The notes under the pieces: generated by a model
Seen by the model: only the letters and a program-made list of their open reading frames with translations
Database searches by the model: none
Told to the model about the DNA's origin: nothing
Translations under genes and position numbers: made by a program
Assembly (NCBI GenBank): GCA_000092065.1
Contig: CP000582.1
DNA: 64,000 nucleotides
Origin: Ostreococcus lucimarinus
Taxonomy: Eukaryota
Reading direction: 5' to 3' (one strand)
Shown here: piece by piece, positions 1 through 64,000 of the stretch
Numbering within the stretch: the first letter of the stretch is position 1
Layout: each line of letters starts with the position of its first letter

Positions 1-93
1 GTCTGTAGCAGGATAAACTGATAAGCGTGCATCGCACTTTCAGAGGCGCGCCTTCAGTACATCCGCATACGCCCCTCACAGCACGACAAGACT

Positions 94-1206
94 ATGGGCG
101 TCGCCTGTGGACCCTCACGAGGTGAAGGAGACCACGGACCTCAAGAGCAAGCACGTCAAGTTCCAAGTTACGTATCACTGAGTGAAGTTTTGCGACTCGT
201 CCGTGAGGGCCATGTCAACGGAGACGATATCATGCGTCTTGCATCTCTTTACTTGAGCATGAAGTCCAAACGCGCTTCCGCAAAAGAAATCCTCTCCGCG
301 CTATTTAGTCACGCACACGGCGGTGAGATTTTGCGAGTCATCAGCGCCGTTGTTGTTGGGGCCAAATCTTTACAAAGTGAAGGCTTTGTAAATTCTCAAG
401 GCGGAAATACACTCCTTATCTCCCATGCACAGTCCAAAACAAACCATGTCAATCAGAGGGCGAAGCAAATAACACAAAAGGTAGTCTTTGATCAGCAGCG
501 GCTATCGAAGAGGATCGCGTCGAAGCTTAGATCGCGACATCCGGGTATGCACGTTGATCCGGCCTCGTTCGAACTCTTCGGCGAGGCGATCCGTCAACGC
601 ATTCGACATATCTCTAAAGATCTCATGAGGATCGCCACGATACGTCATATGTCGAGCATCATAGCGAAAAACTCAAAAGCAGAGAGAGTAACTCCTAGGG
701 GTAAGATTCGTGACATCAACCTTACACTCATGCAGAGTACATCAGCTAGAAGAGAACAAGAGCGACAGAAATTGCTACAGCTTGGTGATCAGTCCAACAA
801 ACGGAAAAGACAAAGTTCTGATGACGAATTTGATGAAGAACTACGCACTAGGGCGGAGAAAGCACGCACAGAAGAGGAGGAAAGGAGGCTCGCAGATGCT
901 GCGAATGAAGCAACAAGAAGCGCACTAGGCGATGCGAAGTATCTCAAGTGGTTCGCTCACGGTAAAAATGTGCAAAAAACTACCGAACTTAATCCTCGGG
1001 TATCAAGTGCAGTTACTTCAAAACAAACAACGCGCGCTGAAGCGACAGAAAAGGCTTCAAAGACTGGTTTGGAAACACACGACAGCAAAATTTCATTTGT
1101 TGACGTCATATGCGTGCTCAAGTCGGAAAAGGCTTTTAACGGGATTCTTCCTCGTCTCTTTCACACGAAAAATTTGCTGCTGTTCAACGTGGGGAATTCG
1201 AACTAG
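94..1206 (+). CDS. TAF4-like protein (TFIID subunit 4 C-terminal conserved region); upstream exons may precede the window.
   Basis: 370-aa ORF. The C-terminal block EANEATRSALGDAKYLKWF followed by KISFVDVICVLKSEKA resembles the TAF4 conserved C-terminal domain. An acidic, Lys/Arg-rich linker lies upstream. The frame is open upstream to position 25. Confidence 0.4.
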   Translation: MGVACGPSRGEGDHGPQEQARQVPSYVSLSEVLRLVREGHVNGDDIMRLASLYLSMKSKRASAKEILSALFSHAHGGEILRVISAVVVGAKSLQSEGFVNSQGGNTLLISHAQSKTNHVNQRAKQITQKVVFDQQRLSKRIASKLRSRHPGMHVDPASFELFGEAIRQRIRHISKDLMRIATIRHMSSIIAKNSKAERVTPRGKIRDINLTLMQSTSARREQERQKLLQLGDQSNKRKRQSSDDEFDEELRTRAEKARTEEEERRLADAANEATRSALGDAKYLKWFAHGKNVQKTTELNPRVSSAVTSKQTTRAEATEKASKTGLETHDSKISFVDVICVLKSEKAFNGILPRLFHTKNLLLFNVGNSN

Positions 1207-1248
1207 TCGGTACGTCAACGTTTTTACGCCCTTTCTATGTTCTATGTA

Positions 1249-1678
1249 TTAAAAGGTTTTGCTTCTCTCGCTCGGTACGAACTCTACGACTGCAAGCTGC
1301 GCTCCGTCTCCACTTCGTCTTTTACTACGCGTCACACGTGTGTAGCCTCCTTGCTGATCCATGTATCTTCCAGCTAACTCTACCGACACTTTTGTGTGAG
1401 CTTCATCTGTGTCGAGGTAGGCTCTAATTCTACGTCTCGCGTCAACTGACCCCTGCAAGACACAAGTTACTTGGCGAAGAAATATTCAAAAGATCTCGCG
1501 AATACCTGCTTCGACATACTTATCAACCTATCAGCTAGTTTTCTAACCTCCATCGCCTTTGCAAGTGTCGTCGTCACTTTACCTTTAGTGACCAGTTGAC
1601 TAGCCAAAATCCTGGATTTTTGTGAGCTCGTCGAGCAACGCGAAATTGATCAAGTTACCTTAAAGTAGAGCTACGCAT
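1249..1678 (-). CDS. Mitochondrial ribosomal protein bL17m, 3 exons at 1659..1678, 1506..1611 and 1249..1452.
   Basis: C-terminal exon carries the bL17 motif GGYTRVTRSKRRSGDGAQLAVVEFV. The middle exon reads ILASQLVTKGKVTTTLAKAMEVRKLADRLI, matching the bL17 N-terminal region. Both introns have GT donors and AG acceptors and the phases are consistent. Confidence 0.55.
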
Positions 1679-2160
1679 CGTTGGAAGATGTACAATCTAA
1701 CGTGCGTTCTGCAGAGGTAATAAATACCCTTCTTCTATCTTCACTCTGTCAGTTCTCCGACTGGGACGAATGTTCACGTTTTCTTTGTTTGACCGGATGT
1801 GAGAACTTCAGAACCTCAGCACGTATACAACGGTACAATGGCCTATTCACATAGCTCCAGACGCTAAATATAAATATGAACGAAAGCAAACGCAGAATGA
1901 AAAACCACTTTGACTAACTAGCCTTAGAATACGGGAAGCTCGCCTAGGTTACCCCCGAAGGAGCTATAATAGTACTATAGCATGTGGGAAAAGAAGCAAG
2001 AGTCCGCGAGCGTACGAACTTGGCGCGGTCACCTCAACTTTGACGGCTGCAGTTGCGCGTCTTATACCACTTGTACTTTCCGTCACGCTCGGCTGCGTCA
2101 CTCTGTTCGTCGGCTACTATTGACGGATTGCAGTGTCGCACCGAGCCAAAAAAGCAAGCT

Positions 2161-2741
2161 ATGAGTATCCCGAGTGTGAGTAGCATTGTGATCTTAGATG
2201 ACGAAGGGAAGCGGGTCGCAGTCAAGTATTACGAAACATTGAAGTACGTCATTTCTCTCTCCATAACTTTGCCTAGATGAATGTCCATTCTTGTAGGCGC
2301 GCACGAGACGTACAGTTCACGTTTGAGCGAAATTTGTTTACCAAGTCGTCCCATTTAAGTGGGAAAGGCGAAGTAGAACTTCTGATTCTCGATGACTACA
2401 TCGCTGTCCACAAAGCCAGCCACGACTTGCGTTTCTATGTAGCTGCACGTCACGATGAAAACGAATTGATTTTAGTATCAGTTCTTGAAACTTTGTATGA
2501 GGCACTTTGTACTCTTTTGAGAGGAGTAGTCGACAAACACGCTGCATTAGAAAACCTTGACCTCGTCCTATTAGTCATCGACGAGTTAATAGATGGTGGG
2601 CTTATATTGGAAACAGATCCGACCACTATTGTGAATCGTGTTTCGATGGAAGAAAGTATGGAGCACTCCCTTACAGAACAAACCATTTCTCAAGCGCTGG
2701 CCACGGCTCGTGAACAGATATCTCGTAACTTATTACGCTGA
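2161..2741 (+). CDS. Coatomer zeta subunit (COPZ), 2 exons at 2161..2243 and 2297..2741.
   Basis: Exon 1 MSIPSVSSIVILDDEGKRVAVKYYETLK and exon 2 FERNLFTKS...LDLVLLVIDELIDGGLILETD match the COPZ/adaptor small-chain fold. GTACGT donor and TTGTAG acceptor with consistent phase. Confidence 0.7.
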
Positions 2742-3259
2742 CCGTGACTGAATGTACATAATTCGCACTTAATATGAAAAAATTCTTCATTACAACACGC
2801 CTACGCCACGATGAACTTCACTGTGCTTTCTGCGAGACCTTGCTGATTTGAAATGAGGTGACCACATTGCGAAGCTCCTTAAAGTTCTCTTAAGAAAGTG
2901 ATAGGTGAATGAAGATTGAAAACATACCTGTTCCGATGTACTCCATTGCTTCTCGCTAGCTGCCACCGTAGCAATAACGACATAGTTCTGAAGAAACATA
3001 ACGTGAAAGTTTCATGTAAAAGTAAAGTCTCCTTACCTGAGAAGTTGTCACGCAAGCTAGATTGTGGAGCCCATATGCCGCAAACGGCGTCAGCAGCTCG
3101 TACTACGCACAACTCTTAGCACGTACTGGTAAAGTTCGTTAGAGATAAGAAAACCTGATAATATCCTCGATTATTCTTGGAATATTGCTCTTGTGAGATG
3201 ATCTCTTCCTGTTCAACAGCCACACTATCGGAAATCTTAGCCTTAAATCAAGAGTTAAA

Positions 3260-3616
3260 TCATTCTCTCGCGCACCTTCCGGTGATGGCGGGTGAAACAG
3301 CATTTAAAACACTATCCAACGTTCCAACCGATTCAATTTCAGGCGACTTTTCTGTTATCATTAATTTGTTCGTTGGAATGATGATGACCTGAAGTGTTCC
3401 AGCAGTAGGGCTCGCAAACTGCACCTCTGTAGTCGCCTTCGAAAAGATGAATTTCGCTTCTCCGCGCGGTAAATGAAAGAGTACCTCATCACATCTTGGT
3501 TGACAGTAGTTTCCACTTTTCGCATTGCTAACTGGGATCTTTTTGTGACAATGTGAGACAAAATAAGCAACCCGTCTCAACAGCAAAGAACGCACCTCTT
3601 TCCAGTCTCCAGGCAA
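3260..3616 (-). CDS. Hypothetical protein.
   Basis: 118-aa ORF with no motif I recognise. It may belong to a larger spliced gene. Confidence 0.15.
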   Translation of the reverse strand: MPGDWKEVRSLLLRRVAYFVSHCHKKIPVSNAKSGNYCQPRCDEVLFHLPRGEAKFIFSKATTEVQFASPTAGTLQVIIIPTNKLMITEKSPEIESVGTLDSVLNAVSPAITGRCARE

Positions 3617-5588
3617 AGATATTTTATACGGTTCAATCGCACCAGCCCTTATAAAACATGATGATGAACGATGAGAAAACTATCGCGTCATTAGACCGAA
3701 CCTCAACGCTGGAGTACGGGTTTGTCCAGCTTCAAATACAAAATACCCAGACTAGTGCACTTTAGGAACAACAGCTTTGGAAAACAAGGGTTTGCTTACC
3801 ACGTCCACAGAAGCAGGAAGATATGCGCTGACCTACATATATGATATAACACTCATCAGTAGTTATATTGTCATCGCACCTGTTTCCCATCCTGGCATTT
3901 CTACTTGAGACAGAACGTAGAGTAAAGACCCGAGCGACTTACCTCGAAAGCCTCGACCGAACCGGTGTGCAAGATGCTGAACACTCCACTCAGTGCAATT
4001 CCGTTAAACTCACGCCTCGTTGCGGCGCAGGTTTTGCACTTTGTGATAAGTGAACTACCGCCGGTGTGCTTTTTGTACTTCGACGAAATTCCACGTCCTC
4101 TGTCTGGCCTCGACTTTGCGAATCGCTGATTCGCTTCGTTTTTGATTCCGCGCGCGCGCGATGCCGTTATCGATATTATCATTGCTGCGGTAGAGCTGTT
4201 TGGATCGAACCGCGGGTCGCAACCGTTTTACGTTCGAGCGAGGCCAGTCAGCGCTTCAGTCGGACCTGAGTCGCCGGCTATCGAAGTTTTTTTGTCGAAA
4301 GTGTATACTTGGTAGTGGTAGTTTGCGAATTTAAGTACGCGTAAAAGGGTAAGCACGCGCAAAAGGGTAAGCATGCGTGTATAAGTAAGTAATCGCGTGT
4401 GTCACCTGCTCGATAGCACCTATTTTTTCGGAAGCTCGCCACGTCGAGACGACCCGTCCTTCCCGCGCAGTTGACGGACTTTGCTAGGTGCACGTACGAA
4501 ATACCGTGAAACCTGAGCTGAATTCATCCCTGACCGCGCATGACAAAAGATTGCACGTTCGCGCATTTTTGCGACTCGTCCTCTTCGTTAACGCGAAGGA
4601 GCCCAACCACGGTGAGATTCCAAGATCTTTATTTTCGTTCATTCACAGATGTTGACGAAGGTGAGAGTAAGCTTCAAGTACAAACATCGAGAAGGTCTAG
4701 TGCGCATGTCTATTGTTGCGGGAAAAGTACGCTTTTGAATCGTAGACTCGGCCAACACTTCACAGCTTCGGTATTTCTACAGGATTTTGCTACTCACTCA
4801 ACGCGGACAGTCGTCGAAGCTCGCAGAATAATAGAACTAAGTTCCAGTCTACTATCACTTTTATCGAAATAACCGTTTGAACATTGCAAAAGACAAGCTC
4901 ACTATCAGTAGCCCTAGTACCACAGTAGCGTGGGAGCGGGTTAGACCGCCCCTTCTCCCAACGTGGTTGGTTTGAAAGATAGATGACAAGTAGAAATGGG
5001 CGTATTCTGAAACGTAGCTAGTCGACATGCCTTACAGATACCGCGACACCATGTAACTCAGATCCATCTAGATTTTCTACGGCTTGTTCACTGTCTAACC
5101 TAGCCAATTCATTAGACAGAGTGAAAGCTTGTGTCACCGATCTCACCTGGAAACATAAGTCACAACTACCGTCTTTCCTGAGTGTTTGCGCATGTCAACG
5201 TCTGATACTTTGCCAAAAGCCCCGAAGACATGTTCAATGTCCTGTCTGGACATAGATTCCACAATTGGACTAAGCTGCACTTTACTACCGGTAAACGTGC
5301 TCTTCATCTCTCGCAAGTGATGAATGGCCAGGTTGGGTGAAGGCTCTTCTGTCGCCAAATGTGTTTCGGACAATATATGTTTCGAACAAAGCTATAACAG
5401 ACACTATCGCATGGACCGCCGCATTGAGCCACGTAGACGGTTTCTGAGCACTGGTACGACTGGCACGTTCGCCGACGAAATGTCACTCCTGGCAGTTGGG
5501 CCTCGAAACCCTCGACGGGGATTGAACTAAATCCTGGATTCTCGCTTTGCGTATAATATCACACAATAATCGAAGACATTGTTGATAG

Positions 5589-7313
<1,725 letters not shown>

Positions 7314-7415
7314 GGATCATTTACATCAGTGCGATATCAACTGTCGTACTGAGCTAAATGGGACGGACACCAAGTTTTGTAATATCCAATCAACGAAGCA
7401 ACTTCAATTGTTCCA

Positions 7416-8639
7416 TCAAACTGTTTGAGATGCAACGTCTACATCGTCGAAAAGTAGCAAAAGTTCGTCTAAGCGCATAGTGGTCACTTCTAAATCTTTT
7501 AGTACCTCTCTTTTAAGTGGCTTGCTAGACCACATTCGCTCGTTCTTTACAATTCCTGTGCGATATCGCCGTACCTCAAAGAGCTTTCGTAAATGAACAT
7601 TTGTCAAAGCCTGAATAAGTTCACGTTTTACAGTCTTTTCGACGTCAGAACAGTCCACACGCCACAGATAGTTCGTTCTTGATGGAGCATGATCATGCGT
7701 GCGGGCTATTTCCTGCATCTGCACGTATCCAAATTTCAACAACTTGTAAAGAATGTCTCGAGTATCCTTCACGGGAACCATGGATAATTCAGCAACCTGT
7801 TTCTGCTCAAGTTGATTTCGAATCAAAACTCTAAAAATACGAAGAGCCTGTGCTCCTAAACGTGTTTTGATAACCGCTTCGACATGCTTTTGCCGTCTCA
7901 AATGAACGTCGACGTCACTCGCCGAGCGTTCCACACTCAAAAGTCTGGTGTCTTCTTCTTTCAGGCGTCCAAGCGCAGCATCGAGCGAACGCGGATTTAG
8001 ACGCAGAAAACTCGATGAACTATCGTTTTCTTGCGTTTCCGATGGCATGTGTTCCTGATCTGTTCGCGTACAGGCTCTGTCCAAGTTCACACATGTTTTG
8101 TCGTAGCGTACACGTTGCAGCAGCTGGATTTCTAAGAGGTCACAAATCGCTTTATGAACATCGGCACTGCGTAGAGAGCTTTCTGAAGGCACTTGTTGCA
8201 CGATTGACATGATTTGATTCACCGACATCGCTCCATGTAATGCAATCGTAAGAAGCACCATAAAGTGCTCTTGTGTATGCTTGGTTTTTGCATAAAGCGC
8301 ATATCTGGAGAACCTCTGTCTACACCTTATGTAAGCCAGGTTGATCCTGTACGTATAAACTATTCGCGATGATGTCGGCTTCTGTGACTTGTGCACCGAG
8401 GTGATGCAACCATGCTTGATTAAAGTATACAAGATAGCACCACACGTCCGTCGTCGGAAAGGCACCAAGTGCACAATATACTCGAAGGTTAAATTGTCTC
8501 GTTGCGAAACCGCTTCAAAGACTTTTCGGGCTGCCAGACCAAACTCATCTTGGATTATTTGGACAGCGAGATCTATTTCCTTTCGTGAATGCATACCGTG
8601 AGCGGCACGAAGAGCTGTGAGTCGAAGGGGTTCGCGCAA
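7416..8639 (-). CDS. RNA polymerase III subunit RPC3/RPC82-like.
   Basis: N-terminal AVQIIQDEFGLAARKVFEAVSQRDNL...CGAILYTLIKHGCITSV parallels the first winged-helix region of POLR3C/RPC82. At 407 aa it is shorter than usual, so it may have more exons. Confidence 0.4.
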   Translation of the reverse strand: MREPLRLTALRAAHGMHSRKEIDLAVQIIQDEFGLAARKVFEAVSQRDNLTFEYIVHLVPFRRRTCGAILYTLIKHGCITSVHKSQKPTSSRIVYTYRINLAYIRCRQRFSRYALYAKTKHTQEHFMVLLTIALHGAMSVNQIMSIVQQVPSESSLRSADVHKAICDLLEIQLLQRVRYDKTCVNLDRACTRTDQEHMPSETQENDSSSSFLRLNPRSLDAALGRLKEEDTRLLSVERSASDVDVHLRRQKHVEAVIKTRLGAQALRIFRVLIRNQLEQKQVAELSMVPVKDTRDILYKLLKFGYVQMQEIARTHDHAPSRTNYLWRVDCSDVEKTVKRELIQALTNVHLRKLFEVRRYRTGIVKNERMWSSKPLKREVLKDLEVTTMRLDELLLLFDDVDVASQTV

Positions 8640-8668
8640 CTTTTTGCTTCACGCCTGTCGGCTTCGCG

Positions 8669-8799
8669 GGAAAAATTTATATATCGCCCCTTTAGAGAGT
8701 ACCTACACACATGACGAGTCATGAACCGTGGATATATACGTATTTAATACGTATCATGTGTGTAGGTACTCTCTAAAGGGGCGATATATAAATTTTTCC
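8669..8799. mobile_element. Foldback element, about 130 bp. It is essentially two inverted copies of the 46-bp terminus GGAAAAATTTATATATCGCCCCTTTAGAGAGTACCTACACACATGA, and belongs to the same TIR family as the MULE-like element at 24620.
   Basis: A near-perfect palindrome seen directly. It shares its termini with 24620-24700, 25383-25515 and 50662-50714. It lies in the 3' flank of eIF2alpha. Confidence 0.6.
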
Positions 8800-8867
8800 A
8801 CTGTTCAGAGCAAAAAGAACCTTAGGCATACAAACAAATGGAGTGTTGTACTTCAAGTATGATTCGT

Positions 8868-10049
8868 CTACAATTCTACTTCACCCATCGTATCATCATC
8901 AGTATCGCTACCGCGTTCTTCCACTTTGTTCAAGTTTGTGATTTGCTCAGCAAGAAGTTTGTCGTCACGTTCGCTCACAACTCGCGCGCTTTCTTTTATC
9001 AGTAACTTTCCGCCTTTAGATGTGATGTATTCCTAAGATTTTATCAAGTCTTTGCGATGTGTACACTAAATTATTCTCACCTGTAAGACACTTATGGCTT
9101 TATCCACCAAACTGATTCCAAACTCCCGTTCAGACGTTTGAGTTGAAAGAACATACAGTGGAGAAGCGACTAAAGACATCTTCACTTTGCAATCTTCCGT
9201 CGAGACAAGTTCGGCAGCACGCATAGCACTCTTAATATGGAGAACGCCGTCGTACTGGAAACAAGTCAACTCAACGTCAGCTCTGATTTTTAGCGGCTGT
9301 GGTGTCATCCGTCTTCGAATATCTTTGAGCAGCGTAAGGGCAACTGATTCGTCAACTGTTTGATTATCTTCGTCTCCAGATGCACGAAATTCTGCGATCT
9401 CTCGGTGAAGTAAGCTGGAGTCCATGACAAACATTTTGAATGCATCGAATGCGTGACCATACTTCCTATAGAGAGGCCAACCAATGGACTACAAAAGGGT
9501 CACAGTCCGCAGCAACAAGTTTGGACACAGTATACCTTGTATAATGTTTCGGGAAGCGTCCCTGTCGTCTCCGAAACGTGTCTGATGATAGAATGAACCA
9601 CCTTGCTTTTGTTGAACTTGATCTCACATGCTTCAACATCTTCAGGGGACACTCGTCTGAATGATAGTGAGTGACTGCAAAGAACTTCAGTACGTGCATA
9701 CCTTTTTGAAAGGTCAATGTAACCCTTCTCTTCGTCAACACGCAGCACCATCGCTGGCTCAATTCTACCGACCTGGAAGCAAACTAAGAATTATCTTCCT
9801 GGAAAATGCTGCGGTACAGATCCTACCTTTATGAGCTTCGAAACTGAACGAATACGTCTTCTGGTCAGTTCTGACAACAAAATCATGCCTTCAATGTTGT
9901 CATATTCCAGTAGCTGAACGTAAGCACCCATTTCTGCTATGCTTTTGACCTATCTCACAGCATTCGAAATAGGAAGCTAGCAGTATGACGAGCGTGTTTA
10001 CCTGTACCATAACAACCTGGTCGATCTCTGGAAACCTCTCGGCGTACAT
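8868..10049 (-). CDS. Translation initiation factor eIF2 alpha, 6 exons at 10002..10049, 9826..9948, 9702..9772, 9536..9656, 9081..9488 and 8868..9032 (311 aa).
   Basis: [71 protein letters not shown] and [20 protein letters not shown] match the S1 domain and the Ser51 region ([11 protein letters not shown]). An acidic C-terminal tail is present. All introns have GT...AG boundaries with consistent phase. Confidence 0.85.
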
Positions 10050-10745
10050 TCTACACTCAGGGGCCTTCATTGCGAAGTAAGGTCAACTCAAGCTGACGAA
10101 CAGGGGGCAACTAACCATGTTGTAGTAGAGCACTTTTTTGTTTTTCACGTTCTTGCGCTGTCCGCTTCTGCGCTCGGTTGGCTGTGCGCTTGTGCGGGTT
10201 CTTTTTGTTTTGTTTTTAGTAACATTTTTTATTTTTTTGTCTTAGATTGTGTTCTTTATAGTCGATGTGAATGGTTCAATACGATCAAATATGACATGCT
10301 GCACCGCGCCTCGCTTTGTCTCGGTTGCCCTGAGCAACTGGGACGACCAGTCGCTCCAGTCGTCACGTCGCTCCAAGTGTGTCAGGCAGCATAGCACGGA
10401 CGACTGCATATGATGTGTGCGGATATCACAAGACCTTTGTGTGTACTGCAGCCGACAATCTCTCATCGCAGGTTGGTCCGGACTTCGGCGCGTAAAACCA
10501 CCAGTGAAACGTCTTTCTCGCCTCGGGTCGTCGACGTCGAAAGTTTTGAGGCGTACGGACAGGCACGAATAGCATCGATGAACAAATGCGCAACGAAATT
10601 TAATTTTGCGCAGATAATCTCATCGCAAGAAGACGGAGCGAGATTTTCGATCGAGCGGGTGAGTTAAGTTGAGCAGCTCCCGAAAACACTGACAGTAGCA
10701 AAGGAAGCAAAACTCGACTTAGCAGAAGGTGTACCGAGACTGTAT

Positions 10746-11252
10746 ATGATGCGACTTCGCAATAAAGGTGGTCGTCTTCAATTCGATGAGATGAATTATC
10801 ACGGCCTTTCCTCTCAATCGCTCAGTTCTGTTTCAGAGCTAGACTGGTATGCGTTATTCGTATTTGACAGCTCAAATAGGCGTTGTGACACTTAAGATTC
10901 CAGGTTCATCGCTGTATCCAGGGCTACATTCTCAGAAGAACAATTTCCTTCACACGATGATATTGAAGTATTTCGGATCCCAGGTGTGGGATCTATAAAA
11001 TCCAAGAAGCTCAGAAATATTCACCTCTGACAGGACATGTTGCCATCAATCTCAATAAAGGCACGTGGCATGCTGGTCCCCTTTTTAGCGTAAGTATCGT
11101 GATTCGAATGCTGTGTCTCTGAATCTGATGGTTGTGAATATAAGGAAGACGAGCGGGATTTCTTAAACCTCGAACTGATGGATACAAACACGAAAGATCG
11201 TTATGGTCACAAGTATGAGGACAGTGGAACTCGTTTCACAATAGAACTGTGA
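10746..11252 (+). CDS. Possible ureidoglycolate hydrolase-like (cupin) protein, multi-exon.
   Basis: The exon fragment HVAINLNKGTWHAGPLF...DFLNLELMD resembles the GVWHHPL core of ureidoglycolate lyase. Exon structure is not resolved. Confidence 0.2.
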
Positions 11253-11507
11253 CGATGGTGTAGCATCATTTTGTAAGTATCCATTACTATCGCACAAACA
11301 GGCAGTATTACCGTAGCTATAGTCCATCAGGAATATACCAACTGACTAGCAACACTTGTAGAGACACTTACCCCGCATCCGCGCAACCACCAAACCTCAT
11401 TTCCACACTATCACGCCACTTCCTGCAGCGTGCAGCGAGGGCGAGAGAGTACCGAAGACTAGATCCTTCCGTACTGCACGTATAATTAGCACACTTGAGA
11501 TACAAGA

Positions 11508-12362
11508 ATGGAGATTGCTTCTAAATATCAGGAGATAATTCGCGAAGTCATCAAAAATGTATCCGTACGTTGCCACGGGCTTTCACGCCAGTCCAAGTGT
11601 TCAGTACCACAAACAGGCAGAATTCACAGCGGAACACGTGAACGGGGAAGTTTTGAAACAACTCGAAAAGGCACGTACATTACAAGCGCTTGTTTCACGT
11701 TCTTGAACATCGTGGCAATAGTCGTGGGAACATAAATTGCTTCAGTCTGGCGCTCTTTCCGTGAACTCCGGTCTGAAAACCGCGCCGATAATACCTCACA
11801 GGGGTGACGCTTGCAGCAAAAGCATCGACGAGGATGACAAGTTCGTAGCACTTCAACTCGCTTCAACTTGTAGACTCACTGTCTTCATAGTAAACTGACA
11901 ACTGGAACGAGTGAACTTCAAGAAGTTGGACACGCAGCACCCAACCCCAAGGTAATACTTTTTCAACGGGTTATTTCAATATGTATTAAACAAGGTCATA
12001 CTCATAGGACGAGACGGGCACCAAACGAAAGGTTGAAATGTCGTGTTGTGATTATTTCAACTTCTTACTTTGCTTGTAGCGTGAAACTGACAAACCAGCC
12101 GTGCCTGATCTCGGCCAGGACGAAGTGATAAGCACAGATAGCGAAGATGATAATCTTGGTAAGCATTCACCTTTCATCGATAATCGTCTGTCATATTTTG
12201 AGTGTAGAAACGGAACCTGTTACTTCAAATTTGGTGCTTAGTCAGTTTGAGAAAGTGGGGAGAACAAAGAATAAATGGAAGTGTGCGTTCAGGGATGGTG
12301 TCATGTTACTAAATGGGACTGAGTATGTGTTCGGTAAGGCTACTGCGGAATTTCTTTGGTGA
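11508..12362 (+). CDS. TFIIA large subunit (TFIIA alpha/beta, TOA1-like), multi-exon.
   Basis: N-terminal exon MEIASKYQEIIREVIKN and C-terminal exon KNKWKCAFRDGVMLLNGTEYVFGKATAEFLW match the conserved N- and C-terminal domains of TFIIA-L. An acidic DEVISTDSEDDNLETE tract precedes the C-terminal exon. Interior exon boundaries are approximate. Confidence 0.6.
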
Positions 12363-12497
12363 CTTTTGTTCGTTCTCTTGTCCATTGTTACTAGAAATCT
12401 TTTTGTGCGACAAGCTGCGTATTTCTTCGTAGCAATATTTTGATTGTTACGGAAGACCGAGCAAATCGCTCTGTTATTAAAGCGTTCCCCCAACTCG

Positions 12498-13010
12498 CTA
12501 CAAAGAAGTAAGCGCTCTTCGACGACCTACTTCGTCTTCTAGCATGGCGTTTGCTGACTTAAGGAGACCAGAATAGTCATGCGAAGCTATCCGTAGCAGT
12601 TCAAGAAGGCAGTGCTTTATGTCGACAATTCGGACGTCTGAAGTAGTCTCAAATTTCATGCACCTGTGAAACGAACAGTATGCCGAGTCGAATTGTAACT
12701 GTCGACGAACTTGCTGATACCCACTCGAACTTGCCTCAGTTTCGAAGTTTGGAGAAGCTGTCTTTGCTCTCAGCAGAAGTTTTCGAAAGTTTGAGCTACC
12801 AGGGCGCGCGTCGCATTGACACTTCAACTCGGTGATTCTTGAGCGGGCGCGGTTGATTTCATGAGTCGCACCCTCGACATCTCGCTTGAGACTAGACATC
12901 TCTTTTTCATAAGCACGGCAAGCGGCAACGAGTTCTGTTAGCTTTTCTACGTTCACGGCCTTTTTCACTGAACAAAACTTTAAGAGTATCTTTAGTTTGA
13001 TAAACTGCAC
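12498..13010 (-). CDS. Hypothetical coiled-coil protein.
   Basis: 170-aa ORF with heptad-like charged segments and no recognisable motif. Confidence 0.15.
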   Translation of the reverse strand: MQFIKLKILLKFCSVKKAVNVEKLTELVAACRAYEKEMSSLKRDVEGATHEINRARSRITELKCQCDARPGSSNFRKLLLRAKTASPNFETEASSSGYQQVRRQLQFDSAYCSFHRCMKFETTSDVRIVDIKHCLLELLRIASHDYSGLLKSANAMLEDEVGRRRALTSL

Positions 13011-13265
13011 GCACTGCTAGATATTTGCATGTCTTCTTCCGAAATTCGTAGATGATCCTAAAGCGCGTCAGTTCTACACGAACTTCGAACTTCTTCAAAG
13101 TATACCTGCACGCTCTTCAGCAAATTGTCTTCGAACATCGTCAACCGTGACTTTGGTTTGAGCGCGACGTGCGCGTTGCGAGTCTAGTATAGAAGGTTTT
13201 ACGATATCATATACAGCCATATATGACTGAGGGCCTTGACAACAACATGTTTCGTTTCTTTGATT

Positions 13266-13419
13266 TTATATGTCATATCCGTATGTATTACTTTCCACGC
13301 CCTAATGTATGGGGTGTTAGCACTTCTCGATCGCCACGCGCGCGTTGTGGCGTCGTCGCGAGTTATTAGCACTTCGACGGCGCGCACATATTAGGGACGT
13401 GGAAAGTAATACATACTGA
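13266..13419. mobile_element. MITE family B, copy 1. About 150 bp, a near-palindrome with termini CAGTATCCGTATGTATTACTTTCCACG ... CGTGGAAAGTAATACATACTG.
   Basis: A second near-identical copy sits at 57736-57882. The internal sequence is a perfect hairpin around CGCCACGCGCGCGTTGTGGCG. Confidence 0.65.
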
Positions 13420-13556
13420 TATGTGAGTAAAAATAAGTCGTCGCGCGGTTTGTCGAAGAGTTCAGCTGACCCTGACGAGAAAGCAGGCAGCAACATAGAA
13501 GGCGATAAACCATCGCGGCAGCTTCAGGGTCCGCGGGAAGGACTTTACTTGGACCG

Positions 13557-15334
13557 ATGCGATTGAATCCGTGCAGTTGCCAAGGAAGGCCGACTGGTGT
13601 ATCACATACTGGACGCTCAAGTGTACCACCTTCTGTGCGTCCACGAAATACGTCGTTCAATAGTTCATCACTCTTGAATTCAAGACAGTTAGCACGTGGT
13701 GAAGTGCGCTGCGCCTCATTGATACACAATCTCAGTCACGCTTTAAAGAGCGGAAAAATATCTGCAGTCGAGCTCACCAGCGCCTACCTTGATAGGGTGA
13801 GTAGCAATGTCATGACTCACCCACACACGGCTTGAACTGACTCTTTGGGGATAGATACGCTCAATAGATAACACTATTGGGAGTTTCGTACAGGTGGATT
13901 TTGCTGGTGCTATCGAACAGGTGAGAGTGTGCTCTGATACCATGTCCTTTGTTCAGAACTCAGTTTCTCGCACAGGCGAAACAAATTGATTCACGTATTG
14001 CGACCGGCCAAGATCTTCACATTCTTGCCGGTATTCCTCTCGCAATAAAAGACAATATTTGTCATCAGGATCTTTCCACGACAGCGGGCTCCAATCTCTT
14101 GAGAGCTCATCAGTCTTCGTATGATGCTGAAGTTGTCACAGTCCTGAAGGGTTGTGGCTCAGTGTTGATCGGAAAGACGAATATGGATGAGTTTGGTATG
14201 GGAAGTACGACTGAAACATCGGCCAACAAAGCAACTCATAACCCTTGGGATCTATCTCGAGTGCCTGGTGGTTCATCTGGGGGCTCTGCAGCGGCAGTGG
14301 CGGGGCAAATGTGTGCTGGTGCTTTGGGAAGTGACACTGGGGGTTCTATACGACAACCGGCAGCATTCTGCGGTGTTGTTGGCTTAAAGCCCACTTATGG
14401 CGCGATATCGAGGCATGGCCTCATAGCTTATTGCTCCACTTTTGACACCATTGGACCAATCGGCCCGACAGTGCAGGATGTGTCTTATATATTTGGTGCT
14501 CTTCAGAAGGACGGAAACATAAAGAAGATGCGTGACACAAGTTTACGGCATTCAAGCATTATCGAGACATCACTCCCACCGCAAGCTTCTCTTAGTTGCA
14601 GACCATACGAAGGTAGACGCTTTGCTGTAATAGCAGAGGCGATAGATGAAGGAGTCGCAGATGAAGTGAAATTTTCATTTTTTGACTCAGTTCGGCATAT
14701 AGAAAGTCTTGGAGGGGTGGTGGACCTCGTCTCGTGCAAAACGTTCCAAATGGGTCTACCTGCGTATTATGTCATGGCCGTTTCAGAGGCTAGCAGTAAT
14801 TTAGCTCGTTTTGATGGCGTTCGTGTGGGCAACCGTGAGGCATCATATGAGAGTGTTACTGACTCACTCGTCGGACATTTTAGACACAGTTATCTTGGTC
14901 CAGAAGTTCTTCGACGTATTCTCATGGGTACATATACACTATCTTCTGGTTACAGTGATGAATATTACGCTAGAGCAAAGTATGCTCAACGTCTTGTCCG
15001 TGATGAACTTATAAGCTACCTCAGCCAGTACGACGCTTTGCTGACCCCAGCTACGCCTGATGTTGCTTATACACGTGGGAGCAAAATCATGGATCCTTTG
15101 CAGATGTATACGGGAGATTTAATGACAGTCAACGTCAATCTTTCTGGCTTACCGGCTATCGTAGTGCGATCTGGAGTCCTCACTGTAGCAGAGGGTACAC
15201 ACCTCCCTATTGGTTTGCAGTTCATCGGTAAACATTTCGGTGAAGGTGAACTATTGCAGATAGCTCACATTTTCGAGATTTCACTAGATAGCGTCACCAA
15301 GTTTCCGGACGAAGAAATTTTCTCGTGGCTTTGA
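13557..15334 (+). CDS. gatA: Glutamyl-tRNA(Gln) amidotransferase subunit A (GatA), organellar. Exons 13557..13796 and about 13964..15334.
   Basis: Amidase signature GGSSGGSAAAVAGQMCAGALGSDTGGSIRQPAAFCGVVGLKPTYG. Exon 1 ends ...GKISAVELTSAYLDR with a GTGAGT donor. The N-terminal ~50 aa are Ser/Arg-rich, consistent with a presequence. The exact acceptor is ambiguous (13963 or 13975). Confidence 0.8.
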
Positions 15335-15765
15335 TTATCGACTGACCTAGTCGAGGAAGATCTCAGACACAGGATGTGGAGTGGCAGACTGGTCTTGCGC
15401 AGATATTGTGCAGATTAGTACTGCTTCCCTTGACTTGATGTGGAGAATTCTACAGCCGATCAAACAAGCCCAAAACCATAAGCTACGCGTTAGTCTAAAT
15501 CACGCGTTAGAACCCTGTATTCTTAGTTCTCTGTACTCACTCCCTTGATCTACACTGTCTAAAACTCCCGAGAATTCCCGTCAGTTGGAGGCATACCTTG
15601 ACGACTGGACACGGCATAAAGGGGTCATTGCGAATGCGAAGACAATATACACACGGTTAATATTGCATATAAGCGTGCTTATCTGGAAAGCCGCTGCAGG
15701 CGAGGAGTTGCTTACCGGTATTACAAGTCTTCGAGACCGTTCAAGCACAAAACGTATAAGTCAAC

Positions 15766-17559
15766 ATGACTTGTTACACGAAAATCAACGCGGCTGTCCC
15801 TATCAAAGGTAAGACGCGTACGCGTACGCGTTCTCGATTAATCGGTACATGGTCACATTGTTCCATGCATTCGTTGCACATTGGGCTGTGTATGGCTTGC
15901 AGTCGTGCTACCTGCCAGAAATCAGCCTTGCCGTCGTCCGATGCAAGTTTTACTAGGTTGAAGCTACTTTCTACGAGAAAAGAATACAACGCGCGACGAT
16001 CGATCACATGCAGCTCTTTAAATATCGACTTCGCAAACTCCCTTCTGCCCTTTAGTAGCCCTGATATGTTTCTCGGAGTGTTGGACTCAGCGTCTGTATA
16101 CGAAACAGTGCTTCTGACGGTAGAGTTCAAAACGCTTGCGCTTGGATTCGTTGCTGGCATCATGACCACAAGTTTCATCGTTTATCTCACTCAGCGGGGT
16201 AGGCGCCGAAAATCTAAAACCCTCACTCGGCAAGCTTTAGCAGAGTTGAGTGCCCTTGAAGAGCTGGAAACCCTGGACCTCCTTGGCGACATCCCGGCGT
16301 GGTTGACTTTTAGCGATGTTGAGAGATCAGGTTGGCTCAATAAAGTTGTTAAAGCCGCTTGGCCTTATTTGGATGCGGCCACTTCATCAGTCATCGTGAA
16401 GGCCTTAGATCCAATATTGCGAAATACACGGCCAAGTTTCTTGACATCGTTACAGTTTGAGAGATTCAGTTTTGGTAGTGTTCCAGCTATCATTGAAGGT
16501 GTCAAGGTATATGAATCGAGTGAAGAAGGTGCTTTGGAAATCGATTTAAAAGTGTTTTGGGCAGGAGATCCTGACGTTGTTCTGAAAATACGAGCAGCAC
16601 AAGATGCGTTAGCAGTTCCAGTTTCTTTAACGGAATTTGAGTGCACGTTCACTCTTCGACTGATTTTTGCACCACTCATTGGAATCTTCCCATGCTTCGG
16701 GGCGCTCACAATTTCATTGACTGAAAATCCGGATGTAAATTTCGATCTTCGCGTTGTAGGAGGAGACATAACGCTTCTGCCTGGTCTTGCGCAGCCACTT
16801 CAAACATACATCCAGGCCTTAATTGCATCTTTTCTCGTCTGGCCTCGTTGCATCACTGTGCCGATTCCAGGTACGGGTTACTCACTTCCAGATATGGAAC
16901 GCGCAAACGCCGGTCTACTTCATGTTGAAGTACATTCTCACGATGAAACATTGGCTTCAGAAGCTGAAATTGCTATCCAACTCCGTTGGCCCGGTGCATT
17001 GAGCACAGATATGTCTCAAGAAGTGCGCGTACACGCTTTGCCCGGTGGCAGGTTTTTGAACTCTCGAGAAATCACACTTCCCGTGGAGGACATGACTAGA
17101 CAGATATTGAGTGTGCGTTGGTATTCAAGCCCTAAAGACCAAGGCGAGGCGAGGCAATTGACAGGTGAAACTAGTCTATTATTGGATGACATAGTTAGTC
17201 AGATCGATTTTGAGTCTTCGGGAGAGTTAAAAGACTGGGGTCCCGTCACCATAGCTGTAGAACTTGAATCCACAAATAGTGAAAATGCGAGCAGAGATGC
17301 CGTAAAACGAAAAAGTTCGATGTACGGCAGGATGATCAAGGTAGGTTCTGACCTTTTATCGCGGGGCAAGCGTTTTTCGAAAAAATCTACTACGAAGGTG
17401 TCTAGAGGACCCGAAGATAACAATGTGGATAGATGGTTACATGTCCGAGCGCGTATAGTTCAACTGACTGTTAGATACCAGTCCATTGATTCTATGCGTG
17501 CACCTCTCTCATCTTCACAGGGTTTCCGCTTGCGTGAAAACGAACAGAACGAGGATTGA
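15766..17559 (+). CDS. SMP-domain lipid-transfer protein (extended-synaptotagmin/tricalbin-like) with an N-terminal TM helix.
   Basis: TM segment TLALGFVAGIMTTSFIVYL, then WLNKVVKAAWPYLDAATSSVIVKALDPILRNTRPSFLTSLQFERFSFGSVPAIIEGVKVY, the canonical start of an SMP domain. The true start Met is uncertain. Confidence 0.6.
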   Translation: MTCYTKINAAVPIKGKTRTRTRSRLIGTWSHCSMHSLHIGLCMACSRATCQKSALPSSDASFTRLKLLSTRKEYNARRSITCSSLNIDFANSLLPFSSPDMFLGVLDSASVYETVLLTVEFKTLALGFVAGIMTTSFIVYLTQRGRRRKSKTLTRQALAELSALEELETLDLLGDIPAWLTFSDVERSGWLNKVVKAAWPYLDAATSSVIVKALDPILRNTRPSFLTSLQFERFSFGSVPAIIEGVKVYESSEEGALEIDLKVFWAGDPDVVLKIRAAQDALAVPVSLTEFECTFTLRLIFAPLIGIFPCFGALTISLTENPDVNFDLRVVGGDITLLPGLAQPLQTYIQALIASFLVWPRCITVPIPGTGYSLPDMERANAGLLHVEVHSHDETLASEAEIAIQLRWPGALSTDMSQEVRVHALPGGRFLNSREITLPVEDMTRQILSVRWYSSPKDQGEARQLTGETSLLLDDIVSQIDFESSGELKDWGPVTIAVELESTNSENASRDAVKRKSSMYGRMIKVGSDLLSRGKRFSKKSTTKVSRGPEDNNVDRWLHVRARIVQLTVRYQSIDSMRAPLSSSQGFRLRENEQNED

Positions 17560-17932
17560 AGTAAAACCCTTCACACTATCGAATGTCAATACCTTCTAAA
17601 CAAGAGTCTCGATGACCGATGATTGATGTGAATAGAATTACATTTGCGAATGCCAATCGACTAATCGACTACTGGGATCAGAAGACTTGAGTATATTTTC
17701 AAAATTGCGTAAAGTCTGGTTGACTTGTTTTCATCTCTGCATATCAGTATGGCCACATCCCTTCATTCGAATGAAAGAGTTGTTCCGAAATGAAAGTGCT
17801 GCATGACTTGAAATTTATCCAAGCACTCAACCTGTGCATCATGAATTAAAAGAAGTGTCTGATGTTCACCCCTGACGTACGTACACAATACATTTTTAGT
17901 AGCCCCTCAGTGACTTTCGTCCACGACCGCAC

Positions 17933-19079
17933 GTCACTTAGACTCGCGAGGAATGGCGATACACGCTGCAAAGGACCTGCTTTCAACTACGATAATTTGA
18001 ATGTGCATGACTCTAGCCTCCCAAAATAGCAACCCACCATCCTCACATGTGCGCAACTGTCCAAAAATAGTCCACCCTGTGAAAAAGCCTCGTGCTCAAG
18101 AATAATTCTTGGCGTAGAATTTCCACATCGTAGCTCGGCTGCTCCCCTACGAGCTAGCTCAATGACAGTACATTTCTCCGGCATAAATATTACCATAAAA
18201 AAGGCAGAAAACAGTAGTCATCAAGACCCCACGCACCGTGTGAACCTGCTGGTTCAAGCCTATTCGTCCGTAGTCAGCACCTGTGGCATCTTGTGTTAAA
18301 CGTTCATACCGAAAATGTTGTTGAATTGTACGAGTGACTGCGATATAATGCTTGAAGATACTATGGATGACGTTCGTTCTTTGATCGATGGTGAAAATTT
18401 TATGAGCTTCGAGACAGCACAGAAAAGCGACAAAATTGAGCTCATGTCCTGTTCCGTAGTCTAAACGTGCCCCATCACCAAAACTAGGCATATTAATTCA
18501 ATCTGTTACTTCCAAGTTCTGATATTTCCATGTCGTACCTATTTTGTAGATATATCTTGAGGTCACTCTTGATGTAAATATCCTGGCCAGCGTTGTGAAA
18601 AATTAAAGAGAGAATACAAAGGACTCTGGCGAAGCTTTCGTTACCTTTCGTTCATCAGATACTATATCGTCAACGAAATCTATCAATCAAAACGATTCGG
18701 ACAGTCGAATTATCTAAAATGTGCAAAATTTTACCTGCGCTGCGGCGTTGAACTTCCTCCAACCACCTACGGAAACTTGGATCGCCAAAACGCACACTAG
18801 TAGCCGTTTGCTCGAATTTTGTGACGCTTTCTTCAAGATCACGGAAGAATTCTTTCGATCTCTCAATCCTCTCATCCTGTCGCTTCTTATACTCATCAGT
18901 GTTCGTCGGTTTCGCCAAGGAATCGCTAACTCCCTGCTGAAACTCTTACGACTCAAACTGTTGCACGCATCTGTATTCACCTGTATGAAGTCGATCAACA
19001 AACCACGTGCACGTGAAACTTTGAATTGTGACATGTCTGTCATATTTCGTATACGTTTGCTTGGTGTGCGTTCCACCAT
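17933..19079 (-). CDS. Phosphotyrosyl phosphatase activator (PTPA, PP2A activator), multi-exon.
   Basis: RLDYGTGHELNFVAFLCCL (PTPA core), AGSHGAWGLDDYCFLPFF in an adjacent frame segment, and the upstream exon RFGDPSFRRWLEEV. Frame changes between segments imply several short introns. Boundaries are approximate. Confidence 0.5.
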
Positions 19080-19330
19080 CGCTCGTTCATCGAGGTACGT
19101 TCTGTGGTGAACTCGTTTGTCTTAGAGGAGCAAACGGGGACAAGGAAAACCTTGCAGTACGAGATACCTTCTTGGCATCAATTATTCGACTATCGTAAAG
19201 TGGGTATATACTAGTACATTTAGTTGATTTGGTGTCATCCAAGCATTACAAAGTCAGGCCTAAGGTTGAGAATAGCTTTTGCGCAAAGGCAGCGAGAGGT
19301 TGAGCCCACTTCACTTTCGAAGAGGCTTCT

Positions 19331-22112
19331 TCACGTAAATTTCCCTCCACCTCTCGTGGCAAACTCACGTGACGTCTTCTTGCGCGAAAAATTACCGTAT
19401 GAATCACGCTGCTTTCCCTTCAAACCGCGGTCAGGCACTTCAAAGGTGAAAAAACGGCTGCGTTCACTTCTGGACCGTCGCGACTGATACTCGTCAGCGT
19501 CAGCTGAGTTCTTCACCTGCCGTCGAGATCGAGCAATTGGTTCATCATCCTCCTGGTAACTGATATTCTTCGAACCGATATGGCGATCCAATGCCCGTTC
19601 ACTTGCGTCCAGCAAGACGAGGACTTTCTCAGAAAAAGTGTTTGCAGCGACTTGCAGTCGTGAGTGAGCCACTTGACTTAAAGATACACTTTGTGCAACA
19701 TCATAGAAGACTGCTGGAACCTCTTCATTAGCTATCATCGAGTTCACAATGGAACGCACTTTCTCTTCACTCATTGAGACCATTTCGGCAAGAATACTGA
19801 CGCTTGCAGACGTGTACTGTTCCGCAAACTGATGCAAATAAAGTCGGATAGCTTCTATTTTGAGCTGTTCATCTATGAGGCGAACTATCCTTTCCTTTGA
19901 TTCGGGCAAAGAATTCCATACTGATAAATTGAGAACAAGCTGCGATGCCACGTGATAGTTTCCAGTGAGTAACATTTGGGTTGCTACCATAATAGTATCA
20001 CGTGCTCCATCTGGTGGACCTGTAAAAAGTTGCCTACGATGATTCTCGATGACTCGCATGAAATTACGTGGAAAAGGTCTCGTCTTTCTCGTGCAGAACA
20101 AGTCTGAAACCTCTAACAGCATTGAACATGTGAGAAATATACTTTCGATGAGATCAATATTGATGTGCAGATGATGAGGTATCTGACGCCGTCTTTCAAG
20201 CTTTTCTTGTTCCGCAGAACGCTCAAACCGAGCTTGTGTTGAGCCTTGTGCAAGTAGCTCCTTTGCTCGCCCGCTTGCGCACAATTCGGACAAGTAAGTG
20301 AATGCTTCGACGAAATTGCCACGCTCAAAGGCACATATTCCTAGTTGTGCAACTGTTCTATTGAAAAGGATTTGCGTGCTAATGTCCATGTATTGAATAA
20401 CTTCTTGCAAATGTGACATAAGAAGCAAGTCTTTCGCTGTTTTGAAATCTCCACGAAGTGCCTCACTGAAAATTTGACAAAGGAGCGCACGGGCTTTGGC
20501 CCGCTCATCACCATGCTTGTAAATGTAAGTAGCCAACATCTCAATCGTTGTGAAGAGTCCTTCAGCAGGGAATTCAAAAGAAGTGGCAAACATTTCAACT
20601 TCGGAGTTTTGATGACTAGGTTCGACGGTGTCATTGTTCGCCGAACAATGAATTTTCGAAGTGGTGTATTTCCTGAGTGCTTCGTGTGAATGACAGCGTT
20701 TACAGTACAACTTCTCCAAAAGCCGCAGAGACAAACTCGCGACGTGCTTCGTGTTCTTGTTTCTATAGAATTCAGTAATTTGCGAAAGAAGAATGAGTAA
20801 CATCCCCTCGTCTTGCAGTCTATTGACGTAATCCTTTGTATGTGCATCAATGCATTGTAGCGACTTGGTGTATTCGTCGTCCAAGCGCTCAGTGAAAGCA
20901 CAAAGAGATCCACGAAGTTGAATGTTTGCTCCTGCAATGATCTCGTCATTTGATGGGCGTATAGCTATCTCTTCTTCATCCACTAGTGAGATGTGGCTAT
21001 TCGATTTCAATAACTGTAAAATGCTGAGTACATTGCTTAAACAACTGCGCCACACAGGGACCGGCATAAATGTCGACATGCTACCAGTCAGGTCGAATTG
21101 TGCACTGATAATATGCAAAAGTACCTCAACCTCTTGCGCAGGGCACTTTGATAGGGTTGAAATATACCTCAACTGCTCGACTACACGTGTCCTGTCGACG
21201 CCTTTCTTTCCTCGAGACATGGCGATATCTTTGAGCTTCGAATCGATCATTTCAAACGTGACGTCCTCTTTGGGAATATTCATGATATCTTGCATAGATT
21301 TCTCAGCTGGATCTAATGGAATTTTCTCTTTTGTGTCGTCGATTGTTTCTGATGTGGTGTCACTGTCTGAGGCTTCGCCTGTCTTCAGGAAAAGCTCCGC
21401 GGCAGCAACGTCGGCAGGTTCGATCGCACGAATGTGCTTCTTAACTCTTTGATTCAGTGAATTGAACGCCTTTGCCTGCGAAGTAGACATTTGCTTCTTG
21501 AACTCCGGTTCTTGTGAACATATATCCAGCTCAGCAGCCAAAGATACTAACGTTCGAGCGAAGAGTTTCAAACTGCTACCTGTCCGCGTAGAAGACTGCG
21601 TGCTCTTCAAAAACTGCTTGTGGAACCCGTCCAGGAGACCGAGGAGAGATGGCCAATCCCTTGCCGTTGTTGCACGCCGGATCCCCAGCGTGCACTGCTT
21701 CAGCGTCTCATATTGTTTTTCCTGAGTGCAACGTTGAGAAAATTTTACTCGTTCAGTTCAACGACGTACCTTTGTACTGCGTATGATACGCCTTTCATCC
21801 TCTGAGCTATCTGAACTGTCATCTTGCAAGTATCTGCGAACGAAAGACAACTGGTGAGTATTCACAGGAGCCTAGGGTTTGTTCGCCAGGTTCGAGATCG
21901 AGAAAGGCCGCGCTCGAGACGCCGCACGAGATGACGAAGGCGTACTTAGATGGGCCATGATCTGAATCAGAACTGGAGCTGTACGACGACGACGACGACG
22001 ACGTCGACGTCGAATCGTCGGAAGAGTAATCCGTGCTCTCTTCGCTACTGCCATCGCTTCCTCCCCAGAATTTGCTCGCCTGTACAGGAAAAGACGGCGC
22101 GTTAATATACAT
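19331..22112 (-). CDS. Translation initiation factor eIF3 subunit c (NIP1), 3 exons at 21946..22112, 21770..21833 and 19331..21721 (about 873 aa).
   Basis: Exon 1 is an acidic Ser/Asp-rich N-terminus (SKFWGGSDGSSEES...). Exon 2 reads YLQDDSSDSSEDERRIIRSTK. Exon 3 contains IPHHLHINIDLIESIFLTCSMLLEV...QLFTGPPDGARDTIMVATQML, the eIF3c PCI-core signature. GTACGC and GTACGT donors with consistent phase. Confidence 0.8.
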
Positions 22113-22708
22113 GCACGGTACTTTGTGAGAAGATTACTTGTGGCCCGCATCATCGCGACAAGTTGCAGGGTCACGGATCAAACCCGTCGCCCGTGCCGAG
22201 ATCGTTTCGAGCAACGACACTAGCGCGTACCATGCTTTTCGGCGCCGCAGCCCAAGAGCTTGACTTGATAACCCACGCCACTCCACGGTGTGCAGACCTG
22301 TTATTTTAATGAACCAAATACGCCAGTATTTGACTCCGACGTCTGCAGCAAGAGAGCAGCTCGGACTTCGTTCGACCGCCCGGAACCCCGGAGTGTGCTG
22401 AATAGTGCGGAATTTATCTCAAGAAATAGATTTACAACGTACTTGTATAGCAAAAAGAGATTCAAAATATTGCATCATGTAATATTACATGCTTTTGCTA
22501 CGAGAAAGGGCGCCGCCAAGATGTGGGCAGGTGGTGTGGTTTGCCGAACCGCACAAATACGCGGAAATTACAAAACAAAGGTACGTACGCCGCTCAGAGC
22601 ATACCGATAGATCGCATGCTAGATTCGTTCAGCGTGTCCGCTGATCACACTCTGCATCTCTTCACACCTTACTGAGTGACCGCGGCTGATCTTCGCTCCA
22701 GGTTTTCG

Positions 22709-23318
22709 ATGGACGTTGACCGCCTGCAGAGACTTGCCAGTGCTGTCCGCACGGGTGGCAAGGGATCTATGCGACGGTAATTCATGATGGATCACTCTGA
22801 CGCCTCCATCTCACCCAAACACTTTTCAGTAAGAAAAAAGCCGCACATAAAGCTGTCTCGGCTGATGACACCAAGTTACAAAACTGCCTCAAACGCATGC
22901 AGGTCAACACGATCCCGGGTATCCAAGAAGTAAACATCTTTCAAGGCGAAAACGTGATTCAATTCGCCAACCCTAAATGTACGAACTGTTCCAGTATGAT
23001 AGCGTTACGATCTGACGAGTATGCGCAGTGCAAGCTTCCCCTCCAGCTAATACTTATGTGGTGACGGGCCCGTCTTCTACTAGAGGTGAGCGGATCATAC
23101 TTTTCTCAAGAGTTCATACTAAATCCAAGTCTTAGCTCTCCAAGATATACTCCCCGGTGTCTTTAGCCAGCTCGGTAAGTCGGTCGCATAGATCCATCCA
23201 GCAGCCTTGATAAACCACGCGTTAGGTCCTGAAAACATTGCGAACTTGAAGAAAGTGGCTGAACAATACTCTCAGGAAAGTGGCTAAACTTCGTTCTTCG
23301 TTTATAGACTTCTTGTGA
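22709..23318 (+). CDS. NAC beta subunit / BTF3, 6 short exons at 22709..22776, 22830..22978, 23029..23085, 23136..23174, 23192..23225 and 23276..23318.
   Basis: MDVDRLQRLASAVRTGGKGSMRRKKKAAHKAVSADDTKLQNCLKRMQVNTIPGIQEVNIFQGENVIQFANPK matches the BTF3 NAC domain. The last two exons are low-confidence. Confidence 0.6.
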
Positions 23319-23428
23319 GTTACAAATAACTGACGATCGCTAAATTCCACCCTCCTATCGCTCGGTCAGAGCTTCTAGTATTCAGAACATGCATGCAGTG
23401 GATATTGTATCCACGATGCGTGACAAAG

Positions 23429-24290
23429 CTAATTTGTCTTGTACAGTTCGTTCACGTTGACTTCCAACTTTGTTTCCTTCTCGACAAACCAATAGCTATC
23501 ATCGTGGCACTTTTTTTCCGGGTGCGGCTCATGCATCGCTCTGTTTCCCAACATCTCAGGTATGGGTGGATTTTCGTATTCTCCGCAACGTACACGCTCT
23601 GACGAGCTAGATTTATTTGTTTCAGAAGAAAGAACAAAAACTTGCATCCCGTCACTGTACTCGTCGTCTGTGGCGAGGAGTAGTCTGTAATGTGGAATTA
23701 GGTTTTCACTGCCAAATGGGCTAGGGACTTGCAATGTCGTTCCAGTGGGCGCACTTGTTGCGATCAGCATCGCACGCGATAAAGCAGCACATTCAAGCAT
23801 TTCACTTTCAGGGATAAAGATTCCAGCCTAGACGAATCGTAAGATATGCATAGGGCTCTGCAGTCATACAAACCTCGTGTTGAGTATCAGCAAAAATGGA
23901 GCGGATGATTTCTTTCATCTGGTCCAGCTTGTCATCAACCACTGTGTTGGATGCAACATTCGCCTGAAATCAATCGTCAACATGCTTCAGTCAGGTGTAC
24001 GATATATTTACCTGGTGCTCATATTCTGCCAAGCTAGGCTGGGAGTGCACGTGTCGTAAAACTACTTTATTCTTCGAAACTTTGGTAACCAAGCCGATTC
24101 CCTCTAGTACGTTCGTTATATCGTATATTCTCCGCTTCTGCACTAGCAGCGCGACGGCAGCCTCGTTTAGATCGAGAGTTCCTTTCGGCGACTCGCGCAG
24201 CAGGGTCATGAATCTCGTCGTCAACAAACCGAGGGAGCTATGTAAGACCTTGATATAAATGGGGGATGCGTACGATGAAAGTGTCCTCAC
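23429..24290 (-). CDS. E2F-family transcription factor, partial model. DNA-binding exon at 23991..24290 and dimerisation/marked-box exon at 23429..23800.
   Basis: [50 protein letters not shown] is the E2F winged-helix DNA-binding signature. Confidence 0.65.
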
Positions 24291-24619
24291 CTATCAAATC
24301 GACTTGCACCTGGTTTTGGTAGCATCGATCCGTGTACACGAATATAACCGTAGGAAGGCGATAATTCAGCGCATATTTGCTTAGAGTGTTAACGCATTCG
24401 GCGCGATCGACTGAATATTACCGTAAAACGGTACACGTACTTGAATATGATTCTGCGAATCCTGAATTTGTTCGCTCGTACGCAAGTCGTCTACGATAGC
24501 TCACAGTGATGAGCGTCGCTGTTCGTTCCGCCGTGCAGCTGCAACCCGAACAGCAACGATTCCCCGGCCGGATACAGCTCAACCGCTCTCGATTTGCCAA
24601 CCAAGACTATTTCTGAGAG

Positions 24620-25515
24620 GGAAAAATTTATATATCGCACCTTTAGAGAGTACCTACACACATGACGAGTCATGAACCGTGGATATATACGTATTTTACA
24701 CCGTTTAGTTCTAAAAGTTTGATTCTACAACATCTACGAGAGGTAGTTCCTAATGCTAATTTGCTCGCCTTTGCTTGCCTTGCGTTTGTGTTCATCGACC
24801 ATCTTCTCGTGCCAGCCCCTCTTCCTGCTCAACGCCGTATCACCCGCCGCGCCTCTCATAGGAATCGCAACCAGGTTCGACATACCGAGCACACCATCGC
24901 CGTCCATTTTGCTATTCTTGGACATGTTTTGAGACATCTCTCTGTGTGTCTTCAAGTTGTGCATGAAACGTTGAAGTTTGTTGAGCGTGTCTGTGATGTG
25001 TGCGGCTTCATCAGGCTCGAACGTGAATTCTGGATCGAGTGCGAGTTGTGTCAACTCGGCGGTCATTTGTGCCCAGCGTAACTTTACACTCACGTTGTCG
25101 AAAGCTGCTCCAAGGCTTCTCCGATGAGTTGGTAGAGAGGCTTCAACATTATCTGGAATCGCTGGAGTCACGTGTCTCCTGGAATCGCTGGAGTCACGTG
25201 TCTCCTGGAGCCCGGACGATACGTGAAGAGCATCACCGAACGGATCGTCGAAGGGATCATCGTCGCACTCGTCTTCCATCCGACCATCGCCCGCACGCGC
25301 GACGACAACTGGCGCGACAGGCGTGGAAAAGACACGAGGCGAACGTGTTTTTCACCAAGGTAGGAATACTCTATTGTAGATGGCACTAAACGGTGTAAAA
25401 TACGTATATATCCACGGTTCATGACTCGTCATGTGTGTAGGTACTCTCTAAAGGTGCGATATATAAATTTTTCCTTCTGAGGTACTCTCTAAAGGTGCGA
25501 TATATAAATTTTTCC
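24620..25515. mobile_element. Mutator-like (MULE-type) non-autonomous DNA transposon of about 0.9 kb. It has ~88-bp terminal inverted repeats and a 9-bp target-site duplication TTCTGAGAG (24611..24619 and 25516..25524).
   Basis: The left end GGAAAAATTTATATATCGCACCTTTAGAGAGTACCTACACACATGACGAGTCATGAACCGTGGATATATACGTATTTTACACCGTTTAGT is exactly reverse-complemented at 25383..25515. Flanking 9-bp direct repeats are present. Internally there is a 26-bp tandem duplication (25155..25206) and a 41-bp tandem duplication of the right terminus (25441..25522). Confidence 0.65.
24734..25279 (-). CDS. Hypothetical ORF carried inside the MULE-like element.
   Basis: 181-aa ORF lying wholly between the TIRs, acidic at the N-terminus, with no motif I recognise. 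It may be a captured fragment rather than a functional gene. Confidence 0.2.
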   Translation of the reverse strand: MEDECDDDPFDDPFGDALHVSSGLQETRDSSDSRRHVTPAIPDNVEASLPTHRRSLGAAFDNVSVKLRWAQMTAELTQLALDPEFTFEPDEAAHITDTLNKLQRFMHNLKTHREMSQNMSKNSKMDGDGVLGMSNLVAIPMRGAAGDTALSRKRGWHEKMVDEHKRKASKGEQISIRNYLS

Positions 25516-25833
25516 TTCTGAGAGCAGTCCATGTCGTCGTAAAATTAACAAAATGATTTAATATGTACCCCTAGTATCGTTAAATACTGTAGTATTTGGA
25601 AGTATTTGGATAAAGCCGTTGGAATTAAAACCAAGAATGCTGGAAGAGTCTGCCCTATCTGCCTATCGTTCCGTAAGTGCGCGAAGAGACTGACGCGCAC
25701 TGGAACCGTCGATACAGTTATATCGGTTCAACGACGGTTCAACGACGGCCGCACGTGTATTTCATTTGTGAACACCGGTGCACCATAATACTTCGCGAAC
25801 GAGTATAACAAGAAAAGCCCAAAGCCCGAAGGT

Positions 25834-26670
25834 GTGAAGGTGATGAGCTCGAGTATGGTTGTGCCTTCAAGGGGATTGCGGGCGTCGTCATTTCGTATCC
25901 AGAGTGATAGGAGTACAATCAAACATGGCGCTGCGTTTATCACGAGACGCTCAACTAATACTCTCGCGCCATCTCTCACTTTCCTATATACGAATGCTGG
26001 TTCGCCAGTACGGGGGAGTGTGTGTTCAACAACATCAGAAACAATGCAATCAACAACACCAGAAACGATCGAAGAATTGCAATTATGTCAGGAGGAACTG
26101 TACTGCGTTCCTCAAGGGTCCAGTCGAATCATATTTTCCGCTCAAGATCCTTTTTCAGATAGAGTTGCTACTCGCGCCAATGCTCTTTCAGCCGTACCAG
26201 TTGGTGTGTCATTTTCTACTGCCTTCAGTGACCTAACTGGTAACCATGCGTTTATGTGCGCATTTTTAAGCTGGCTTGTCGCTCAAGTCGCGAAGATATT
26301 TACTGCATACTATCGTGAGGGTCGTTGGGATTACAGAGTAATGTTTGACAGTGGTGGCATGCCCAGTTCTCACACAGCTCTTGTCGTCGGTTTAACGACC
26401 TCTATCGCGCATCTGCATGGCTTAGGGAGTGTGCATTTCCCAATGTCATTAGCGTTCACGTTGATTGTTATGTACGACGCGGCTGGAGTGAGACGACACG
26501 CTGGGAAACAGGCTGAGGTACTGAACAAGATTCTTGCTGACACTTTTCATGGGTCGCCACTGAGCAATACCAAGCTCAAAGAAGTTTTGGGGCATAGTCC
26601 GTTGCAGGTAGTGTGTGGAGCTATCCTCGGTGTGCTCGTAGCGTCATTCTACATGCTGAAGTTCAGCTAA
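25834..26670 (+). CDS. DUF212-family protein (acid phosphatase / vanadium-dependent haloperoxidase-related), probably plastid-targeted.
   Basis: MFDSGGMPSSHTALVVGLTTSIAHLHGLGSVHFPMSLAFTLIVMYDAAGVRRHAGKQAEVLNKIL is the DUF212 core. The N-terminal ~60 aa are Ser/Thr/Arg-rich. Confidence 0.7.
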   Translation: MKVMSSSMVVPSRGLRASSFRIQSDRSTIKHGAAFITRRSTNTLAPSLTFLYTNAGSPVRGSVCSTTSETMQSTTPETIEELQLCQEELYCVPQGSSRIIFSAQDPFSDRVATRANALSAVPVGVSFSTAFSDLTGNHAFMCAFLSWLVAQVAKIFTAYYREGRWDYRVMFDSGGMPSSHTALVVGLTTSIAHLHGLGSVHFPMSLAFTLIVMYDAAGVRRHAGKQAEVLNKILADTFHGSPLSNTKLKEVLGHSPLQVVCGAILGVLVASFYMLKFS

Positions 26671-27016
26671 TAGCTATGCGGTGAATCGCATGCAACCCTC
26701 TCTAGACATTGCCTATTTTGCTTGTGACTTCGTATTGAGGTTTCGTAACAATATCGTGCACACGGTGCCAATGTTGATAGAAATTAGATGGTGATCAGGA
26801 TAGCCAAGTTCGTGAACCAAACTCATCGCCTCAACGCGCTTGTCTGAGAGTAGTCGCGGACGGAAAAGCTAGTCTATCTAACACAACTTGGCCCTTGCCC
26901 TCGCACATTTCCAACGTTTCTCTTATTTATGATTTTCTTTTTGATCGAAGGCGTAGTGATACTACAAAGAAGTTCGAATTATGAGATTATAGTAAGCCCT
27001 ACTCGCACTAAACTGT

Positions 27017-28099
27017 CTAGACGGGCTTCTGAACTAGACCAGCGGCACTATCCCACGCCGACGCGCTCATCACGTCCGCGATCGCGTTTGATTCGCGCTC
27101 AATAACTTTATCAACGATTCCGTATTCAATCGCGTCCTTAGCCGTCATGTACAACGGGCGTTGCATATCCTATTCGCAAGAAATTTTAATAATGAACGAA
27201 AATCATTGTAGCGAAAAGCTCACCTTATCTAACTTGGCCACTGAATGACCTGTTGTCTGACTGAGAATATCCAACAGAGACTTCTTCTGAGCAAGTGTTT
27301 CGCGCCACTTGATGTTTAGTTCGGTAGCCTGTCGCTCTCCAGTCGAAGGTACGCGAGGTTGGTGCAACATTGCTGTCGCATGAGGTGTCATGTACCTTTT
27401 ACCTTTATCACCTGCAGATAGAAGCATGCATGCTTGCCCTATTGCAACACCGGTACCAACTGTATAAATCTATATCTATGTGAGAAAAGTCGTTAAAAAC
27501 GAAATTAAGACCTCACCTCATTGCCAATATACTTCATCGTGTCGAAAATTGCGGTGGCTTCGGTTTCAAAACCGACAACCTCGCCATCGGCGCGGGTACA
27601 ACCAGTCGAGTTGATGTAGATGTAGCACGGCTTCTTTTGATCGGTGTATTGAAGATACAGGAGTTCTGACACAATGAGCTCAGTAACAGCAGGAACAAGC
27701 TATCAATAATGCGTAGTTAGTTTCCCAATTCAAGTTATTGAACATGTATCTCACCGGCATGCCTATGTAGACGATTCGGCTGTCCAGAAGCAAGGAGGGG
27801 AGGTCAGGTGGCGGTGTTTTTGGTTTGTGTTCACTATACGAGGTCCCCGGATTCGCGCTAGCCGGTGAGTTTGAAGCTTGTGGACTTGCATAAGCATTAC
27901 TGATGGCCGCCCCCGGTCTTCCGTGCGCGTGGATGGTCCGAGGGCGACGTCGCGACGTCGTCGTTACACGTTCAAGGTGCTGGGGAGCTGTTTTCGCTCC
28001 CACTCGCCTGTTGGCGGCAGATCGCAAGTGGTCTCCGTGCGCGACGCGGGCAGCACGCGCAGAGCAAGTGACAGATGAAACCACGTAAGTGGATTTCAT
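27017..28099 (-). CDS. clpP: ATP-dependent Clp protease proteolytic subunit ClpP with a long organellar presequence. 4 exons at 27755..28099, 27517..27699, 27224..27469 and 27017..27169.
   Basis: PPDLPSLLLDSRIVYIGMP; LVPAVTELIVSELLYLQYTDQKKPCYIYINSTG; GDKGKRYMTPHATAMLHQP; EAIEYGIVDKVI. A ~95-aa Arg/Ala/Ser-rich N-terminal extension precedes the catalytic domain. GTGAGA, GTGAGG and GTGAGC donors with consistent phase. Confidence 0.8.
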
Positions 28100-28352
28100 G
28101 CTTTACGCCTGTTCAATAGTGCTGGGCGCGCGTTTCGAGAGTATCGAACCAAGCAAAGAGAAAGAAACCTATGATAAGCCGATATTATTTTTTAGGTGTT
28201 TGTTCTTAGTGAAATGTATATATATCATATGATATCATGTCATGTCCCGTCGGATATATAAAGTACTAGGTAGAAAGCATATATTTCTGTAAGTACTTAC
28301 TCGCTCTGCGCAGGGCGCTCCAAAACGCCTGTAACGCGTTTACTCGCCGCAC

Positions 28353-28928
28353 ATGACGCGACCCTCGAACGACTATTGCGAACAGATTGTGCACGTCGAT
28401 GCCTTCGCGCAGCAAGTCAACGTGTGCCGTAGCGCGAATGTGGAACTAGTATCTTTAGGCTTACGACGGCAGGTTAGGGATACGACATACACACGCTCGG
28501 TATCAGGTGTTCGCAGCTCGCAGCTTATGTTGACGAAATCTTTCGTACCCGCGAAAGGCACGACGTTTGTCTATCAACGGGAAAATGTGATAAAAACTCC
28601 ATCTCTGACTGCTGGTCGATCGTCCAGCGACCATCCGATAATAGAATCACACACACTGAAGAGAACACCTGATGCTTATATCGAACAAATTATAGCTGTC
28701 ATCGATGCTCTGGTTCCTGGAGCACGTGAAAACACTCGAATCCCGTTATTACAACTTGGTGCCGATTCACTTACGCTCGCGGAAGCAAGTGTAAAAATTA
28801 ATACACTTACGGGGGTGTCGCTGTCGGTTTTTGACATGCTTGATTTCAAGACACTGGCAGGCATACTTGAGAACACGTTTTCAAGTTCGTGTCAATTAGG
28901 AAGTGTGACCTGCATTACCAGTGTGTAA
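28353..28928 (+). CDS. Stand-alone phosphopantetheine-binding carrier protein (ACP/PCP-like) with a ~110-aa N-terminal extension.
   Basis: DAYIEQIIAVIDALVPG...IPLLQLGADSLTLAEASVKINTLTGVSLSVFDMLDFKTLAGILE has the four-helix carrier-protein layout, with the LGxDSL motif carrying the Ser that is phosphopantetheinylated. Confidence 0.45.
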   Translation: MTRPSNDYCEQIVHVDAFAQQVNVCRSANVELVSLGLRRQVRDTTYTRSVSGVRSSQLMLTKSFVPAKGTTFVYQRENVIKTPSLTAGRSSSDHPIIESHTLKRTPDAYIEQIIAVIDALVPGARENTRIPLLQLGADSLTLAEASVKINTLTGVSLSVFDMLDFKTLAGILENTFSSSCQLGSVTCITSV

Positions 28929-30898
28929 ATTATCTAATCTAAGAGAGTTTTTTCCCAATCATCCCTGTAAGGATATCTAAACTATTACCATCTGGATGGA
29001 GTTCGAACGTGTTTCCCTGACGATCGACTGTTTACGCAGTAAGATTTGTGAGTTCTAGGTTGTTGTCACATTTCACCTGCAAACAGAAAACCTGCATCTG
29101 TGAGACCAGTGACAGTGACCGAAATCATCGCGCCCGAAGAATCTGAGTTAAAAATCGAAAGTTGTGCTTCATCGTGTAGCCAGTGAGCCGTGTATTCTGC
29201 CTACAAATACATAAGCAAGAGTCCTGGACATTCTACATTTCATACCCGTATGGCGCAGAAACCGTTTCTTTGCAATTTGTCATGTAGACTTTCAAAGTGA
29301 GCTAAACCGGGGTAAGCAAAGATATTTCCTCGTTTGGAGCGGACTGACCCAGAATTTTAGGAACGAGCGCCTCTCTCTTCAATTTCTACACAGTATGAGT
29401 AAACTCCCAAAGCATACGTTAGCAACGCACTACGCTGAACTTCTCAGTGGATGGTTCTTGAACACCCCCACGCTTTGTGCCATCAAAAGTCGAGAAGAAT
29501 AGAGCGTTCTCATTAATCAGGCTGTTAAGGCACACACTAGGCGACTAGCGACCGATAAGATATTCTTCTTTTTGTCGAAATAAAAGAAATAAAACTTACA
29601 GAGTTGTCAAGATTGAGGCCGATACCTATCACTACGCTGAAGGAATTTTCACGATAAATGGCTTTGCATAGAACACCACCAATCTACGTTCGAAGCTTAA
29701 AGTATATAGAAGAAGGTCTAAGTGTCCCTATACCTTGTTCAACTTATAATAAATATCATTTGGCCACTTGATCCGTATACCCAGCGACTTGTACTGTGAG
29801 CAACCAGCAGCAGTACAAGACTCCTCAATCGCCTAAGCGCAGCAGTGATCAAACAAGAAGGAATGTTCTGAGTGCACACAAACCTTAACGACCGCTAATG
29901 TCGATATGTACTGTAGAAGAGGGATTTCGGCAGCAGCCCTGTCGTTCCAAGTCACACACATAAATACTTTGATTTATTTGCACGCACAAACTAGTTTCAC
30001 ATGTAAAGGAAAACGTCAAGCAACCGTACGGTGACTGCCAGACATTTGTGCTGAATATGCGTGAGGATTCGGTACGATGAACGAACGGCGTCTAAATACC
30101 CTCGACCTTGGCCCGCAGTCTGCTCATCACTGACGCATACAGTCCCAGACGGGAAAGACTCAAACTCCCTGATTATCAAGTGAGAAAAAGCACAAAACTG
30201 TAAATTGAGACGCGCACTTGAGCAAAAAGTCGCTCGTGCTACCCAACTTTCCCGATCGCAGCAAAATAGCCCCAAGGTGTCGAGTTTGAAGCTTGGAAAA
30301 GAATTCTAACTCGTTGAAAGTGCCTGCTAGATTTGATGGGCTCTCGAGCACACGTACTCGACTACAAAAGCATGCGTTAACGAATATGTGATGTTTCGAA
30401 CACGCATATTTCAATACCTCGCGGCGATTGGCTTTTGACCAAGCCGCTCTTTCACCTTTGGGAGCATCTAAACGAAGTTCAACGATAAAGCGCGTGGCTT
30501 CGAAGAAATTGTACCGAAGGATTCCGAACGCACAGCTCCACCGCATGCATTGCAGATGTTCCATCAACCCTCATGTACTTCAGCGGGGTTCACACGCCAA
30601 TTCGCGTCGAATTGCGAACGCGTGACTCGGTCAGGTCGCGCGCCGGCGACACACAACTCAGCGGTGCGCAACTCGGCTAAATGTCGGTTTATACCCACTG
30701 AATTATGAGGATATAATATCATATACACACATACCGATGCCTATCTGTACATTGCATGATTTTTTCCATCCTCACACAAGACGCGGGCGTTCTCACGACG
30801 CACGCGGACACGAGCACTTGTTGTCACACGTCGCGCGGCAGCGGCTCCATCGATACGATTGCGCCACTACAGGCCTGTCGGGATCCGGTACAGCTGCC

Positions 30899-32967
30899 AT
30901 GAGCTCGCACGATTCTAGATACTTCTCCAGTCATAAGAAAGGTAACTGTGGGCAGGCTTCACTGAGAAGTGAAAAGTATTGAAGTGACAGTTCCCCCTCA
31001 GGCGAAATAGCAGAGTGGCGCCAAGACTTGAAAAGAAATGACAGAGATCTTTTAAAGACGACGGTAAAGAGAAGTACGATCATTTAATCTCTAACTTGAA
31101 CACCTATCAACTAAATATCGCAGTTATTGCTGCTATGACGGTCGGGAAGGACGTATGTTCACTGTTTCCAGACGTCATCAATTGCATGCAGACTGAAGAC
31201 ATAGAGTTGAAAAAGCTCATTTACTTATACTCGATCAATTACGCACGGTCTAACCCTGATCTTGCTATACTCGCGGTGAATACATTCGTAAAGGTAAAAA
31301 GACAAGTCGACATACTTTTCTAGCCTAAAATCTTTGATTATAGGACAGTCAAGATCCCAACCCGCTCATACGGGCTCTTGCTGTGCGGACGATGGGCTGT
31401 ATACGGGTTGACAGGATCGTAGAATATTTATGCGATCCATTGCATCTAGCATTACGGGTACGCACGTACTCGTTTCACGTATTTTCTGAAGTTGACGTCT
31501 TTCAGGACTCTGATCCATACGTCCGAAAAACTGCGGCCATATGCGTAGCGAAGTTATATAGCATAAATAGAGAGCTCGTTATCGACAGGTTTGTCTGCGA
31601 AAGACCGTCTGCTGTGATGACTTACGATGTTTGGACGTCTTAGAGGATTTCTACAGCAGTTAAACGGCTTGCTGCTTGATGACAACCCCATGGTAATGGC
31701 AAACTCCATTGCGGCACTTGTCGAAATTCAGAAAGGGAGCTGTGCGCAAATAATCGACTCAAGTCTGCTTTCTAGAGTTTTTACTTCACTCGAAGCGTGC
31801 ACTGAGTAAGATTACATGTCTATTCGTTTCAAATCACTTTGTTGATTCTTCGTTGTAGGTGGGGGAAAGTGACTATCCTTGACTGTTTGGCGGCGTATGA
31901 GAGTACAAGTGCTACGGAGGCCGAACACATACTTGAAAGTATCTTGCCAAAGCTTCAGCATGCCAACTATGCCGTAGTACTCGCATGCATACGAGTGATT
32001 CTCAGTAAGTTGCATCAAGTTCAGGTCTGTGTTGTTCTCAATCTTGGATTCCGATTGTTGACTTTGTTTTATAGCACTTGCGAGAGTCTTTACTACAACG
32101 AATTGTTCCTCCACTCATCACAATGTTGAACGCTGAACCTGAAATTCAGTATGTCGCGTTGACGAGTATAAGTGAAATCATGGATGCCTTTGTATTTCCG
32201 TTTTTGCACAGTTACAAGGTAAAATGTTCGATTAATGGTCAGTCTAGGAACTGATGTGTGTTTAGGCATTTTTCTGCAAATACAATGACCCGTCGTATGT
32301 GAAACATGAAAAGCTGAATATTCTCGTCAAAATTACGAATGAGAACAACGTTGGCGATATTTTACTCGAGCTCAAAGAATATTCTGGTGAAGTGGACATC
32401 GAGTTCGCACGAAAAGCCATTCGCTCGATCGGTATATGTGCTCTATCTGTGCCTGAATATTCACAGGGGTGCGTTAGTGCACTTATGTGCATTATTGACA
32501 CGAAAGTTAACTATGCCGTTCAAGAGGCGCTAGTTGTTTTAAAGGACATATTCCGGTGTTACCCAGATCGGTATGAGAGTGTGATATCGCGTTTATGTCA
32601 ATCACTCGTGAGTTTGGATGAACCAGAAGCAAAGAAGTCTTTCATTTGGATTCTTGGCGAGTACGCTGATCGCATCGAAAATGTTATCGATTTATTGCGA
32701 ACGTTTATTGATGGTGTCGATGATGAACCTGTCGTTGTACAGCTCCAATTACTTACATCGACAGTTAAGCTATTTCTTAAACGTCCGAGCGAAGAGTCAA
32801 AATCCCTCGTTCAGCAGATGTTGATGTTTGCTACCCATGAAAGTGAGCACCCTGATCTTCGGGATCGGGCATATGTATACTGGCGGCTTTTAAGCCATGG
32901 AGGCGATAAAGTGGCGAGTGTTGTCACCTCACACATGCCCGCCCCACAATGCAACCCTTCCTCGTAG
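30899..32967 (+). CDS. AP-complex beta-adaptin (AP-1/AP-2 beta large subunit), at least 10 exons. First exons at 30899..30941, 31002..31073 and 31124..31293. Last exon 32266..32967.
   Basis: [15 protein letters not shown]..., [87 protein letters not shown] and [16 protein letters not shown] are hallmark beta-adaptin trunk motifs. Middle exon boundaries are approximate. Confidence 0.75.
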
Positions 32968-33043
32968 TTGGCCTTTGTCAATACAAGCATGAAACTACTG
33001 TAGATCACATGATGGGGTATTCGCACACGCAGGTACTTTCGCA

Positions 33044-34498
33044 TCAAGTGACCGATATCAATAACTTGTTTTTTTTTCCAGCGGCAAGCAGTAGTAGCCT
33101 ACCGTCGACAATGTCTGCCATGCTCACGGTAGCTTCATCTGACAAGACTTTGATGTTGTTAAGTCGCAAACCTCCACCTTGAATCAACCGCTTGGTGGCG
33201 CCTTTGCTTGGCTGTAATCCTACGTCAACAGCCAGTTGGACTAGACTGATGCCTAACACCTGTTGCATAGGGAGTGTTGCGCTCGGTACGATACCTTCGA
33301 GAGCAGTCAACGCGGTCACATCTAAATCAGTGTCCGCCCCTGGTTTCAGCACAGAGGTAGCAGCCTGCGCTTCTTCCAACCCTTGCACTCCGTGAACAAA
33401 TCGCGTTACTTCCTCAGCGAGACGCCTTTGGACAGTGTTTACTATGTAGCTAGGCTGACTCATGTGACGTTCATACTCTAAAACTTCAGCCAACGGTACA
33501 AACGTCAGCATCTTCAGGAGTCGAATGACGTCAGCGTCATCTACGTTCAGGAAATATTGATAGAACTTGTAAGGTGACAATCTCGAAGTAGAAAGCCAAA
33601 TCGCGCCTTGCTCAGATTTTCCAAATTTTGTGCCATCTGACTTTAGTAGAAGTGGAAAGGTAAGCCCAGATACGTCAGCAGAAGGTTCAAGTCTGCGTAT
33701 AAGGTCGGTCCCAGCGGTGATATTCCCCCACTGGTCACTCCCACCGACTTGCACAGACACTTGTTGTGATCGGAGAAGATGAACGAAATCATAACCTTGC
33801 AAAAGCTGATATGCAAACTCGGTAAAGCTTATACCACTTTCACTTGAAAGTCGAGACTTGACACTATCTTTTGCAAGCATGGTCCCCAGGCGTGAATACT
33901 TCCCAACGTCCCGCAAGAAGTCCAAGAAACTCATGTCAGCATACCAATCGACGTTATTGACGACTATTAGCGACGTATCAGTGGAATTATCTGTCAATAT
34001 CTTTTGGATCGTGTTGGAAATAGCCTCAGCGTTCACAGCTATTGTAGTTTCGTCCAGTATAGGTCGCTCCGAAGACTTTCCAGAAGGATCGCCCACTCTA
34101 CCTGTCGCCCCGCCAATCAGAGCGACTGGTGTGTGTCCGTACTTCTCAAACCAGGATAGTACGACTATACCTAGCAAATTGCCAATGTGCAAGGAATCCG
34201 CAGTGGGGTCAAAACCACAGTAAACTCGTAAAGAACTCCCCTCCAACACTGACTCATTCGTGCACGCCTCGACGAGGCCACGTGCGTGGAGTTCGCCATA
34301 AACACTCGATTCGTACCTTTCATCGTCCGCAAACGCCCTCAATCGTGAATTCGGCAGCGAAGTAGCTCCGTGACCGCGGTCATTCGCTTGAGTCGTAAGT
34401 CTTCGTTGAGCAGAGCAAGTGCGGTGCGTCGAGAACGCTGAGCGAGCAAATACCGCGCGAAGCATGCCCGAGCCTCTATAAATATTCGAAAGAGCCAT
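33044..34498 (-). CDS. Tyrosyl-tRNA synthetase, bacterial-type (mitochondrial), with presequence.
   Basis: Class-I HIGH region YCGFDPTADSLHIGNLLG, KMSKS-equivalent KFGKSEQG, and a C-terminal S4-like domain. The probable start is the internal Met at 34498 (MALSNIYRGSGMLRAVFARSAFSTHR, an amphipathic Arg-rich presequence). The ORF extends upstream to 34675. Confidence 0.85.
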   Translation of the reverse strand: MALSNIYRGSGMLRAVFARSAFSTHRTCSAQRRLTTQANDRGHGATSLPNSRLRAFADDERYESSVYGELHARGLVEACTNESVLEGSSLRVYCGFDPTADSLHIGNLLGIVVLSWFEKYGHTPVALIGGATGRVGDPSGKSSERPILDETTIAVNAEAISNTIQKILTDNSTDTSLIVVNNVDWYADMSFLDFLRDVGKYSRLGTMLAKDSVKSRLSSESGISFTEFAYQLLQGYDFVHLLRSQQVSVQVGGSDQWGNITAGTDLIRRLEPSADVSGLTFPLLLKSDGTKFGKSEQGAIWLSTSRLSPYKFYQYFLNVDDADVIRLLKMLTFVPLAEVLEYERHMSQPSYIVNTVQRRLAEEVTRFVHGVQGLEEAQAATSVLKPGADTDLDVTALTALEGIVPSATLPMQQVLGISLVQLAVDVGLQPSKGATKRLIQGGGLRLNNIKVLSDEATVSMADIVDGRLLLLAAGKKNKLLISVT

Positions 34499-34810
34499 CG
34501 TCACCGATTTGTTGCAGTTGGGTGACAAACCAGCGTCGTCAGACCTCGCTCCGGACGAGGTTTGGCACTGAGCCACTTGATTCGTCACATAAATCGCAAG
34601 ATGTGGTAATTCTGGTGGTATAGACCACTGTAATACGGAATCCTCCACTCTAACATGCTGGTATATAGATACCACATTTACACTATATATACCGAAATAG
34701 CGAAATTGGAGGTCGCCCCTGTATACATGTCATGTGATAAAAGCCAAGTCTGAGCTCTCGTCGCGAGAGAAGTCGCCGCAACCACTCAGCACACCGAGAA
34801 AGTGGACAGA
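34499..34810. promoter_or_regulatory. Shared bidirectional promoter of about 310 bp between the divergent mitochondrial TyrRS (-) and mitochondrial PheRS (+) genes.
   Basis: The two inferred start codons (34498 on the minus strand, 34811 on the plus strand) face away from each other with no other ORF between them. Confidence 0.4.
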
Positions 34811-36123
34811 ATGCGTAGTATGTTAGCAAGACACTGTATTGTACGGGTAGCTGGCCATTTTTACGGACATAAGTCAACTCTAGGAACGTCGCAACGATCG
34901 TCCACGCGAGTTGTTCGAGGGCCGGGGGGGGCTGCGGCTGTTCGAAGAGAAGGTAAGTCGTACTGAGATTTTGTGAATCGAGTGCCAAGTTGATATGTAT
35001 TGCAGATGTGTTGATTGCATGTCCAGACAATAACGTGACGGAGTATATATTTGAGAAAATCGGAGTTGACTTGCACCGCCGTCCAGAGCACCCACTCGGT
35101 ATCTTGAAGAATGCTATCATGGACTATTTTGATGAAACGTATGGGAAAAACGCGTTTCGAATGTTCGATGATTTGCATCCTATTGTGTCGTCGTACGAAA
35201 ACTTCGATTCAGTTTTGGTACCGGAAGATCACGTATCAAGGTCAAAAAATGACACATACTATGTTACAGCAGATACTGTTTTGCGCTGCCACACGTCGGC
35301 CCATCAACTCAGTCTGTTGAAGCAGGGTGAGAAGCGCTTCCTGGTGACCGGTGATGTCTACAGACGAGATTCGATCGACGCGACGCATTTCCCTGTCTTT
35401 CATCAGATGGAAGGAGTTCGAGTGTTCACTCAAGATGAAATCGCTGGCAGCGAACTCACGGGCGAGGAACTTGCAAGTCAGGAATTAAAAAATATGCTAG
35501 AGGGTCTTGCGCGTCATCTATTTGGAGAAGTTGAAATGCGTTGGGTAGATGCTTACTTTCCATTCACTAATCCCTCGTACGAACTTGAAATTTACTTCAA
35601 TGGTGAGTGGTTGGAAGTTTTGGGGTGCGGTGTGATGGAAACTAAAATTCTGAACGAAGCATCCCTAGTAAATGAGCGCGCGTGGGCATTTGGTTTAGGA
35701 CTTGAACGTCTTGCTATGGTTTTATTCGACATCCCTGACATCCGACTGTTCTGGACTGATGATGCACGGTTCTTGAAACAGTTCAAGCCCGGGATGTTCC
35801 GAAGTGGAGGCGTCGGGATGCAAAAATTCAAAAGTTATTCAAAATACCCCCCTTGCTACAAAGACGTTTCTTTCTGGTTACCCGACGAATCGACATTCAC
35901 TGAAAACAACCTGTGTGAAATCGTGCGTGCAACTGCCGGCGATATAGTTGAGGAAGTGAAACTGATAGATGAGTTCCGCAATCCCAAAACAGACAAGGTT
36001 TCGAACTGTTTTAGAATTTCTTATCGCTCCATGGATCGATCCCTTACCGATGATGAAATTAACGAATTGCAGGAAACCGTGCGCGAATCTCTCGTTGAAA
36101 AACTTGGTGTGACTCTTCGATAG
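34811..36123 (+). CDS. Phenylalanyl-tRNA synthetase, mitochondrial monomeric type (FARS2-like). 2 exons at 34811..34952 and 35006..36123.
   Basis: FPFTNPSYELEIYFNGEWLEVLGCGVMETKILNE, GLGLERLAMVLFDIPDIRLFW and HTSAHQ are diagnostic. Exon 1 encodes MRSMLARHCIVRVAGHFYGHKSTLGTSQRSSTRVVRGPGGAAAVRRE, a mitochondrial-type presequence. GTAAGT donor and phase 1 are consistent. Confidence 0.8.
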
Positions 36124-36414
36124 TATGCGTAGACTTCTTCGTCACTTCGGACTTTCGTCTGGTGCGTCATCACGTATTTTAATATCAAATGACCCATATC
36201 AAGCATGATGAATCGACGTGTAAGCTAAAAGTTGGACACAATCGAGTCCCGGTCTGCCGTAGGACACATCTGCCTCACGCAGTGGTGCCATACGTGTTCT
36301 GTGGTTCGTAACGTGACGTCATCATCTGATCAGACACACTAAAATCTGACCGGTTACGCTGTAGTACAACTTGTACAGTCAGTCGTAGCTGCTTGTGATA
36401 GCTTTAGGGTAACG

Positions 36415-36701
36415 ATGTACCAGGAACCAAAATCAAGTGGCGGCGGCGGTGTGGCGTACAACTGTGGTGGTATGTATCTGTGTAATCGGCTTCATCCATG
36501 ATCTGACAGCGAAATACACCGGTAGATTGTGGCTCTGAGGTGCTCTTACGCCCGGGTGATGTTATAATCTGCCGAGAGTGTGGGTATCGCATCTTGTACA
36601 AAAAGAGGACGAAGCAAGGTATCGTGTCGTTAGTTCTACTCTATACTCGTAGTTTTTTTACAACCTTTTTACCCGCAGTCGTACAGTTTGAGGCACGATA
36701 A
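36415..36701 (+). CDS. RNA polymerase common subunit RPABC4 (RPB12 / ABC10-alpha), 3 exons at 36415..36466, 36526..36618 and 36679..36701 (55 aa).
   Basis: The spliced product ...[43 protein letters not shown] matches the C4 zinc-ribbon YxCxxCG...CRECGYRI(L/M)YKKRT of RPB12, with a terminal (V/L)VxFxAR. Confidence 0.6.
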
Positions 36702-36829
36702 GCTATGTCGGTCCACAAACCACACGGAGCACGTGTCACCTGGGCCAAAACCCACAAACCCTGCACAGTTTTAGCGCGTCCACGTCTTTCGAGTAGGACA
36801 CAACTGCGTCCTAAACACCACTGTATTAG

Positions 36830-37204
36830 TTACGCAACGGTGCCTGTATCCTTCCATTTGTTCCCGCAATTTATACATTGAAAGAACAAAGACATTCCCT
36901 CTGTAGTAGTCTGCGAGAAAAAGACCGCCTCTCTTGCATCACACAGTGAACACTGTACATCTTTAGAACGCGGCAGCGTTGGATCCGTTCGTACGTCGTG
37001 TATAACTGCGGTTATCTCTGACGCGGAATGGAATATCGTGCGTCTATGTACGCAATTCTCTGTCGCGGCGATCGTGTAGTCACAATTTCGACAGAAATAT
37101 ACTAGTTTCTTGTTGACACGATCCTCTTTGGGATACAGTAGATCGTTGCTGTTAGGGCAAAACCTCAGCGGTACAGCACCGCTATGTGTGTCGCTGCCAG
37201 CCAT
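36830..37204 (-). CDS. RNA polymerase II subunit RPB9 (TFIIS-like double zinc ribbon), 125 aa.
   Basis: MAGSDTHSGAVPLRFCPNSNDLLYPKEDRVNKKLVYFCRNCDY... and the C-terminal DPTLPRSKDVQCSLCDAREAVFFSQTTTEGMSLFFQCINCGNKW match both RPB9 zinc ribbons. The ORF track starts at 37432, but the RPB9-like start is the ATG at 37204. Confidence 0.7.
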   Translation of the reverse strand: MAGSDTHSGAVPLRFCPNSNDLLYPKEDRVNKKLVYFCRNCDYTIAATENCVHRRTIFHSASEITAVIHDVRTDPTLPRSKDVQCSLCDAREAVFFSQTTTEGMSLFFQCINCGNKWKDTGTVA

Positions 37205-37617
37205 TCCGTTTCTCACTGTCGACACACGCGCTATCTTCTCACGTCGCACTCGACGTTGGTGTCCCGTTCGCGTTTGTATTTTACGGGATACGTCCCTTTT
37301 GCAGGGTATGCATACAAATGCTCGTATCCGATAGGCTACAAAAATCAAGTATATTGGTATAAAATCAGTCGATGCGATGGATAAAATTCGGTCATCGAAA
37401 CCCGTTTGCTCTTCTGTCGACACGCTCTTCACGGCTTCGTGCGCCGCTCGTCGAAGCTCTTACATCGGGCGCCTGATCAACACTGGACCTTCGTCGCTCT
37501 CCCGCTTCATTTCGAAGAAATATACTGGCGAAACACTCTATTCCCTTGGTACTGTTGTGATCAGTATAGCCAAGCTCAGCACACCTTGGGCTATTTGCTT
37601 ATTCGTTTGACCACTTG

Positions 37618-38500
37618 ATGTCTAGCGCGTTGACACCATCTACTTTGCACACACGTGATGTATGGGCGCATAATTTGGATGAAGAGTGTGCACTGATTCG
37701 TGAGGTTGTATGTAACTACCCATATGTCGCGATGGATACCGAGTTTCCTGGTGTTGTGCGTATTCTGTCTTCTTACCTTTTTCCATAATTCTCACAGTCG
37801 TCTCTAGGTCGCTCGCCCAGTTGGCTCTTTCAAACACCAAGCCGAATTTCAATACCAAACTTTACGTTGCAATGTGGACTTGCTCAAGTTGATTCAACTT
37901 GGTTTGACATTTTCAGACGGTGCTGGAAATTTACCAGTCGTCGATGGGCGGTTCTGTATATGGCAATTCAACTTCAAAGAATTCAACGTTAAAGATGAGC
38001 TCTACGCGCAAGATTCTATCGAGCTATTAAAGGAAAGTGGTATCGATTTCAATTTGCTGGAGGAACGTGGAATAGACATTGTTCAGTTTGGCGAGAAACT
38101 TATGGTTAGTGGTGTGGTTTTGAACGATGATATCCGCTGGTTAACATTTCATAGTAGTTACGACTTTGGGTACTTACTCAAGCTACTGACAAACGCTCCA
38201 CTGCCTGACAAAGAGGCTGACTTTTTTACACTTCTGCAGTGTTATTTCCCGTGTATTTATGACATCAAACACTTGATGCAGTTTGTTGGTAACATGCACG
38301 GCGGACTGAATAAACTTGCCGAATATTTACATGTAGCACGTATAGGGCCTCAGCACCAGGCCGGTAGTGATAGTTTGCTCACCGCACATACGTTTTTCAA
38401 GCTTCAGAAGTCTCACTTCTCAAATGTGAACATGCATCAGTTCGCTGGATCGTTATATGGTTTAGGTCAGGAATCTCTCAGCCAGCCCATAGCTGATTGA
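37618..38500 (+). CDS. CCR4-NOT deadenylase subunit CAF1/POP2 (DEDD nuclease), 2 exons at 37618..37755 and 37808..38500 (276 aa).
   Basis: VWAHNLDEECALIREVVCNYPYVAMDTEFPGV | VARPVGSFKHQAEFQYQTLRCNVDLLKLIQLGLTF and HSSYDFGYLLKLLT match the CAF1 family. GTGCGT donor and CTCTAG acceptor, phase 0. Confidence 0.8.
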
Positions 38501-38830
38501 TTTATGAGACTCTAAAATTTTAAACACATTGTCGGCGTATTGTCTGAATGAGAAGTTACTGCCGCATTACTATTTGTGATATTGAATGTCGACCGCCAAT
38601 GGCCTAGTCTCTGTAATATGTGAACATCGAACATTTTAAATTACTCGCAGCTGGCCCATTTTCACTTTTTATTTTTCTTCCTGTTGTAGTATATATATCT
38701 CCCTGTAAATTATTAATAACATATATTGGCATCAGTTTACAATATCAAGAAACAGTGGCGGTCATTTGCTGATCAAACTCTTAGTTTTGTGTGTGTGCTG
38801 CGTCATGTTGTGTGGGCTCACTTCGCAGCG

Positions 38831-39984
38831 ATGGCGGCGAGGCACCAGTTCGAGAACAGGTATTCTTTGTACTCGGATTGATTGTTTAATGGCCTGACGC
38901 GGAGATATAAGCAATGAAATCGGGGTATTCGCAGCATTAACAAATGCGTACTGTCTTGCAGCCGTAGGTGGCTCGGAAAACTTTTACAGGTGGGCCGTTT
39001 TCCAAAACCTCGCGTGTATTTGTGTAAACTTTCCTTGTAGCGTATTTGAAGCAGAGTTAAGTAACGAAATACCCGTTATCAAGGCAAGTTTGGCCGGGAC
39101 AAGGCTCGTTGGGCGTCTTAGTGTCGGTATGTCCAAATATCGAACGTTGGACGTGGCGTGACTGTACTCCTTTTAGGGAACAAGCACGGCTTGTTGTTAC
39201 CGACTTCAGCAACAGATCAAGGTATCCTCATCTACCGATGGTTTGGCTTTTATAACCCTTGTCCCCCGTGTAGAAGTAATGCACATAAGGAATTCCCTAC
39301 CAGATGAAGTAATAGTGCAGAGGACGGAGGAACGACTGTCAGGTATTTTGTTGGCAAACTGGGCAGCCCGAGAAATTTACCTCGCATCAGCCTTAGGCAA
39401 CTGCGTGGCTTGCAATGACCACGTTGCGCTTGTCCACCCGGACATAGATCAGGAAACTGAAGAAATCATCGCAGATGTTCTCGGCGTTGAAGTATTTCGA
39501 CAGGTACATTCGATACAATGTCAACATGGAAGAAAATATTTTTACACGAGATATAGAGCGTTGCCGGTAACGTCCTCGTTGGTAGCTTTTGTAAATTTTC
39601 GAATCGGGGTGGTATGGTTCACCCGCAGGCCTCGGTTCAAGAAGTCGATGAGCTATCATCCCTCTTGCAGGTGCGACAAAAGGCCATAGATCGAAGAGCA
39701 CGCATCTTACCTTTTCAATAATTTGTAGGTTCCGCTTGTGGCCGGCACAATAAATCGCGGCAGCGATGTGATTGGTGCTGGTCTGCTTGTGAATGACTGG
39801 ATCGCTTTCTGCGGGCTCGATACAACTTCTACGGAGATACAGGTATGGTCTCTTGTATGCGCTTTTTATCTCACTTACTCATGATTTATTCCAGGTCATA
39901 GAGAGCATTTATCAGCTCCACGGTGCAGACTCAAGCGGAGCTGTACGAGACATACGAGCCTCTCTCTTGGATACCCTCGTCTAG
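38831..39984 (+). CDS. Translation initiation factor eIF6, 9 exons at 38831..38859, 38912..38989, 39041..39126, 39177..39221, 39274..39342, 39397..39503, 39557..39670, 39729..39842 and 39895..39984 (243 aa).
   Basis: [35 protein letters not shown] ... [55 protein letters not shown] ... [46 protein letters not shown]. It is near-collinear with eukaryotic eIF6 throughout. All 8 introns are 48-56 nt with GT...AG boundaries and phase-consistent. Confidence 0.9.
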
Positions 39985-40007
39985 CTCATTACACTTTCAA
40001 TTAATAT

Positions 40008-41027
40008 CTAGCTATGTCGCGTCATCTCAAATCTTGCTTGATGGAATAAGGATATCAGGTACAACGTTTGATTTTTCTCAGAGCAAGCGAAACTCAGAGA
40101 GTACTCAATATCTGAAAGTCCTCTGAGCAACCGTGCTCTCGTTCCCGCCGCCATATGCAGGGTAAGCAAAGACTCAGATAGAGGCTTGACGATGTCGACC
40201 AGCGCAAAGTTCTGAGTACATTTCAGACGATTAAAATGTTCAAAAGTCCCTTGGAGTGGTTCGTTGAGGAGAAATCGCAACAGCTCGTCCACTTGGAGCT
40301 GGCCAACATGACCTGTTATCAAATGAATTGCGTCATCTGTGACAACAGATGCCGACAGACTGACACTCTGAAGTATGTTGACGGTCTTCCGCATATCACC
40401 TTCGCCAAGTTTCTGGATTGTCGCAAGTGAGTTATCAGAAATACTGAAGTTTTCGCTATTCACGATATGCCGCAGTCGCTGCAACATATCTCCTGACGCA
40501 ATTGGAGAGAATCTAAATTTCGTGCACCTGCTTTGCAGCGCTGGGATGACTTTGGAGGCGTAATTACATATCAAACAAAAGCGCGTATGCTGAGTGTACT
40601 TTTCCATAATTCTCCGCAGCGCGAACTGTGCGTCTTTGGTCATGCTGTCACACTCGTCCATAATAACGAGTTTGAATGTCGTCGAAAAGGGTCGCATGGT
40701 CGATGCAAATGATTGGATTTCATCACGAACGACATTAATACCACGCGCATCGGAGGCGTTCAGTTCAAGAACCATATTAGAAAAGTTCAATCCATAAAGC
40801 TCTTTAGCGAGCGCCAAGATTGTGGACGTCTTTCCCGTTCCCGGGGGGCCGTGGAACAGTAAGTGCGGAAGCTGGCCGCCATCCGCAAACTTGTTGATGA
40901 CATCAACTATCGCTTTATGTGCAACCACTTCACTCAAACCCACTGGCCGATATTTTTCCGTCCACGGAAGAGCTCTATTCACGCTCGGATCGTCCACACA
41001 AACCATTTCGCCTGAAGCAGGGCGCAC
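40008..41027 (-). CDS. Replication factor C small subunit (RFC5-like clamp-loader AAA+ ATPase).
   Basis: PWTEKYRPVGLSEVVAHK, Walker A GPPGTGKTS, Walker B VIMDECDSM, sensor/arginine-finger region RFCLICNYASKVIPALQSRC. The stop is 23 bp from the eIF6 stop. Confidence 0.8.
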   Translation of the reverse strand: MRPASGEMVCVDDPSVNRALPWTEKYRPVGLSEVVAHKAIVDVINKFADGGQLPHLLFHGPPGTGKTSTILALAKELYGLNFSNMVLELNASDARGINVVRDEIQSFASTMRPFSTTFKLVIMDECDSMTKDAQFALRRIMEKYTQHTRFCLICNYASKVIPALQSRCTKFRFSPIASGDMLQRLRHIVNSENFSISDNSLATIQKLGEGDMRKTVNILQSVSLSASVVTDDAIHLITGHVGQLQVDELLRFLLNEPLQGTFEHFNRLKCTQNFALVDIVKPLSESLLTLHMAAGTRARLLRGLSDIEYSLSFACSEKNQTLYLISLFHQARFEMTRHS

Positions 41028-41508
41028 GTCGGCGTCGTTCAGATATCTCGAAAGTATGTAATCAGCCAGCCAAAATCACTTTCGTTACCTTTGTGTCTCG
41101 AGCGTCTTCGGTGTTTGCTGTTGCCAAGCAGAACGCGCACGGTATGCAGAGGCTGAGTGCACGTATTCAAAAACTTGAAACCAACGAGTCCCGCGGTCTC
41201 AGCGGGGTCTGTACGTTTAGCGGGTTTATACATATCATATCGTGTTTCTTCGCGCACGGTATGGATTTACAACTGGGGCTTTCAAGCCCCTTTCTATTAC
41301 GCGAAATTACACGATATTTCGCGAAATCATATCAACATAGGTATTCTTGTAGTATAATACGATACTCATATTATAGGAGTAGAAGGCCTAATACTTATGT
41401 GTATTATCTGACACAGTTCTAATAACTCCACGAGAAATGAGCGCGAACCTGTGTTGGCAGGGCGTTCGTCGGCGGCGGCAGTGAGACGCGATAAACGTGC
41501 TGGCGGAT
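41028..41508. promoter_or_regulatory. Bidirectional promoter region between RFC5 (-) and RPL36 (+). It contains the E2F-like palindromic element ATATTTCGCGAAAT and a second ACGCGAAA element.
   Basis: Divergent start codons at 41027 (minus) and 41509 (plus). TTTCGCGAAA at about 41321..41330 resembles the E2F consensus TTTSGCGC. An AT-rich block lies at 41330..41400. Confidence 0.4.
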
Positions 41509-42060
41509 ATGAAGGATAACATTTCGGTCGGTCTCGACAAGGGACACGCGGTGACTAAGCGCGAGCTTGCCGCGAAGCCTGGTTCGCGTAAGGGGGTGTG
41601 TATTGCTTTCTACTTTCACGGGTTTTTTCTAACTGCGTGCGTAGCGTTGTGGTAAGCGTGTTGGAATGATTCGCGGCCTCATCCGGGAAGTGGCAGGCTC
41701 AGCACCTTACGAAAAGCGTCTCGTCGAACTGCTCAAGAACGGGCGGGACAAACGTGCCCTGAAGTTGGCAAAGAGAAAGGTGCGTACCATATCATTCTTT
41801 AGGGCTTTGCGCGCGAGAAGCACCCGTCGACCCCGTTCTCGATCTGCATTCGTGGAGTGGACTTATGAATCGATAATACTCTGCAGTGCATTGTTCATGG
41901 CCGTCTATTTTCGTCGATTGCCGTGCGCGTCCGCCGACTAACGACTGAACTTTCCTGCCAACAGCTTGGGACGCACCTGCGCGCCAAGAAAAAGCGAGAG
42001 GAAATGGGAAACCTTATGCGAAAGGCTAGCCGAAAAGCGCCTGCTCCCGAGAGCAAGTAA
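41509..42060 (+). CDS. RPL36: 60S ribosomal protein eL36 (RPL36), 3 exons at 41509..41595, 41645..41779 and 41965..42060 (105 aa).
   Basis: [29 protein letters not shown] | [45 protein letters not shown] | [21 protein letters not shown]... matches eL36 end to end. GTGTGT and GTGCGT donors, AG acceptors, all phase 0. Confidence 0.75.
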
Positions 42061-42475
42061 AACGTAAATAGATTCAAGTTCGTAACTTCAATCGATTGTA
42101 GTTCGTCATTGAAGACTTCACAACTTTACAAAAGACGATCACTACCCCGACAGCAAACAAACCACGTTCACTGTCCATCACCGGCGACTCTTCGGTAAAC
42201 TCTCTCGCTACGATGAAGTAACTGGTGACACTGGTGTTCTACTAGCTCGTACGCATTCCTGAAATCACGAAAAACTAATCCTACAGCTGCCTCGTCTAAG
42301 ATCTCAGCTAGCCCCTCGAATCTCGAGCCGGCTCCACTGCGCGTCGTTCAAAGTTGCGCGACACAAACGAAGCGCTCTTTCTACGGAATCCTATACAAAG
42401 GCATCGACATTCACTCGACTTCGTACCATCATCGTACGCAACTCCTGTTTCGCGTGTTTCTGGAACCTAGTCAAG

Positions 42476-43484
42476 ATGATTCCGGGGGAAGAAACCGGTG
42501 CTTCAGTGACAGTGGCACGTTTAGAGGACGAAACTATCATTTTCGATTTGAAAGGAGTTGATGTCAGCCTAGCAAACGCACTCAGGCGGCTAATGATAGC
42601 GGATGTCCCAACTGTTTCAATTGACTTAGTCGAGGTGATAGAAAACTCCTCTGTTCTGTGTGATGAGTTCTTGGCACACCGCTTGGGTCTGATCCCCCTT
42701 GACAGCACAAAAGCTTCAGAACTCGTGAAGCCTTACGAGTACACTGGAGACGATGATACCGCAACAGATGTGCACTTGGAACTCAATGTGCGATGTCAGA
42801 GCGACCAGACAAGGGACGTCACGAGCGACGATCTGATCTCACACGACGAAAGAGTAAAACCAGTGAGCTTTGGGGGGACAGGTGGTGGTTCTGCGAAGTC
42901 AGGCGGGATTCTGATAGCAAAACTACGCAAAAACCAGCAGTTATCGTTGAAATGTATCGCAAGAAAAGGCACTGGTAAGGATCATGCCAAGTGGTCCCCA
43001 GTCGCTACGGCCGTGTTTAAGTACACTCCCTTGATTGACATCAATCACGGCCTCCTGAACTCGCTAAATGGTAAGAGCCAGACTAGAATTCTTTACCACA
43101 ACTTTAAACGTCACAATGCAGGACCGGAAAAGGCAGCGATCGTGGAGAGCGATCCATCCAAAATGTTTAAATATGACGCCGACACGGATACTTTTACTCT
43201 CACCTCTCCAGAGTCATGTACTTACGATGGTGAAGTTATGAAGAAGGTAAGATTCAACATTCGTTTCATCTATATAAATGAACTCTTGACCTTGACAGGT
43301 AAACGAGCTCGGAAAGCCTGGATTGATTGATGTGCGGCCCGGTCTGGACTGTTTTACTTTCATCGTTGAGTCAACTGGAGTATTGAAAGTTGAGGAGGTT
43401 GTTCTACAGGCAGTGCATATTTTACAAAGTAAACTGGATACTATAGGAGTAAGTTCGTGTTTTGACAAATTAGAAATTCAATAA
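42476..43484 (+). CDS. RNA polymerase I/III shared subunit RPAC1 (AC40, alpha-like), 2 exons at 42476..43246 and 43299..43484.
   Basis: DVSLANALRRLMIADVPTVSIDLVEVIENSSVLCDEFLAHRLGLIPL and TGKDHAKWSPVATAVFKY match RPAC1. GTAAGA donor after ...GEVMKK, acceptor at 43298. An alternative GTAAGT donor at 43449 leaves the C-terminus uncertain. Confidence 0.7.
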
Positions 43485-43727
43485 TTATGTGTCGTAGGGT
43501 GAACTTGAAACGATAGAAAGTGACTCATTCTAGGTTTGTAATTGTTACTGCGAACTGCCATAGGTCACACAAAAGCCACTCACAGTGAGTCGTTTACTCT
43601 CGTCAAAGCATTCAAAGTTTCAACCATGTGTCTGCTTTTCATTTCTTCCGCGTATCGACGACTTTCGTGTACGTCCATTCGAAATGGGCAGAACGAGTAA
43701 CAATATTTGAATTGCAGATAAAAGACT

Positions 43728-44113
43728 GCAGGTAATAGTGGTGAAAGTATAAAGTCAACCACGGGGCGAACCGGAAGTAGTGGTGTCAACAGTTTGATTG
43801 CTTCACTATTCAATCGTCCCAATCCCTGCACGACTGCCGTGCGTACGATTCGACGACGATAGAATCGCTGCAAGATCTCAGAAATTTCGGACCGTGAGTT
43901 GAGTTTAGACAACATTTGTGCCAACATGTAACCATCTTCGAATGCCAGACCAGTTCCTTGACCAATGTTTGGCATAGTTGCGTGACACGAGTCTCCAAGC
44001 AAGACGACATTTCCTTTCGCCCAGCTTTTCCTTATACTTGGCGTTCGATCGAGCAAGTCACGTTGGATTATACCCCCCTCGTCCGTGGCAGCTATCAGGT
44101 TCCTTACTTCAGG
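43728..44113. repeat. Segment A, a 386-bp exact tandem duplicate of 44888..45274 within the monooxygenase gene.
   Basis: Identical sequence and identical ORFs (43810..44010 equals 44969..45169). Confidence 0.8.
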
Positions 44114-44114
44114 T

Positions 44115-44883
44115 GCTGGCCGCCATCCGCAAACTTGTTGATGACATCAACTATCGCTTTATGTGCAACCACTTCACTCAAACCCACTGGCCGATATTTT
44201 TCCGTCCACGGAAGAGCTCTATTCACGCTCGGATCGTCCACACAAACCATTTCGCCTGAAGCAGGGCGCACGTCGGCGTCGTTCAGATATCTCGAAAGTA
44301 TGTAATCAGCCAGCCAAAATCACTTTCGTTACCTTTGTGTCTCGAGCGTCTTCGGTGTTTGCTGTTGCCAAGCAGAACGCGCACGGTATGCAGAGGCTGA
44401 GTGCACGTATTCAAAAACTTGAAACCAACGAGTCCCGCGGTCTCAGCGGGGTCTGTACGTTTAGCGGGTTTATACATATCATATCGTGTTTCTTCGCGCA
44501 CGGTATGGATTTACAACTGGGGCTTTCAAGCCCCTTTCTATTACGCGAAATTACACGATATTTCGCGAAATCATATCAACATAGGTATTCTTGTAGTATA
44601 ATACGATACTCATATTATAGGAGTAGAAGGCCTAATACTTATGTGTATTATCTGACACAGTTCTAATAACTCCACGAGAAATGAGCGCGAACCTGTGTTG
44701 GCAGGGCGTTCGTCGGCGGCGGCAGTGAGACGCGATAAACGTGCTGGCGGATATGAAGGATAACATTTCGGTCGGTCTCGACAAGGGACACGCGGTGACT
44801 AAGCGCGAGCTTGCCGCGAAGCCTGGTTCGCGTAAGGGGGTGTGTATTGCTTTCTACTTTCACGGGTTTTTTCTAACTGCGTG
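44115..44883. repeat. Segment B, a 769-bp exact copy of 40872..41640. That source covers the RFC5 5' end, the RFC5/RPL36 bidirectional promoter, RPL36 exon 1 and part of its intron 1. The copy is inserted between the two A copies.
   Basis: Identical ORFs 40919..41422 and 44163..44666. The junctions show 2-5-bp microhomologies (GC/GCTGG at 44113/44115, CTGC/TGCAG at 44883/44888). Confidence 0.8.
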
Positions 44884-46899
44884 CGTGCAGGTAATAGTGG
44901 TGAAAGTATAAAGTCAACCACGGGGCGAACCGGAAGTAGTGGTGTCAACAGTTTGATTGCTTCACTATTCAATCGTCCCAATCCCTGCACGACTGCCGTG
45001 CGTACGATTCGACGACGATAGAATCGCTGCAAGATCTCAGAAATTTCGGACCGTGAGTTGAGTTTAGACAACATTTGTGCCAACATGTAACCATCTTCGA
45101 ATGCCAGACCAGTTCCTTGACCAATGTTTGGCATAGTTGCGTGACACGAGTCTCCAAGCAAGACGACATTTCCTTTCGCCCAGCTTTTCCTTATACTTGG
45201 CGTTCGATCGAGCAAGTCACGTTGGATTATACCCCCCTCGTCCGTGGCAGCTATCAGGTTCCTTACTTCAGGTGCCCAATCCTTAAAAGTGTTTGTGAGC
45301 GTTTTCTTCGATGGCGTAGACGTGGGTGTGCGAGGTAGCGCCTTTACAAATGCATACCACTGCACTCGACCAAAACGATCTGGACAAACCACAAAATAGT
45401 GATCAGGTCCAATGAAGGCACTATACCCAAGATCGAAATAATCTGAAGAGTTCGAAATCGGCAGACCGCTGTAAAGTTTGAAGCCAGTGTATGAAGCTAT
45501 CGCAAAACGATCATTAACTGTACTTGAAACTTCATCGAACATTTGCGAACGCACCGTACTCCAAATACCATCTGCGCCTATTAAGATGTCGCACGACAGT
45601 GTTTCTCCATTCTCAAGAAAAACTTCTACTCCTTTGTCTGATTCGAAGTACCTTGATACTGCAGTCCCCATTCTCACTACTTCTCTATCGGTAGAGACTC
45701 GATTTAATTCTTCTAGCAAAACGGATTGAAGATCCGATCTATCGATACAAATCGAAAACGGTAGACTGTCCTCGCATGGTATTTGTGTTATGGCATCAAA
45801 TGTAAACATCCATTCGGAGGTGATGCCGTCTCGGATCCCACTCTTTGTAGACCAAAACGGCCGACTAGCTGCTCGTATATTCTTCGCGAGTTCATCACTG
45901 ATAGCATGCGCAACACCCATGCCATTGCTAGCGAGCTGAATGGGACCACCTAACGGTTTATACTCTTTTGTTCTCTCCAGCACAGTAACGTTCATTCCCT
46001 GCTGAACGAGACATATCGCAGCAAATAGCCCCCCAAGACCTCCTCCGGCTATGATGATGTCGACATTTGCCTTCATGTCGGTGCAAGCGCGGACGCCCGC
46101 ACGCGGGCTTTTAAAATCGCGCGGCCATCCTTTTCCGGACGACCTTTGATAACACTGGCGGCTATTTTGGTCGAGCTTCACGTGCCTCGCCACACGTGTT
46201 TTCAGCATCATGAGGCAGCAAATACTGACCAGTGCGAGATGCGAGTCCTAAAGGGGTCAGTCTACGCACAACGAAGAACTGATGTCCCTCAGTACCCACG
46301 GCGCACGCTGCCGCGTGACTTCTCGACGGTCAACCGGTGTAATATTCCCACATGCGATATCACCCATGTGAGATATTGTCCGTCGCGGTTTATGGTCGCA
46401 TTTTATACTTCAGTCCATCAGTTGATGCGGTCAATTTGTATCATAACATGGAAAAATAGAGTGAAAAATCGTGTTGGAAATGTCACAGCGGATAACGATC
46501 CACTGAGGCAGGCGATACTCGTCACAGCGAGCGCGCTTCACCTCAGACGGCCCCACGCAGACGCAAACCTATCGTACAAAATGCTTACCACGTGTTCCTT
46601 CACACGCTTCAGTGTACCGGTAGCTAGAGAGCTCTGCACTTCGCGGCGCTCCCAGCGCACCGGTTCCCGCGTTGCGCGTGCGAAACCCTCCGCCGCGTCC
46701 AACTTCGAACTAAATAACGCTATGAAAGCTACCGCAACTCTAGGTGCGTATACAGTAATTGTGGGATTTTTTTGACGTTCTTACGCCTATCCACGTGCAT
46801 TCGCACTGTGGCGACTCGGAAATCTGCGTGCCTAGTGGCTGACCGCGTTTTAATCCGATCCGAACAGTTGCGACCCTCCCGTCGCAAGCGGCGATTGCC

Positions 46900-47145
46900 A
46901 TGCCGAGCTATGACCAAGACATCATCGAGGTAGTGTTAGTTTCGATATCAATTTGGGGTTTTCTAACATTTAGCTCTAGATGACGCAGCTTGCGGGAGTT
47001 CCCACTCCGCTTTTGTATTTTGGTTTTTTGACCACTTCCCTGGTATTTGCTGCTGGCACGGTAAGGACTTGCCTCGAATCACTCCAAACCATTGACTAAT
47101 TTGAGATTACAGTACATCGCTCTCAGTAAGATCAAGTTGATTTGA
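46900..47145 (+). CDS. Possible small single-pass membrane protein gene, about 3 exons.
   Basis: MPSYDQDIIE | MTQLAGVPTPLLYFGFLTTSLVFAAGT | YIALSKIKLI with GTAGTG and GTAAGG donors. Identity unknown. Confidence 0.2.
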
Positions 47146-48979
47146 TGAGCTAAACGCTCGCTTAGATACCTCTACAATCCTCAAACCACGGTGGGCGTGG
47201 TATCGACAATAGTTTCGATGATAGAAGACTCGTATGATGCAATTCTATCATCGGCCTTTACTCACAACTTAGTATACTACGCGGCGTTAAGTGCTCGGGG
47301 AGATCACGCTCGCATCTCGCTCTACGTAATCCCCTGCGTGGCTAAAACACAAATATTTCATACATTTCCTCGTCTCACCCCTAGCCCGGGTTTGTTAACG
47401 GTTTGTTCACTCGCAAACATGCAACCTGGATAGCTTTATAGCTCAGTCGTAGACACATGAAACTGATCGGTCTAATCAGCGGCACGCTCCACGACTCTGT
47501 TATACATTCCTAACACTGACCTTTGACCGACGTTATCGCGGCGTCCCACTTCCAACTGTCAACATTCGTTAAGTCTGCAAATACTTGAGAAATCATAAGA
47601 TACCATCTCCAAGTGACCGTCTTCACGCTTCGATCGAGTGAAAAGCTTTTCGAAACAGCCCTGTGAAAGTAATAAGAATAAAACAACGAAACAATTTTAA
47701 AAAGTACCTTCGTGGAGTTGCACTGGTTTGCACTCGTCGGAAAAATGTGGGAAAGGAATTTTCTGTGCAACTTCGGGCAAATGTTCTCTAGTTGATCGCC
47801 CTGTGCAAATATTAAAACTGATAGTGGGGCGCTTTTGTAAATTCACCTTCGAAGGATGCTGCTGTCGTCGAACTGTCCACATCAGTTCAACGTCCAACTG
47901 CTGAGAACGTCCCGACAAAAGTTTAACATGTCCATGGCAAACGAACTCTGTGCCACACTGCTACAAAAGCTAAGACTCGAATGGAGAGACTCGATTGGAG
48001 AGAAATAAGCTCGCTACCTTTTTGCCGATGAGGTGACTATCGCAATATTCTGCACGGTTGCTATCTATCGTTCTGCGGTCACACAGCGCCAATAGTAAGA
48101 CACTCCTGAGAATTCGTGCTTCACAGCCCACAAAGTCTACACTCGATAGACAATTATTGACAATCAACGTTTTTCTAGCTATGATCATCGTGACAAGCCA
48201 AGTCGTATCGACCCCGAGCTAGCAGTGGATGAGTTTCAGAGACTGGGAACATAAGTATGAGAGAACTTACAATTTTTGCAACACCGAAAGCAAGATTAAT
48301 GCGACCTAAAACAATAAGTTGCTTCAGTATCTCACAAACCCCACCGTTTTCGATGTCTTCCAGCGTTACGGGCACGCGAAGAAATCTGTTGCAAATTTGT
48401 AAGGCGCGAACGTGCTTGCACATCTGTAACAGTTGAGAAAAATCCTTCTGAAAGGCTATGTGCGCCCACCTTAGAAAGCCTCTGGCCATAGTGCTGCCGC
48501 TCAAATTGATGTGAACGATGTATGGAGGTTGCCAGCGTCACAAAGGCGATGTCTCTCTTGCCTGTACAACTCGATAGAATAGAAAGTATACGAGGACTCA
48601 ACTTACTGGGCTCGCATGTTCGGACGAATTCAAATTGCCGTTCAATCGGTTCCTGGGGTCGCCCAGGTCGATTAATCATCGCGATGTCAGGTGATCGGGC
48701 GCGGCGCGCTACGGAATAAGTAACATCGTGCGGCTCACCAACTCTCCGCGTCCTCGCGCGATTCGTGCACAAGTTTTCTCCCGCCTCGGAAATTGTACAG
48801 TTCCATATATTGTCATTGAGACACCTATGTGTACGATCGCACTACTTTCCGAATCGCGGCGCTCGAGTGAAACTGCGAAAGTGTACAGCATAACCGTCAC
48901 GCGCGACGTCACCATCCGACGCGTCTTCACCAGATCCGTCTGTCGCACACCCAAACGAAAAATCTTTTGCTCTTAACTC

Positions 48980-49704
48980 ATGTCTGGTAAAGGAGCCAAG
49001 GGACTGTCCGGTAAAGGCCTTTCCGGTAAGGGGGCGAAGGGCACGATGTCGTCGAAAAAAGGTGACAAGCGCAAGCCAACTTCTCGTTCGGTCAAAGCCG
49101 GTTTACAATTCCCGGTCGGTCGTATCCACCGATTTCTGAAGGTATGTTTTTTTTTCGACGGGGCGGTGGCGCGTAGACCGCGGTCGGGACGTCGACACGG
49201 ATTTGAGGCACTGCCACTCGGCGCGCGATTCGACCGTTTAAATTTGAACGCTCTAACTCGTGTTCGATTTCCAAGAGTCATTCGTGTATACGTCTTAACT
49301 GATCGTCGTTAAACATGTACTCATTTTTATGACAGAATCGTGCTGCATCTGGTGGACGCGTCGGCGCCACTGCGGCGGTTTACTCGGCCGCCATTCTTGG
49401 TAAGTGAAAAGTGTGCAAGTGATTCTCAGAAAAATTGACTTGTAGGGCAGAGTACTTGACGGCGGAAGTGTTAGAATTGGCGGGCAACGCATCCAAAGAC
49501 TTGAAGGTAAGTTTATGATGAACAAGTCGATATGGCACCTGACGTATAGAATAGGTGAAACGTATTACTCCTCGCCACCTCCAACTTGCCATTCGTGGTG
49601 ATGAAGAGCTCGACATGCTCATCAAGGCTACCATTGCCGGTGGTGGTGTTATCCCGCACATTCACAAGTCGCTGATGAACAAGTCTGCGAAAAAAGGCGA
49701 GTAA
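48980..49704 (+). CDS. H2AZ: Histone H2A.Z variant, 4 exons at 48980..49141, 49336..49399, 49451..49506 and 49555..49704 (143 aa).
   Basis: [15 protein letters not shown] | [21 protein letters not shown] | [19 protein letters not shown] | [40 protein letters not shown] is H2A.Z-specific, not canonical H2A. The N-tail is built from GKG(A/L) repeats. GTATGT and GTAAGT donors. Confidence 0.85.
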
Positions 49705-49894
49705 GCACGAGTAAACCATTTAACTATGCGAAATCTCGTCGAGATGAGCGCGATGGAGTGCCGCGCAAGTGCAACTCAGTATCAGTGTGCTGTACCATGA
49801 AGCTTTATGGGCACGTACATGGCCTACGAAAGGAGTGCCTGAGCACTGAAATGTATGAATAACAACGTCTTTTTGTCCAACCTCTAAATTACTT

Positions 49895-50284
49895 CTACAC
49901 ACTACCGCTCACGTCTCCGAGTTTACTGTCACAAGCCACGACTTTGAGCAGTTGCACTCTGACCTCCTTAGACTGGACGTCCACATCTGCGATATTCACG
50001 ATCGCATTCTCGACAATAAATGTCCAGACGTTTCCACAAAAGCGATACGTATGTAGCTGACCCTTTACGCTCGCCTTTACTTTCGAAGCTCGAAGTGACC
50101 TACACACACTTTTATCGAACTCACTAAGCACCTTCATGGCGATCGTTGGCGATAATACTCCACTGATGACCAACTCGTCTAGGGCATCAGTCAGCGCCAT
50201 TCCTAAGCTTGATCTACGATACAGTTCGAGCTAGTTACTGTTATTAGTAAAAGTTGTAAATGTGTTGCGAGTACTTACCGACAT
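49895..50284 (-). CDS. TFIIA gamma (small) subunit, 2 exons at 50279..50284 (ATG TCG only) and 49895..50230 (113 aa).
   Basis: The spliced product MS LELYRRSSLGMALTDALDELVISGVLSPTIAMKVLSEFDKS...YRFCGNVWTFIV matches TFIIA-gamma (MSYQLYRNTTLG..LDELI...FD...YRFCDNVWTF). A 48-nt intron with GTAAGT donor and CTAG acceptor. Confidence 0.7.
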
Positions 50285-50661
50285 CGTCGCTCTTTGTGGC
50301 CTTTCGTTTTCTTTGACGCGACGGGTCGGTTGCCTACGAGATATAGCCACTATTACCACGCGCTACCGTCTTCGAAATTAACGGCGACTATTCGAAAAAC
50401 CGCGACGAGTTCGCCCTTCGCTAGCCGGGGCTTTGTTGGCAGCTGGGAGGATTCTTAAAGGACCGTTTGCGTGTTTGCTATCAGGCCGACTTCAGGCCGG
50501 CAAAAGCATGTTATATATTAGCTAATTCCAATCACAGTAACATATGTGACAGAGACCGCAAAATACGCCATCTTCACGACTCCGATTCATATACATGTGA
50601 ATATATTCAAACTCATAAAGTGCCTATCAGTCCAGAGCTTATCGTTACACCGCGCTGCCAT

Positions 50662-50714
50662 CATGACTCGTCATGTGTGTAGGTACTCTCTAAAGGGGCG
50701 ATATAAATTTTTCC
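50662..50714. repeat. Solo terminal fragment of about 53 bp from the MULE/foldback TIR family (CATGACTCGTCATGTGTGTAGGTACTCTCTAAAGGGGCGATATAAATTTTTCC). It lies immediately upstream of MCM7.
   Basis: Matches the right terminus of the elements at 8669 and 24620. Confidence 0.55.
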
Positions 50715-50805
50715 GCCAGATACACGTAGCTGTCTCTTGTCTTTTGAATACTCTGCGTTCGAATTTGAACACGTCGTCAAACGACACCTCTACGCGCGCG
50801 AAAGC

Positions 50806-52959
50806 ATGGCCGATGAAGCATACACGCGAGAGCGGGAGCTTATACGAGAGTTTCTTCAGACATTCGAAGGGAGAGACGGCAGCCCACATTACCGGCGCGC
50901 GCTGCAAAAAGTTTTGGACCGCCAAAGTTGTTGCGTGGACATCGATTTGCAGGACGTGAAAGAGTTTTGCGGGGCACTTGAAGAGCGCGAGGAACTCTTA
51001 GACCGGATCACGTCGAATTGCAAACGCTACGCTACTTTATTTGCGGAAGAAATTGACGGATTGATAAAAAACCTGGCGTCTTCGAGTGCTTCACTCTCTG
51101 AAGTCGGTGAAGATGATCTAGACGTGTTTCTGCAGCGGCATTCCGATGATATTGGCGAGCGAAGCGAAAATCCAGCACCCGAAGTGTTACGACGTGCATT
51201 TGATGTTTTCTTCAAACCCCTGAAAGGAACTAAATCTCTCAAGATGCGCGACATACGGGCTAATATGATAGGGCACTATGTCACTTTCAAAGGCATGTGT
51301 ACACGGATAACTGATGTGAAGCCGCTCATCAAGGTAGCCTGCTATACATGTGAAGGTTGTGGACACGAGTACTTCCAAGAAATCAATGGCAACGAATTCA
51401 TCCCGAAGCAGTTCTGCCAATCGCAAACTTGCAACAAAAAGTTTGCACTATTCATTGAAACACGGGCGTCAAAATTTGCAAAATACCAGGAGGTCAAAGT
51501 GCAAGAAATGTCAGAAGACGTGCCGATCGGTCACGTTCCTAGGTCAATGTCGATATCACTGATCGGTGAAATGACTAGAAAGCTTGCTCCGGGAGATACA
51601 ATTGATATCAGTGGAGTTTTCCTACCACGTCCAAGTGTTGGATACTTGGGCAACTCAAGTCTTGTTTCGACCACATACTTGTATGCAATGTCGGTCACAC
51701 CGCATAAGTCGAAGACAACTAGCTCGGATGCGACTCCGGAGGTGCTGGAGAGGCTGCATAAGCTCAGAGAAACCCCAGACATATACACGCACTTAGCAAA
51801 ATCTATTGCCCCTGAAATTTATGGCCACGTTGACATAAAAAAAGCTCTTTTACTGTTGCTATGTGGTGGAGTAACGAGAACACTCCAAGATGGTGTCAAG
51901 ATTCGTGGTGATGTTCATGTTTGTCTTATGGGCGATCCCGGTGTTGCCAAATCCCAGCTGTTGAAACAGATAGTCTCTATTGCAACTCGCGGAGTTTATA
52001 CAACTGGGCGGGGCAGCAGTGGTGTAGGTCTTACAGCGTCAATTCAAAGAGATAACATTACAAGCGAATTAGTGCTAGAAGGTGGTGCGCTCGTACTAGC
52101 TGATAAAGGTATATGCTGCATAGACGAATTCGATAAAATGGAAGAAAGCGATCGAACGGCTATACATGAAGTCATGGAGCAGCAAACCGTCAGTATCGCG
52201 AAAGCTGGGATAACCACAACTCTAAATGCACGAACAACAGTCCTCGCAGCAGCAAATCCGGCATTTGGTAGATACAATACAGCTGCTACACCCCAGGAGA
52301 ATATTAATCTACCGGCGGCACTCCTAAGTAGGTTTGATTTGATGTGGCTTATTTTGGACGTTCCTGATCCCGACTCTGACATTGAACTGGCTCGCCATGT
52401 TATGAGCGTACATCGCGAAGGTCGCCCACCGTCCACAAGTTTTGATCCAGTCTCAACCTCTGAACTGCGAGCTTACATAGATGTCGCGCGGCATTTTGAC
52501 CCTTACATCCCGGAAGACCTTGCAGACGACATCGCCAGTGCATATGCCGGTATTCGTCAGGTTGAAGATGAAGCTGGAAGTGAGGCGACTGGTTATACCA
52601 CCGCTCGTACGCTACTATCTATCATTCGACTTGCAGAAGCTCTCGCACGGCTCCGTTGGGCACCTATTGTCTCCGGGAAAGATATCGAACAGGCACTCAA
52701 CCTGATGAAGATGTCGAAGGCGAGTCTAGAAATTCACAAGTCGTCAACAGCACTACGCTCGGATCCCGTCGAGAATTTGTATTTGCTTCTACGGAACTGG
52801 GCTAGTGATCACTCGAATCAATTCATAAGCGCTTCTATAGTTCGTCAGCTGGCGACGAAAAGTGGCTTATCAGGTGTCCTTGATGCTTGCATGAGTGAGT
52901 ATACGGCTCTCGGGGTGTGGGTTATGGACAGTGACAGCAACATAACGTTCGTAGACTAG
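50806..52959 (+). CDS. MCM7: DNA replication licensing factor MCM7.
   Basis: MCM box: Walker A GDPGVAKSQLLK, Walker B CCIDEFDKM, arginine finger SRFDL, and a C4 zinc finger CYTCEGCGHEY...CQSQTCNKK. The N-terminal region ...VDIDLQDVKEF matches MCM7. The ORF track starts at 50737 inside the repeat fragment; the likely start is the ATG at 50806, directly preceded by GCGCGCGAAA (E2F-like). Confidence 0.8.
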   Translation: MADEAYTRERELIREFLQTFEGRDGSPHYRRALQKVLDRQSCCVDIDLQDVKEFCGALEEREELLDRITSNCKRYATLFAEEIDGLIKNLASSSASLSEVGEDDLDVFLQRHSDDIGERSENPAPEVLRRAFDVFFKPLKGTKSLKMRDIRANMIGHYVTFKGMCTRITDVKPLIKVACYTCEGCGHEYFQEINGNEFIPKQFCQSQTCNKKFALFIETRASKFAKYQEVKVQEMSEDVPIGHVPRSMSISLIGEMTRKLAPGDTIDISGVFLPRPSVGYLGNSSLVSTTYLYAMSVTPHKSKTTSSDATPEVLERLHKLRETPDIYTHLAKSIAPEIYGHVDIKKALLLLLCGGVTRTLQDGVKIRGDVHVCLMGDPGVAKSQLLKQIVSIATRGVYTTGRGSSGVGLTASIQRDNITSELVLEGGALVLADKGICCIDEFDKMEESDRTAIHEVMEQQTVSIAKAGITTTLNARTTVLAAANPAFGRYNTAATPQENINLPAALLSRFDLMWLILDVPDPDSDIELARHVMSVHREGRPPSTSFDPVSTSELRAYIDVARHFDPYIPEDLADDIASAYAGIRQVEDEAGSEATGYTTARTLLSIIRLAEALARLRWAPIVSGKDIEQALNLMKMSKASLEIHKSSTALRSDPVENLYLLLRNWASDHSNQFISASIVRQLATKSGLSGVLDACMSEYTALGVWVMDSDSNITFVD

Positions 52960-52961
52960 TT

Positions 52962-54992
52962 CTATGCCAAATCTACTCTTAGAGAAACAATCTTCTGAGC
53001 ATCACTCTCTGATAGTTTCCACGAAGACTGATGCCTCATATCAACCAGATAATTTTCAACTTCGTTTTGAGTCTCTGCACTCAATACGACACTAAGTTGT
53101 GTAAGACGTGCAAAATTTTCTCTCACTCGAAAACTGCTCGCACCCGATAGCCCAGAAATCATTACTCGTAGTTCTCGCTCGAACTTTAAAGCACCTAAAT
53201 GATTAAAGCTTAAACGCGTTTTCACAATATTTTCCAGTCGTGTCGATAAGCCTTCGCTTGCGAGCTGGATAAAGAGCTCAGAACTTTCCTTGATCATCAC
53301 TTTTGTCGCCACGCGGAAATGGTGCAAGAGAAAGACCAATATATCACTTACCCACGATTCAGTACGCTCAACAGTCTGGTAAGCTTCTTCTGATATTATG
53401 TAGCTTCCGCGTGCGAACTGCTCACATACAGTCGATAACTGATTCAGGCGTTCACGTACCAAGTTAGACACACATGAAACATGCCAGCTGTTGAGCTCAT
53501 CATATAAAATTCTCAAACTAACAAGGCTATTCGTTAGTTCACTCGTATCAAAACCTGTCGTGAAAATCTTAGACATCATGCACTCCACATCCTTTATGAG
53601 CTCTTGTATGCGAATCGACATGGTACTTGTGGCATTCATGGCTAAGACTGCGTTGTGCACACCGGCGGTAACATTTGATGTGCTACTCATGCCCTTATTT
53701 TCGATCCAAAATACCTCTGCAATAACCTCTACACTCTGATTCAGATACACTTTCATCGTTTGTTCTGAGAAATCTGTGAGAAACTTGTTCACCGTGCGTA
53801 AAATTGTTGCGATGATATGTGGCTCTGTCAACGCAAAAGCCCGCCTTGTACTCCGACCAATAACAAAAAAAACGTCATCCAATGAAACATTTTGTGCTCC
53901 ATCATGGTGCGCGTTATACGCTTCATAGAACGTTTGCATACTCACCTTGAAGTGTTTTTCTTCAAGTTTCACATAATATTCTGCGAGCGTGTGCAGCACT
54001 GGAAAAACTTCGCGGCAGTCTTGACTAACCACCGTGTGAAGCGGCGGATTGTCATACTCCATTGTTAACGGAAACTTCACAAATATCACATGCTGTGCTT
54101 TACATATTCTGTTGACCAGGACGATATCTTCCACGGCTGTGTCTAACTGTACCAAGTTATCAAATTTTATCGTCAAATTGTCCAGAACACAAGTTTTCAA
54201 GTGGTCATCATATTCGACCAAAAATTTTTCAACTAGCGAAGACCAAGTACCGACAATCGCGGCAAAAACAAAACTAACCGCTTCAGAAGGCTTTCTTTCT
54301 TTCGAATATGTTTGCAGTTGCGACAAAAAGCTTCGGATAGTCTCGTACAAGGTATTGAGAGGCAACATGCTCACTCTCGCTGGTATTTGCCCCCTGTCCA
54401 AATTCATATTTTGCGCATTTTCGTATCTTGCAACCATAGTCTCGCGAATTGACGTAGTGACGGCATCTTCGACAACGTGATGGAGCTCTATTCTAACCAA
54501 TTTATCCACTATATGGAGAACATTCACAAGATCATCAACCACGAGTGCTGACTGACAATAACTCGACGTAGCATTCCGAACAAAGCAGTGTACACTAGTC
54601 AAGGAACTCTCAATGTCAATGTCGGTTTTTGAGCGCACGTTTGATCGCGACTTATGTAATCTAAGCAAATCTTCGTACGCATTCAACGCTTCGATTAAGT
54701 CCCCTTCGTTTGTTTTCTCTGCTAATTTCTCTGTGAGTATAAGAAGTTCCTGGTTGAATTGCAATATCTGGCGAACACGCAGTGCGTTCAAGAGTGCATT
54801 TGAGAACTTATGCAGATCTTTCGTGATAGCTTGGCCAGTACTGCTACGCTGTACATGTTTGCCTTCCCTTGTTGCGCTATGCTCAAAGTAAAGCTCGTCG
54901 AGCCACGCTGACTGGCGATCTTTCTCCATGTAGTCGTCTTGTATACTTTTAGGGTCGACGTATCCAATCTTGCGATAGATGCGTCGTCCCAA
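52962..54992 (-). CDS. Large all-helical protein of 676 aa, possibly a vesicle-tethering (CATCHR / exocyst Sec6-like) subunit. Identity is uncertain.
   Basis: Long uninterrupted ORF predicted to be helical throughout, with N-terminal coiled-coil-like segments. No motif is confidently assigned. Its stop lies 2 nt from the MCM7 stop. Confidence 0.3.
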   Translation of the reverse strand: MGRRIYRKIGYVDPKSIQDDYMEKDRQSAWLDELYFEHSATREGKHVQRSSTGQAITKDLHKFSNALLNALRVRQILQFNQELLILTEKLAEKTNEGDLIEALNAYEDLLRLHKSRSNVRSKTDIDIESSLTSVHCFVRNATSSYCQSALVVDDLVNVLHIVDKLVRIELHHVVEDAVTTSIRETMVARYENAQNMNLDRGQIPARVSMLPLNTLYETIRSFLSQLQTYSKERKPSEAVSFVFAAIVGTWSSLVEKFLVEYDDHLKTCVLDNLTIKFDNLVQLDTAVEDIVLVNRICKAQHVIFVKFPLTMEYDNPPLHTVVSQDCREVFPVLHTLAEYYVKLEEKHFKVSMQTFYEAYNAHHDGAQNVSLDDVFFVIGRSTRRAFALTEPHIIATILRTVNKFLTDFSEQTMKVYLNQSVEVIAEVFWIENKGMSSTSNVTAGVHNAVLAMNATSTMSIRIQELIKDVECMMSKIFTTGFDTSELTNSLVSLRILYDELNSWHVSCVSNLVRERLNQLSTVCEQFARGSYIISEEAYQTVERTESWVSDILVFLLHHFRVATKVMIKESSELFIQLASEGLSTRLENIVKTRLSFNHLGALKFERELRVMISGLSGASSFRVRENFARLTQLSVVLSAETQNEVENYLVDMRHQSSWKLSESDAQKIVSLRVDLA

Positions 54993-55165
54993 ACTCGCGA
55001 TTGCGAGTGGAAACAGCCAGCTACTATGCTGCTATCCACCTATCCACCCGCAAAGTCAGGGTCACCGACGTACAGTCCACCGTGACTGCTCAGATATTCA
55101 GGCAGGGAAAAAAATTATGCGGGCGCGCCATCTCTATCTATTGGAGAAAATTTTCACACAATACG

Positions 55166-55254
55166 ACTTAAATCCACCCCCTTAGACCACTCGGGCATCC
55201 TGGCGCTTTTTCCTTCTTTTTCGTCTTTCTGCCAGGAATGGGGTTCGAACCCAT
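55166..55254 (-). tRNA. Candidate circularly permuted tRNA-Leu(UAA) gene. The 3' half (T-arm ATGGG-TTCGAAC-CCCAT plus acceptor TCCTGGC-A, plus coordinates 55230..55254) lies upstream of the 5' half (acceptor GCCAGGA, D-arm CCC-GAGTGGTCTAA-GGG, anticodon stem-loop GTGGA-TTTAAGT, plus coordinates 55166..55204). A 25-nt spacer separates them.
   Basis: Read on the minus strand. The two acceptor strands are perfectly complementary. The anticodon loop is TTTAAGT (anticodon TAA, U33, G37). A T4 run follows the 5' half (AAAATTTTCT). A 7-nt complementarity (AATACGA / TCGTATT) links the leader of the 3' half to the trailer of the 5' half, as expected for a bulge-helix-bulge processing site. Confidence 0.35.
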
Positions 55255-55425
55255 GCGCACATTGTACAGTGGGTAGTTCGTATTTGACGAGTCACGAAGA
55301 CAGTGCAGCCCACACACCAAAGTTGAACTATGTTGCTACGGTGTTCTTGACCCCTCCGTGCGAGGTCGCTTGTCGCCACACTGACTCCAGCGTCACTCTC
55401 CGGTGGTAGAACTTGAGGACTTGCA

Positions 55426-56430
55426 ATGAATACTTGTGGTTCACCGATAGCGAGACCACTTCACTGTAAGCATGTCTTTCATATGTCTAGACGGCCTGGG
55501 CGCCGCATGATGCTACACTCTAGCCGAGACGACGATGTCTATGTTTCACGCATTTACGAGGCCCTAAAACTGCAGTACGGCGAAACCAGCGCAAAACGCG
55601 TTCTGCAAAGTCTTTCGTTCGCGGCCGCAGGCCAAGAATACACTCGCTTCCATCCTGATAAAGGTTTGCAAAAGGCTTCGTCTTACATAACAGGACTATC
55701 AGCTGAACCCTTTCACGATGTCAGTTCACCCCATTTCACTTGGATGATGCGACTTGAAGAAGAATACTCCATCATTCGAGATGAACTAAACAGTGCGCTT
55801 CTAAACCCACGACTAACGACGCTTGGAAATCACATTTGGGCGTCGGCGGCAAGGGAGGAAGCGATTGCATACGGCCCCGACTGGAAGACCCTTGTACTAC
55901 AAGACCGCTGTGTCTGGGAAGACACAAATTGTAAGTTGTTTCCAAAGACAGTCGAACTTTTGCGGAAAAATTCTGTACCATCTGTCGAAGTGTTTTTCGC
56001 GCGACAAGCACCAGACACGGGGATAAAACCGCACACCGATAACACAAACTTCATACTCACATCGCACTTGGGCTTGGACGTTCCTGAAGGCGAATGCTGG
56101 ATGAAAGTCGGGGAGTTTAAACGTGAATGGATGAATGGTCGTGGTATGATCGCAGATACAAGTTTCATACACAGTACCGCGAATGAAAGCCGAACACAAA
56201 CACGTTACGTTCTCATAGTTCGTTTCTGGCATCCTGATCTCACTCCCGAAGAGTGCTGTGCATTGCAGTTTCTTTTTGATGCGTTGAACGAATCTTCAGA
56301 AGATGGCATCGCCAATGCAATGAAACTTGCGACCAAACGTCAGGGCAAATCGAAGCCAGTTTTGGGAAAGGCGAGCAAAAAGCGGGAGAAAGCTGGTGGT
56401 TTAGGTTTGCTAGCAAAGGGCATGAAGTAA
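55426..56430 (+). CDS. Aspartyl/asparaginyl beta-hydroxylase family protein (2OG-Fe(II) oxygenase).
   Basis: IKPHTDNTNFILTSHLGLDVPEGECWMKVGEFKREWMNGRGMIADTSFIHSTANESRTQTRYVLIVRFWHPDLTPEE matches the Asp-Arg-hydroxylase domain. The start Met is uncertain. Confidence 0.6.
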   Translation: MNTCGSPIARPLHCKHVFHMSRRPGRRMMLHSSRDDDVYVSRIYEALKLQYGETSAKRVLQSLSFAAAGQEYTRFHPDKGLQKASSYITGLSAEPFHDVSSPHFTWMMRLEEEYSIIRDELNSALLNPRLTTLGNHIWASAAREEAIAYGPDWKTLVLQDRCVWEDTNCKLFPKTVELLRKNSVPSVEVFFARQAPDTGIKPHTDNTNFILTSHLGLDVPEGECWMKVGEFKREWMNGRGMIADTSFIHSTANESRTQTRYVLIVRFWHPDLTPEECCALQFLFDALNESSEDGIANAMKLATKRQGKSKPVLGKASKKREKAGGLGLLAKGMK

Positions 56431-56609
56431 ACATTCGAGTTGGCCCTCACATAGAGCTATTGAAAGCTCGACGTACCGTTAAAGATTTCTTATTAACAAT
56501 TTTGCCGCTTAACAAGTCGAAGTCGCGCAGTTCGTCCCATAGATGAGAAATCGTACAGAGACAGTGATATATTTGCGAAATTATCTCTACAGCATTTCTC
56601 TTCTTGCTA

Positions 56610-57539
56610 TCACGCCTTCTTGGTGTGTTTTTTCCTGAGCTTCGCGGTGGCGATGTGCTTGGAGTAATAGAAATGTCCAAACAGCGCCAGCAGGCTAATC
56701 ATGTAAAAAAGGAGTATCTTTGACAAGAACTTCGGGTATTCTGAAAAATATGCACAGTACACGGCCTGTAACAGATTGCATAGAAATTGAAGCATCTGCA
56801 TCTGCGTCAAATGTCGACCCCACCAAAGGTACTTAACACGTTTGTCGTTGTTTTTCCCGATCAGAGCCGATAGCAGATAGTACGTGTACATGCACACGTG
56901 TACCCAAGAGTTCAGTGCTGCACTGAAGTAAGCATCCCCACCCGGAGCTCGACGTGCGATCATCCACCATATAAACGAAATAGTGCTGTGATGGTAGACA
57001 TGCAAAAAGCTTACTTGGCGTAAGTTTCTCTTCAGTAGCATTATGAATGTATCAACGAACTCATATATCTTGCTCACGTAAAAGAGGTAGATGTAAAACG
57101 CAAGCTGCTTTTCATTCACGTTGAACTTATTTCCCCATAGCTTATATCCACTTTTGTATGCTTCGACGATACAACCGATGCACATATACAAACTTAGTAA
57201 TATGAGGAATGCATTGTGGCAAATCACCGATGCTTTTAACCATGTGGGATCCCAAATCTTTGTGTTTGTTGTTGCGGATAAGACGCGGTACGATACAACG
57301 ACCGTGACCAAGTACACGAGAAGGCTGGTGATCAGAGGAGTTGGTGAGGTTATGGCGGGTAAATGTGAGGTGGTGGGGCTCAGCGGGTCGAGCTCCCAGC
57401 CTAACCAGTCAGCGCAGGAGAAAACTACTTTCGAAATGATTGAGTCCCACGCCTTCCAGTAGTGTCGCAACATCGGGTAGGTAGTTTGCTCGCTCCAATC
57501 GTCGATACGTGAAGATGAGGCGCAGGAAGAGATTGCCAC
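56610..57539 (-). CDS. ELO-family fatty-acid elongase (GNS1/SUR4).
   Basis: Histidine box LHVYHHSTISFIWW and YYLLSA. Multiple predicted TM segments. Lys-rich C-terminus KLRKKHTKKA (ER retention-like). Confidence 0.8.
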   Translation of the reverse strand: MAISSCASSSRIDDWSEQTTYPMLRHYWKAWDSIISKVVFSCADWLGWELDPLSPTTSHLPAITSPTPLITSLLVYLVTVVVSYRVLSATTNTKIWDPTWLKASVICHNAFLILLSLYMCIGCIVEAYKSGYKLWGNKFNVNEKQLAFYIYLFYVSKIYEFVDTFIMLLKRNLRQVSFLHVYHHSTISFIWWMIARRAPGGDAYFSAALNSWVHVCMYTYYLLSALIGKNNDKRVKYLWWGRHLTQMQMLQFLCNLLQAVYCAYFSEYPKFLSKILLFYMISLLALFGHFYYSKHIATAKLRKKHTKKA

Positions 57540-57735
57540 CTACTGTCGAGAAGTTTGGAGTCGGGGGACGCTCTACGTTTCCACGATAAGCAGCGGTATC
57601 GGGTCGGCGCGTTCAGTGCCGCCGCTTGTCTTGTCTTTTGACGCACTCCGCAAAACCACATGATGTCTTCGTACTGTGCAACCGCGGTTCCCTATTTTAA
57701 TGACGTGGATTTAGCTTACTTACTGTTAACATTAA

Positions 57736-57882
57736 CAGTATCCGTATGTATTACTTTCCACGCCCTAATGTATGGGGTGTTAGCACTTCTCGATCGCCAC
57801 GCGCGCGTTGTGGCGTCGTCGCGAGTTATTAGCACTTCGACGGCGCGCACATATTAGGGACGTGGAAAGTAATACATACTGA
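57736..57882. mobile_element. MITE family B, copy 2. It is near-identical to 13266..13419 and is flanked by an 8-bp direct repeat TAACATTA.
   Basis: Same termini and internal palindrome as copy 1. The flanks are ...t[TAACATTA]a-element-a[TAACATTA]ct. Confidence 0.65.
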
Positions 57883-58733
57883 TAACATTACTAAAAGCAA
57901 TATCATATCATATGATATCGACTCAACATGCTATACAAGTATTGTCCTTGAAATTTTGTGTCCTGAGGTGTTGTGTTCGACAGTTCGACGCTGAGGGTAA
58001 CAGGCGCCGCTCGTCAACGCACACCTGTGGCAGTTCCTCTACGCCTGTGTTCTGACTATCAAACGCTACAGATAGCTCACATTTCTCGCAAGCTGGTGAT
58101 CGCTCATCTCGAGCACAGCGCATTCTTTGAATTCGTGTTGCAGTACCTCACACCAACTTCAAATGCATGCCAAGTTTGTTGTACTTGAAATACAGGCGAG
58201 CTATCTTCACGTAGCGCATCCGAAGCAGACTAATTATTATAAGTAGGGACGAATTACTCCGCACGTGACTGCCGAAAAATTCTGCAAATGCTCACTCTTA
58301 AAAGACGTACGCCGGTGTCCAGCCTCTTCTTTCACTATCTTACCCTATCGGTGTAGACAATGCTTCTAAGCGTAGGACAGCATGAAGTAATCGGTGAGTC
58401 ACTTGAAAAAGTCTCAGAATGCAAAGCTTAAAATGCAGATACAGGCAAAGAAGATCCGAAGCATAAACAATTAGTTTTACTGAAAACTAGCTGTGACGCA
58501 GCTGCAACAAGTTTCAGATTACAGGGATCAATTTCTAAACGATACAAATTTGAAACTCGCCCGAATGTAAAAATGTGACCCGGTTATTCGATTATTAGCC
58601 ATAGCTACCAGATCTCGCGGTCGATGCATGTTGACTAGGTACTAGGTACATTATGCGTGCAAAGTTGAAGTGGCTCTTTCACTTGCGAACGAGAACACTA
58701 ATATGTGGGAGTTTCTACTTTCGATGCTTTAAG

Positions 58734-59735
58734 TCAAAGCGAAAGTGTTTGCGTAAACACTTCGCCTGTATCTTTGTTGCGAGTTAAGTAGAACATTTCG
58801 ACTTTGTCACTTGTCAAATTGACACAGTCCATAGTTTTTTGTAATACTTTGCAAGCGACGGATTTTGCTTCATCTATGCTGAGCCCTTCGGTAAAATCGG
58901 TTTTCAGCATAGAACGCGCCGCTTGATGACTTGCACCAATAGCTGCTGCCTGAGAAACAGATGACGTCGTTCACGCTTGTAAAATATCTAGGCATACCTT
59001 CCAAGCACTGTAATTGCCGGATGGCTCACTATGATACAGTTGGAATCCGTTCCGCCCGTCGCTGCACTGTGTTAAGCCGTTGTGATTTAAAATCTCGAAA
59101 ACGCTTACCAACCCGCAAAGAGAAAAGCAACTCCGTACGGCCGAAGGCCACCGAATTGTGTGTATCCTTGTTTGTGATCGCTCAATTCTTGCACAAGATT
59201 CTCCACTGGGATCAATGTCCCATATCGTGCTCTGTAGCGCCCAGCAATCACTCTTTAAGGCTCGGTTAGAAGAGGAATCCAGTATTTAGACACAAATTTA
59301 CCTCGCAAAATTTATCAGAATCATCGCGTCTGCGTTCAGTCCAGCGATTGCAGCGACTATATGCTGGTCTATTTTCCAAAGTTTTTCTGGCGTACTACTT
59401 TGCTCGAGAAGCTGCATAAGACAAGCTCAACTCTTCAGACTATAAATCATGCAATCAAGATCTACCTTCGACATAATCTTTTTCTCGGAAGCAAGCAATA
59501 TGCCATTCTCTGTGTGCAGACCTATGCACGTTCCAGCATGGTTCACCGACTCGAGAGCATACTCCACCTAGTCATGCATCTGTGAACATGGTAACGTGTG
59601 ATCAGTCAAATCTAGACGAACCTGGAAAAGACGACCTTCTGGACTAAACGTTGTCGTCCGCGAGTCGTATCTAGGATCGCAGTTAATTGTATCTGTAGGC
59701 GCACAAAAGTTGCCTCTGTCTCACCTGCGAGCCAT
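58734..59735 (-). CDS. 20S proteasome alpha subunit (alpha-type 4 / PSMA4-like), at least 7 exons. The 5' exons are 59725..59735, 59622..59670, 59466..59567, 59302..59411 and 59109(approx)..59252. The last exon is 58734..58949.
   Basis: MAR | RYDSRTTTFSPEGRLFQ | VEYALESVNHAGTCIGLHTENGILLASEKKIMSK | LLEQSSTPEKLWKIDQHIVAAIAGLNADAMILINFA | R VIAGRYRARYG...YTQFGGLRPYGVAFLFAG... DGRNGFQLYHSEPSGNYSAWK | AAAIGASHQAARSMLK... It is collinear with PSMA4. One junction (GW/GC codon at about 59109) is not cleanly resolved. Confidence 0.7.
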
Positions 59736-60154
59736 TAGAATAAGAGCTGTTCGCACAAAAAGCTCGCGGCGCAAGTTGAACGCCGTGCGATGCCACTGAT
59801 CGCAAATTGTTCAAATGTTGTTGTGGCCACGCGTCGCGAAGGAATGTCGTCGAGCCTTCGGTTCCACAAGTTCGCTCGTTCTCCGACCATCGGACATTCC
59901 AACCTGCAGACCTGTGGAACCAGTCGGAAAAAAATATCCGTTTTACTCGCAACCGTGCACATATTATACTGCGTTTGGATCATATCACTGATTTACTCTT
60001 TTTTCCCGTAGAACAGCATCGAAGGGACCTTCGAACCCTGCCTAGGTCATCACGCGGCGGCGTCACCGCGCCACTTCTCGCGCCGTCTTGTACAGCGTGC
60101 GACTGAGGCGCTCTCAAGCAACTGGAAAAGTTTCATAAGTCTGCGATCGCCATA

Positions 60155-62355
60155 ATGTACGCAAGCTCACCACATATCCTCACAAAAAGCACACGAACGT
60201 TCTCAGTTCAAGGTGCCGCCGCCTCGAGCCGCGCTCAAAGGACCTTCGGTGCTGGACGCTCTGTTGACCTCTCTACCCGCAAGCTGACACCCGGCATTGA
60301 TGTGTTGAAATCTCGACGTTACTCCGCGCGCGTCGCGCGGAAGCAGTCGTTGTGTGTTCGCGCCGAAAAGGTGGTCGGTATCGATCTCGGAACTACAAAC
60401 TCAGCGGTAAGTAAGCTTTTATGCTGAACGAGCCCTGCGTTGTGTGAATGTTGAAGAGAACGTTCTACATTTTTCGCTAAATTCAAGATACTTACCGACA
60501 TATATTTTTTGTTCCACAGGTTGCCGCAATGGAAGGTGGCTCTCCCACTATAGTTACAAATGCTGAAGGCGGACGTACGACACCTTCAGTTGTTGCGTAT
60601 ACGAAGACTGGTGACCGCTTGGTCGGACAAATCGCGAAGCGACAGGGGGTCGTGAATCCTGAAAACACCTTCTTTTCTGTCAAACGTTTCATCGGTCGCA
60701 AAATGGACGAAGTAAACAGTGAGTCTAAAGAGATTCCATACTCTGTTGTCAACAGTGCCGGTAAGGTGAAAATTGAGTGCCCGGCACTTGGAAAGCAGTT
60801 TGCAGCCGAAGAAATCTCCGCTCAAGTGCTTCGCAAGTTGTGCGATGATGCGGCTAGTTTTCTTGGCGATGCAGTAACAAAAGCTGTGGTTACTGTGCCG
60901 GCGTACTTCAATGATAGTCAACGACAGGCTACTAAGGATGCTGGCCAGATTGCGGGTATTGAAGTTTTGCGAATTATCAATGAACCGACAGCAGCCTCAC
61001 TTGCTTACGGTTTTGATCGTAAGTCGAACGAGACTATTTTGATTTTCGATTTAGGAGGTGGTACGTTCGATGTATCTGTTCTTGAAGTCGGAGATGGTGT
61101 CTTCGAGGTTCTGTCAACTTCCGGCGATACTCACCTCGGCGGTGATGATTTCGACAAGCGTATCGTGGAGTGGTTGGCAGGCGACTTTGAAAAATCTGAG
61201 GGCATCGATCTCATGAGTGATAAACAAGCGTTACAAAGACTGACCGAGGCTGCTGAGAAGGCGAAAATGGAACTGTCAACCACTTCGTCAACGTCCATTT
61301 CGCTGCCTTTCATTACTGCCACGGCAGATGGACCAAAACACATCGACACTTCTCTCACCAGACCAAAATTCGAGCAACTATGCGATGATCTGATTAATCG
61401 TTGCAAAGTTCCTGTTCAGCAAGCGCTGAAAGACGCGAAGTTAAGTCTAGCGGAAGTTGACGAAGTGATTCTTGTTGGAGGCTCAACACGCATACCTGCT
61501 ATCCGCGAATTGGTCAAGAGTCTCACTAAGAAGGAACCGAACATGAGCGTAAACCCCGATGAAGTCGTAGCACTTGGCGCCGCTGTGCAAGCTGGGGTAC
61601 TCGCTGGTGAAGTCTCGGACATCGTTCTACTTGATGTGACTCCGTTATCCCTTGGCCTTGAAACGTTAGGAGGGGTGATGACAAAACTTATACCTCGAAA
61701 CACAACACTTCCCACATCGAAGTCAGAAGTGTTTTCCACGGCCGCTGACGGACAGACCAGCGTCGAAATCAATGTTTTACAAGGCGAGCGCGAATTCGTC
61801 AAAGATAACAAGAGTCTTGGAAACTTTAGACTGGACGGCATACCCTCTGCTCCTCGTGGTGTACCGCAGATTGAGGTCAAGTTCGACATAGATGCTAACG
61901 GTATCCTTTCGGTCGAAGCTTGCGACAAGGGCACGGGCAAGAAACAGGACATTAAAATCACTGGAGCTTCTACGCTTTCGTCTGATGAAGTCGATCGCAT
62001 GGTCGCCGATGCGGAAAAATTTGCAAGCGAAGATGCAGCAAAGCGCGAACAAGTCGAGGTGCGAAACAGTGCTGATTCTATGGTTTACCAAACCGAAAAA
62101 CAAGTGCAAGAACTCGATGAAAAAATACCGCAAGATGTCAAAGAAAAAGTTCTTGAAAAAGTTGCTGAGCTCAAGCAAGCCATAGCGAGTGATGACTTAG
62201 AGAAGATGAAAACCGCACAAGAAGATTTGCAACAGCAAGTTATGGCGATGGGCCAGGCGATGTATCAAGGGACTGGTTCTGAAACCGGACAAGAAGCTTC
62301 GACTGATCCTTCTCAAGATGATGTCATAGATGCAGAGTTTTCCAGCGATAAATAA
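60155..62355 (+). CDS. Plastid stromal HSP70 (DnaK-type, cpHsc70-like) precursor, 2 exons at 60155..60406 and 60520..62355 (695 aa).
   Basis: [15 protein letters not shown] | [62 protein letters not shown] ... [11 protein letters not shown]. It is near-collinear with plant chloroplast Hsc70, including the DVIDA(D/E)F C-terminus. The N-terminal 80 aa are Ser/Thr/Arg-rich with no hydrophobic signal peptide. GTAAGT donor and CCACAG acceptor. Confidence 0.85.
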
Positions 62356-62659
62356 GTTCACTTCGACTTGGCGAATTTCTCCCGGTCTTGCTTCTCAGTG
62401 AAATGATTTAATGATACGCACGCCGAACATTCTTTCCGACCTCACTTCACCGCACTTCGCATTTTCTCGAGCAATGAACGTGCACTTTCTCTTGTTGCAG
62501 GGAGTTTGTCGTGAACCTAAATATGAACCATTTATTCAGTTTGTACGAAATACTCGTAGAAAGCAATCCGTACCAGGGCCTCTAATTTCCGTTCCCAGAC
62601 TGCCCGCGTGCCCTCGCCCTTGAAATGACTTGAACCATATACTTCATAATCACTCAAAT

Positions 62660-63250
62660 TCAACTCACCTCACAAATAGTCCCAAACGACTCACCGGGAA
62701 GAGAATCATTCAAATTCTGCATCAGAACGCTTCGAAAACTTGCGTTTGGATTATCAACATTTTCTAAAGACAAGTTCACAAGTGTAAGCGACAAATTAGT
62801 CGACAACGCTGCCAGTGCTTTCCTTGCTTCGACAGCCACAAATTTCTTCCCCGATGAGTTCATCTCAATCAAATTACAGAAGCATCGCTGGATCGAATCT
62901 TCATCCTTCAGTATCTTGGACGTATCGTATCCATCGATGATCTCTGTTGCGCAGAGTAGGGCTGACTTGCTTACAACACTTCGCAGGTTTCGCATTTGTT
63001 GCAATATTGAGTGCAGTGCTGGTTCAGCATGGCTCTCGAACGCATCTTTATGGAAGCGAACAAGACGTCGAATATATAGCATCGCATTGCATGATATCAT
63101 CCACTCTTTGCTACTTACCTCACTCACAACACGCGCAATCGAAGTGCCGGGTTCTTCACAAGATGAGAGTTGGTCGGAACTTACATAGAAGGACGAAACA
63201 TCCACTTGGGGAGGCTCGTCTTCTCTCGCCAACACGCCCCTCTCTGGCAT
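62660..63250 (-). CDS. Exon of a HEAT/TOG-repeat-like protein (partial gene).
   Basis: A 196-aa ORF with repeated helical hairpin periodicity (RRLVRFHKDAFESHAEPALHSILQQMRNLRSVVSKSALLCATEII). Weak resemblance to TOG/HEAT repeats. Further exons are likely on both sides. Confidence 0.2.
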   Translation of the reverse strand: MPERGVLAREDEPPQVDVSSFYVSSDQLSSCEEPGTSIARVVSEVSSKEWMISCNAMLYIRRLVRFHKDAFESHAEPALHSILQQMRNLRSVVSKSALLCATEIIDGYDTSKILKDEDSIQRCFCNLIEMNSSGKKFVAVEARKALAALSTNLSLTLVNLSLENVDNPNASFRSVLMQNLNDSLPGESFGTICEVS

Positions 63251-64000
63251 AGCGATTCAGATTTGGATTACCGTAAAATGAGATAAGCACGAGATGAGCA
63301 GTGACGCTCGTGGACTGTAAGAGCGTCTACACGGACGCGCCCGGGCTGAGACCTGAAGTATCCCGTCGAGCTAAAATGTCTGAAGTGTCTGAATGCTTCA
63401 ATATAGATACGGGTTTTCTGCTGTTTGTACTGTATTTTGTACCGAACATCGCGGGTTGGTATTACCTAGCGTACAAACAACTGCACGTATACAATCAAAT
63501 ACGACAGAGAGCGTCACCTGTCGGAGCAGGACAGTAGGGCGTGCTGCGAAGATGCAAACTCAGAATGAGATCGATGATCTAACGATGCAGATCAAGGTAT
63601 TCGTTTGAAAGCTCATCTATCTCCGACTGATTGCTTCCAAGGATCCAAGCAGAGTGCGTGGCTCTGGTTACATCCAGTTTCCACCACAGAGGCCTTTTGC
63701 TACTCCTGTTATAGTGCAACCGCCGACTATCTGTGTGCGTAATTTTGTCACCTATACCGTCTCATCGTATCCTAATCTAATTCCTAGCAATCCTCGCACG
63801 TTCGTTCATCGGTTCCACGGACCCAATCTTCAGTGGCTAGAGCACCTCAGGTGGTCACTCCACGGTGTGTGTCTACCGAAGTGCATGAATCTACGGGTAC
63901 GGGTGTGGAGTCGGTTATCAGTTCAGAGGTACGCGCAACACGGTTTTGTCTTATTTCGATCTGAGAAACTCCCTGACAGCCGGGCCTCGCAGCACCAATC

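Follow-up and report, generated by a model that had tools for sequence, protein, structure and literature searches.

A probable internally deleted Mutator-like element in Ostreococcus lucimarinus and its relatives in marine metagenomes

Structure of the element in the O. lucimarinus window

Within the 64,000-nt stretch of O. lucimarinus DNA analyzed here (hereafter, the window), positions 24620–25515 are spanned by a Mutator-like element (MULE), which is very probably a non-autonomous, internally deleted copy of an Ostreococcus MULE of ~4.4 kb. The window has a G+C content of 44–50%, and it almost certainly comes from chromosome 2 of O. lucimarinus CCE9901, within that chromosome's low-GC "outlier" region. 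The neighbours of the element are divergently transcribed E2F and DUF212 genes, one on each side. Both of the cell-cycle genes named in an earlier note on this DNA are real: the E2F gene (23991–24290, minus strand) is identified by PF02319 (E = 3e-25), and the window's MCM7 ORF is 100% identical to XP_001416209.1 of O. lucimarinus CCE9901.

MULEs are characterized by target site duplications (TSDs) of ~9 bp (range 8–11) and by long terminal inverted repeats (TIRs), which extend over tens to hundreds of base pairs and are typical rather than universal; autonomous members encode a MURA-type DDE transposase (PF10551). The window element is flanked by two copies of TTCTGAGAG (24611–24619 and 25516–25524), which match at 9/9 positions, an agreement that has a chance probability of ~4e-6. 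The same junction between the TTCTGAGAG flank and the tip is also present in the metagenome contigs L028 and L040. The TIRs are 90 nt long and 100% complementary. The arm adjoining the 3′ end of the ORF lies at 24620–24709 (plus strand), contains the palindrome CATGACGAGTCATG, and shows 98–100% identity to the termini at ~33 other flanks, whereas the arm adjoining the 5′ end of the ORF lies at 25385–25474 (minus strand) and represents the inner, complete right terminus. The arm length given by the tool was 97 nt (98%), in which the surplus consists of 7 partly palindromic flank bases. These features bear out the earlier description of a Mutator-like non-autonomous element with long TIRs and a 9-bp TSD; the TIRs are long and perfect as described there, but their length is 90 nt rather than ~88 bp.

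The two internal tandem repeats mentioned in the earlier note, of 26 and 41 bp, were both seen, the latter comprising, as stated there, the right terminus plus part of the TSD. The 41-bp duplication (25439–25479/25480–25520) consists of the last 36 nt of the right TIR and TTCTG of the TSD, with a 2-nt AG microhomology. Because the repeated unit joins the TIR end to TTCTG, the element has two right tips: an inner one at 25474, followed by TTCTGAGgt, and an outer one at 25515, followed by the perfect TSD. The 41-bp duplication is carried by contig L004 and is missing from the remnant allele L013; it is later than the insertion and created the second, outer tip. The 26-bp duplication (25153–25178/25179–25204) lies exactly on the junction of the internal deletion, and the TCCAG microhomology at the bounds of its unit fits replication slippage.

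The parent element and its transposase

The parent element was obtained as a composite of three metagenome contigs, the overlaps of which were 94–99% identical. It is 4401 bp long and contains one ORF of 1363 aa. In the orientation of the ORF, the window element corresponds to positions 1–289 of the composite (99.65% identity) followed by positions 3849–4401 (90.6% identity). On the minus strand of the window, the 3′ portion of the parent (the C-terminal coding tail, 3′ UTR, and TIR; composite 3849–4401) occupies 24620–25160, and the 5′ portion (the 5′ UTR and first 31 codons; composite 91–289) occupies 25186–25384. Approximately 3.56 kb of the parent interior is missing, and only the two 90-nt TIRs, the UTRs, and the first 31 and last ~140 codons have been kept. 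With only these codons, the window copy is therefore non-autonomous, and a tblastn search of the window with the 1363-aa composite detected nothing beyond the region of the 181-aa ORF.

The composite ORF encodes a Peptidase_C48 domain (PF02902, Ulp1/SENP) at residues 548–715 (E = 8.5e-19), and its protease part matches SENP1/2 structures at ~1e-21; the MULE domain (PF10551) follows at residues 833–931 (E = 1.4e-10). An exhaustive search identified four single full-length proteins containing both domains (P0217, P0218, P0221, and P0223; 1344–1420 aa), and the protease–transposase architecture is therefore not a joining artefact. The E values for PF10551 in the composite and these four proteins ranged from 1e-10 to 9e-8. 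P0184 also links the N-terminal and C-terminal pieces and adds the Ulp1 protease domain. The connection with the family termini is visible on individual contigs. On L037, a 655-aa ORF with PF10551 (E = 4.5e-11; 43.5 bits vs a cutoff of 27.6) precedes the C-terminal piece and stops 114 nt short of the family TIR, and on L058, the contig encoding P0217, the GGAAAAATTTATATCTCACACC... tip (GGAAAAATTTATAT...) is located 240 nt upstream of the ATG. A MULE-transposase partner, the search for which had been proposed earlier, was thus found in the form of relatives that have the same termini and coding ends and encode PF10551; among the metagenome contigs, none carried a TIR, the full ORF, and a second TIR together, and the window contains no autonomous copy.

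From its N-terminus, the parent protein is composed of an acidic N-terminus, a Cys-rich region, an Ulp1/SENP-type protease, the MULE domain, a degenerate SWIM-like CxCx8C motif, and a basic C-terminal tail. The D...D...E and CxxH (WCQFH) motifs were recognized by eye. A SWIM zinc finger on the C-terminal side of the catalytic domain is common in MULEs but not universal; here, the motif VKCSCALGRNGQVCAPK (CxCx8C, with no His) sits at the SWIM position, and a search for PF04434 gave no match. Strong conservation across subfamilies is seen in the C-terminal tail, which includes a basic NLS-like stretch. The 313-aa Cys-rich region at the N-terminus had no match in Pfam, and its AlphaFold2 (AF2) model was unusable (pLDDT 40.7). 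In MULE transposases, an N-terminal zinc-finger DNA-binding domain of the WRKY-GCM1/FAR1 type has been described (PMC1702500).

Origin of the 181-aa ORF

The ORF of the window element (24734–25279, minus strand; 181 aa) is an in-frame fusion of transposase residues ~1–31 with the last ~140 residues. Its two halves match the 1363-aa composite protein at residues 11–31 and 1216–1363, and ORF residues 53–167 align with residues 1227–1340 of the 1345-aa P0217 (E = 2e-21). The N-terminal piece begins with MEDECDDDPFDDPFGD... and extends in P0055, L045, and L046 into the 313-aa Cys-rich region. A Pfam search with the ORF produced no significant match, and when partial relatives were included, only a sub-threshold match to DUF7739 was obtained. 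The earlier characterization as an acidic ORF without transposase motifs is accurate insofar as there is no Pfam domain, but the ORF consists of the transposase's own N- and C-termini.

How the frame came to be open can be read from its closest relatives. L007 has the same deletion junction without the 26-bp duplication, and its N-terminal frame stops after ...ETRDSSDSR. The duplication, which L002 has in common with the window copy, adds 2 nt to the frame, and the C-terminal tail is back in frame in both. Most likely, the 181-aa ORF is a functionless by-product. It looks unconstrained, given L007, which lacks the frame-restoring duplication, the altered C-termini of L002 and P0001, and an AF2 model with no globular fold.

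A quite unlikely alternative is that the fusion of the N- and C-terminal parts is a functional protein that regulates or inhibits transposition in the manner of KP, the P-element repressor, and that the 26-bp duplication was selected. The duplication does turn an out-of-frame junction like that of L007 into an open 181-aa frame, and the independent derivatives P0003, P0007, P0016, and P0038 are also in frame. However, these copies were found by using the fused ORF as the query, which introduces an ascertainment bias, and out-of-frame derivatives exist (L007, L045, and L046). Even the close copies P0001 and P0002 have 3′-end frameshifts or altered C-termini. The conservation of the C-terminal tail and its NLS-like stretch across subfamilies, and similarly a dN/dS ratio of 0.32 when the O. 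lucimarinus copy is compared with that of O. tauri, would fit a functional fusion, but what the tail does in the intact transposase accounts for its conservation. Neither a DNA-binding nor a catalytic domain is present in the fusion. Most of its AF2 model is disordered (pLDDT 57.6), apart from a single helical hairpin and a basic helix at the C-terminus; we judged this model too weak for a fold search.

Still less likely is the Pack-MULE-type origin raised in the earlier note, in which the 181-aa ORF would be a piece of a host gene captured between the TIRs. The lack of a transposase Pfam domain in the ORF would be consistent with such an origin, and the sister copy L005, which has a perfect 9-bp TSD, contains an unrelated ORF, indicating that cargo capture may occur in the family. 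Nevertheless, everything between the TIRs of the window copy aligns collinearly with one or other end of the parent (at the nucleotide identities given above), the C-terminal part of the ORF matches approximately the last 115 residues of the 1345-aa Ulp1-MULE protein, and the ORF joins two transposase ends across an internal deletion. Furthermore, the 61 protein homologues of the ORF, nearly all from marine metagenomes with one O. tauri "hypothetical protein", include no separate host gene, and those examined were fragments derived from transposable elements. The idea of a gene-fragment carrier was therefore abandoned in favour of a derivative of the parent MULE. For annotation, this result explains a family of "hypothetical proteins", with dozens of members in marine metagenomes and the annotated member BE221DRAFT_64854 in O. 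tauri, as truncated transposase fusions and not host genes.

Other copies of the family and their target site duplications

A scan of metagenome contigs with 25 nt of the TIR identified 38 loci, in all of which the similarity ended exactly at GGAAAAATTTATAT (the GG boundary). Beside intact tips there were 35 distinct 12-nt flanks; ~33 were genomic, and two were the duplicated tip of the window element itself. The terminus thus occurs beside ~33 unrelated flanks, as expected for the multi-copy family that had been proposed. In the window, the 35-nt tip pattern had five matches, compared with none expected. Neither the TIR nor the transposase was detected when viral contigs were scanned, so this collection offers no indication of a prasinovirus vector, and scans of prokaryote genome contigs likewise gave no match.

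The presence of TSDs at other copies had been named beforehand as a test of the classification. Perfect 9-bp TSDs flank L005 (1134 bp; CTCTTGACG, 9/9) and L016 (98 bp; CCGAAAACC, 9/9, within a microsatellite), and L012 (807 bp) is flanked by an 8-bp TSD (TCGGATCG, 8/8). The 268-bp member at L036 has an imperfect 9-bp TSD, and the corresponding site in the window is unoccupied. The commonest TSD length in the family is 9 bp. No TSD was present at the metagenome copies L002 and L003, in which one flank is joined to opposite orientations of the element, and short-read contigs are therefore unreliable across a 90-nt inverted repeat. The missing TSDs of L002, L003, and L036 were considered as evidence against a MULE but dropped, given the unreliable assembly of the first two and the degenerate TSD of L036 that is visible against the empty site in the window. 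In the O. tauri copy L001, the left tip is degraded and the TSD is not readable.

Assignment to another superfamily with an 8-bp TSD (hAT, P, or Merlin), with the MULE link arising as an assembly artefact, deserves almost no weight: although L012 has an 8-bp TSD, the autonomous parent was pieced together from metagenome contigs, and L002 has a Harbinger-type DDE_Tnp_4 gene at a distance of 2 kb, the MULE ORF of L037 and the complete Ulp1-MULE ORF of L058 are each close to a family terminus on a single contig, the coding ends in the window are homologous to the Ulp1-MULE protein, and most TSDs are 9 bp. More specifically, the Harbinger gene is outside the TIRs and no 3-bp TSD was seen, and hAT elements, which have 8-bp TSDs, short TIRs, and a hAT transposase, do not match a family with mostly 9-bp TSDs, a 90-nt TIR, and a linked MULE-type transposase.

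Several members of the MULE family have junctions of their own. L012 has an independent deletion junction (309|3893), and other independent junctions are found in P0003, P0007, P0016, P0038, L045, and L046; the family therefore loses its middle repeatedly. L005 contains an unrelated membrane-type ORF of 233 aa. In the P0182 subfamily (72% amino acid identity), the right terminus is related, and the left TIR has no match.

Two smaller derivatives are located in the window. The first is a foldback at 8669–8799, with TIR positions 1–77 facing positions 1–46, which folds as a near-perfect hairpin (z = −18.8). It has the same terminus, as the earlier note recognized, but is 131 bp long rather than 130 bp and lies 30 nt upstream of the ORF of an RPC82-type (RNA polymerase III) gene, not a cell-cycle gene. 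MITEs are short, non-coding, bounded by TIRs, and flanked by the TSD of their superfamily. The foldback is short, non-coding, and derived from the TIR, and has no TSD (flanks, ggcttcgcg / actgttcag), whereas the small derivatives L016 and L036, which resemble it, have a 9-bp TSD (imperfect in L036). The second is a solo fragment of the TIR tip at 50661–50714 (54 nt, minus strand), located 22 nt upstream of the MCM7 ORF. The only direct repeat at the flanks of this fragment, which the earlier note placed next to the MCM7 5′ UTR, is the 4-bp GCCA, and a wild haplotype has no insertion at the site. The suggestion that derivatives occur near promoters of cell-cycle genes over-read three insertions, one of which neighbours a Pol III subunit gene; such a link is unsupported because the intergenic DNA of a gene-dense genome is mostly promoter-proximal.

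We propose that a full-length transposase made elsewhere would bind the TIRs and excise the element, which would then be pasted into a target cut with a 9-bp stagger, the repair of which would produce the TSD. Interrupted repair after excision is known to generate internal deletions in Mu, Ac/Ds, and P elements, and the internal deletion of the window copy may have arisen in the same way. The two microhomology-bounded tandem duplications came later, and the 26-bp one happens to restore the frame. Further decay products of the same process probably include the foldback and the solo fragment, as well as the remnant allele of 65 nt described below.

Comparison with other elements

As in the maize Mu1-type/MuDR deletion derivatives, Ds derived from Ac, and deleted P elements, the internal transposase region has been lost here and both ends have been kept. 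The Mu1-type derivatives also share the long TIRs, the 9-bp TSD, the need for an autonomous partner, and insertion sites close to gene 5′ ends. In contrast to maize MuDR, the parent here encodes, in one ORF of ~1350 aa, an embedded Ulp1 domain and a long, conserved tail at the C-terminus. Its TIRs measure 90 nt, compared with ~200 in maize Mutator, and the host is a 13-Mb picoalga.

Non-plant MULEs have been described in Fusarium oxysporum (Hop; 99-bp TIRs, 9-bp TSD, and one transposase ORF of 836 aa) and Entamoeba invadens (EMULE-Ei1; 187-bp TIRs, 9-bp TSD, and a transposase of 456 aa) (PMC2725143). Both have the same overall anatomy as the Ostreococcus family, with no detectable close sequence kinship beyond the MULE domain, and PMC2725143 makes no mention of a protease domain in their transposases. 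Ulp1 domains occur as passengers of plant MULEs and CACTA elements, and the association of Ulp1/C48 with MULEs includes Kaonashi/KIU in the Vandal-type non-TIR MULEs of Arabidopsis, as well as elements in melon, rice, and grapevine (PMC13317346, PMC2528002). In Arabidopsis, Ulp1 is encoded by a separate gene of non-TIR MULEs, and its capture has been placed at the time when monocots and eudicots diverged (PMC13317346). In the Ostreococcus family, unlike Kaonashi/KIU, the protease and transposase are in one ORF within a TIR-bearing element of a chlorophyte, so the domain was either captured independently or has been associated with MULEs for longer.

MULEs and other transposons are reported to be concentrated in the low-GC outlier chromosomes (BOC1) of Mamiellales, including O. 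tauri and O. lucimarinus (bioRxiv 10.1101/2025.04.21.649811). The window element belongs to the same superfamily, clade, and compartment, so MULEs were already known in this group, and the window family adds a member. The preprint reports MULE densities and their proximity to PKS genes, and no description of the termini, TSDs, deletion derivatives, or protease fusion of this family was found in it. Our results leave current understanding in place. What they add, for a MULE family from the smallest free-living eukaryotes, is the precise position of the element ends, the rule followed by the TSDs, and a series of deletion derivatives.

Signs of recent activity and a possible transfer between species

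Tentatively, this protease-fused MULE family may now be transposing in wild O. lucimarinus and may have crossed horizontally between the lineages of O. tauri and O. lucimarinus long after these had diverged. The first part of this reading is based on a wild contig of 98.6 kb (loci L013 and L036), which is 99.6–99.9% identical to the window over >20 kb, and in which three family sites differ from the window in either the presence or absence of the insertion or its full or remnant state. At the main site (L013), the two TSD copies of the wild contig enclose nothing but the terminal 65 nt of the right TIR. One end of this deletion is exactly at the left tip of the element, as expected for cleavage by the transposase followed by faulty repair. 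The solo fragment upstream of MCM7 is missing from the wild haplotype; the empty site in L036 reads CGCGCTGCCAGATAC, whereas GCCA lies on both sides of the fragment in the window, and this fragment could be a remnant of an insertion with the TSD GCCAGATAC or filler DNA. Conversely, the target GACTGCTCA at 55084–55092 is unoccupied in the window, and the 268-bp family member of L036 is inserted there with an imperfect duplication (GACTGCTCA ... GATGGTCA, the latter being the right copy). These three differences from an almost identical haplotype point to recent activity of the family, as far as can be judged from sequence comparison. That such insertion polymorphisms occur within a single stretch of 64 kb suggests continuing transposon activity in the low-GC outlier region of chromosome 2, and ongoing transposition would bear on the hypervariability of this compartment.

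The second part concerns the low divergence between species, which, together with the one-ORF protease–transposase fusion found outside the window, offers leads for studying how transposons behave, and pass horizontally between hosts, in marine picoplankton. The window copy and L001, the copy from O. tauri RCC1115, are 91.4% identical across the part that codes for the C-terminus, with a pS of 0.18, a dS of 0.20, and the dN/dS ratio given above. In contrast, the host MCM7 genes of O. tauri and O. lucimarinus are 70% identical and saturated at synonymous sites (pS 0.76). Because the dS of the element is ~0.2 and MCM7 is saturated, this comparison of one host gene with one element segment suggests that the element was transferred after speciation.

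Protease-transposase ORFs and the P0182 subfamily

In the autonomous transposase of the family, an Ulp1/SENP cysteine protease domain and the MULE domain share one ORF, as seen in the composite parent element (joined from L046, L055, and L037) and in the proteins P0217 (encoded by contig L058), P0218, P0221, and P0223. Judged by eye, the protease domain appears to retain an intact catalytic His and Q...C motif. There were at least four divergent full-length protease-MULE representatives, with lengths of 1344-1420 aa. No protease domain was called in the P0182 subfamily (L047-L054), a 3.4-kb relative with a transposase part that is 72% identical. The right terminus of this subfamily, GGATAAATCTATATATTGCC, abuts at least three distinct flanks; a left TIR matching it was not found, and the shared sequence starts abruptly at CTCTTCCGCGCG. 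The subfamily could represent a non-TIR or 5'-truncated MULE.

Interspecific similarity and possible cargo

The family copy in O. tauri RCC1115 (L001, KZ155840.1, 4452-6903) and the O. lucimarinus element at window 24620-25474 showed 91-97% identity and a dS of 0.20. For host MCM7, identity between the two species was 70%, and synonymous sites were saturated. These values give a hint that the transposon may have passed horizontally from one Ostreococcus species to another. Another family member (L005, 1366-2499), flanked by the perfect 9-bp TSD CTCTTGACG, has an interior unrelated to the transposase, which encodes a 233-aa ORF with one predicted membrane segment and no match in Pfam. The same interior is present in L021, and the L005 element is possibly a Pack-MULE-like cargo carrier.

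Breakpoints and flanks of the termini

Breakpoints recurred near TIR positions 33-36 (L003, 11474-11598; window 25439-25520; L016, 2883-2980): the terminal 35-36 nt were present as a tandem extra copy at two independent loci, and one foldback arm ended at position 33. Several remnants were broken inside or close to the palindrome CATGACGAGTCATG. Variants of the near-palindromic GCGCGTTCAAAAAACGCGTTCGGGG adjoin a number of termini, one of which belongs to the P0182 subfamily (flanks in L002, L003, L030, L038, L048, and L049). This sequence may represent a favoured insertion target or a different repeat, or it may have arisen in assembly.

Other repeats and a related contig

Two copies of a 142-bp MITE, unrelated to the main MULE family, occur at window 13278-13419 and 57741-57882. 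They are Stowaway/mariner-like, with the TIR TCCGTATGTATTACTTTCCACG and a TA target duplication. Two wild contigs, L036 and L009, lack the 57.7-kb copy and have the empty-site sequence AACAGTAACATT in its place; therefore, this MITE, too, is polymorphic. A fragment with 98% identity to it lies in L005.

The RFC, Rpb3-like, and FAD-monooxygenase genes are surrounded by direct repeats that match perfectly over 300 nt or more (window 40871-41170/44115-44414 and 43727-44026/44886-45185), an arrangement that suggests local segmental duplication. The contig L041 (ENA k141_613156), from a related species, has some genes in common with the window (DUF212 and eIF3c). It bears a further deletion derivative of the family, encoding P0018 (270 aa), with a TIR at 10963-11043 that is 85% identical.

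What the first reader, a model, noticed from the sequence alone, without database searches (positions are those of the whole stretch)
28353..28928. Orphan phosphopantetheine carrier protein (PCP/ACP-like) ORF with a long N-terminal extension
The C-terminal 80 aa follow the carrier-protein fold consensus closely, with LGADSL as the 4'-phosphopantetheine attachment site. It resembles NRPS/PKS peptidyl or aryl carrier domains more than the LGLDSLDTVE type of mitochondrial or plastid ACP. The 110-aa N-terminal region has no recognisable domain. It sits alone between ClpP and a 2-kb ORF-poor stretch, with no adjacent adenylation, KS or AT partner. A free-standing carrier protein of this type in a eukaryotic nuclear genome is unusual. 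It would need a trans-acting loader.
Basis: partly seen in the sequence, partly recalled or inferred. Interest (0 to 1): 0.55.

Follow-up and report, generated by a model that had tools for sequence, protein, structure and literature searches.

The report
Fast-evolving stand-alone carrier protein gene
The ORF is a real, intron-less gene in the green picoalga Ostreococcus lucimarinus for a small free-standing phosphopantetheine-type carrier protein; it belongs to a fast-evolving family confined to this algal group, already machine-annotated in O. tauri, so it is a modest curiosity rather than a surprise.

Summary
Observation confirmed. Window 28353-28928 (+) is a 191-aa ORF. Residues 106-180 are a phosphopantetheine carrier domain (PF00550 24.8 bits, cut-off 20.8), with Ser139 in LGADSL at the start of helix 2. 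The window is O. lucimarinus CCE9901 chromosome 2, in the low-GC candidate mating-type region.

The ORF is not a one-off. It belongs to a family of 151-221-aa proteins found in at least seven low-GC Ostreococcus-like lineages, including O. tauri XP_003074970 ("Phosphopantetheine attachment site"). The carrier domain is 34-51% identical between lineages, with Asp138-Ser139-Leu140 invariant. The ~100-aa N-terminal part stays open but is unalignable and modelled at very low confidence.

The "ORF-poor 2 kb" downstream is a 13-exon biotin-protein ligase gene on the minus strand, with stop codons 10 nt apart. This tail-to-tail pair recurs in every lineage with genomic context. No upstream exon is needed, because ClpP starts 253 nt away on the other strand.

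The most likely function is a holo-carrier loaded in trans, perhaps serving the alga's trans-AT polyketide synthases. Modification and partner are inferred, not shown. Novelty: new member of a known kind. Interest is low to moderate.

The parts
28353..28928 (+). Complete single-exon CDS of the 191-aa stand-alone carrier protein (stop TAA 28926-28928)
   Evidence: ORF list and sequence. Intact with no indel in the sister lineage, dN/dS 0.43. Family alignments A2 and A3.
28353..28667 (+). N-terminal extension, residues 1-105: translated but barely constrained in sequence, modelled at very low confidence (read here as probably disordered), with an acidic first 20 residues
   Evidence: No Pfam hit. 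pLDDT below 40. 7-28% identity between lineages, yet the frame stays open in all of them. dN/dS 0.46.
28668..28892 (+). Carrier (PP-binding) domain, residues 106-180, a four-helix bundle
   Evidence: PF00550. AF2 pLDDT 77-89. Foldseek top 50 hits are all ACP/PCP. Domain identity 34-51% between lineages. dN/dS 0.27.
28767..28769 (+). Codon of Ser139, the predicted 4'-phosphopantetheine attachment site in LGADSL
   Evidence: Sequence. D138, S139 and L140 are invariant in 11 family sequences. The residue sits at the N-terminus of helix 2 in the model.
28100..28352 (.). 253-nt divergent intergenic region shared with ClpP. It contains a TATA-like tatataaag at 28255-28263, and 28353 is the first ATG after that element
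   Evidence: Read directly from the sequence. 18% diverged with 6 indels against the sister lineage, versus 7.8% and no indel in the ORF. Promoter function is inferred only.
28939..30574 (-). Convergent neighbour: biotin-protein ligase gene, 13 exons, 12 introns of 45-56 nt, about 347 aa. Its stop codon lies 10 nt from the carrier's stop codon
   Evidence: Collinear tblastx to the O. tauri PF03099 gene. Spliced metatranscript contigs L020 and L021 are essentially identical to the window (99.5-100% per block). GT..AG junctions. Model. TIGR00121 birA_ligase 110.6 bits against cut-off 83.1. Intron 29201-29245 is inferred, not seen spliced.
27017..28099 (-). Divergent upstream neighbour: nuclear ClpP gene, at least 4 exons, ATG at 28099
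   Evidence: PF00574 hits on three exon translations. ORF list.

Best explanation
Window 28353-28928 is a genuine protein-coding gene without introns. It lies in the low-GC candidate mating-type region of Ostreococcus lucimarinus chromosome 2. It encodes a small free-standing carrier protein of the phosphopantetheine-binding superfamily. An N-terminal stretch of about 105 aa, poorly conserved and probably disordered, precedes a 75-aa four-helix carrier domain. That domain is closest in sequence to the ACP domains of type I polyketide synthases.

The protein belongs to a fast-evolving family restricted to Ostreococcus and close relatives (Mamiellales). In every lineage the gene lies tail-to-tail with the biotin-protein ligase gene.

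Inferred mechanism:
- An Sfp-type phosphopantetheinyl transferase converts Ser139 to the holo form.
- The pantetheine thiol then carries an acyl group that is loaded and used by enzymes encoded elsewhere.
- The most plausible clients are the alga's multimodular trans-AT type I polyketide synthases, which already depend on trans-acting components.

Shown here: gene reality, fold, conserved attachment motif, family distribution and neighbourhood. Inferred: the modification, the cargo and the partner.
For: Domain and fold.

Real gene:
- The ORF has no indels and dN/dS is 0.43 (p 0.014), falling to 0.27 in the domain core, against a 92%-identical sister lineage. The upstream intergenic DNA is 18% diverged with 6 indels.
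- Related ORFs of 151-221 aa occur in at least seven lineages with the same architecture.
- The O. tauri relative is annotated as XP_003074970.

Likely functional attachment site: P122, P131, L135, G136, D138, S139, L140, L142, E144, D161, K166 and T167 are invariant, although the domain is only 34-51% identical between lineages.

Stand-alone status: the ClpP ATG is 253 nt upstream on the opposite strand and the ligase stop codon is 10 nt downstream.

PKS-like character: five of the six significant non-family hits are proteins with PKS-type ACP domains. These are a KS/KR/DH protein with 8 ACPs, a SAT protein with 2 ACPs, an aminotransferase/condensation hybrid with 3 ACPs, and two tandem-ACP proteins.

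Possible clients: O. lucimarinus has 3 type I PKSs with 22 KS domains, and almost all multimodular algal PKSs lack an integrated AT (PMC4661987).

Transcription: metatranscript contigs essentially identical to the window cover 28580-28928. A family member lies on an MMETSP transcript contig.
Against: - The window protein's own Pfam score is only 4 bits above the cut-off.
- The transcript contigs are unstranded and carry spliced ligase exons. They could therefore be long ligase 3' UTRs rather than sense mRNA.
- There is no proteomic or phosphopantetheinylation evidence.
- No loader or client is encoded in the 64-kb window.
- The domain evolves unusually fast: 36% identity where the neighbouring TyrRS is 76% identical. 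This is atypical for a metabolic ACP.
- The PDB profile search puts a FAS-type ACP marginally ahead of a PKS ACP.
- Whether the family tracks PKS presence across species could not be tested. Bathycoccus and Ostreococcus RCC809 are reported to lack type I PKS.
Confidence: 0.55

Rival explanations
1. The carrier-fold protein works as an adaptor or regulatory subunit rather than as an acyl shuttle. This would resemble the way mitochondrial ACP acts as a structural partner of LYR proteins in complex I. The fast-evolving N-terminal tail would mediate lineage- or mating-type-specific interactions.
For: Very rapid sequence evolution of both parts. Location in a candidate mating-type region (PMC8557840). 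No biosynthetic partner nearby. Complex I ACP subunits appear among the structural matches.
Against: The Asp-Ser-Leu attachment motif and its flanking Gly and Leu residues are invariant across all lineages. This is what a retained pantetheine arm predicts. Even adaptor ACPs are normally acylated holo-proteins. No LYR-type partner has been identified.
Confidence: 0.15
2. The carrier protein is functionally tied to its invariant neighbour, the biotin-protein ligase. It could be a dedicated carrier for a biotin-precursor acyl chain such as pimeloyl. Alternatively, the two genes could regulate each other through overlapping convergent transcripts.
For: The tail-to-tail pair, with stops 3-65 nt apart, is present in every lineage with genomic context, while the outer flanks differ. 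ClpP or arogenate dehydrogenase lies upstream; adaptin, MCM or E2F lies beyond the ligase. Spliced ligase transcripts run at least 350 nt into the carrier ORF. In bacteria, the pimeloyl moiety of biotin is assembled on ACP (general knowledge).
Against: Gene adjacency is weak functional evidence in eukaryotes. In a very compact genome, genes with overlapping 3' ends are hard to separate by rearrangement, so the pair may persist passively. The ligase attaches finished biotin to carboxylases and has no known ACP substrate. No dedicated biotin-pathway ACP is known.
Confidence: 0.1
3. It is a divergent organelle-targeted ACP paralogue, plastid or mitochondrial, and the N-terminal 100 aa is a transit peptide.
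For: The N-terminal part is conserved in length but not in sequence, as transit peptides are. In the window protein, residues 26-70 are rich in Arg, Ser and Thr. The best PDB sequence hit is an apicoplast ACP.
Against: The first 20-25 residues are acidic in most family members (window D7, E10, D16; the L030 lineage has six acidic residues). The N-part pI ranges from 5.3 to 9.9. No NCBIfam ACP equivalog matches. Helix 2 lacks the acidic FAS-type recognition pattern. No targeting predictor was available, so this rival is not formally excluded.
Confidence: 0.07
4. It is not a translated gene. The ORF is a chance open frame inside the 3' UTR of the biotin-protein ligase mRNA, or an exon of a larger unrecognised gene.
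For: It is absent from the GenBank protein set of O. lucimarinus as far as the cluster look-up shows. The only transcript contigs seen are contiguous with spliced ligase exons. 19% of random-substitution replicates also keep the ORF open at this divergence.
Against: A PP-binding domain with an invariant motif is kept open in at least seven lineages at 34-51% identity. dN/dS is below 1. There are no indels in the ORF, against six in the adjacent intergenic DNA. Flanking genes on both sides leave no room for further exons.
Confidence: 0.03

Closest known systems
Ostreococcus tauri XP_003074970.1 / CAL52241 / Q01EL2, 'Phosphopantetheine attachment site' (174 aa, chromosome 2)
   Same: Same family and architecture, with a divergent N-part followed by a C-terminal carrier domain. 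Same chromosome type and low-GC region. Same convergent biotin-protein ligase neighbour.
   Different: Only 41% identical in the domain and 17% in the N-part. The upstream neighbour is arogenate dehydrogenase rather than ClpP. Its name comes from an automatic domain label and no function has been tested. No paper in the held library cites its accessions.
ACP domains of type I (modular, trans-AT) polyketide synthases
   Same: The nearest non-family sequence relatives carry PKS-type ACP domains. The motif pattern is shared: xPhxxLGxDSLT on helix 2, and F-D-x-x-x-x-(P/K)-T after helix 3 (alignment to 6h0j). The four-helix fold is shared.
   Different: It is a separate 191-aa polypeptide, not a domain within a megasynthase. 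It has a 105-aa unstructured N-terminal tail. No PKS gene is in the window.
Free-standing type II carrier proteins of bacterial secondary metabolism (e.g. BlmI, AntF, A. baumannii stand-alone PCP)
   Same: A discrete carrier of about 75-80 aa loaded in trans. Structural matches have target TM 0.74-0.79 (4neo, 6sm4, 4hkg).
   Different: Those are encoded inside biosynthetic gene clusters next to their partners. This one is a eukaryotic nuclear gene among housekeeping genes and has an N-terminal extension.
FAS-type ACPs (bacterial AcpP, plastid/apicoplast and mitochondrial ACP)
   Same: The fold and the LGADSL motif. The best PDB sequence hit is P. falciparum ACP 2fq0/3gzl at E 0.001. The domain pI of 4.2 is acidic.
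   Different: No NCBIfam ACP model hit. Helix 2 is not the acidic DSLDxVELVMxxEExF recognition helix. The N-terminus is not transit-peptide-like. It evolves far faster than housekeeping ACPs do.

Membership tests
PP-binding superfamily (Pfam PF00550; acyl/peptidyl carrier proteins) | Profile score above the curated gathering threshold | tested here: met
   24.8 bits against 20.8 for the window protein. 8 of 8 family members match, best E 5.4e-11.
PP-binding superfamily (Pfam PF00550; acyl/peptidyl carrier proteins) | Conserved serine in a G-x-(D/H)-S-(L/I) motif at the N-terminus of helix 2 | tested here: met
   G136-A-D-S139-L140. G, D, S and L are invariant in 11 sequences. Helix 2 starts at residue 139 in the model.
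PP-binding superfamily (Pfam PF00550; acyl/peptidyl carrier proteins) | Four-helix-bundle carrier fold | tested here: met
   AF2 pLDDT 77-89 for residues 110-180. Top 50 Foldseek PDB hits are all ACP/PCP, with rmsd about 2-3 A over roughly 75 columns for stand-alone carrier chains. This is a predicted, not a solved, structure.
PP-binding superfamily (Pfam PF00550; acyl/peptidyl carrier proteins) | Covalent 4'-phosphopantetheine on the serine | not testable with these tools
   Needs mass spectrometry or an in vitro PPTase assay.
FAS-type (type II) ACP, including plastid and mitochondrial ACP | Match to curated ACP equivalog models | tested here: not met
   No NCBIfam family at E up to 10.
FAS-type (type II) ACP, including plastid and mitochondrial ACP | Strongly acidic recognition helix 2 (DSLDxVELVMxxEExF) | tested here: not met
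   The sequence reads DSLTLAEASVKINTLTG, and only E144 is conserved.
FAS-type (type II) ACP, including plastid and mitochondrial ACP | Organelle-targeting presequence (for the eukaryotic forms) | tested here: inconclusive
   Acidic residues occur in the first 20 aa and the N-part pI varies from 5.3 to 9.9, which argues against targeting. No targeting predictor was available.
ACP domain of type I polyketide synthase | Closest sequence relatives are PKS ACP domains | tested here: met
   Non-family hits P0073, P0075, P0069, P0074 and P0076 carry PF00550 with KS/KR/DH, SAT or condensation domains, or as tandem ACPs. Four of the five also hit PF23297. The PDB ranking is ambiguous.
ACP domain of type I polyketide synthase | Embedded in a multidomain synthase polypeptide | tested here: not met
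   A 191-aa ORF bounded by the ClpP start 253 nt upstream and the ligase stop 10 nt downstream. The O. tauri model is also stand-alone.
NRPS peptidyl carrier protein | GG(H/D)S(L/I) core motif and an adjacent adenylation or condensation partner | tested here: not met
   The motif is GADSL. No A or C domain is found in the window ORFs scanned. No NRPS is reported in O. lucimarinus (PMC4661987).

The most novel reading that the evidence does not exclude
The carrier gene and the biotin-protein ligase gene form a conserved two-gene unit inside the ancient Mamiellales mating-type region. The carrier protein would then have a role linked to that setting. It could be a dedicated acyl carrier feeding biotin or lipid cofactor metabolism. 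It could be a mating-type-diverged (gametolog) component of polyketide signalling. Or it could be controlled through the overlapping antisense transcript of the ligase. The deep splits within the family (34-51% domain identity where TyrRS is 76% identical) might then reflect MT+ versus MT- alleles rather than species.
Probability: 0.1. Interest if true: 0.6.

Novelty: new member of a known kind. Interest (0 to 1): 0.3.

Why it matters
If the protein really is a holo-carrier, it is a candidate missing trans-acting component of the very large trans-AT polyketide synthases of prasinophyte picoalgae, whose products are still unknown. It is also an example of a real small gene that appears to have been missed in the O. 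lucimarinus reference annotation. Its unusually fast evolution and fixed position inside a candidate mating-type region make it a convenient marker for haplotype and gametolog studies. None of this overturns current understanding: stand-alone carrier proteins are a well-known kind, and the O. tauri counterpart already carries the domain label.

Tried and rejected
1. AlphaFold2 on the shallow four-sequence alignment gave pLDDT 32 and was unusable. It was replaced by the eight-sequence family alignment.
2. phmmer of the single protein against PDB gave only E 0.37.
3. Guessing ligase introns from GT..AG and frame alone was ambiguous. Raw BLAST block edges gave frame errors. This was solved with metatranscript contigs and overlap-aware junctions.
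4. I tried to name the species behind the P0067/L015 lineage by searching its eIF3c. The best hits carried no names. It is 55% identical to the O. lucimarinus eIF3c, so it is either another genus or an opposite mating-type haplotype. This remains unresolved.
5. A scan of viral contigs for family members found none.
6. Supplementary tables of the mating-type paper are not held, so I could not check whether the O. tauri gene is listed as a gametolog.
7. A literature search for the O. tauri accessions found nothing.
8. The Foldseek AFDB50 library was not available.
9. Rfam and tRNA scans of the window found nothing.
10. P0066 (VWA/EGF repeats), a hit in the exhaustive search, was rejected as spurious. 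L037 (GC 68%, a multidomain megasynthase ORF with KS-, aminotransferase- and condensation-like regions) was rejected as a non-family hit.
11. The internal Met59 start used by a Tara gene call (133 aa) was rejected, because the sister lineage has Thr at that position.

Full report
**What is at the coordinates.**
Window 28353-28928 on the + strand is an ATG-to-TAA ORF of 191 codons. It is the only open frame of the six over that span. Pfam finds one domain, PF00550 (PP-binding), at residues 128-172. It scores 24.8 bits against a gathering cut-off of 20.8 (E 2.6e-5). No NCBIfam model matches. The N-terminal 105 residues have no Pfam match.

**Which genome this is.**
Exact-sequence look-ups of neighbouring ORFs return Ostreococcus lucimarinus CCE9901 proteins on an 895,087-bp contig. 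XP_001416191 matches window 94-1206 exactly. XP_001416198 and XP_001416211 fall in the same 90% clusters as the ORFs at 15766-17559 and 60529-62355. I take that contig to be chromosome 2, from general knowledge of this genome. The window has 44-50% G+C throughout. Published work puts the genus at about 60% G+C and uses the sharp G+C drop on the big outlier chromosome to delimit a candidate mating-type locus. In that work O. lucimarinus CCE9901 is assigned the MT- type (PMC8557840). The other genes in the window are housekeeping genes: ATP synthase beta, eIF3c, MCM, COG4, Hsp70, TyrRS, RNA polymerase subunits, RFC and an ELO elongase. None of them is a KS, AT, adenylation enzyme or PPTase.

**Evidence that it is a real gene.**
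- A syntenic sister lineage from coastal metagenomes (L001-L007) is 92.4% identical to the window over 9 kb.
- In that lineage the ORF is intact, with the same 576 nt and no indel. It has 44 substitutions.
- Nei-Gojobori dN/dS is 0.43 overall (binomial p 0.014 against neutrality), 0.46 for residues 1-105 and 0.27 for the domain core 106-180.
- The 253-nt intergenic DNA upstream is 18% diverged with six indels. The ORF is 7.8% diverged and the mature ClpP exons 2.4-3.3%. The ORF therefore behaves as coding sequence under weak to moderate constraint.
- At this shallow divergence, 19% of random-substitution replicates also keep the frame open. The deeper comparison below carries more weight.

**A family, not an orphan.**
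An exhaustive HMMER search of 1.84 billion representatives found only 14 proteins at E <= 0.001. Seven of them, counting the sister-lineage protein P0002, are small proteins of 174-209 aa with the same layout: an unalignable N-terminal part followed by a C-terminal carrier domain. One cluster contains O. tauri XP_003074970.1 (CAL52241, Q01EL2), named "Phosphopantetheine attachment site" and located on O. tauri chromosome 2. Another contains an MMETSP transcript ORF. JGI labels some members "acyl carrier protein".

A metagenome scan added further lineages. All sit on contigs of 43-47% G+C. In the 11-sequence alignment, P122, P131, L135, G136, D138, S139, L140, L142, E144, D161, K166 and T167 are invariant. 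Domain identity between lineages is only 34-51%, and the N-part only 7-28%. All eight members tested hit PF00550, best E 5.4e-11. The exact window protein and its 90% cluster have no NCBI source, unlike its neighbours. It therefore appears to be missing from the deposited O. lucimarinus annotation.

**Fold.**
With the eight-sequence alignment, AlphaFold2 models residues 106-180 at pLDDT 77-89 as four helices: 106-120, 139-153, 159-165 and 168-180. Ser139 sits at the start of helix 2. Residues 1-103 fall below pLDDT 40. The top 50 Foldseek hits in the PDB are all acyl or peptidyl carrier proteins. Target TM is 0.6-0.8 and rmsd about 2-3 A for stand-alone carrier chains. The fold search does not separate ACP from PCP subclasses.

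**Which kind of carrier.**
- Beyond the family, five of the six remaining significant hits have PKS-type ACP domains. These are a KS/KR/DH protein with 8 ACPs, a SAT protein with 2 ACPs, two tandem-ACP proteins, and a hybrid with aminotransferase and condensation domains. The sixth is a spurious VWA/EGF repeat protein.
- The motif DSLTLAE on helix 2 and the F-D-x-x-x-x-K-T motif after helix 3 resemble modular PKS ACPs. The alignment to 6h0j shows this. They do not resemble the acidic DSLDxVELVM helix of FAS-type ACPs.
- The GG(H/D)S motif of NRPS PCPs is absent.
- A PDB profile search ranks Plasmodium apicoplast ACP (E 0.001) slightly ahead of a PKS ACP (E 0.019), so the assignment is a leaning, not a proof.
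- The N-terminus is acidic in most members and its pI ranges from 5.3 to 9.9. This argues against a transit peptide, but no predictor was run.

**The neighbourhood, corrected.**
Upstream, on the minus strand, is ClpP (PF00574 on three exons). Its ATG is at 28099, only 253 nt from the carrier's ATG. A TATA-like tatataaag lies at 28255-28263, and 28353 is the first ATG after it (promoter function is inferred). The start Met and a Y-x-E-Q motif close to it align in most family members. No upstream exon is therefore needed.

Downstream, the "2-kb ORF-poor stretch" is a gene on the minus strand. Ten collinear tblastx blocks match the O. tauri gene next to its carrier, which carries PF03099. Two metatranscript contigs (L020, L021), essentially identical to the window (99.5-100% per block), have its introns removed. 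Junction refinement gives eleven GT..AG introns of 45-56 nt. A twelfth intron (29201-29245) is inferred and is retained in both contigs. The result is a 347-aa protein encoded from 30574 to 28939. It scores 110.6 bits on TIGR00121 biotin-[acetyl-CoA-carboxylase] ligase, against a cut-off of 83.1. Its stop codon is 10 nt from the carrier's stop codon.

**The conserved pair.**
In every lineage with genomic context, the carrier ORF is followed within 3-65 nt by this ligase on the opposite strand. That covers O. lucimarinus, its sister lineage, O. tauri, and the P0067/P0078, P0068/P0086, L027, P0071 and L032 lineages. The outer flanks differ. Upstream is ClpP in O. lucimarinus and arogenate dehydrogenase in O. 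tauri. Beyond the ligase is adaptin in O. lucimarinus and the P0086 lineage, MCM in O. tauri and E2F in the L017 lineage. This could mean functional coupling. It could equally mean that two genes with overlapping 3' ends are hard to separate in a very compact genome. I treat it as a lead.

**Transcription.**
L020 and L021 show that 28580-28928 is transcribed in nature. They are unstranded, however, and are contiguous with spliced ligase exons. They prove overlap of the ligase mRNA, or of merged convergent mRNAs, with the carrier ORF. They do not prove a sense carrier transcript. The MMETSP contig L008 similarly joins spliced ligase exons to the whole carrier ORF of that lineage. The carrier ORF itself is uninterrupted in cDNA and genomic copies, so it has no intron.

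**Rate of evolution.**
Against the P0086 lineage, the neighbouring TyrRS is 76% identical, while the carrier domain is 36% and the N-part 14% identical. Against the L017 lineage, eIF3c is 55% identical and the carrier domain 42% (L023, the same contig). Such speed is unusual for a metabolic ACP. It fits either relaxed selection in a recombination-suppressed region or lineage-specific interaction surfaces. The published finding that MT+ and MT- gametologs predate Ostreococcus speciation means some deep splits in this family may be allelic classes rather than species. I could not test that.

**Mechanism proposed.**
Shown here:
- a conserved, stand-alone, carrier-fold protein;
- an invariant attachment motif;
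- no partner gene encoded nearby.

Inferred:
- Ser139 is phosphopantetheinylated by an Sfp-type transferase.
- The holo-protein carries an acyl group for trans-acting enzymes.

The best candidate clients are the three multimodular type I PKSs of O. lucimarinus (22 KS domains). Like almost all multimodular algal PKSs, these lack integrated AT domains and rely on trans components (PMC4661987). The same paper reports no type I PKS in Bathycoccus or Ostreococcus RCC809. A phyletic comparison would therefore be a sharp test, but I could not assign species to the metagenomic lineages.

**Verdict.**
The finding is real but ordinary in kind. It is a lineage-restricted, fast-evolving, free-standing PKS-like carrier protein. 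It is already domain-labelled in O. tauri and apparently unannotated in O. lucimarinus. The points of mild interest are the invariant pairing with biotin-protein ligase, the mating-type-region location, and the long N-terminal tail that is preserved in length but not in sequence.

Noticed in passing
window 28939-30574 (-): The 'ORF-poor' stretch is a 13-exon biotin-protein ligase gene with 12 introns of only 45-56 nt. Metatranscript contigs show intron retention: 29201-29245 in both, 29833-29883 in L020, and 30468-30514 in L021.
   Followed up: yes
window 28580-28938 and loci L020, L021, L008: Spliced ligase transcripts continue at least 350 nt past the ligase stop codon, antisense through the carrier ORF. 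The two convergent genes therefore have overlapping transcripts. The strand of the carrier-region signal is unresolved.
   Followed up: partly
locus L004 versus window 27839-35999: One metagenome contig is a mosaic. It is 93.5% identical to the window over 27839-30562, but 99.9% and 99.3% identical over 30983-32947 and 33135-35999. L001 is about 92% identical throughout. This is either a recombinant haplotype or an assembly chimera of co-occurring strains.
   Followed up: no
whole window (1-64000): G+C is 44-50% throughout, against about 60% published for the genus, and neighbours match O. lucimarinus CCE9901 proteins exactly. The window therefore lies in the low-GC candidate mating-type (MT-) region of chromosome 2. 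The gene order is reshuffled relative to O. tauri chromosome 2 and to other lineages.
   Followed up: partly
window 28353-28928: The exact protein and its 90% cluster have no NCBI or UniRef source, although neighbouring genes do. The gene seems to be missing from the deposited O. lucimarinus annotation. A Tara gene call uses internal Met59 (133 aa), but the sister lineage has Thr at that position.
   Followed up: partly
loci L008 vs L015 and window vs L001: Two family lineages each occur as a pair of about 91-92% identical variants (window/L001 and L008/L015), and window-type (L019) and L015-type (L023-L025) contigs come from JGI metagenomes with similar sample-series ids. This would fit MT- and MT+ haplotypes of two sister species, but it was not tested.
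   Followed up: no
window 56610-57539 (-): A GNS1/SUR4 (ELO) fatty-acid elongase ORF (PF01151, E 3e-57) is the only lipid-related gene in the window. It uses CoA rather than ACP substrates, so it is not an obvious partner.
   Followed up: no
window 12498-13010 (-) and 24734-25279 (-): ORFs of 170 and 181 aa with no Pfam match. Not examined further.
   Followed up: no

What the first reader, a model, noticed from the sequence alone, without database searches (positions are those of the whole stretch)
43728..45274. Tandem duplication with a templated insertion inside the FAD-monooxygenase gene (A-B-A structure with microhomology junctions)
A 386-bp segment of the monooxygenase gene is present twice, 43728-44113 and 44888-45274, both identical. 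Between the copies sits a 769-bp exact copy of 40872-41640, a locus 3 kb upstream that contains the first 52 codons of RFC5, the whole RFC5/RPL36 bidirectional promoter, RPL36 exon 1 and part of its first intron. Both novel junctions show 2-5-bp microhomology. This is the signature of replication template switching (FoSTeS/MMBIR-type) or NHEJ with templated filler. It splits the flavoprotein coding sequence and places an ectopic, complete promoter plus RPL36 exon 1 inside the gene, reading outward toward the gene's 5' end. Exact identity of all copies means it is either very recent or a contig mis-join.
Basis: seen in the sequence. Interest (0 to 1): 0.7.

Follow-up and report, generated by a model that had tools for sequence, protein, structure and literature searches.

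The report
Private copy-paste insertion in algal monooxygenase gene
A 1,159-base block (a re-copied piece of a flavoprotein gene plus a copy of a neighbouring promoter) sits inside that gene in this one sequence of a marine green picoalga; it is an ordinary, very young rearrangement of a known kind, or a laboratory artefact, and only the original reads can tell which.

Summary
The A-B-A structure is real in the sequence. A (43727-44116) equals A' (44886-45275), 390 bp exact. B (40871-41642) equals B' (44115-44886), 772 bp exact, same orientation. The net insertion is 1,159 bp. Junction microhomology is 2 bp (GC) and 1 bp (T), not 2-5 bp, and is no more than chance (P about 0.11).

The host is a Mamiellales-like marine green alga. 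About 30 independent metagenome contigs that are 99.6-99.99% identical to the window were fetched. None of the 24 tested carries either junction, and every contig that spans both ends of A has a single A. The junction 34-mers and nine junction-spanning or derived protein products are absent from the public collections. The wild-type products are on about 150-175 contigs. So this is a private, derived, undiverged event.

It fits a known class: a local two-jump, or "cycle of templated insertion". Equivalently, it is a 3,244-bp tandem duplication followed by a 2,085-bp deletion.

The insertion replaces the gene's conserved last 48 codons with 28 unrelated ones. It also puts a copy of the RFC5/RPL36 divergent promoter region inside the gene, with the RPL36 side reading antisense.

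A repeat-mediated assembly mis-join is unlikely because the junctions share almost no sequence. A chimeric molecule made in vitro cannot be excluded without reads. Low interest.

The parts
40871..41642 (.). B: source template (772 bp), retained at its original place
   Evidence: Exact match to 44115-44886. It is single-copy in all public loci that cover it.
40008..41027 (-). RFC5 orthologue (RFC small subunit); its first 157 nt lie in B
   Evidence: Pfam AAA + Rep_fac_C. Best PDB match is human RFC5, E 2.8e-92.
41028..41508 (.). RFC5/RPL36 divergent intergenic spacer (presumed bidirectional promoter), wholly inside B
   Evidence: It lies between the two divergent start codons. Promoter function is inferred, not shown. 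It is the most variable stretch among wild haplotypes.
41509..41595 (+). RPL36 exon 1 (29 codons), followed by a 49-nt intron 41596-41644 (GT..CTAAC..AG)
   Evidence: The spliced product matches Pfam Ribosomal_L36e positions 2-78, E 3e-28. Sequence.
43727..44116 (-). A: proximal copy of monooxygenase codons 313-442, now an orphan 3' fragment joined to the true 3' end (43580-43726)
   Evidence: Exact match to 44886-45275. Its ORF 43580-43975 gives the 131-aa C-terminal fragment.
44115..44116 (.). Junction J1 (end of A | start of B'), 2-bp microhomology GC
   Evidence: Overlap of the two maximal exact matches. Sequence.
44115..44886 (.). B': inserted copy of B (RFC5 5' fragment 44115-44271 minus strand; spacer copy 44272-44752; RPL36 exon-1 copy 44753-44839 plus strand; intron copy from 44840)
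   Evidence: 100% identical to B. It is absent at this place in all 24 loci tested for the junctions.
44886..44886 (.). Junction J2 (end of B' | start of A'), 1-bp microhomology T; a new CAG acceptor lies at 44888-44890
44886..45275 (-). A': distal copy of codons 313-442, still joined to the 5' part of the gene
44799..46211 (-). Derived monooxygenase ORF (470 aa; 425 aa from the ATG at 46076): residues 1-442 of the 490-aa wild type plus 28 residues read from B'
   Evidence: The alignment with homologues shows loss of the conserved VFxLQFxYCYSFCP tail.
44104..44271 (-). Chimeric small ORF: RFC5 residues 1-52 + HLK + stop, running from B' into A
   Evidence: This product is not in the 15-billion-protein collection.

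Best explanation
This is a genuine, very young structural mutation private to the sequenced strain or lineage. During DNA synthesis (fork restart, break-induced replication, or repair synthesis at a break) the nascent strand reached position 44116 in the monooxygenase gene. It then switched 3,244 bp backwards to 40871 and copied 772 bp across the RFC5/RPL36 divergent promoter region. It switched again, 2,085 bp forwards, to 43727 and carried on. That re-copied 390 bp of the gene.

The result is a local two-jump, or 'cycle of templated insertion'. The net gain is 1,159 bp and both templates stay in place.

Shown: the anatomy, the derived and private status, and the zero divergence of the copies. 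Inferred: the in-vivo origin and the enzymology.

Predicted consequence: the ZEP-like group-A flavoprotein monooxygenase keeps its catalytic core (residues 1-442 of 490). It loses its conserved 48-residue C-terminal tail and gains 28 unrelated residues. A copy of a ribosomal-protein promoter now points antisense through the 5' two-thirds of the gene. The gene is therefore probably impaired or silenced.
For: Exact A/A' and B/B' copies in direct orientation, all within 4.4 kb. Of the roughly 30 independent contigs of the same species fetched from JGI, ENA and Logan (99.6-99.99% identical to the window), none of the 24 tested has J1 or J2, and 19 of those 24 show the wild-type join at the right end of A. 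Three later contigs also align colinearly across A once the insert is removed. With the 1,159 bp removed, the window aligns end to end with these contigs.

The junction 34-mers are absent from JGI metagenome contigs. All three start-codon versions of the derived protein (425, 469 and 470 aa), two C-terminal fragments of it and four junction-spanning small ORFs are absent from a 15-billion-protein collection. The wild-type products are present on 62+19+94 and 74+75 contigs.

Outside the insertion the window is a normal haplotype. Over about 41 kb of comparison it has one private SNP (50801) and no private indels. That argues for an accurate assembly.

The junctions share only 1-2 bp, so an overlap or k-mer assembler could not have created them from wild-type reads (inference). 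The class is well documented: strings of copied templates that return to the host and re-replicate a host segment are called 'cycles', and 'local n-jumps' when the templates are local (PMC7025897). Loss of function is tolerated in nature: a nonsense allele (G347*) occurs in three independent assemblies.
Against: No reads are available, so the physical existence of the junctions in the organism is unproven. The structure occurs only in this window. Microhomology (2 bp and 1 bp) is no more than chance, so the hallmark used to argue for FoSTeS/MMBIR is missing. There are no point mutations in the 1,159 copied bases, whereas error-prone break-induced synthesis often leaves some (established knowledge; weak evidence at this length). 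The source record of the window was not found in the viral or genome collections, and neither junction was found in the JGI metagenome contigs. Its assembly method and coverage are therefore unknown.
Confidence: 0.55

Rival explanations
1. It is an artefact that never existed in the cell. One route is a chimeric molecule made in vitro by polymerase template switching (multiple displacement amplification or PCR of low-input DNA). Another is a chimeric long read that survived in a low-coverage consensus. A third is an error or edit in later sequence handling.
For: The structure is unique to this window and absent from every other assembly and collection searched. The copies are perfectly identical. 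MDA makes intramolecular chimeras between nearby sequences, often with 2-21 nt of complementarity (PMC1855051). The left-most possible J1 breakpoint (44114) coincides with a contig end and adapter-junction hotspot in public Tn5 libraries, although that is probably chance.
Against: More than 85% of MDA chimeras are inverted with deletions. Here both junctions are direct, and two switches are needed that return to the same locus in register. A single chimeric molecule rarely wins a consensus. The rest of the compared sequence is base-accurate, with no private indels and no other duplication. A repeat-mediated mis-join is excluded by the 1-2 bp overlap at the junctions. A contig that passes through 772-bp exact repeats implies long reads spanning the whole 1.9-kb structure (inference).
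Confidence: 0.33
2. It is real, but arose in two separate steps. First came a simple tandem duplication of 40871-44114 (unit 3,244 bp, junction J1). That step leaves every gene intact and duplicates RPL36 and the Rpb3/AC40-like gene. Later a 2,085-bp deletion (junction J2) removed the second copies and, with them, the 3' end of the intact monooxygenase copy.
For: The final sequence is exactly what duplication plus nested deletion would give (coordinates). The first step is gene-neutral, so it could persist. Small tandem duplications of 100 bp to 10 kb with microhomology are a known spontaneous class (PMC8654963).
Against: No contig or protein with J1 alone was found. There is zero divergence between the copies. 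Two independent rare events in one private lineage are less parsimonious than one complex event. PCAWG argues that such clustered junctions usually arise together.
Confidence: 0.1
3. It is a mobile-element capture (Pack-MULE or Helitron type), a retrocopy, or a laboratory gene-targeting scar (single-crossover integration that gives A-insert-A).
For: The region does hold small mobile elements that differ between haplotypes. A-insert-A is the topology left by ends-in plasmid integration (established knowledge).
Against: There are no terminal inverted repeats (0 inverted pairs) and no short target-site duplication. B' carries a promoter and an intron, so it is not a retrocopy. There is no vector, marker or foreign sequence, because all 1,159 bp are native.
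Confidence: 0.02

Closest known systems
Cycles of templated insertions / local two-jumps (PCAWG structural-variant classes, Li et al. 2020, PMC7025897)
   Same: A copied template is inserted, the original template is retained, and the string returns to the host upstream of the departure point so that a host segment is re-replicated. There are two phased junctions. This class is known to inactivate genes by duplicating internal exons and inserting pieces of other genes.
   Different: It was described in human tumours, usually with kilobase-to-megabase segments and often with templates from other chromosomes. Here everything lies within 4.4 kb in a haploid picoalga, in a germline-equivalent genome. 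Copy-number support cannot be checked.
FoSTeS / MMBIR complex duplications (replication template switching; established knowledge)
   Same: Two template switches over short distances, direct orientation, copy-number gain, and no long homology at the junctions.
   Different: The defining microhomology is not above chance (2 bp and 1 bp). No breakpoint-associated point mutations are seen.
Small tandem duplications from polymerase-theta end joining of aborted homologous-recombination intermediates (Kamp et al. 2021, PMC8654963)
   Same: A tandem duplication in the 100 bp-10 kb range, minimal microhomology, and an occasional templated insert at the junction. Plant-lineage end joining is noted for complex templated filler.
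   Different: Those templated inserts are short and copied from the immediate flanks. Here the insert is 772 bp, copied from 2.1-3.2 kb away.
MDA chimeras (Lasken and Stockwell 2007, PMC1855051)
   Same: Intramolecular template switching between nearby sequences with few complementary bases.
   Different: More than 85% of them are inverted with a deletion. This structure is direct, duplicative, and needs two switches.

Membership tests
Cycle of templated insertion / local two-jump | Two or more novel junctions phased on one molecule | tested here: met
   J1 (44115/6) and J2 (44886) lie 772 bp apart in one contiguous sequence.
Cycle of templated insertion / local two-jump | The inserted segment is a copy and the template is retained at its origin | tested here: met
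   B stays at 40871-41642 and is identical to B'.
Cycle of templated insertion / local two-jump | The string returns to the host upstream of the departure point, re-replicating a host segment | tested here: met
   390 bp of the host (A) are present on both sides of B'.
Cycle of templated insertion / local two-jump | Derived relative to the ancestral arrangement | tested here: met
   None of the 24 loci tested has J1 or J2, and all contigs spanning A have a single A and a single B. The derived products are absent from the collection and the wild-type ones are present.
Cycle of templated insertion / local two-jump | Copy-number gain of each segment seen in read depth | not testable with these tools
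   No reads are available.
FoSTeS / MMBIR | Junction microhomology (typically 2-5 bp or more) in excess of chance | tested here: not met
   2 bp and 1 bp. The chance probability of such a pair is about 0.115.
FoSTeS / MMBIR | Templates in close physical proximity and more than one switch | tested here: met
   Switches of 3,244 bp backwards and 2,085 bp forwards.
FoSTeS / MMBIR | Point mutations clustered near breakpoints from error-prone synthesis | tested here: not met
   There are 0 differences in 1,159 copied bases. This is weak evidence at this length.
FoSTeS / MMBIR | Dependence on replication or break-induced replication factors | not testable with these tools
   It needs genetics.
Polymerase-theta end-joining tandem duplication with templated insert | The insert is short and templated from sequence immediately flanking the break | tested here: not met
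   The insert is 772 bp from 2.1-3.2 kb away, against the short flank-derived inserts in PMC8654963.
Polymerase-theta end-joining tandem duplication with templated insert | The organism encodes polymerase theta | not tested
   No such gene is in the window, and the rest of the genome is not available.
MDA chimera | Inverted orientation with an intervening deletion (more than 85% of cases) | tested here: not met
   All copies are direct, and the repeat finder reports 0 inverted pairs. Criterion.
MDA chimera | The library was made by displacement amplification | not testable with these tools
   The provenance of the window is unknown.
Repeat-mediated assembly mis-join | The junction lies inside sequence shared by the two joined regions (at least k-mer or overlap length) | tested here: not met
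   Only 2 bp and 1 bp are shared. For contrast, public contig L030 shows a join through a 146-bp repeat.
Transposon-mediated capture or retrocopy | Terminal repeats with a short target-site duplication, or an intron-less copy with a poly-A tail | tested here: not met
   There are no inverted repeats. B' contains a promoter and an intron. The flanking duplication is 390 bp.

The most novel reading that the evidence does not exclude
The insertion is a real natural allele, and it is one of at least two independent inactivations of this ZEP-like monooxygenase in wild populations. The other is the G347* nonsense allele seen in three assemblies. That would point to ongoing, possibly adaptive, loss of a photoprotection-related enzyme in a cosmopolitan picoalga. 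Here the loss would have come from copy-paste of a ribosomal-protein promoter, which also creates an antisense transcription unit. That would make it a natural case of regulatory rewiring by a templated insertion.
Probability: 0.12. Interest if true: 0.45.

Novelty: new member of a known kind. Interest (0 to 1): 0.22.

Why it matters
If real, it is a clean, base-resolved example of a two-switch templated insertion in a wild or cultured marine picoeukaryote. That group has few structural mutations characterised at this resolution. It shows how one event can truncate a gene and also plant a strong promoter inside it. Together with the natural nonsense allele, it suggests that this conserved ZEP-like monooxygenase is dispensable under some conditions. 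If it is an artefact, it is a useful warning that exact local duplications in assemblies need read-level support. Either way it does not reveal a new kind of biological system.

Tried and rejected
1. Searching for the junctions elsewhere. J1 and J2 34-mers gave no hits in JGI metagenome contigs, and J1 gave none in GTDB genomes or IMG/VR. The wild-type junction was also absent from IMG/VR and GTDB, so the window's source is not in those two collections.

2. Exact-protein look-ups of nine junction-spanning or derived products found none on record. Sensitivity is limited: short-read assemblers would break contigs at A and B if the allele were present.

3. Contig ends near the breakpoints. L019 ends at 44114, and L022 and L023 diverge from the window at 44105, which looked like graph breaks caused by the variant. 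The tails proved to be Nextera adapter sequence with the 9-bp Tn5 stagger. This was rejected as evidence.

4. Splicing rescue. There is no AGGT (or AGGC) in A on the gene strand, so no canonical intron can remove exactly the 1,159 nt.

5. Secondary structure at the four breakpoints. Only the left end of B lies in a hairpin-prone stretch (z -2.76). The left end of A is weaker (z -1.7) and the other two are no better than shuffled sequence. That is too weak to argue for fork stalling.

6. Rfam and tandem-repeat scans of the region found nothing. The bacterial promoter scan is not applicable to a eukaryote.

7. Finding the window's exact source through a rare haplotype protein (DUF212). The closest contigs still differ by a few SNPs.

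8. Transposon, retrocopy and engineered-integration readings were rejected on anatomy.
Full report
**Observation.**
The structure is present as described. The maximal exact matches are A 43727-44116 = A' 44886-45275 (390 bp) and B 40871-41642 = B' 44115-44886 (772 bp). All are in direct orientation and 100% identical. A self-comparison of the whole window finds no other repeat longer than 146 bp, so these copies stand out against a compact, repeat-poor background. The matches overlap by 2 bp at the A|B' junction (GC, 44115-44116) and by 1 bp at the B'|A' junction (T, 44886). The net insertion is 1,159 bp. Its '2-5 bp microhomology' is an overstatement.

**What the pieces are.**
- The interrupted gene lies on the minus strand. 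It encodes a group-A flavoprotein monooxygenase (Pfam FAD_binding_3). PDB relatives align over residues 5-375 of the 445-aa form. JGI labels it 'zeaxanthin epoxidase', but it lacks the plant enzyme's extra domain, so 'ZEP-like' is the safer name.
- A is exactly codons 313-442 of the 490-codon reading frame.
- B holds the first 157 nt of an RFC5 orthologue (best PDB match human RFC5, E 2.8e-92).
- B also holds the entire 481-bp spacer between the divergent RFC5 and RPL36 start codons.
- B also holds RPL36 exon 1 (41509-41595) and all but the last 2 nt of a 49-nt intron (41596-41644). That exon-intron model is supported by a continuous Pfam L36e match across the splice (E 3e-28; sequence).
- The organism is a marine green picoalga related to Mamiellales. 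The monooxygenase is 54% identical to that of Ostreococcus tauri. MCM7 is 68% identical to an Ostreococcus sp. RCC789 transcript and 56% to Micromonas. I could not name the species.

**Comparison with other assemblies of the same species.**
- The reconstructed wild-type protein (insertion removed) is on record exactly. The 445-, 490- and 489-aa start variants occur on 62, 19 and 94 contigs from JGI, ENA, Logan and Tara.
- I fetched 33 loci, about 30 distinct contigs. Those covering the region are 99.6-99.99% identical to the window.
- Every contig that spans A aligns up to 44116 and resumes at 44886, with a 390-bp overlap. That means a single A and a single B. With the 1,159 bp deleted, the window aligns colinearly.
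- None of the 24 loci tested contains either junction. Nineteen of them carry the wild-type join at the right end of A.
- The junction 34-mers are absent from the JGI metagenome contigs.
- Three start variants of the derived protein, two C-terminal fragments of it, and four small ORFs that span J1 or J2 are absent from the 15-billion-protein collection. The matching wild-type small ORFs are on 74 and 75 contigs.
- The structure is therefore derived and private.
- Region B is the most polymorphic stretch among wild haplotypes, with indels, a 93%-identical variant and an inserted 146-bp element. Yet B' equals the window's own B exactly. The copy was therefore made from this same haplotype, and very recently.
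- Outside the insertion the window looks like an ordinary recombinant haplotype. Over about 41 kb it has one private SNP (50801) and no private indels.

**Junction statistics.**
Random pairs of positions in this window give 0, 1 or 2 bp of overlap in 56%, 28% and 11% of trials. A pair of junctions with at least 2 bp and at least 1 bp arises by chance with probability about 0.115. The microhomology therefore says nothing about mechanism. Only one of the four breakpoints lies in a clearly hairpin-prone sequence (z -2.76). I treat that as noise.

**Most likely origin.**
- The anatomy is that of copy-paste synthesis with two template switches. The strand leaves at 44116, restarts 3,244 bp behind at 40871, copies 772 bp, leaves at 41642, restarts 2,085 bp ahead at 43727 and continues.
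[quoted passage not shown] With local templates it is a local two-jump (PMC7025897).
- The same product would follow from a 3,244-bp tandem duplication and a later 2,085-bp deletion. The duplication step disrupts no gene.
- Whether the synthesis was fork restart (FoSTeS/MMBIR) or repair synthesis ended by end joining cannot be read from the sequence. End joining of aborted recombination intermediates produces the 100 bp-10 kb tandem duplications described in PMC8654963. The long, distant template fits the replicative models better than polymerase-theta filler. The lack of significant microhomology fits neither model specifically.

**Artefact or real?**
- A classical mis-join is unlikely. Assemblers join sequences through shared k-mers or overlaps, and these junctions share 1-2 bp. 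The junction sequences must therefore have existed in at least one sequenced molecule (inference).
- A contig that traverses 772-bp exact repeats also implies reads longer than the structure (inference).
- The remaining artefact route is a chimeric molecule. Displacement amplification does make local chimeras, but more than 85% of them are inverted with deletions (PMC1855051). This structure is direct and needs two switches back into register.
- Against a real origin, the structure is found nowhere else, and I could not locate the source record.
- I put an in-vivo origin at about two thirds (one-step 0.55, two-step 0.10) and an artefact at about one third.

**Predicted consequences (inferred).**
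- The upstream gene copy reads through A' into the reverse complement of B' and stops at 44799. Residues 1-442 are kept.
- The last 48 residues are replaced by 28 unrelated ones. The lost part includes the VFxLQFxYCYSFCP block, which is conserved in homologues down to 50% identity.
- The catalytic core is retained, so loss of function is probable but not certain.
- No canonical GT-AG intron can remove exactly the inserted block.
- The RPL36-side promoter copy points through A' and the 5' two-thirds of the gene in antisense. Its exon-1 and intron copy meets a new CAG acceptor at 44888-44890, which would give a 35-residue ORF.
- The RFC5-side copy gives a 55-residue ORF that ends three codons into A.
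- A natural nonsense allele (G347*, GGA to TGA, window 44014) occurs in three independent assemblies. Loss of function of this gene is therefore tolerated in the wild.

**Verdict.**
The microhomology argument fails. The event belongs to a well-known kind of structural variant. It is a single private instance whose physical reality needs reads. Interest is low.

Noticed in passing
window 44014 (inside segment A); loci L015, L016, L017: There is a natural nonsense allele of the same monooxygenase (codon 347, GGA to TGA; C to A on the plus strand). It occurs in three independent ENA assemblies and splits the gene into 301/346-aa and 131-aa products. The gene therefore carries loss-of-function alleles in wild populations.
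   Followed up: yes
window 13276-13421 and 57739-57884; L001/L002/L008 at about window 41236: A 146-bp element is present twice in the window at 100% identity. In three other haplotypes a copy sits in the RFC5/RPL36 spacer, inside what is segment B here. It is probably a small mobile (MITE-like) element with polymorphic insertions.
   Followed up: partly
window 24613-25481: An element of about 870 bp is bounded by 97-bp inverted repeats (24613-24709 and 25385-25481, 98% identical). Contigs L025, L026, L028 and L029 jump from 24619 to about 25480. This is either a polymorphic transposon insertion or a collapsed assembly there. Related short copies lie at 8668-8799 and 50661-50714.
   Followed up: partly
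window 8800-13424 versus L028/L029: This 4.6-kb segment is inverted relative to two public 68-kb contigs. The inversion is bounded by the short repeat at 8668-8799 and the 146-bp element.
   Followed up: no
L030 (ENA ERZ27287176 k119_1529702): This public contig joins window 57884 directly to 13276 through the 146-bp repeat. It is either a repeat-mediated mis-join or evidence of a 44.5-kb circular or tandem arrangement. It shows what a true repeat-mediated join looks like, unlike J1 and J2.
   Followed up: no
L015, L022 and L023 contig ends; window 44105-44114: Several public contigs end in untrimmed Nextera (Tn5 mosaic-end) adapter. Two samples share the same adapter junction at 44105, and L019 ends at 44114, which is the 9-bp Tn5 stagger. 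This hotspot coincides with the left-most possible J1 breakpoint, probably by chance.
   Followed up: partly
window 41642-41644 and 44886-44890: The right breakpoint of B falls 2 nt before the acceptor AG of the 49-nt RPL36 intron. In B' the junction recreates a CAG acceptor 3 nt further on.
   Followed up: partly
protein P0003 (homologue, 69% identical): A related algal monooxygenase is deposited in NCBI as 'MAG: Euryarchaeota archaeon' (MBI20082.1). It is evidently a eukaryotic contig mis-binned into an archaeal MAG.
   Followed up: no

Follow-up and report, generated by a model that had tools for sequence, protein, structure and literature searches.

The window, a 64,000-nt stretch of Ostreococcus lucimarinus DNA, carries on its minus strand a circularly permuted nuclear tRNA-Leu(UAA) gene of type II with its junction at 37/38, a reading to which we assign a probability of about 0.93. 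The order 3′ half, spacer, 5′ half, which an earlier note on this DNA had taken as the mark of a permuted tRNA-Leu(UAA) gene, is borne out by ARAGORN on the rejoined halves and by a match to the published list of such genes. The original description is reportedly that of Maruyama, Sugahara, Kanai & Nozaki (2010, Mol Biol Evol 27:1070). Soma 2014, drawing together the results of Maruyama et al. 2010, gives O. lucimarinus four permuted genes in its Table 1, the Leu(TAA) entry reading II (37/38), 25 bp, no intron (PMC3978253). The likeness to algal permuted tRNA genes seen by the earlier note is correct. Since anticodon, 37/38 junction, 25-bp intervening sequence and absence of an intron all agree, as does the organism, and no difference is detectable, the window locus is the O. 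lucimarinus gene published in 2010 and was already known.

The ORF at 94-1206 of the window encodes a protein identical to XP_001416191.1 of O. lucimarinus CCE9901, and further window ORFs share 90% clusters with O. lucimarinus proteins. According to Michely et al. 2013, the O. lucimarinus genome has 44 tRNA genes including 4 permuted ones; the annotated conventional tRNAs are insufficient for all codons and the permuted genes complete the set (PMC3673656). Colinear gene expression has few exceptions; permuted tRNA genes are among them, and they are overlooked by standard annotation. The gene itself brings no new biology. Our modest additions are the covariation between its halves, evidence that the commonly invoked strict bulge-helix-bulge (BHB) motif is not apparent at its junction, and the host-like copies found on giant-virus contigs; modest leads lie in the viral copies, in the conserved motif at the junction and in a position in a candidate mating-type region.

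Anatomy of the locus and the rejoined cloverleaf

Read on the minus strand, the locus comprises the following elements.

55274-55167, minus: gene extent, 3′ half through 5′ half
55275..55284, minus: junction-adjacent 5′ leader (from the sequence and from motif conservation across 17 contexts)
55284-55278, minus: leader AATACGA, complementary to the trailer
55279-55275, minus: leader motif R-A-A-C-U, here GAACT, positions -5..-1, family-conserved
55274-55230, minus: tRNA 3′ half, A38 to discriminator A73, 45 nt (ARAGORN cloverleaf, covariation)
55274, minus: A38
55273-55269, minus: anticodon-stem 3′ strand CCCAC
55268-55255, minus: long variable arm, 14 nt, 4-bp stem
55254-55238, minus: T-arm ATGGG-TTCGAAC-CCCAT (CATGGGTTCGAACCCCAT = 55255-55238)
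55237-55231, minus: acceptor 3′ strand TCCTGGC
55230, minus: discriminator A73
55229-55205, minus: intervening sequence (spacer), 25 nt, GAAAGACGAAAAAGAAGGAAAAAGC, purine-rich
55204-55167, minus: tRNA 5′ half, G1 to G37, 38 nt (sequence, ARAGORN)
55204-55198, minus: acceptor 5′ strand GCCAGGA, 7/7 complementary to TCCTGGC
55195-55179, minus: D-arm CCC/GAGTGGTCTAA/GGG, A-box-like, 11-nt loop
55177-55173, minus: anticodon-stem 5′ strand GTGGA
55172-55167, minus: anticodon loop TTTAAG
55170-55168, minus: anticodon TAA
55166-55147, minus: 3′ trailer, TCGTATTGTGTGAAAA, then TTTT
55166-55160, minus: trailer TCGTATT, complementary to leader AATACGA
55150-55147, minus: TTTT run, +17..+20, probably the RNA polymerase III terminator

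The T-arm, the acceptor 3′ strand with its discriminator A, the 25-nt spacer followed by a fully complementary acceptor 5′ strand, the class-II-like D-arm, the GTGGA anticodon arm with its UAA anticodon and the T4 run all lie on the minus strand where the earlier note had placed them. The leader runs just past the range that it reported, to 55284. Its junction coordinates for the 3′ half (55254->55230) need correction: A38 is at 55274 and the mature tRNA corresponds to 55204->55167 plus 55274->55230. The leader sequence ahead of A38 reads ...CAAATACGAACT on the minus strand, and a B-box-like element, GGTTCGAACCC, sits inside the T-arm of the 3′ half.

Joining G37 (55167) to A38 (55274) yields an 83-nt product that ARAGORN calls a class II tRNA-Leu(taa), 86 nt long with CCA. 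The stems of the rejoined cloverleaf measure 7 bp (acceptor), 3 bp (D), 5 bp (T) and 4 bp (variable) in the ARAGORN model, A31·C39 is the sole non-pair, and U8, G18G19, U33, T54-T55-C56 and A73 are all seen. The product has the long variable arm, the 3-bp D-stem with a large D-loop, the A73 and the Leu anticodon UAA of a class II tRNA-Leu. Folding of the 161-nt precursor returns the permuted cloverleaf as the minimum-free-energy structure, with the spacer closing the acceptor stem and the transcript ends paired.

In the native order, neither ARAGORN nor Rfam (at the gathering threshold and also at E<=10) found a tRNA, a silence that is expected because the gene is permuted and that we do not count as evidence against it. 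The same blank results, even at E<=10, agree with the earlier claim that there is no ordinary 5′ half upstream of the T-arm and no 3′ half downstream of the anticodon arm. We also screened both strands of the window for complementary acceptor-like 7-nt pairs lying 1-90 nt apart, rejoined the candidates and submitted them to ARAGORN with introns allowed. A single candidate among 7,852 gave a tRNA, namely the permuted Leu(UAA) locus, and six shuffled windows with ~7,400-7,700 candidates each gave 0 calls. The locus is far above chance expectation, and the case shows that a permuted tRNA gene can be recognized from raw sequence where ARAGORN and Rfam gave nothing.

Related genes and covariation between the halves

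We scanned metagenomes for a T-loop with a Leu-type D-arm 27-57 nt further on and obtained 120 loci, from which removal of ordinary tandem tRNA genes left 17 further permuted Leu(UAA) contexts. The resulting 18 contexts, window included, contain five distinct mature sequences, every one of 83 nt. The spacers of the relatives range from 11 to 34 nt and are unrelated in sequence, as are the distal leaders and the trailers. An environmental O. lucimarinus-like contig (L060, Ga0182093_1376193), 99.8% identical around the gene, has a 26-nt spacer with one more A in its A-run, and spacer length is therefore variable within the species. The two loci with a 20-nt spacer (L034/L079) fit the published Micromonas pusilla entry. 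Around the copies in cellular and viral relatives, ARAGORN detected no further tRNA gene. Next to the L062 copy lies a gene whose protein clusters with an O. tauri protein.

We computed covariation on an alignment of the five distinct mature sequences, in which 96.7% of the cloverleaf cells are paired. Compensatory changes on both sides occur in 10 of the 24 pairs, including six of the seven acceptor pairs and pair 27:43. None of 500 shuffles matched the observed percentage of paired cells, the numbers of double-change pairs and cells or the covariation score, the observed count of further pair types was reached by 10/500 shuffles, and sliding the partner columns made pairing collapse to 24-45%. 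Because the acceptor and anticodon stems each take one strand from each half and covary, the two halves are shown to evolve as one molecule. At the level of sequence, this is strong evidence that they are conserved as one functional unit.

Four loci show synteny; in L035/L071, L047 and L015, the gene has the neighbors that flank it in the window, with amino-acid identities of 67-74%. Since the neighbors are syntenic, the gene is an ortholog kept across divergence at the level of species or of mating-type alleles.

The A-C mismatch at 31:39 that the earlier note had pointed out is present in the window copy. Its interpretation as a sign of weakness or decay does not hold, as A31·C39 is conserved in four of the five distinct permuted sequences. 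Judging from this distribution, the mismatch is a conserved lineage feature and not decay, nor is it peculiar to permuted genes. The same combination (GTGGA...CCCAC) was also observed in tRNA-Leu(UAA) genes of conventional order in unrelated organisms, where they lie downstream of another tRNA (L023/L040/L057).

The conventional tandem tRNA-Leu genes of L021/L036, L115 and L129 have acceptor strands that are mutually complementary across a gap of 13-24 nt. L129 is a giant-virus contig of 23% GC with tandem conventional tRNA-Leu genes. In the duplication-and-loss model of how permuted genes arose, such tandems are the 'duplication' state.

Junction, transcription and the candidate processing pathway

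The leader pentamer R-A-A-C-U directly before A38 is conserved in the family (the window and 17 related contexts), with the remaining leader unrelated, and leader position -6 is never U. Positions -3..-5 (AAA/AAG) are complementary to U32-U34 in 15/15 Ostreococcus-type and viral contexts. Nearest-neighbor energetics do not account for the motif in the window copy. If -3..-5 paired with U32-U34, C-2, U-1 and A38 would be left as a 3-nt bulge containing the 3′ cleavage site, a possible relaxed motif. Such a fold would resemble that of eukaryotic pre-tRNAs with introns, the substrates of the Sen endonuclease, in which an anticodon-intron pair is accompanied by a 3′ bulge.

The 7-nt complementarity of leader and trailer that the earlier note had singled out is real in the window: seven Watson-Crick base pairs form between -10..-4 and +1..+7, a helix that 95 of 5000 shuffled leaders (1.9%) reached. 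It does not, however, produce a strict bulge-helix-bulge geometry, and relatives do not conserve it. A 7-bp Watson-Crick helix is confined to the window and L060, and we rejected the leader/trailer helix as a family feature, as the best helices of the relatives (G·U allowed) are no better than those of shuffles. A strict hBHBh′ at the junction is not predicted; the energies of the explicit structures that we evaluated (-2.8 kcal/mol for a BHB-like fold vs -10.6 for the plain leader/trailer helix) disfavor the canonical geometry.

T-runs occur 10-25 nt past G37 in nearly all family members. In the window, the 25-nt spacer lacks a T-run and one is present downstream of the 5′ half. T-runs after G37 and none in the spacer are consistent with one RNA polymerase III transcript. 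In the 90 nt upstream of A38 that we searched (in the window, the segment 55320-55364 on the minus strand), most cellular relatives carry a TATA-like hexamer whose distance from A38 is fixed at -46..-48 although the flanks are unrelated (L004/L111, L015, L035/L071, L062, L064/L074 and L065), and no such element was found at -46..-48 in the window copy, L060 or L047. We do not treat the element as strictly defining, because a review calls the green-algal upstream element 'ambiguous' and reports it before only 'some' genes (PMC3978253). The B-box-like element precedes the A-box-like element, a reversed order seen in all permuted genes, and canonical TFIIIC-directed initiation would therefore not yield the full precursor.

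For transcription, cleavage sites, circular intermediate and enzymes, we infer the following pathway. A single RNA polymerase III transcript would comprise the leader, the 3′ half, the 25-nt intervening sequence, the 5′ half and the trailer, ending at the T4 run. This precursor would fold as a cloverleaf in which the 25-nt loop ('acceptor loop') closes the acceptor stem and the transcript ends form the anticodon stem. The tRNA-splicing endonuclease would cut after G37 (37|+1) and before A38 (-1|38), and tRNA ligase would join G37 to A38, producing a circular intermediate that retains the spacer. RNase P and tRNase Z would then take out the 25-nt loop, CCA would be added, and the end product would be an 83-nt tRNA (86 nt with CCA) reading UUA/UUG. 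A circular-intermediate pathway followed by RNase P and tRNase Z is the literature model for red and green algae; circular intermediates have been detected for some green-algal permuted tRNAs, and 'some' of the green-algal permuted genes, not all, have been verified by northern blot or RT-PCR (PMC3978253).

The same anatomy could be read as a non-functional, decayed relic of two tandem tRNA-Leu genes, the first reduced to its 3′ part and the second to its 5′ part. Near-identical conventional tRNA-Leu tandems 13-24 nt apart do exist elsewhere (L021/L036, L115 and L129), the tandem state is the proposed evolutionary precursor of permuted genes (PMC3978253), and the window copy shows the A31·C39 mismatch and lacks a clear TATA-like element. 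Decay is nevertheless hard to reconcile with exon halves that are nearly invariant across lineages next to a spacer, leader and trailer that have wholly diverged, with compensatory changes that preserve pairing between the halves in the acceptor and anticodon stems, or with an arrangement kept in synteny at ~70% flanking-protein identity. Conservation extends to the A·C mismatch, the T-run of the terminator and the junction motif, and we consider a relic very unlikely.

Slightly smaller still is the probability that we give to a split tRNA of the Nanoarchaeum kind, whose halves would be transcribed apart and then joined in trans without passing through a circle. The A-box-like element of the 5′ half could in principle place an RNA polymerase III start within the spacer, and the missing TATA-like element upstream of the window copy fits such a scheme. 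Set against this, the spacer has no T-run terminator, the spacers of relatives are as short as 11-15 nt, too short for a promoter and terminator of their own, and circular intermediates have been detected for green-algal permuted tRNAs (PMC3978253). A chance juxtaposition of tRNA-like motifs could appeal to nothing but the blank native-order results of ARAGORN and Rfam, themselves expected of a permuted gene; it is refuted by the covariation and by the shuffle controls (one window match against none), sits badly with a widespread family, and has a probability close to nil. A permuted gene, probably transcribed as one precursor, is the reading that we retain.

Viral copies, genomic setting and other permuted systems

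An IMG/VR scan recovered permuted Leu(UAA) genes with an 11-nt spacer on giant-virus contigs. Their locations, and those of metagenomic copies with the same spacer length, are as follows.

L122, 7238-7295, minus: viral copy
L126, 2632-2689, plus: viral copy
L124, L125, L130, L133, L134, L141 and L143: further viral copies
L002/L005/L017/L051 and L092: metagenomic copies with an 11-nt spacer

The viral genes fall into two sequence types, one with acceptor GCCAGGA and a G-C pair at 49:65, the other with acceptor GTCAGTG. On one giant-virus contig, the adjoining genes encode a ribonucleotide reductase, an SNF2 helicase, a YqaJ recombinase, an RNase III and a patatin-like protein. Such genes around the viral permuted copies are typical of prasinoviruses.

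GC content is 45-48% throughout the window (1-64000) vs a genome average of ~60%, and all loci of cellular relatives with the permuted gene have 44-48% GC. A low-GC candidate mating-type region has been described on the big outlier chromosome (PMC8557840). Because its GC content is far under the genome average, the window probably belongs to this region, the big outlier chromosome being chromosome 2.

Our data lead us to a joint reading that we put forward tentatively, at somewhat below even odds. The permuted Leu(UAA) gene would be a widespread Mamiellales ortholog, apparently situated in the low-GC, candidate mating-type part of the outlier chromosome; at least two probable prasinovirus lineages would have captured it still permuted, with an 11-nt spacer; and the junction would be set by R-A-A-C-U and not by a canonical BHB, which would suggest a ruler-type eukaryotic endonuclease acting on an anticodon-intron-like pair instead of recognition of a BHB. 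Were this true, permuted Leu(UAA) would extend beyond the two published algae, and the comparative picture may exceed the literature.

For the Bathycoccus prasinoviruses BpV1/BpV2, whose hosts belong to the same order, Michely et al. 2013 describe a permuted tRNA (PMC3673656), the one earlier report known of such a gene in viruses. The main text does not specify the permuted tRNA and lists a 'Leu-AAG' (PMC3673656). The giant-virus copies found here may correspond to, or extend, the BpV1/BpV2 permuted tRNA.

The red-algal permuted genes reported in 2007, which include a type I Leu(TAA) and a type II Leu(CAG), share their architecture and proposed pathway with the window gene. The red-algal Leu(TAA), however, has its junction at 20/21 together with a 37/38 intron, whereas the window gene has its junction at 37/38 and no intron. 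These red-algal genes also regularly carry a TATA-like element within 50 bp upstream, which the window copy lacks.

Among green algae, Micromonas pusilla has a permuted tRNA-Leu(TAA) of type II with a 20-bp intervening sequence (PMC3978253). Amino acid, anticodon, junction type and the 83-nt length are shared with the window gene. The two nevertheless differ in sequence: the acceptor stem of the Micromonas-type genes (L034/L079), GAATCTG/CGGATTC, departs from that of the window gene in six of seven pairs, their 31:39 is a normal U-A pair, and their leader motif is GUCA where the window gene has AACU.
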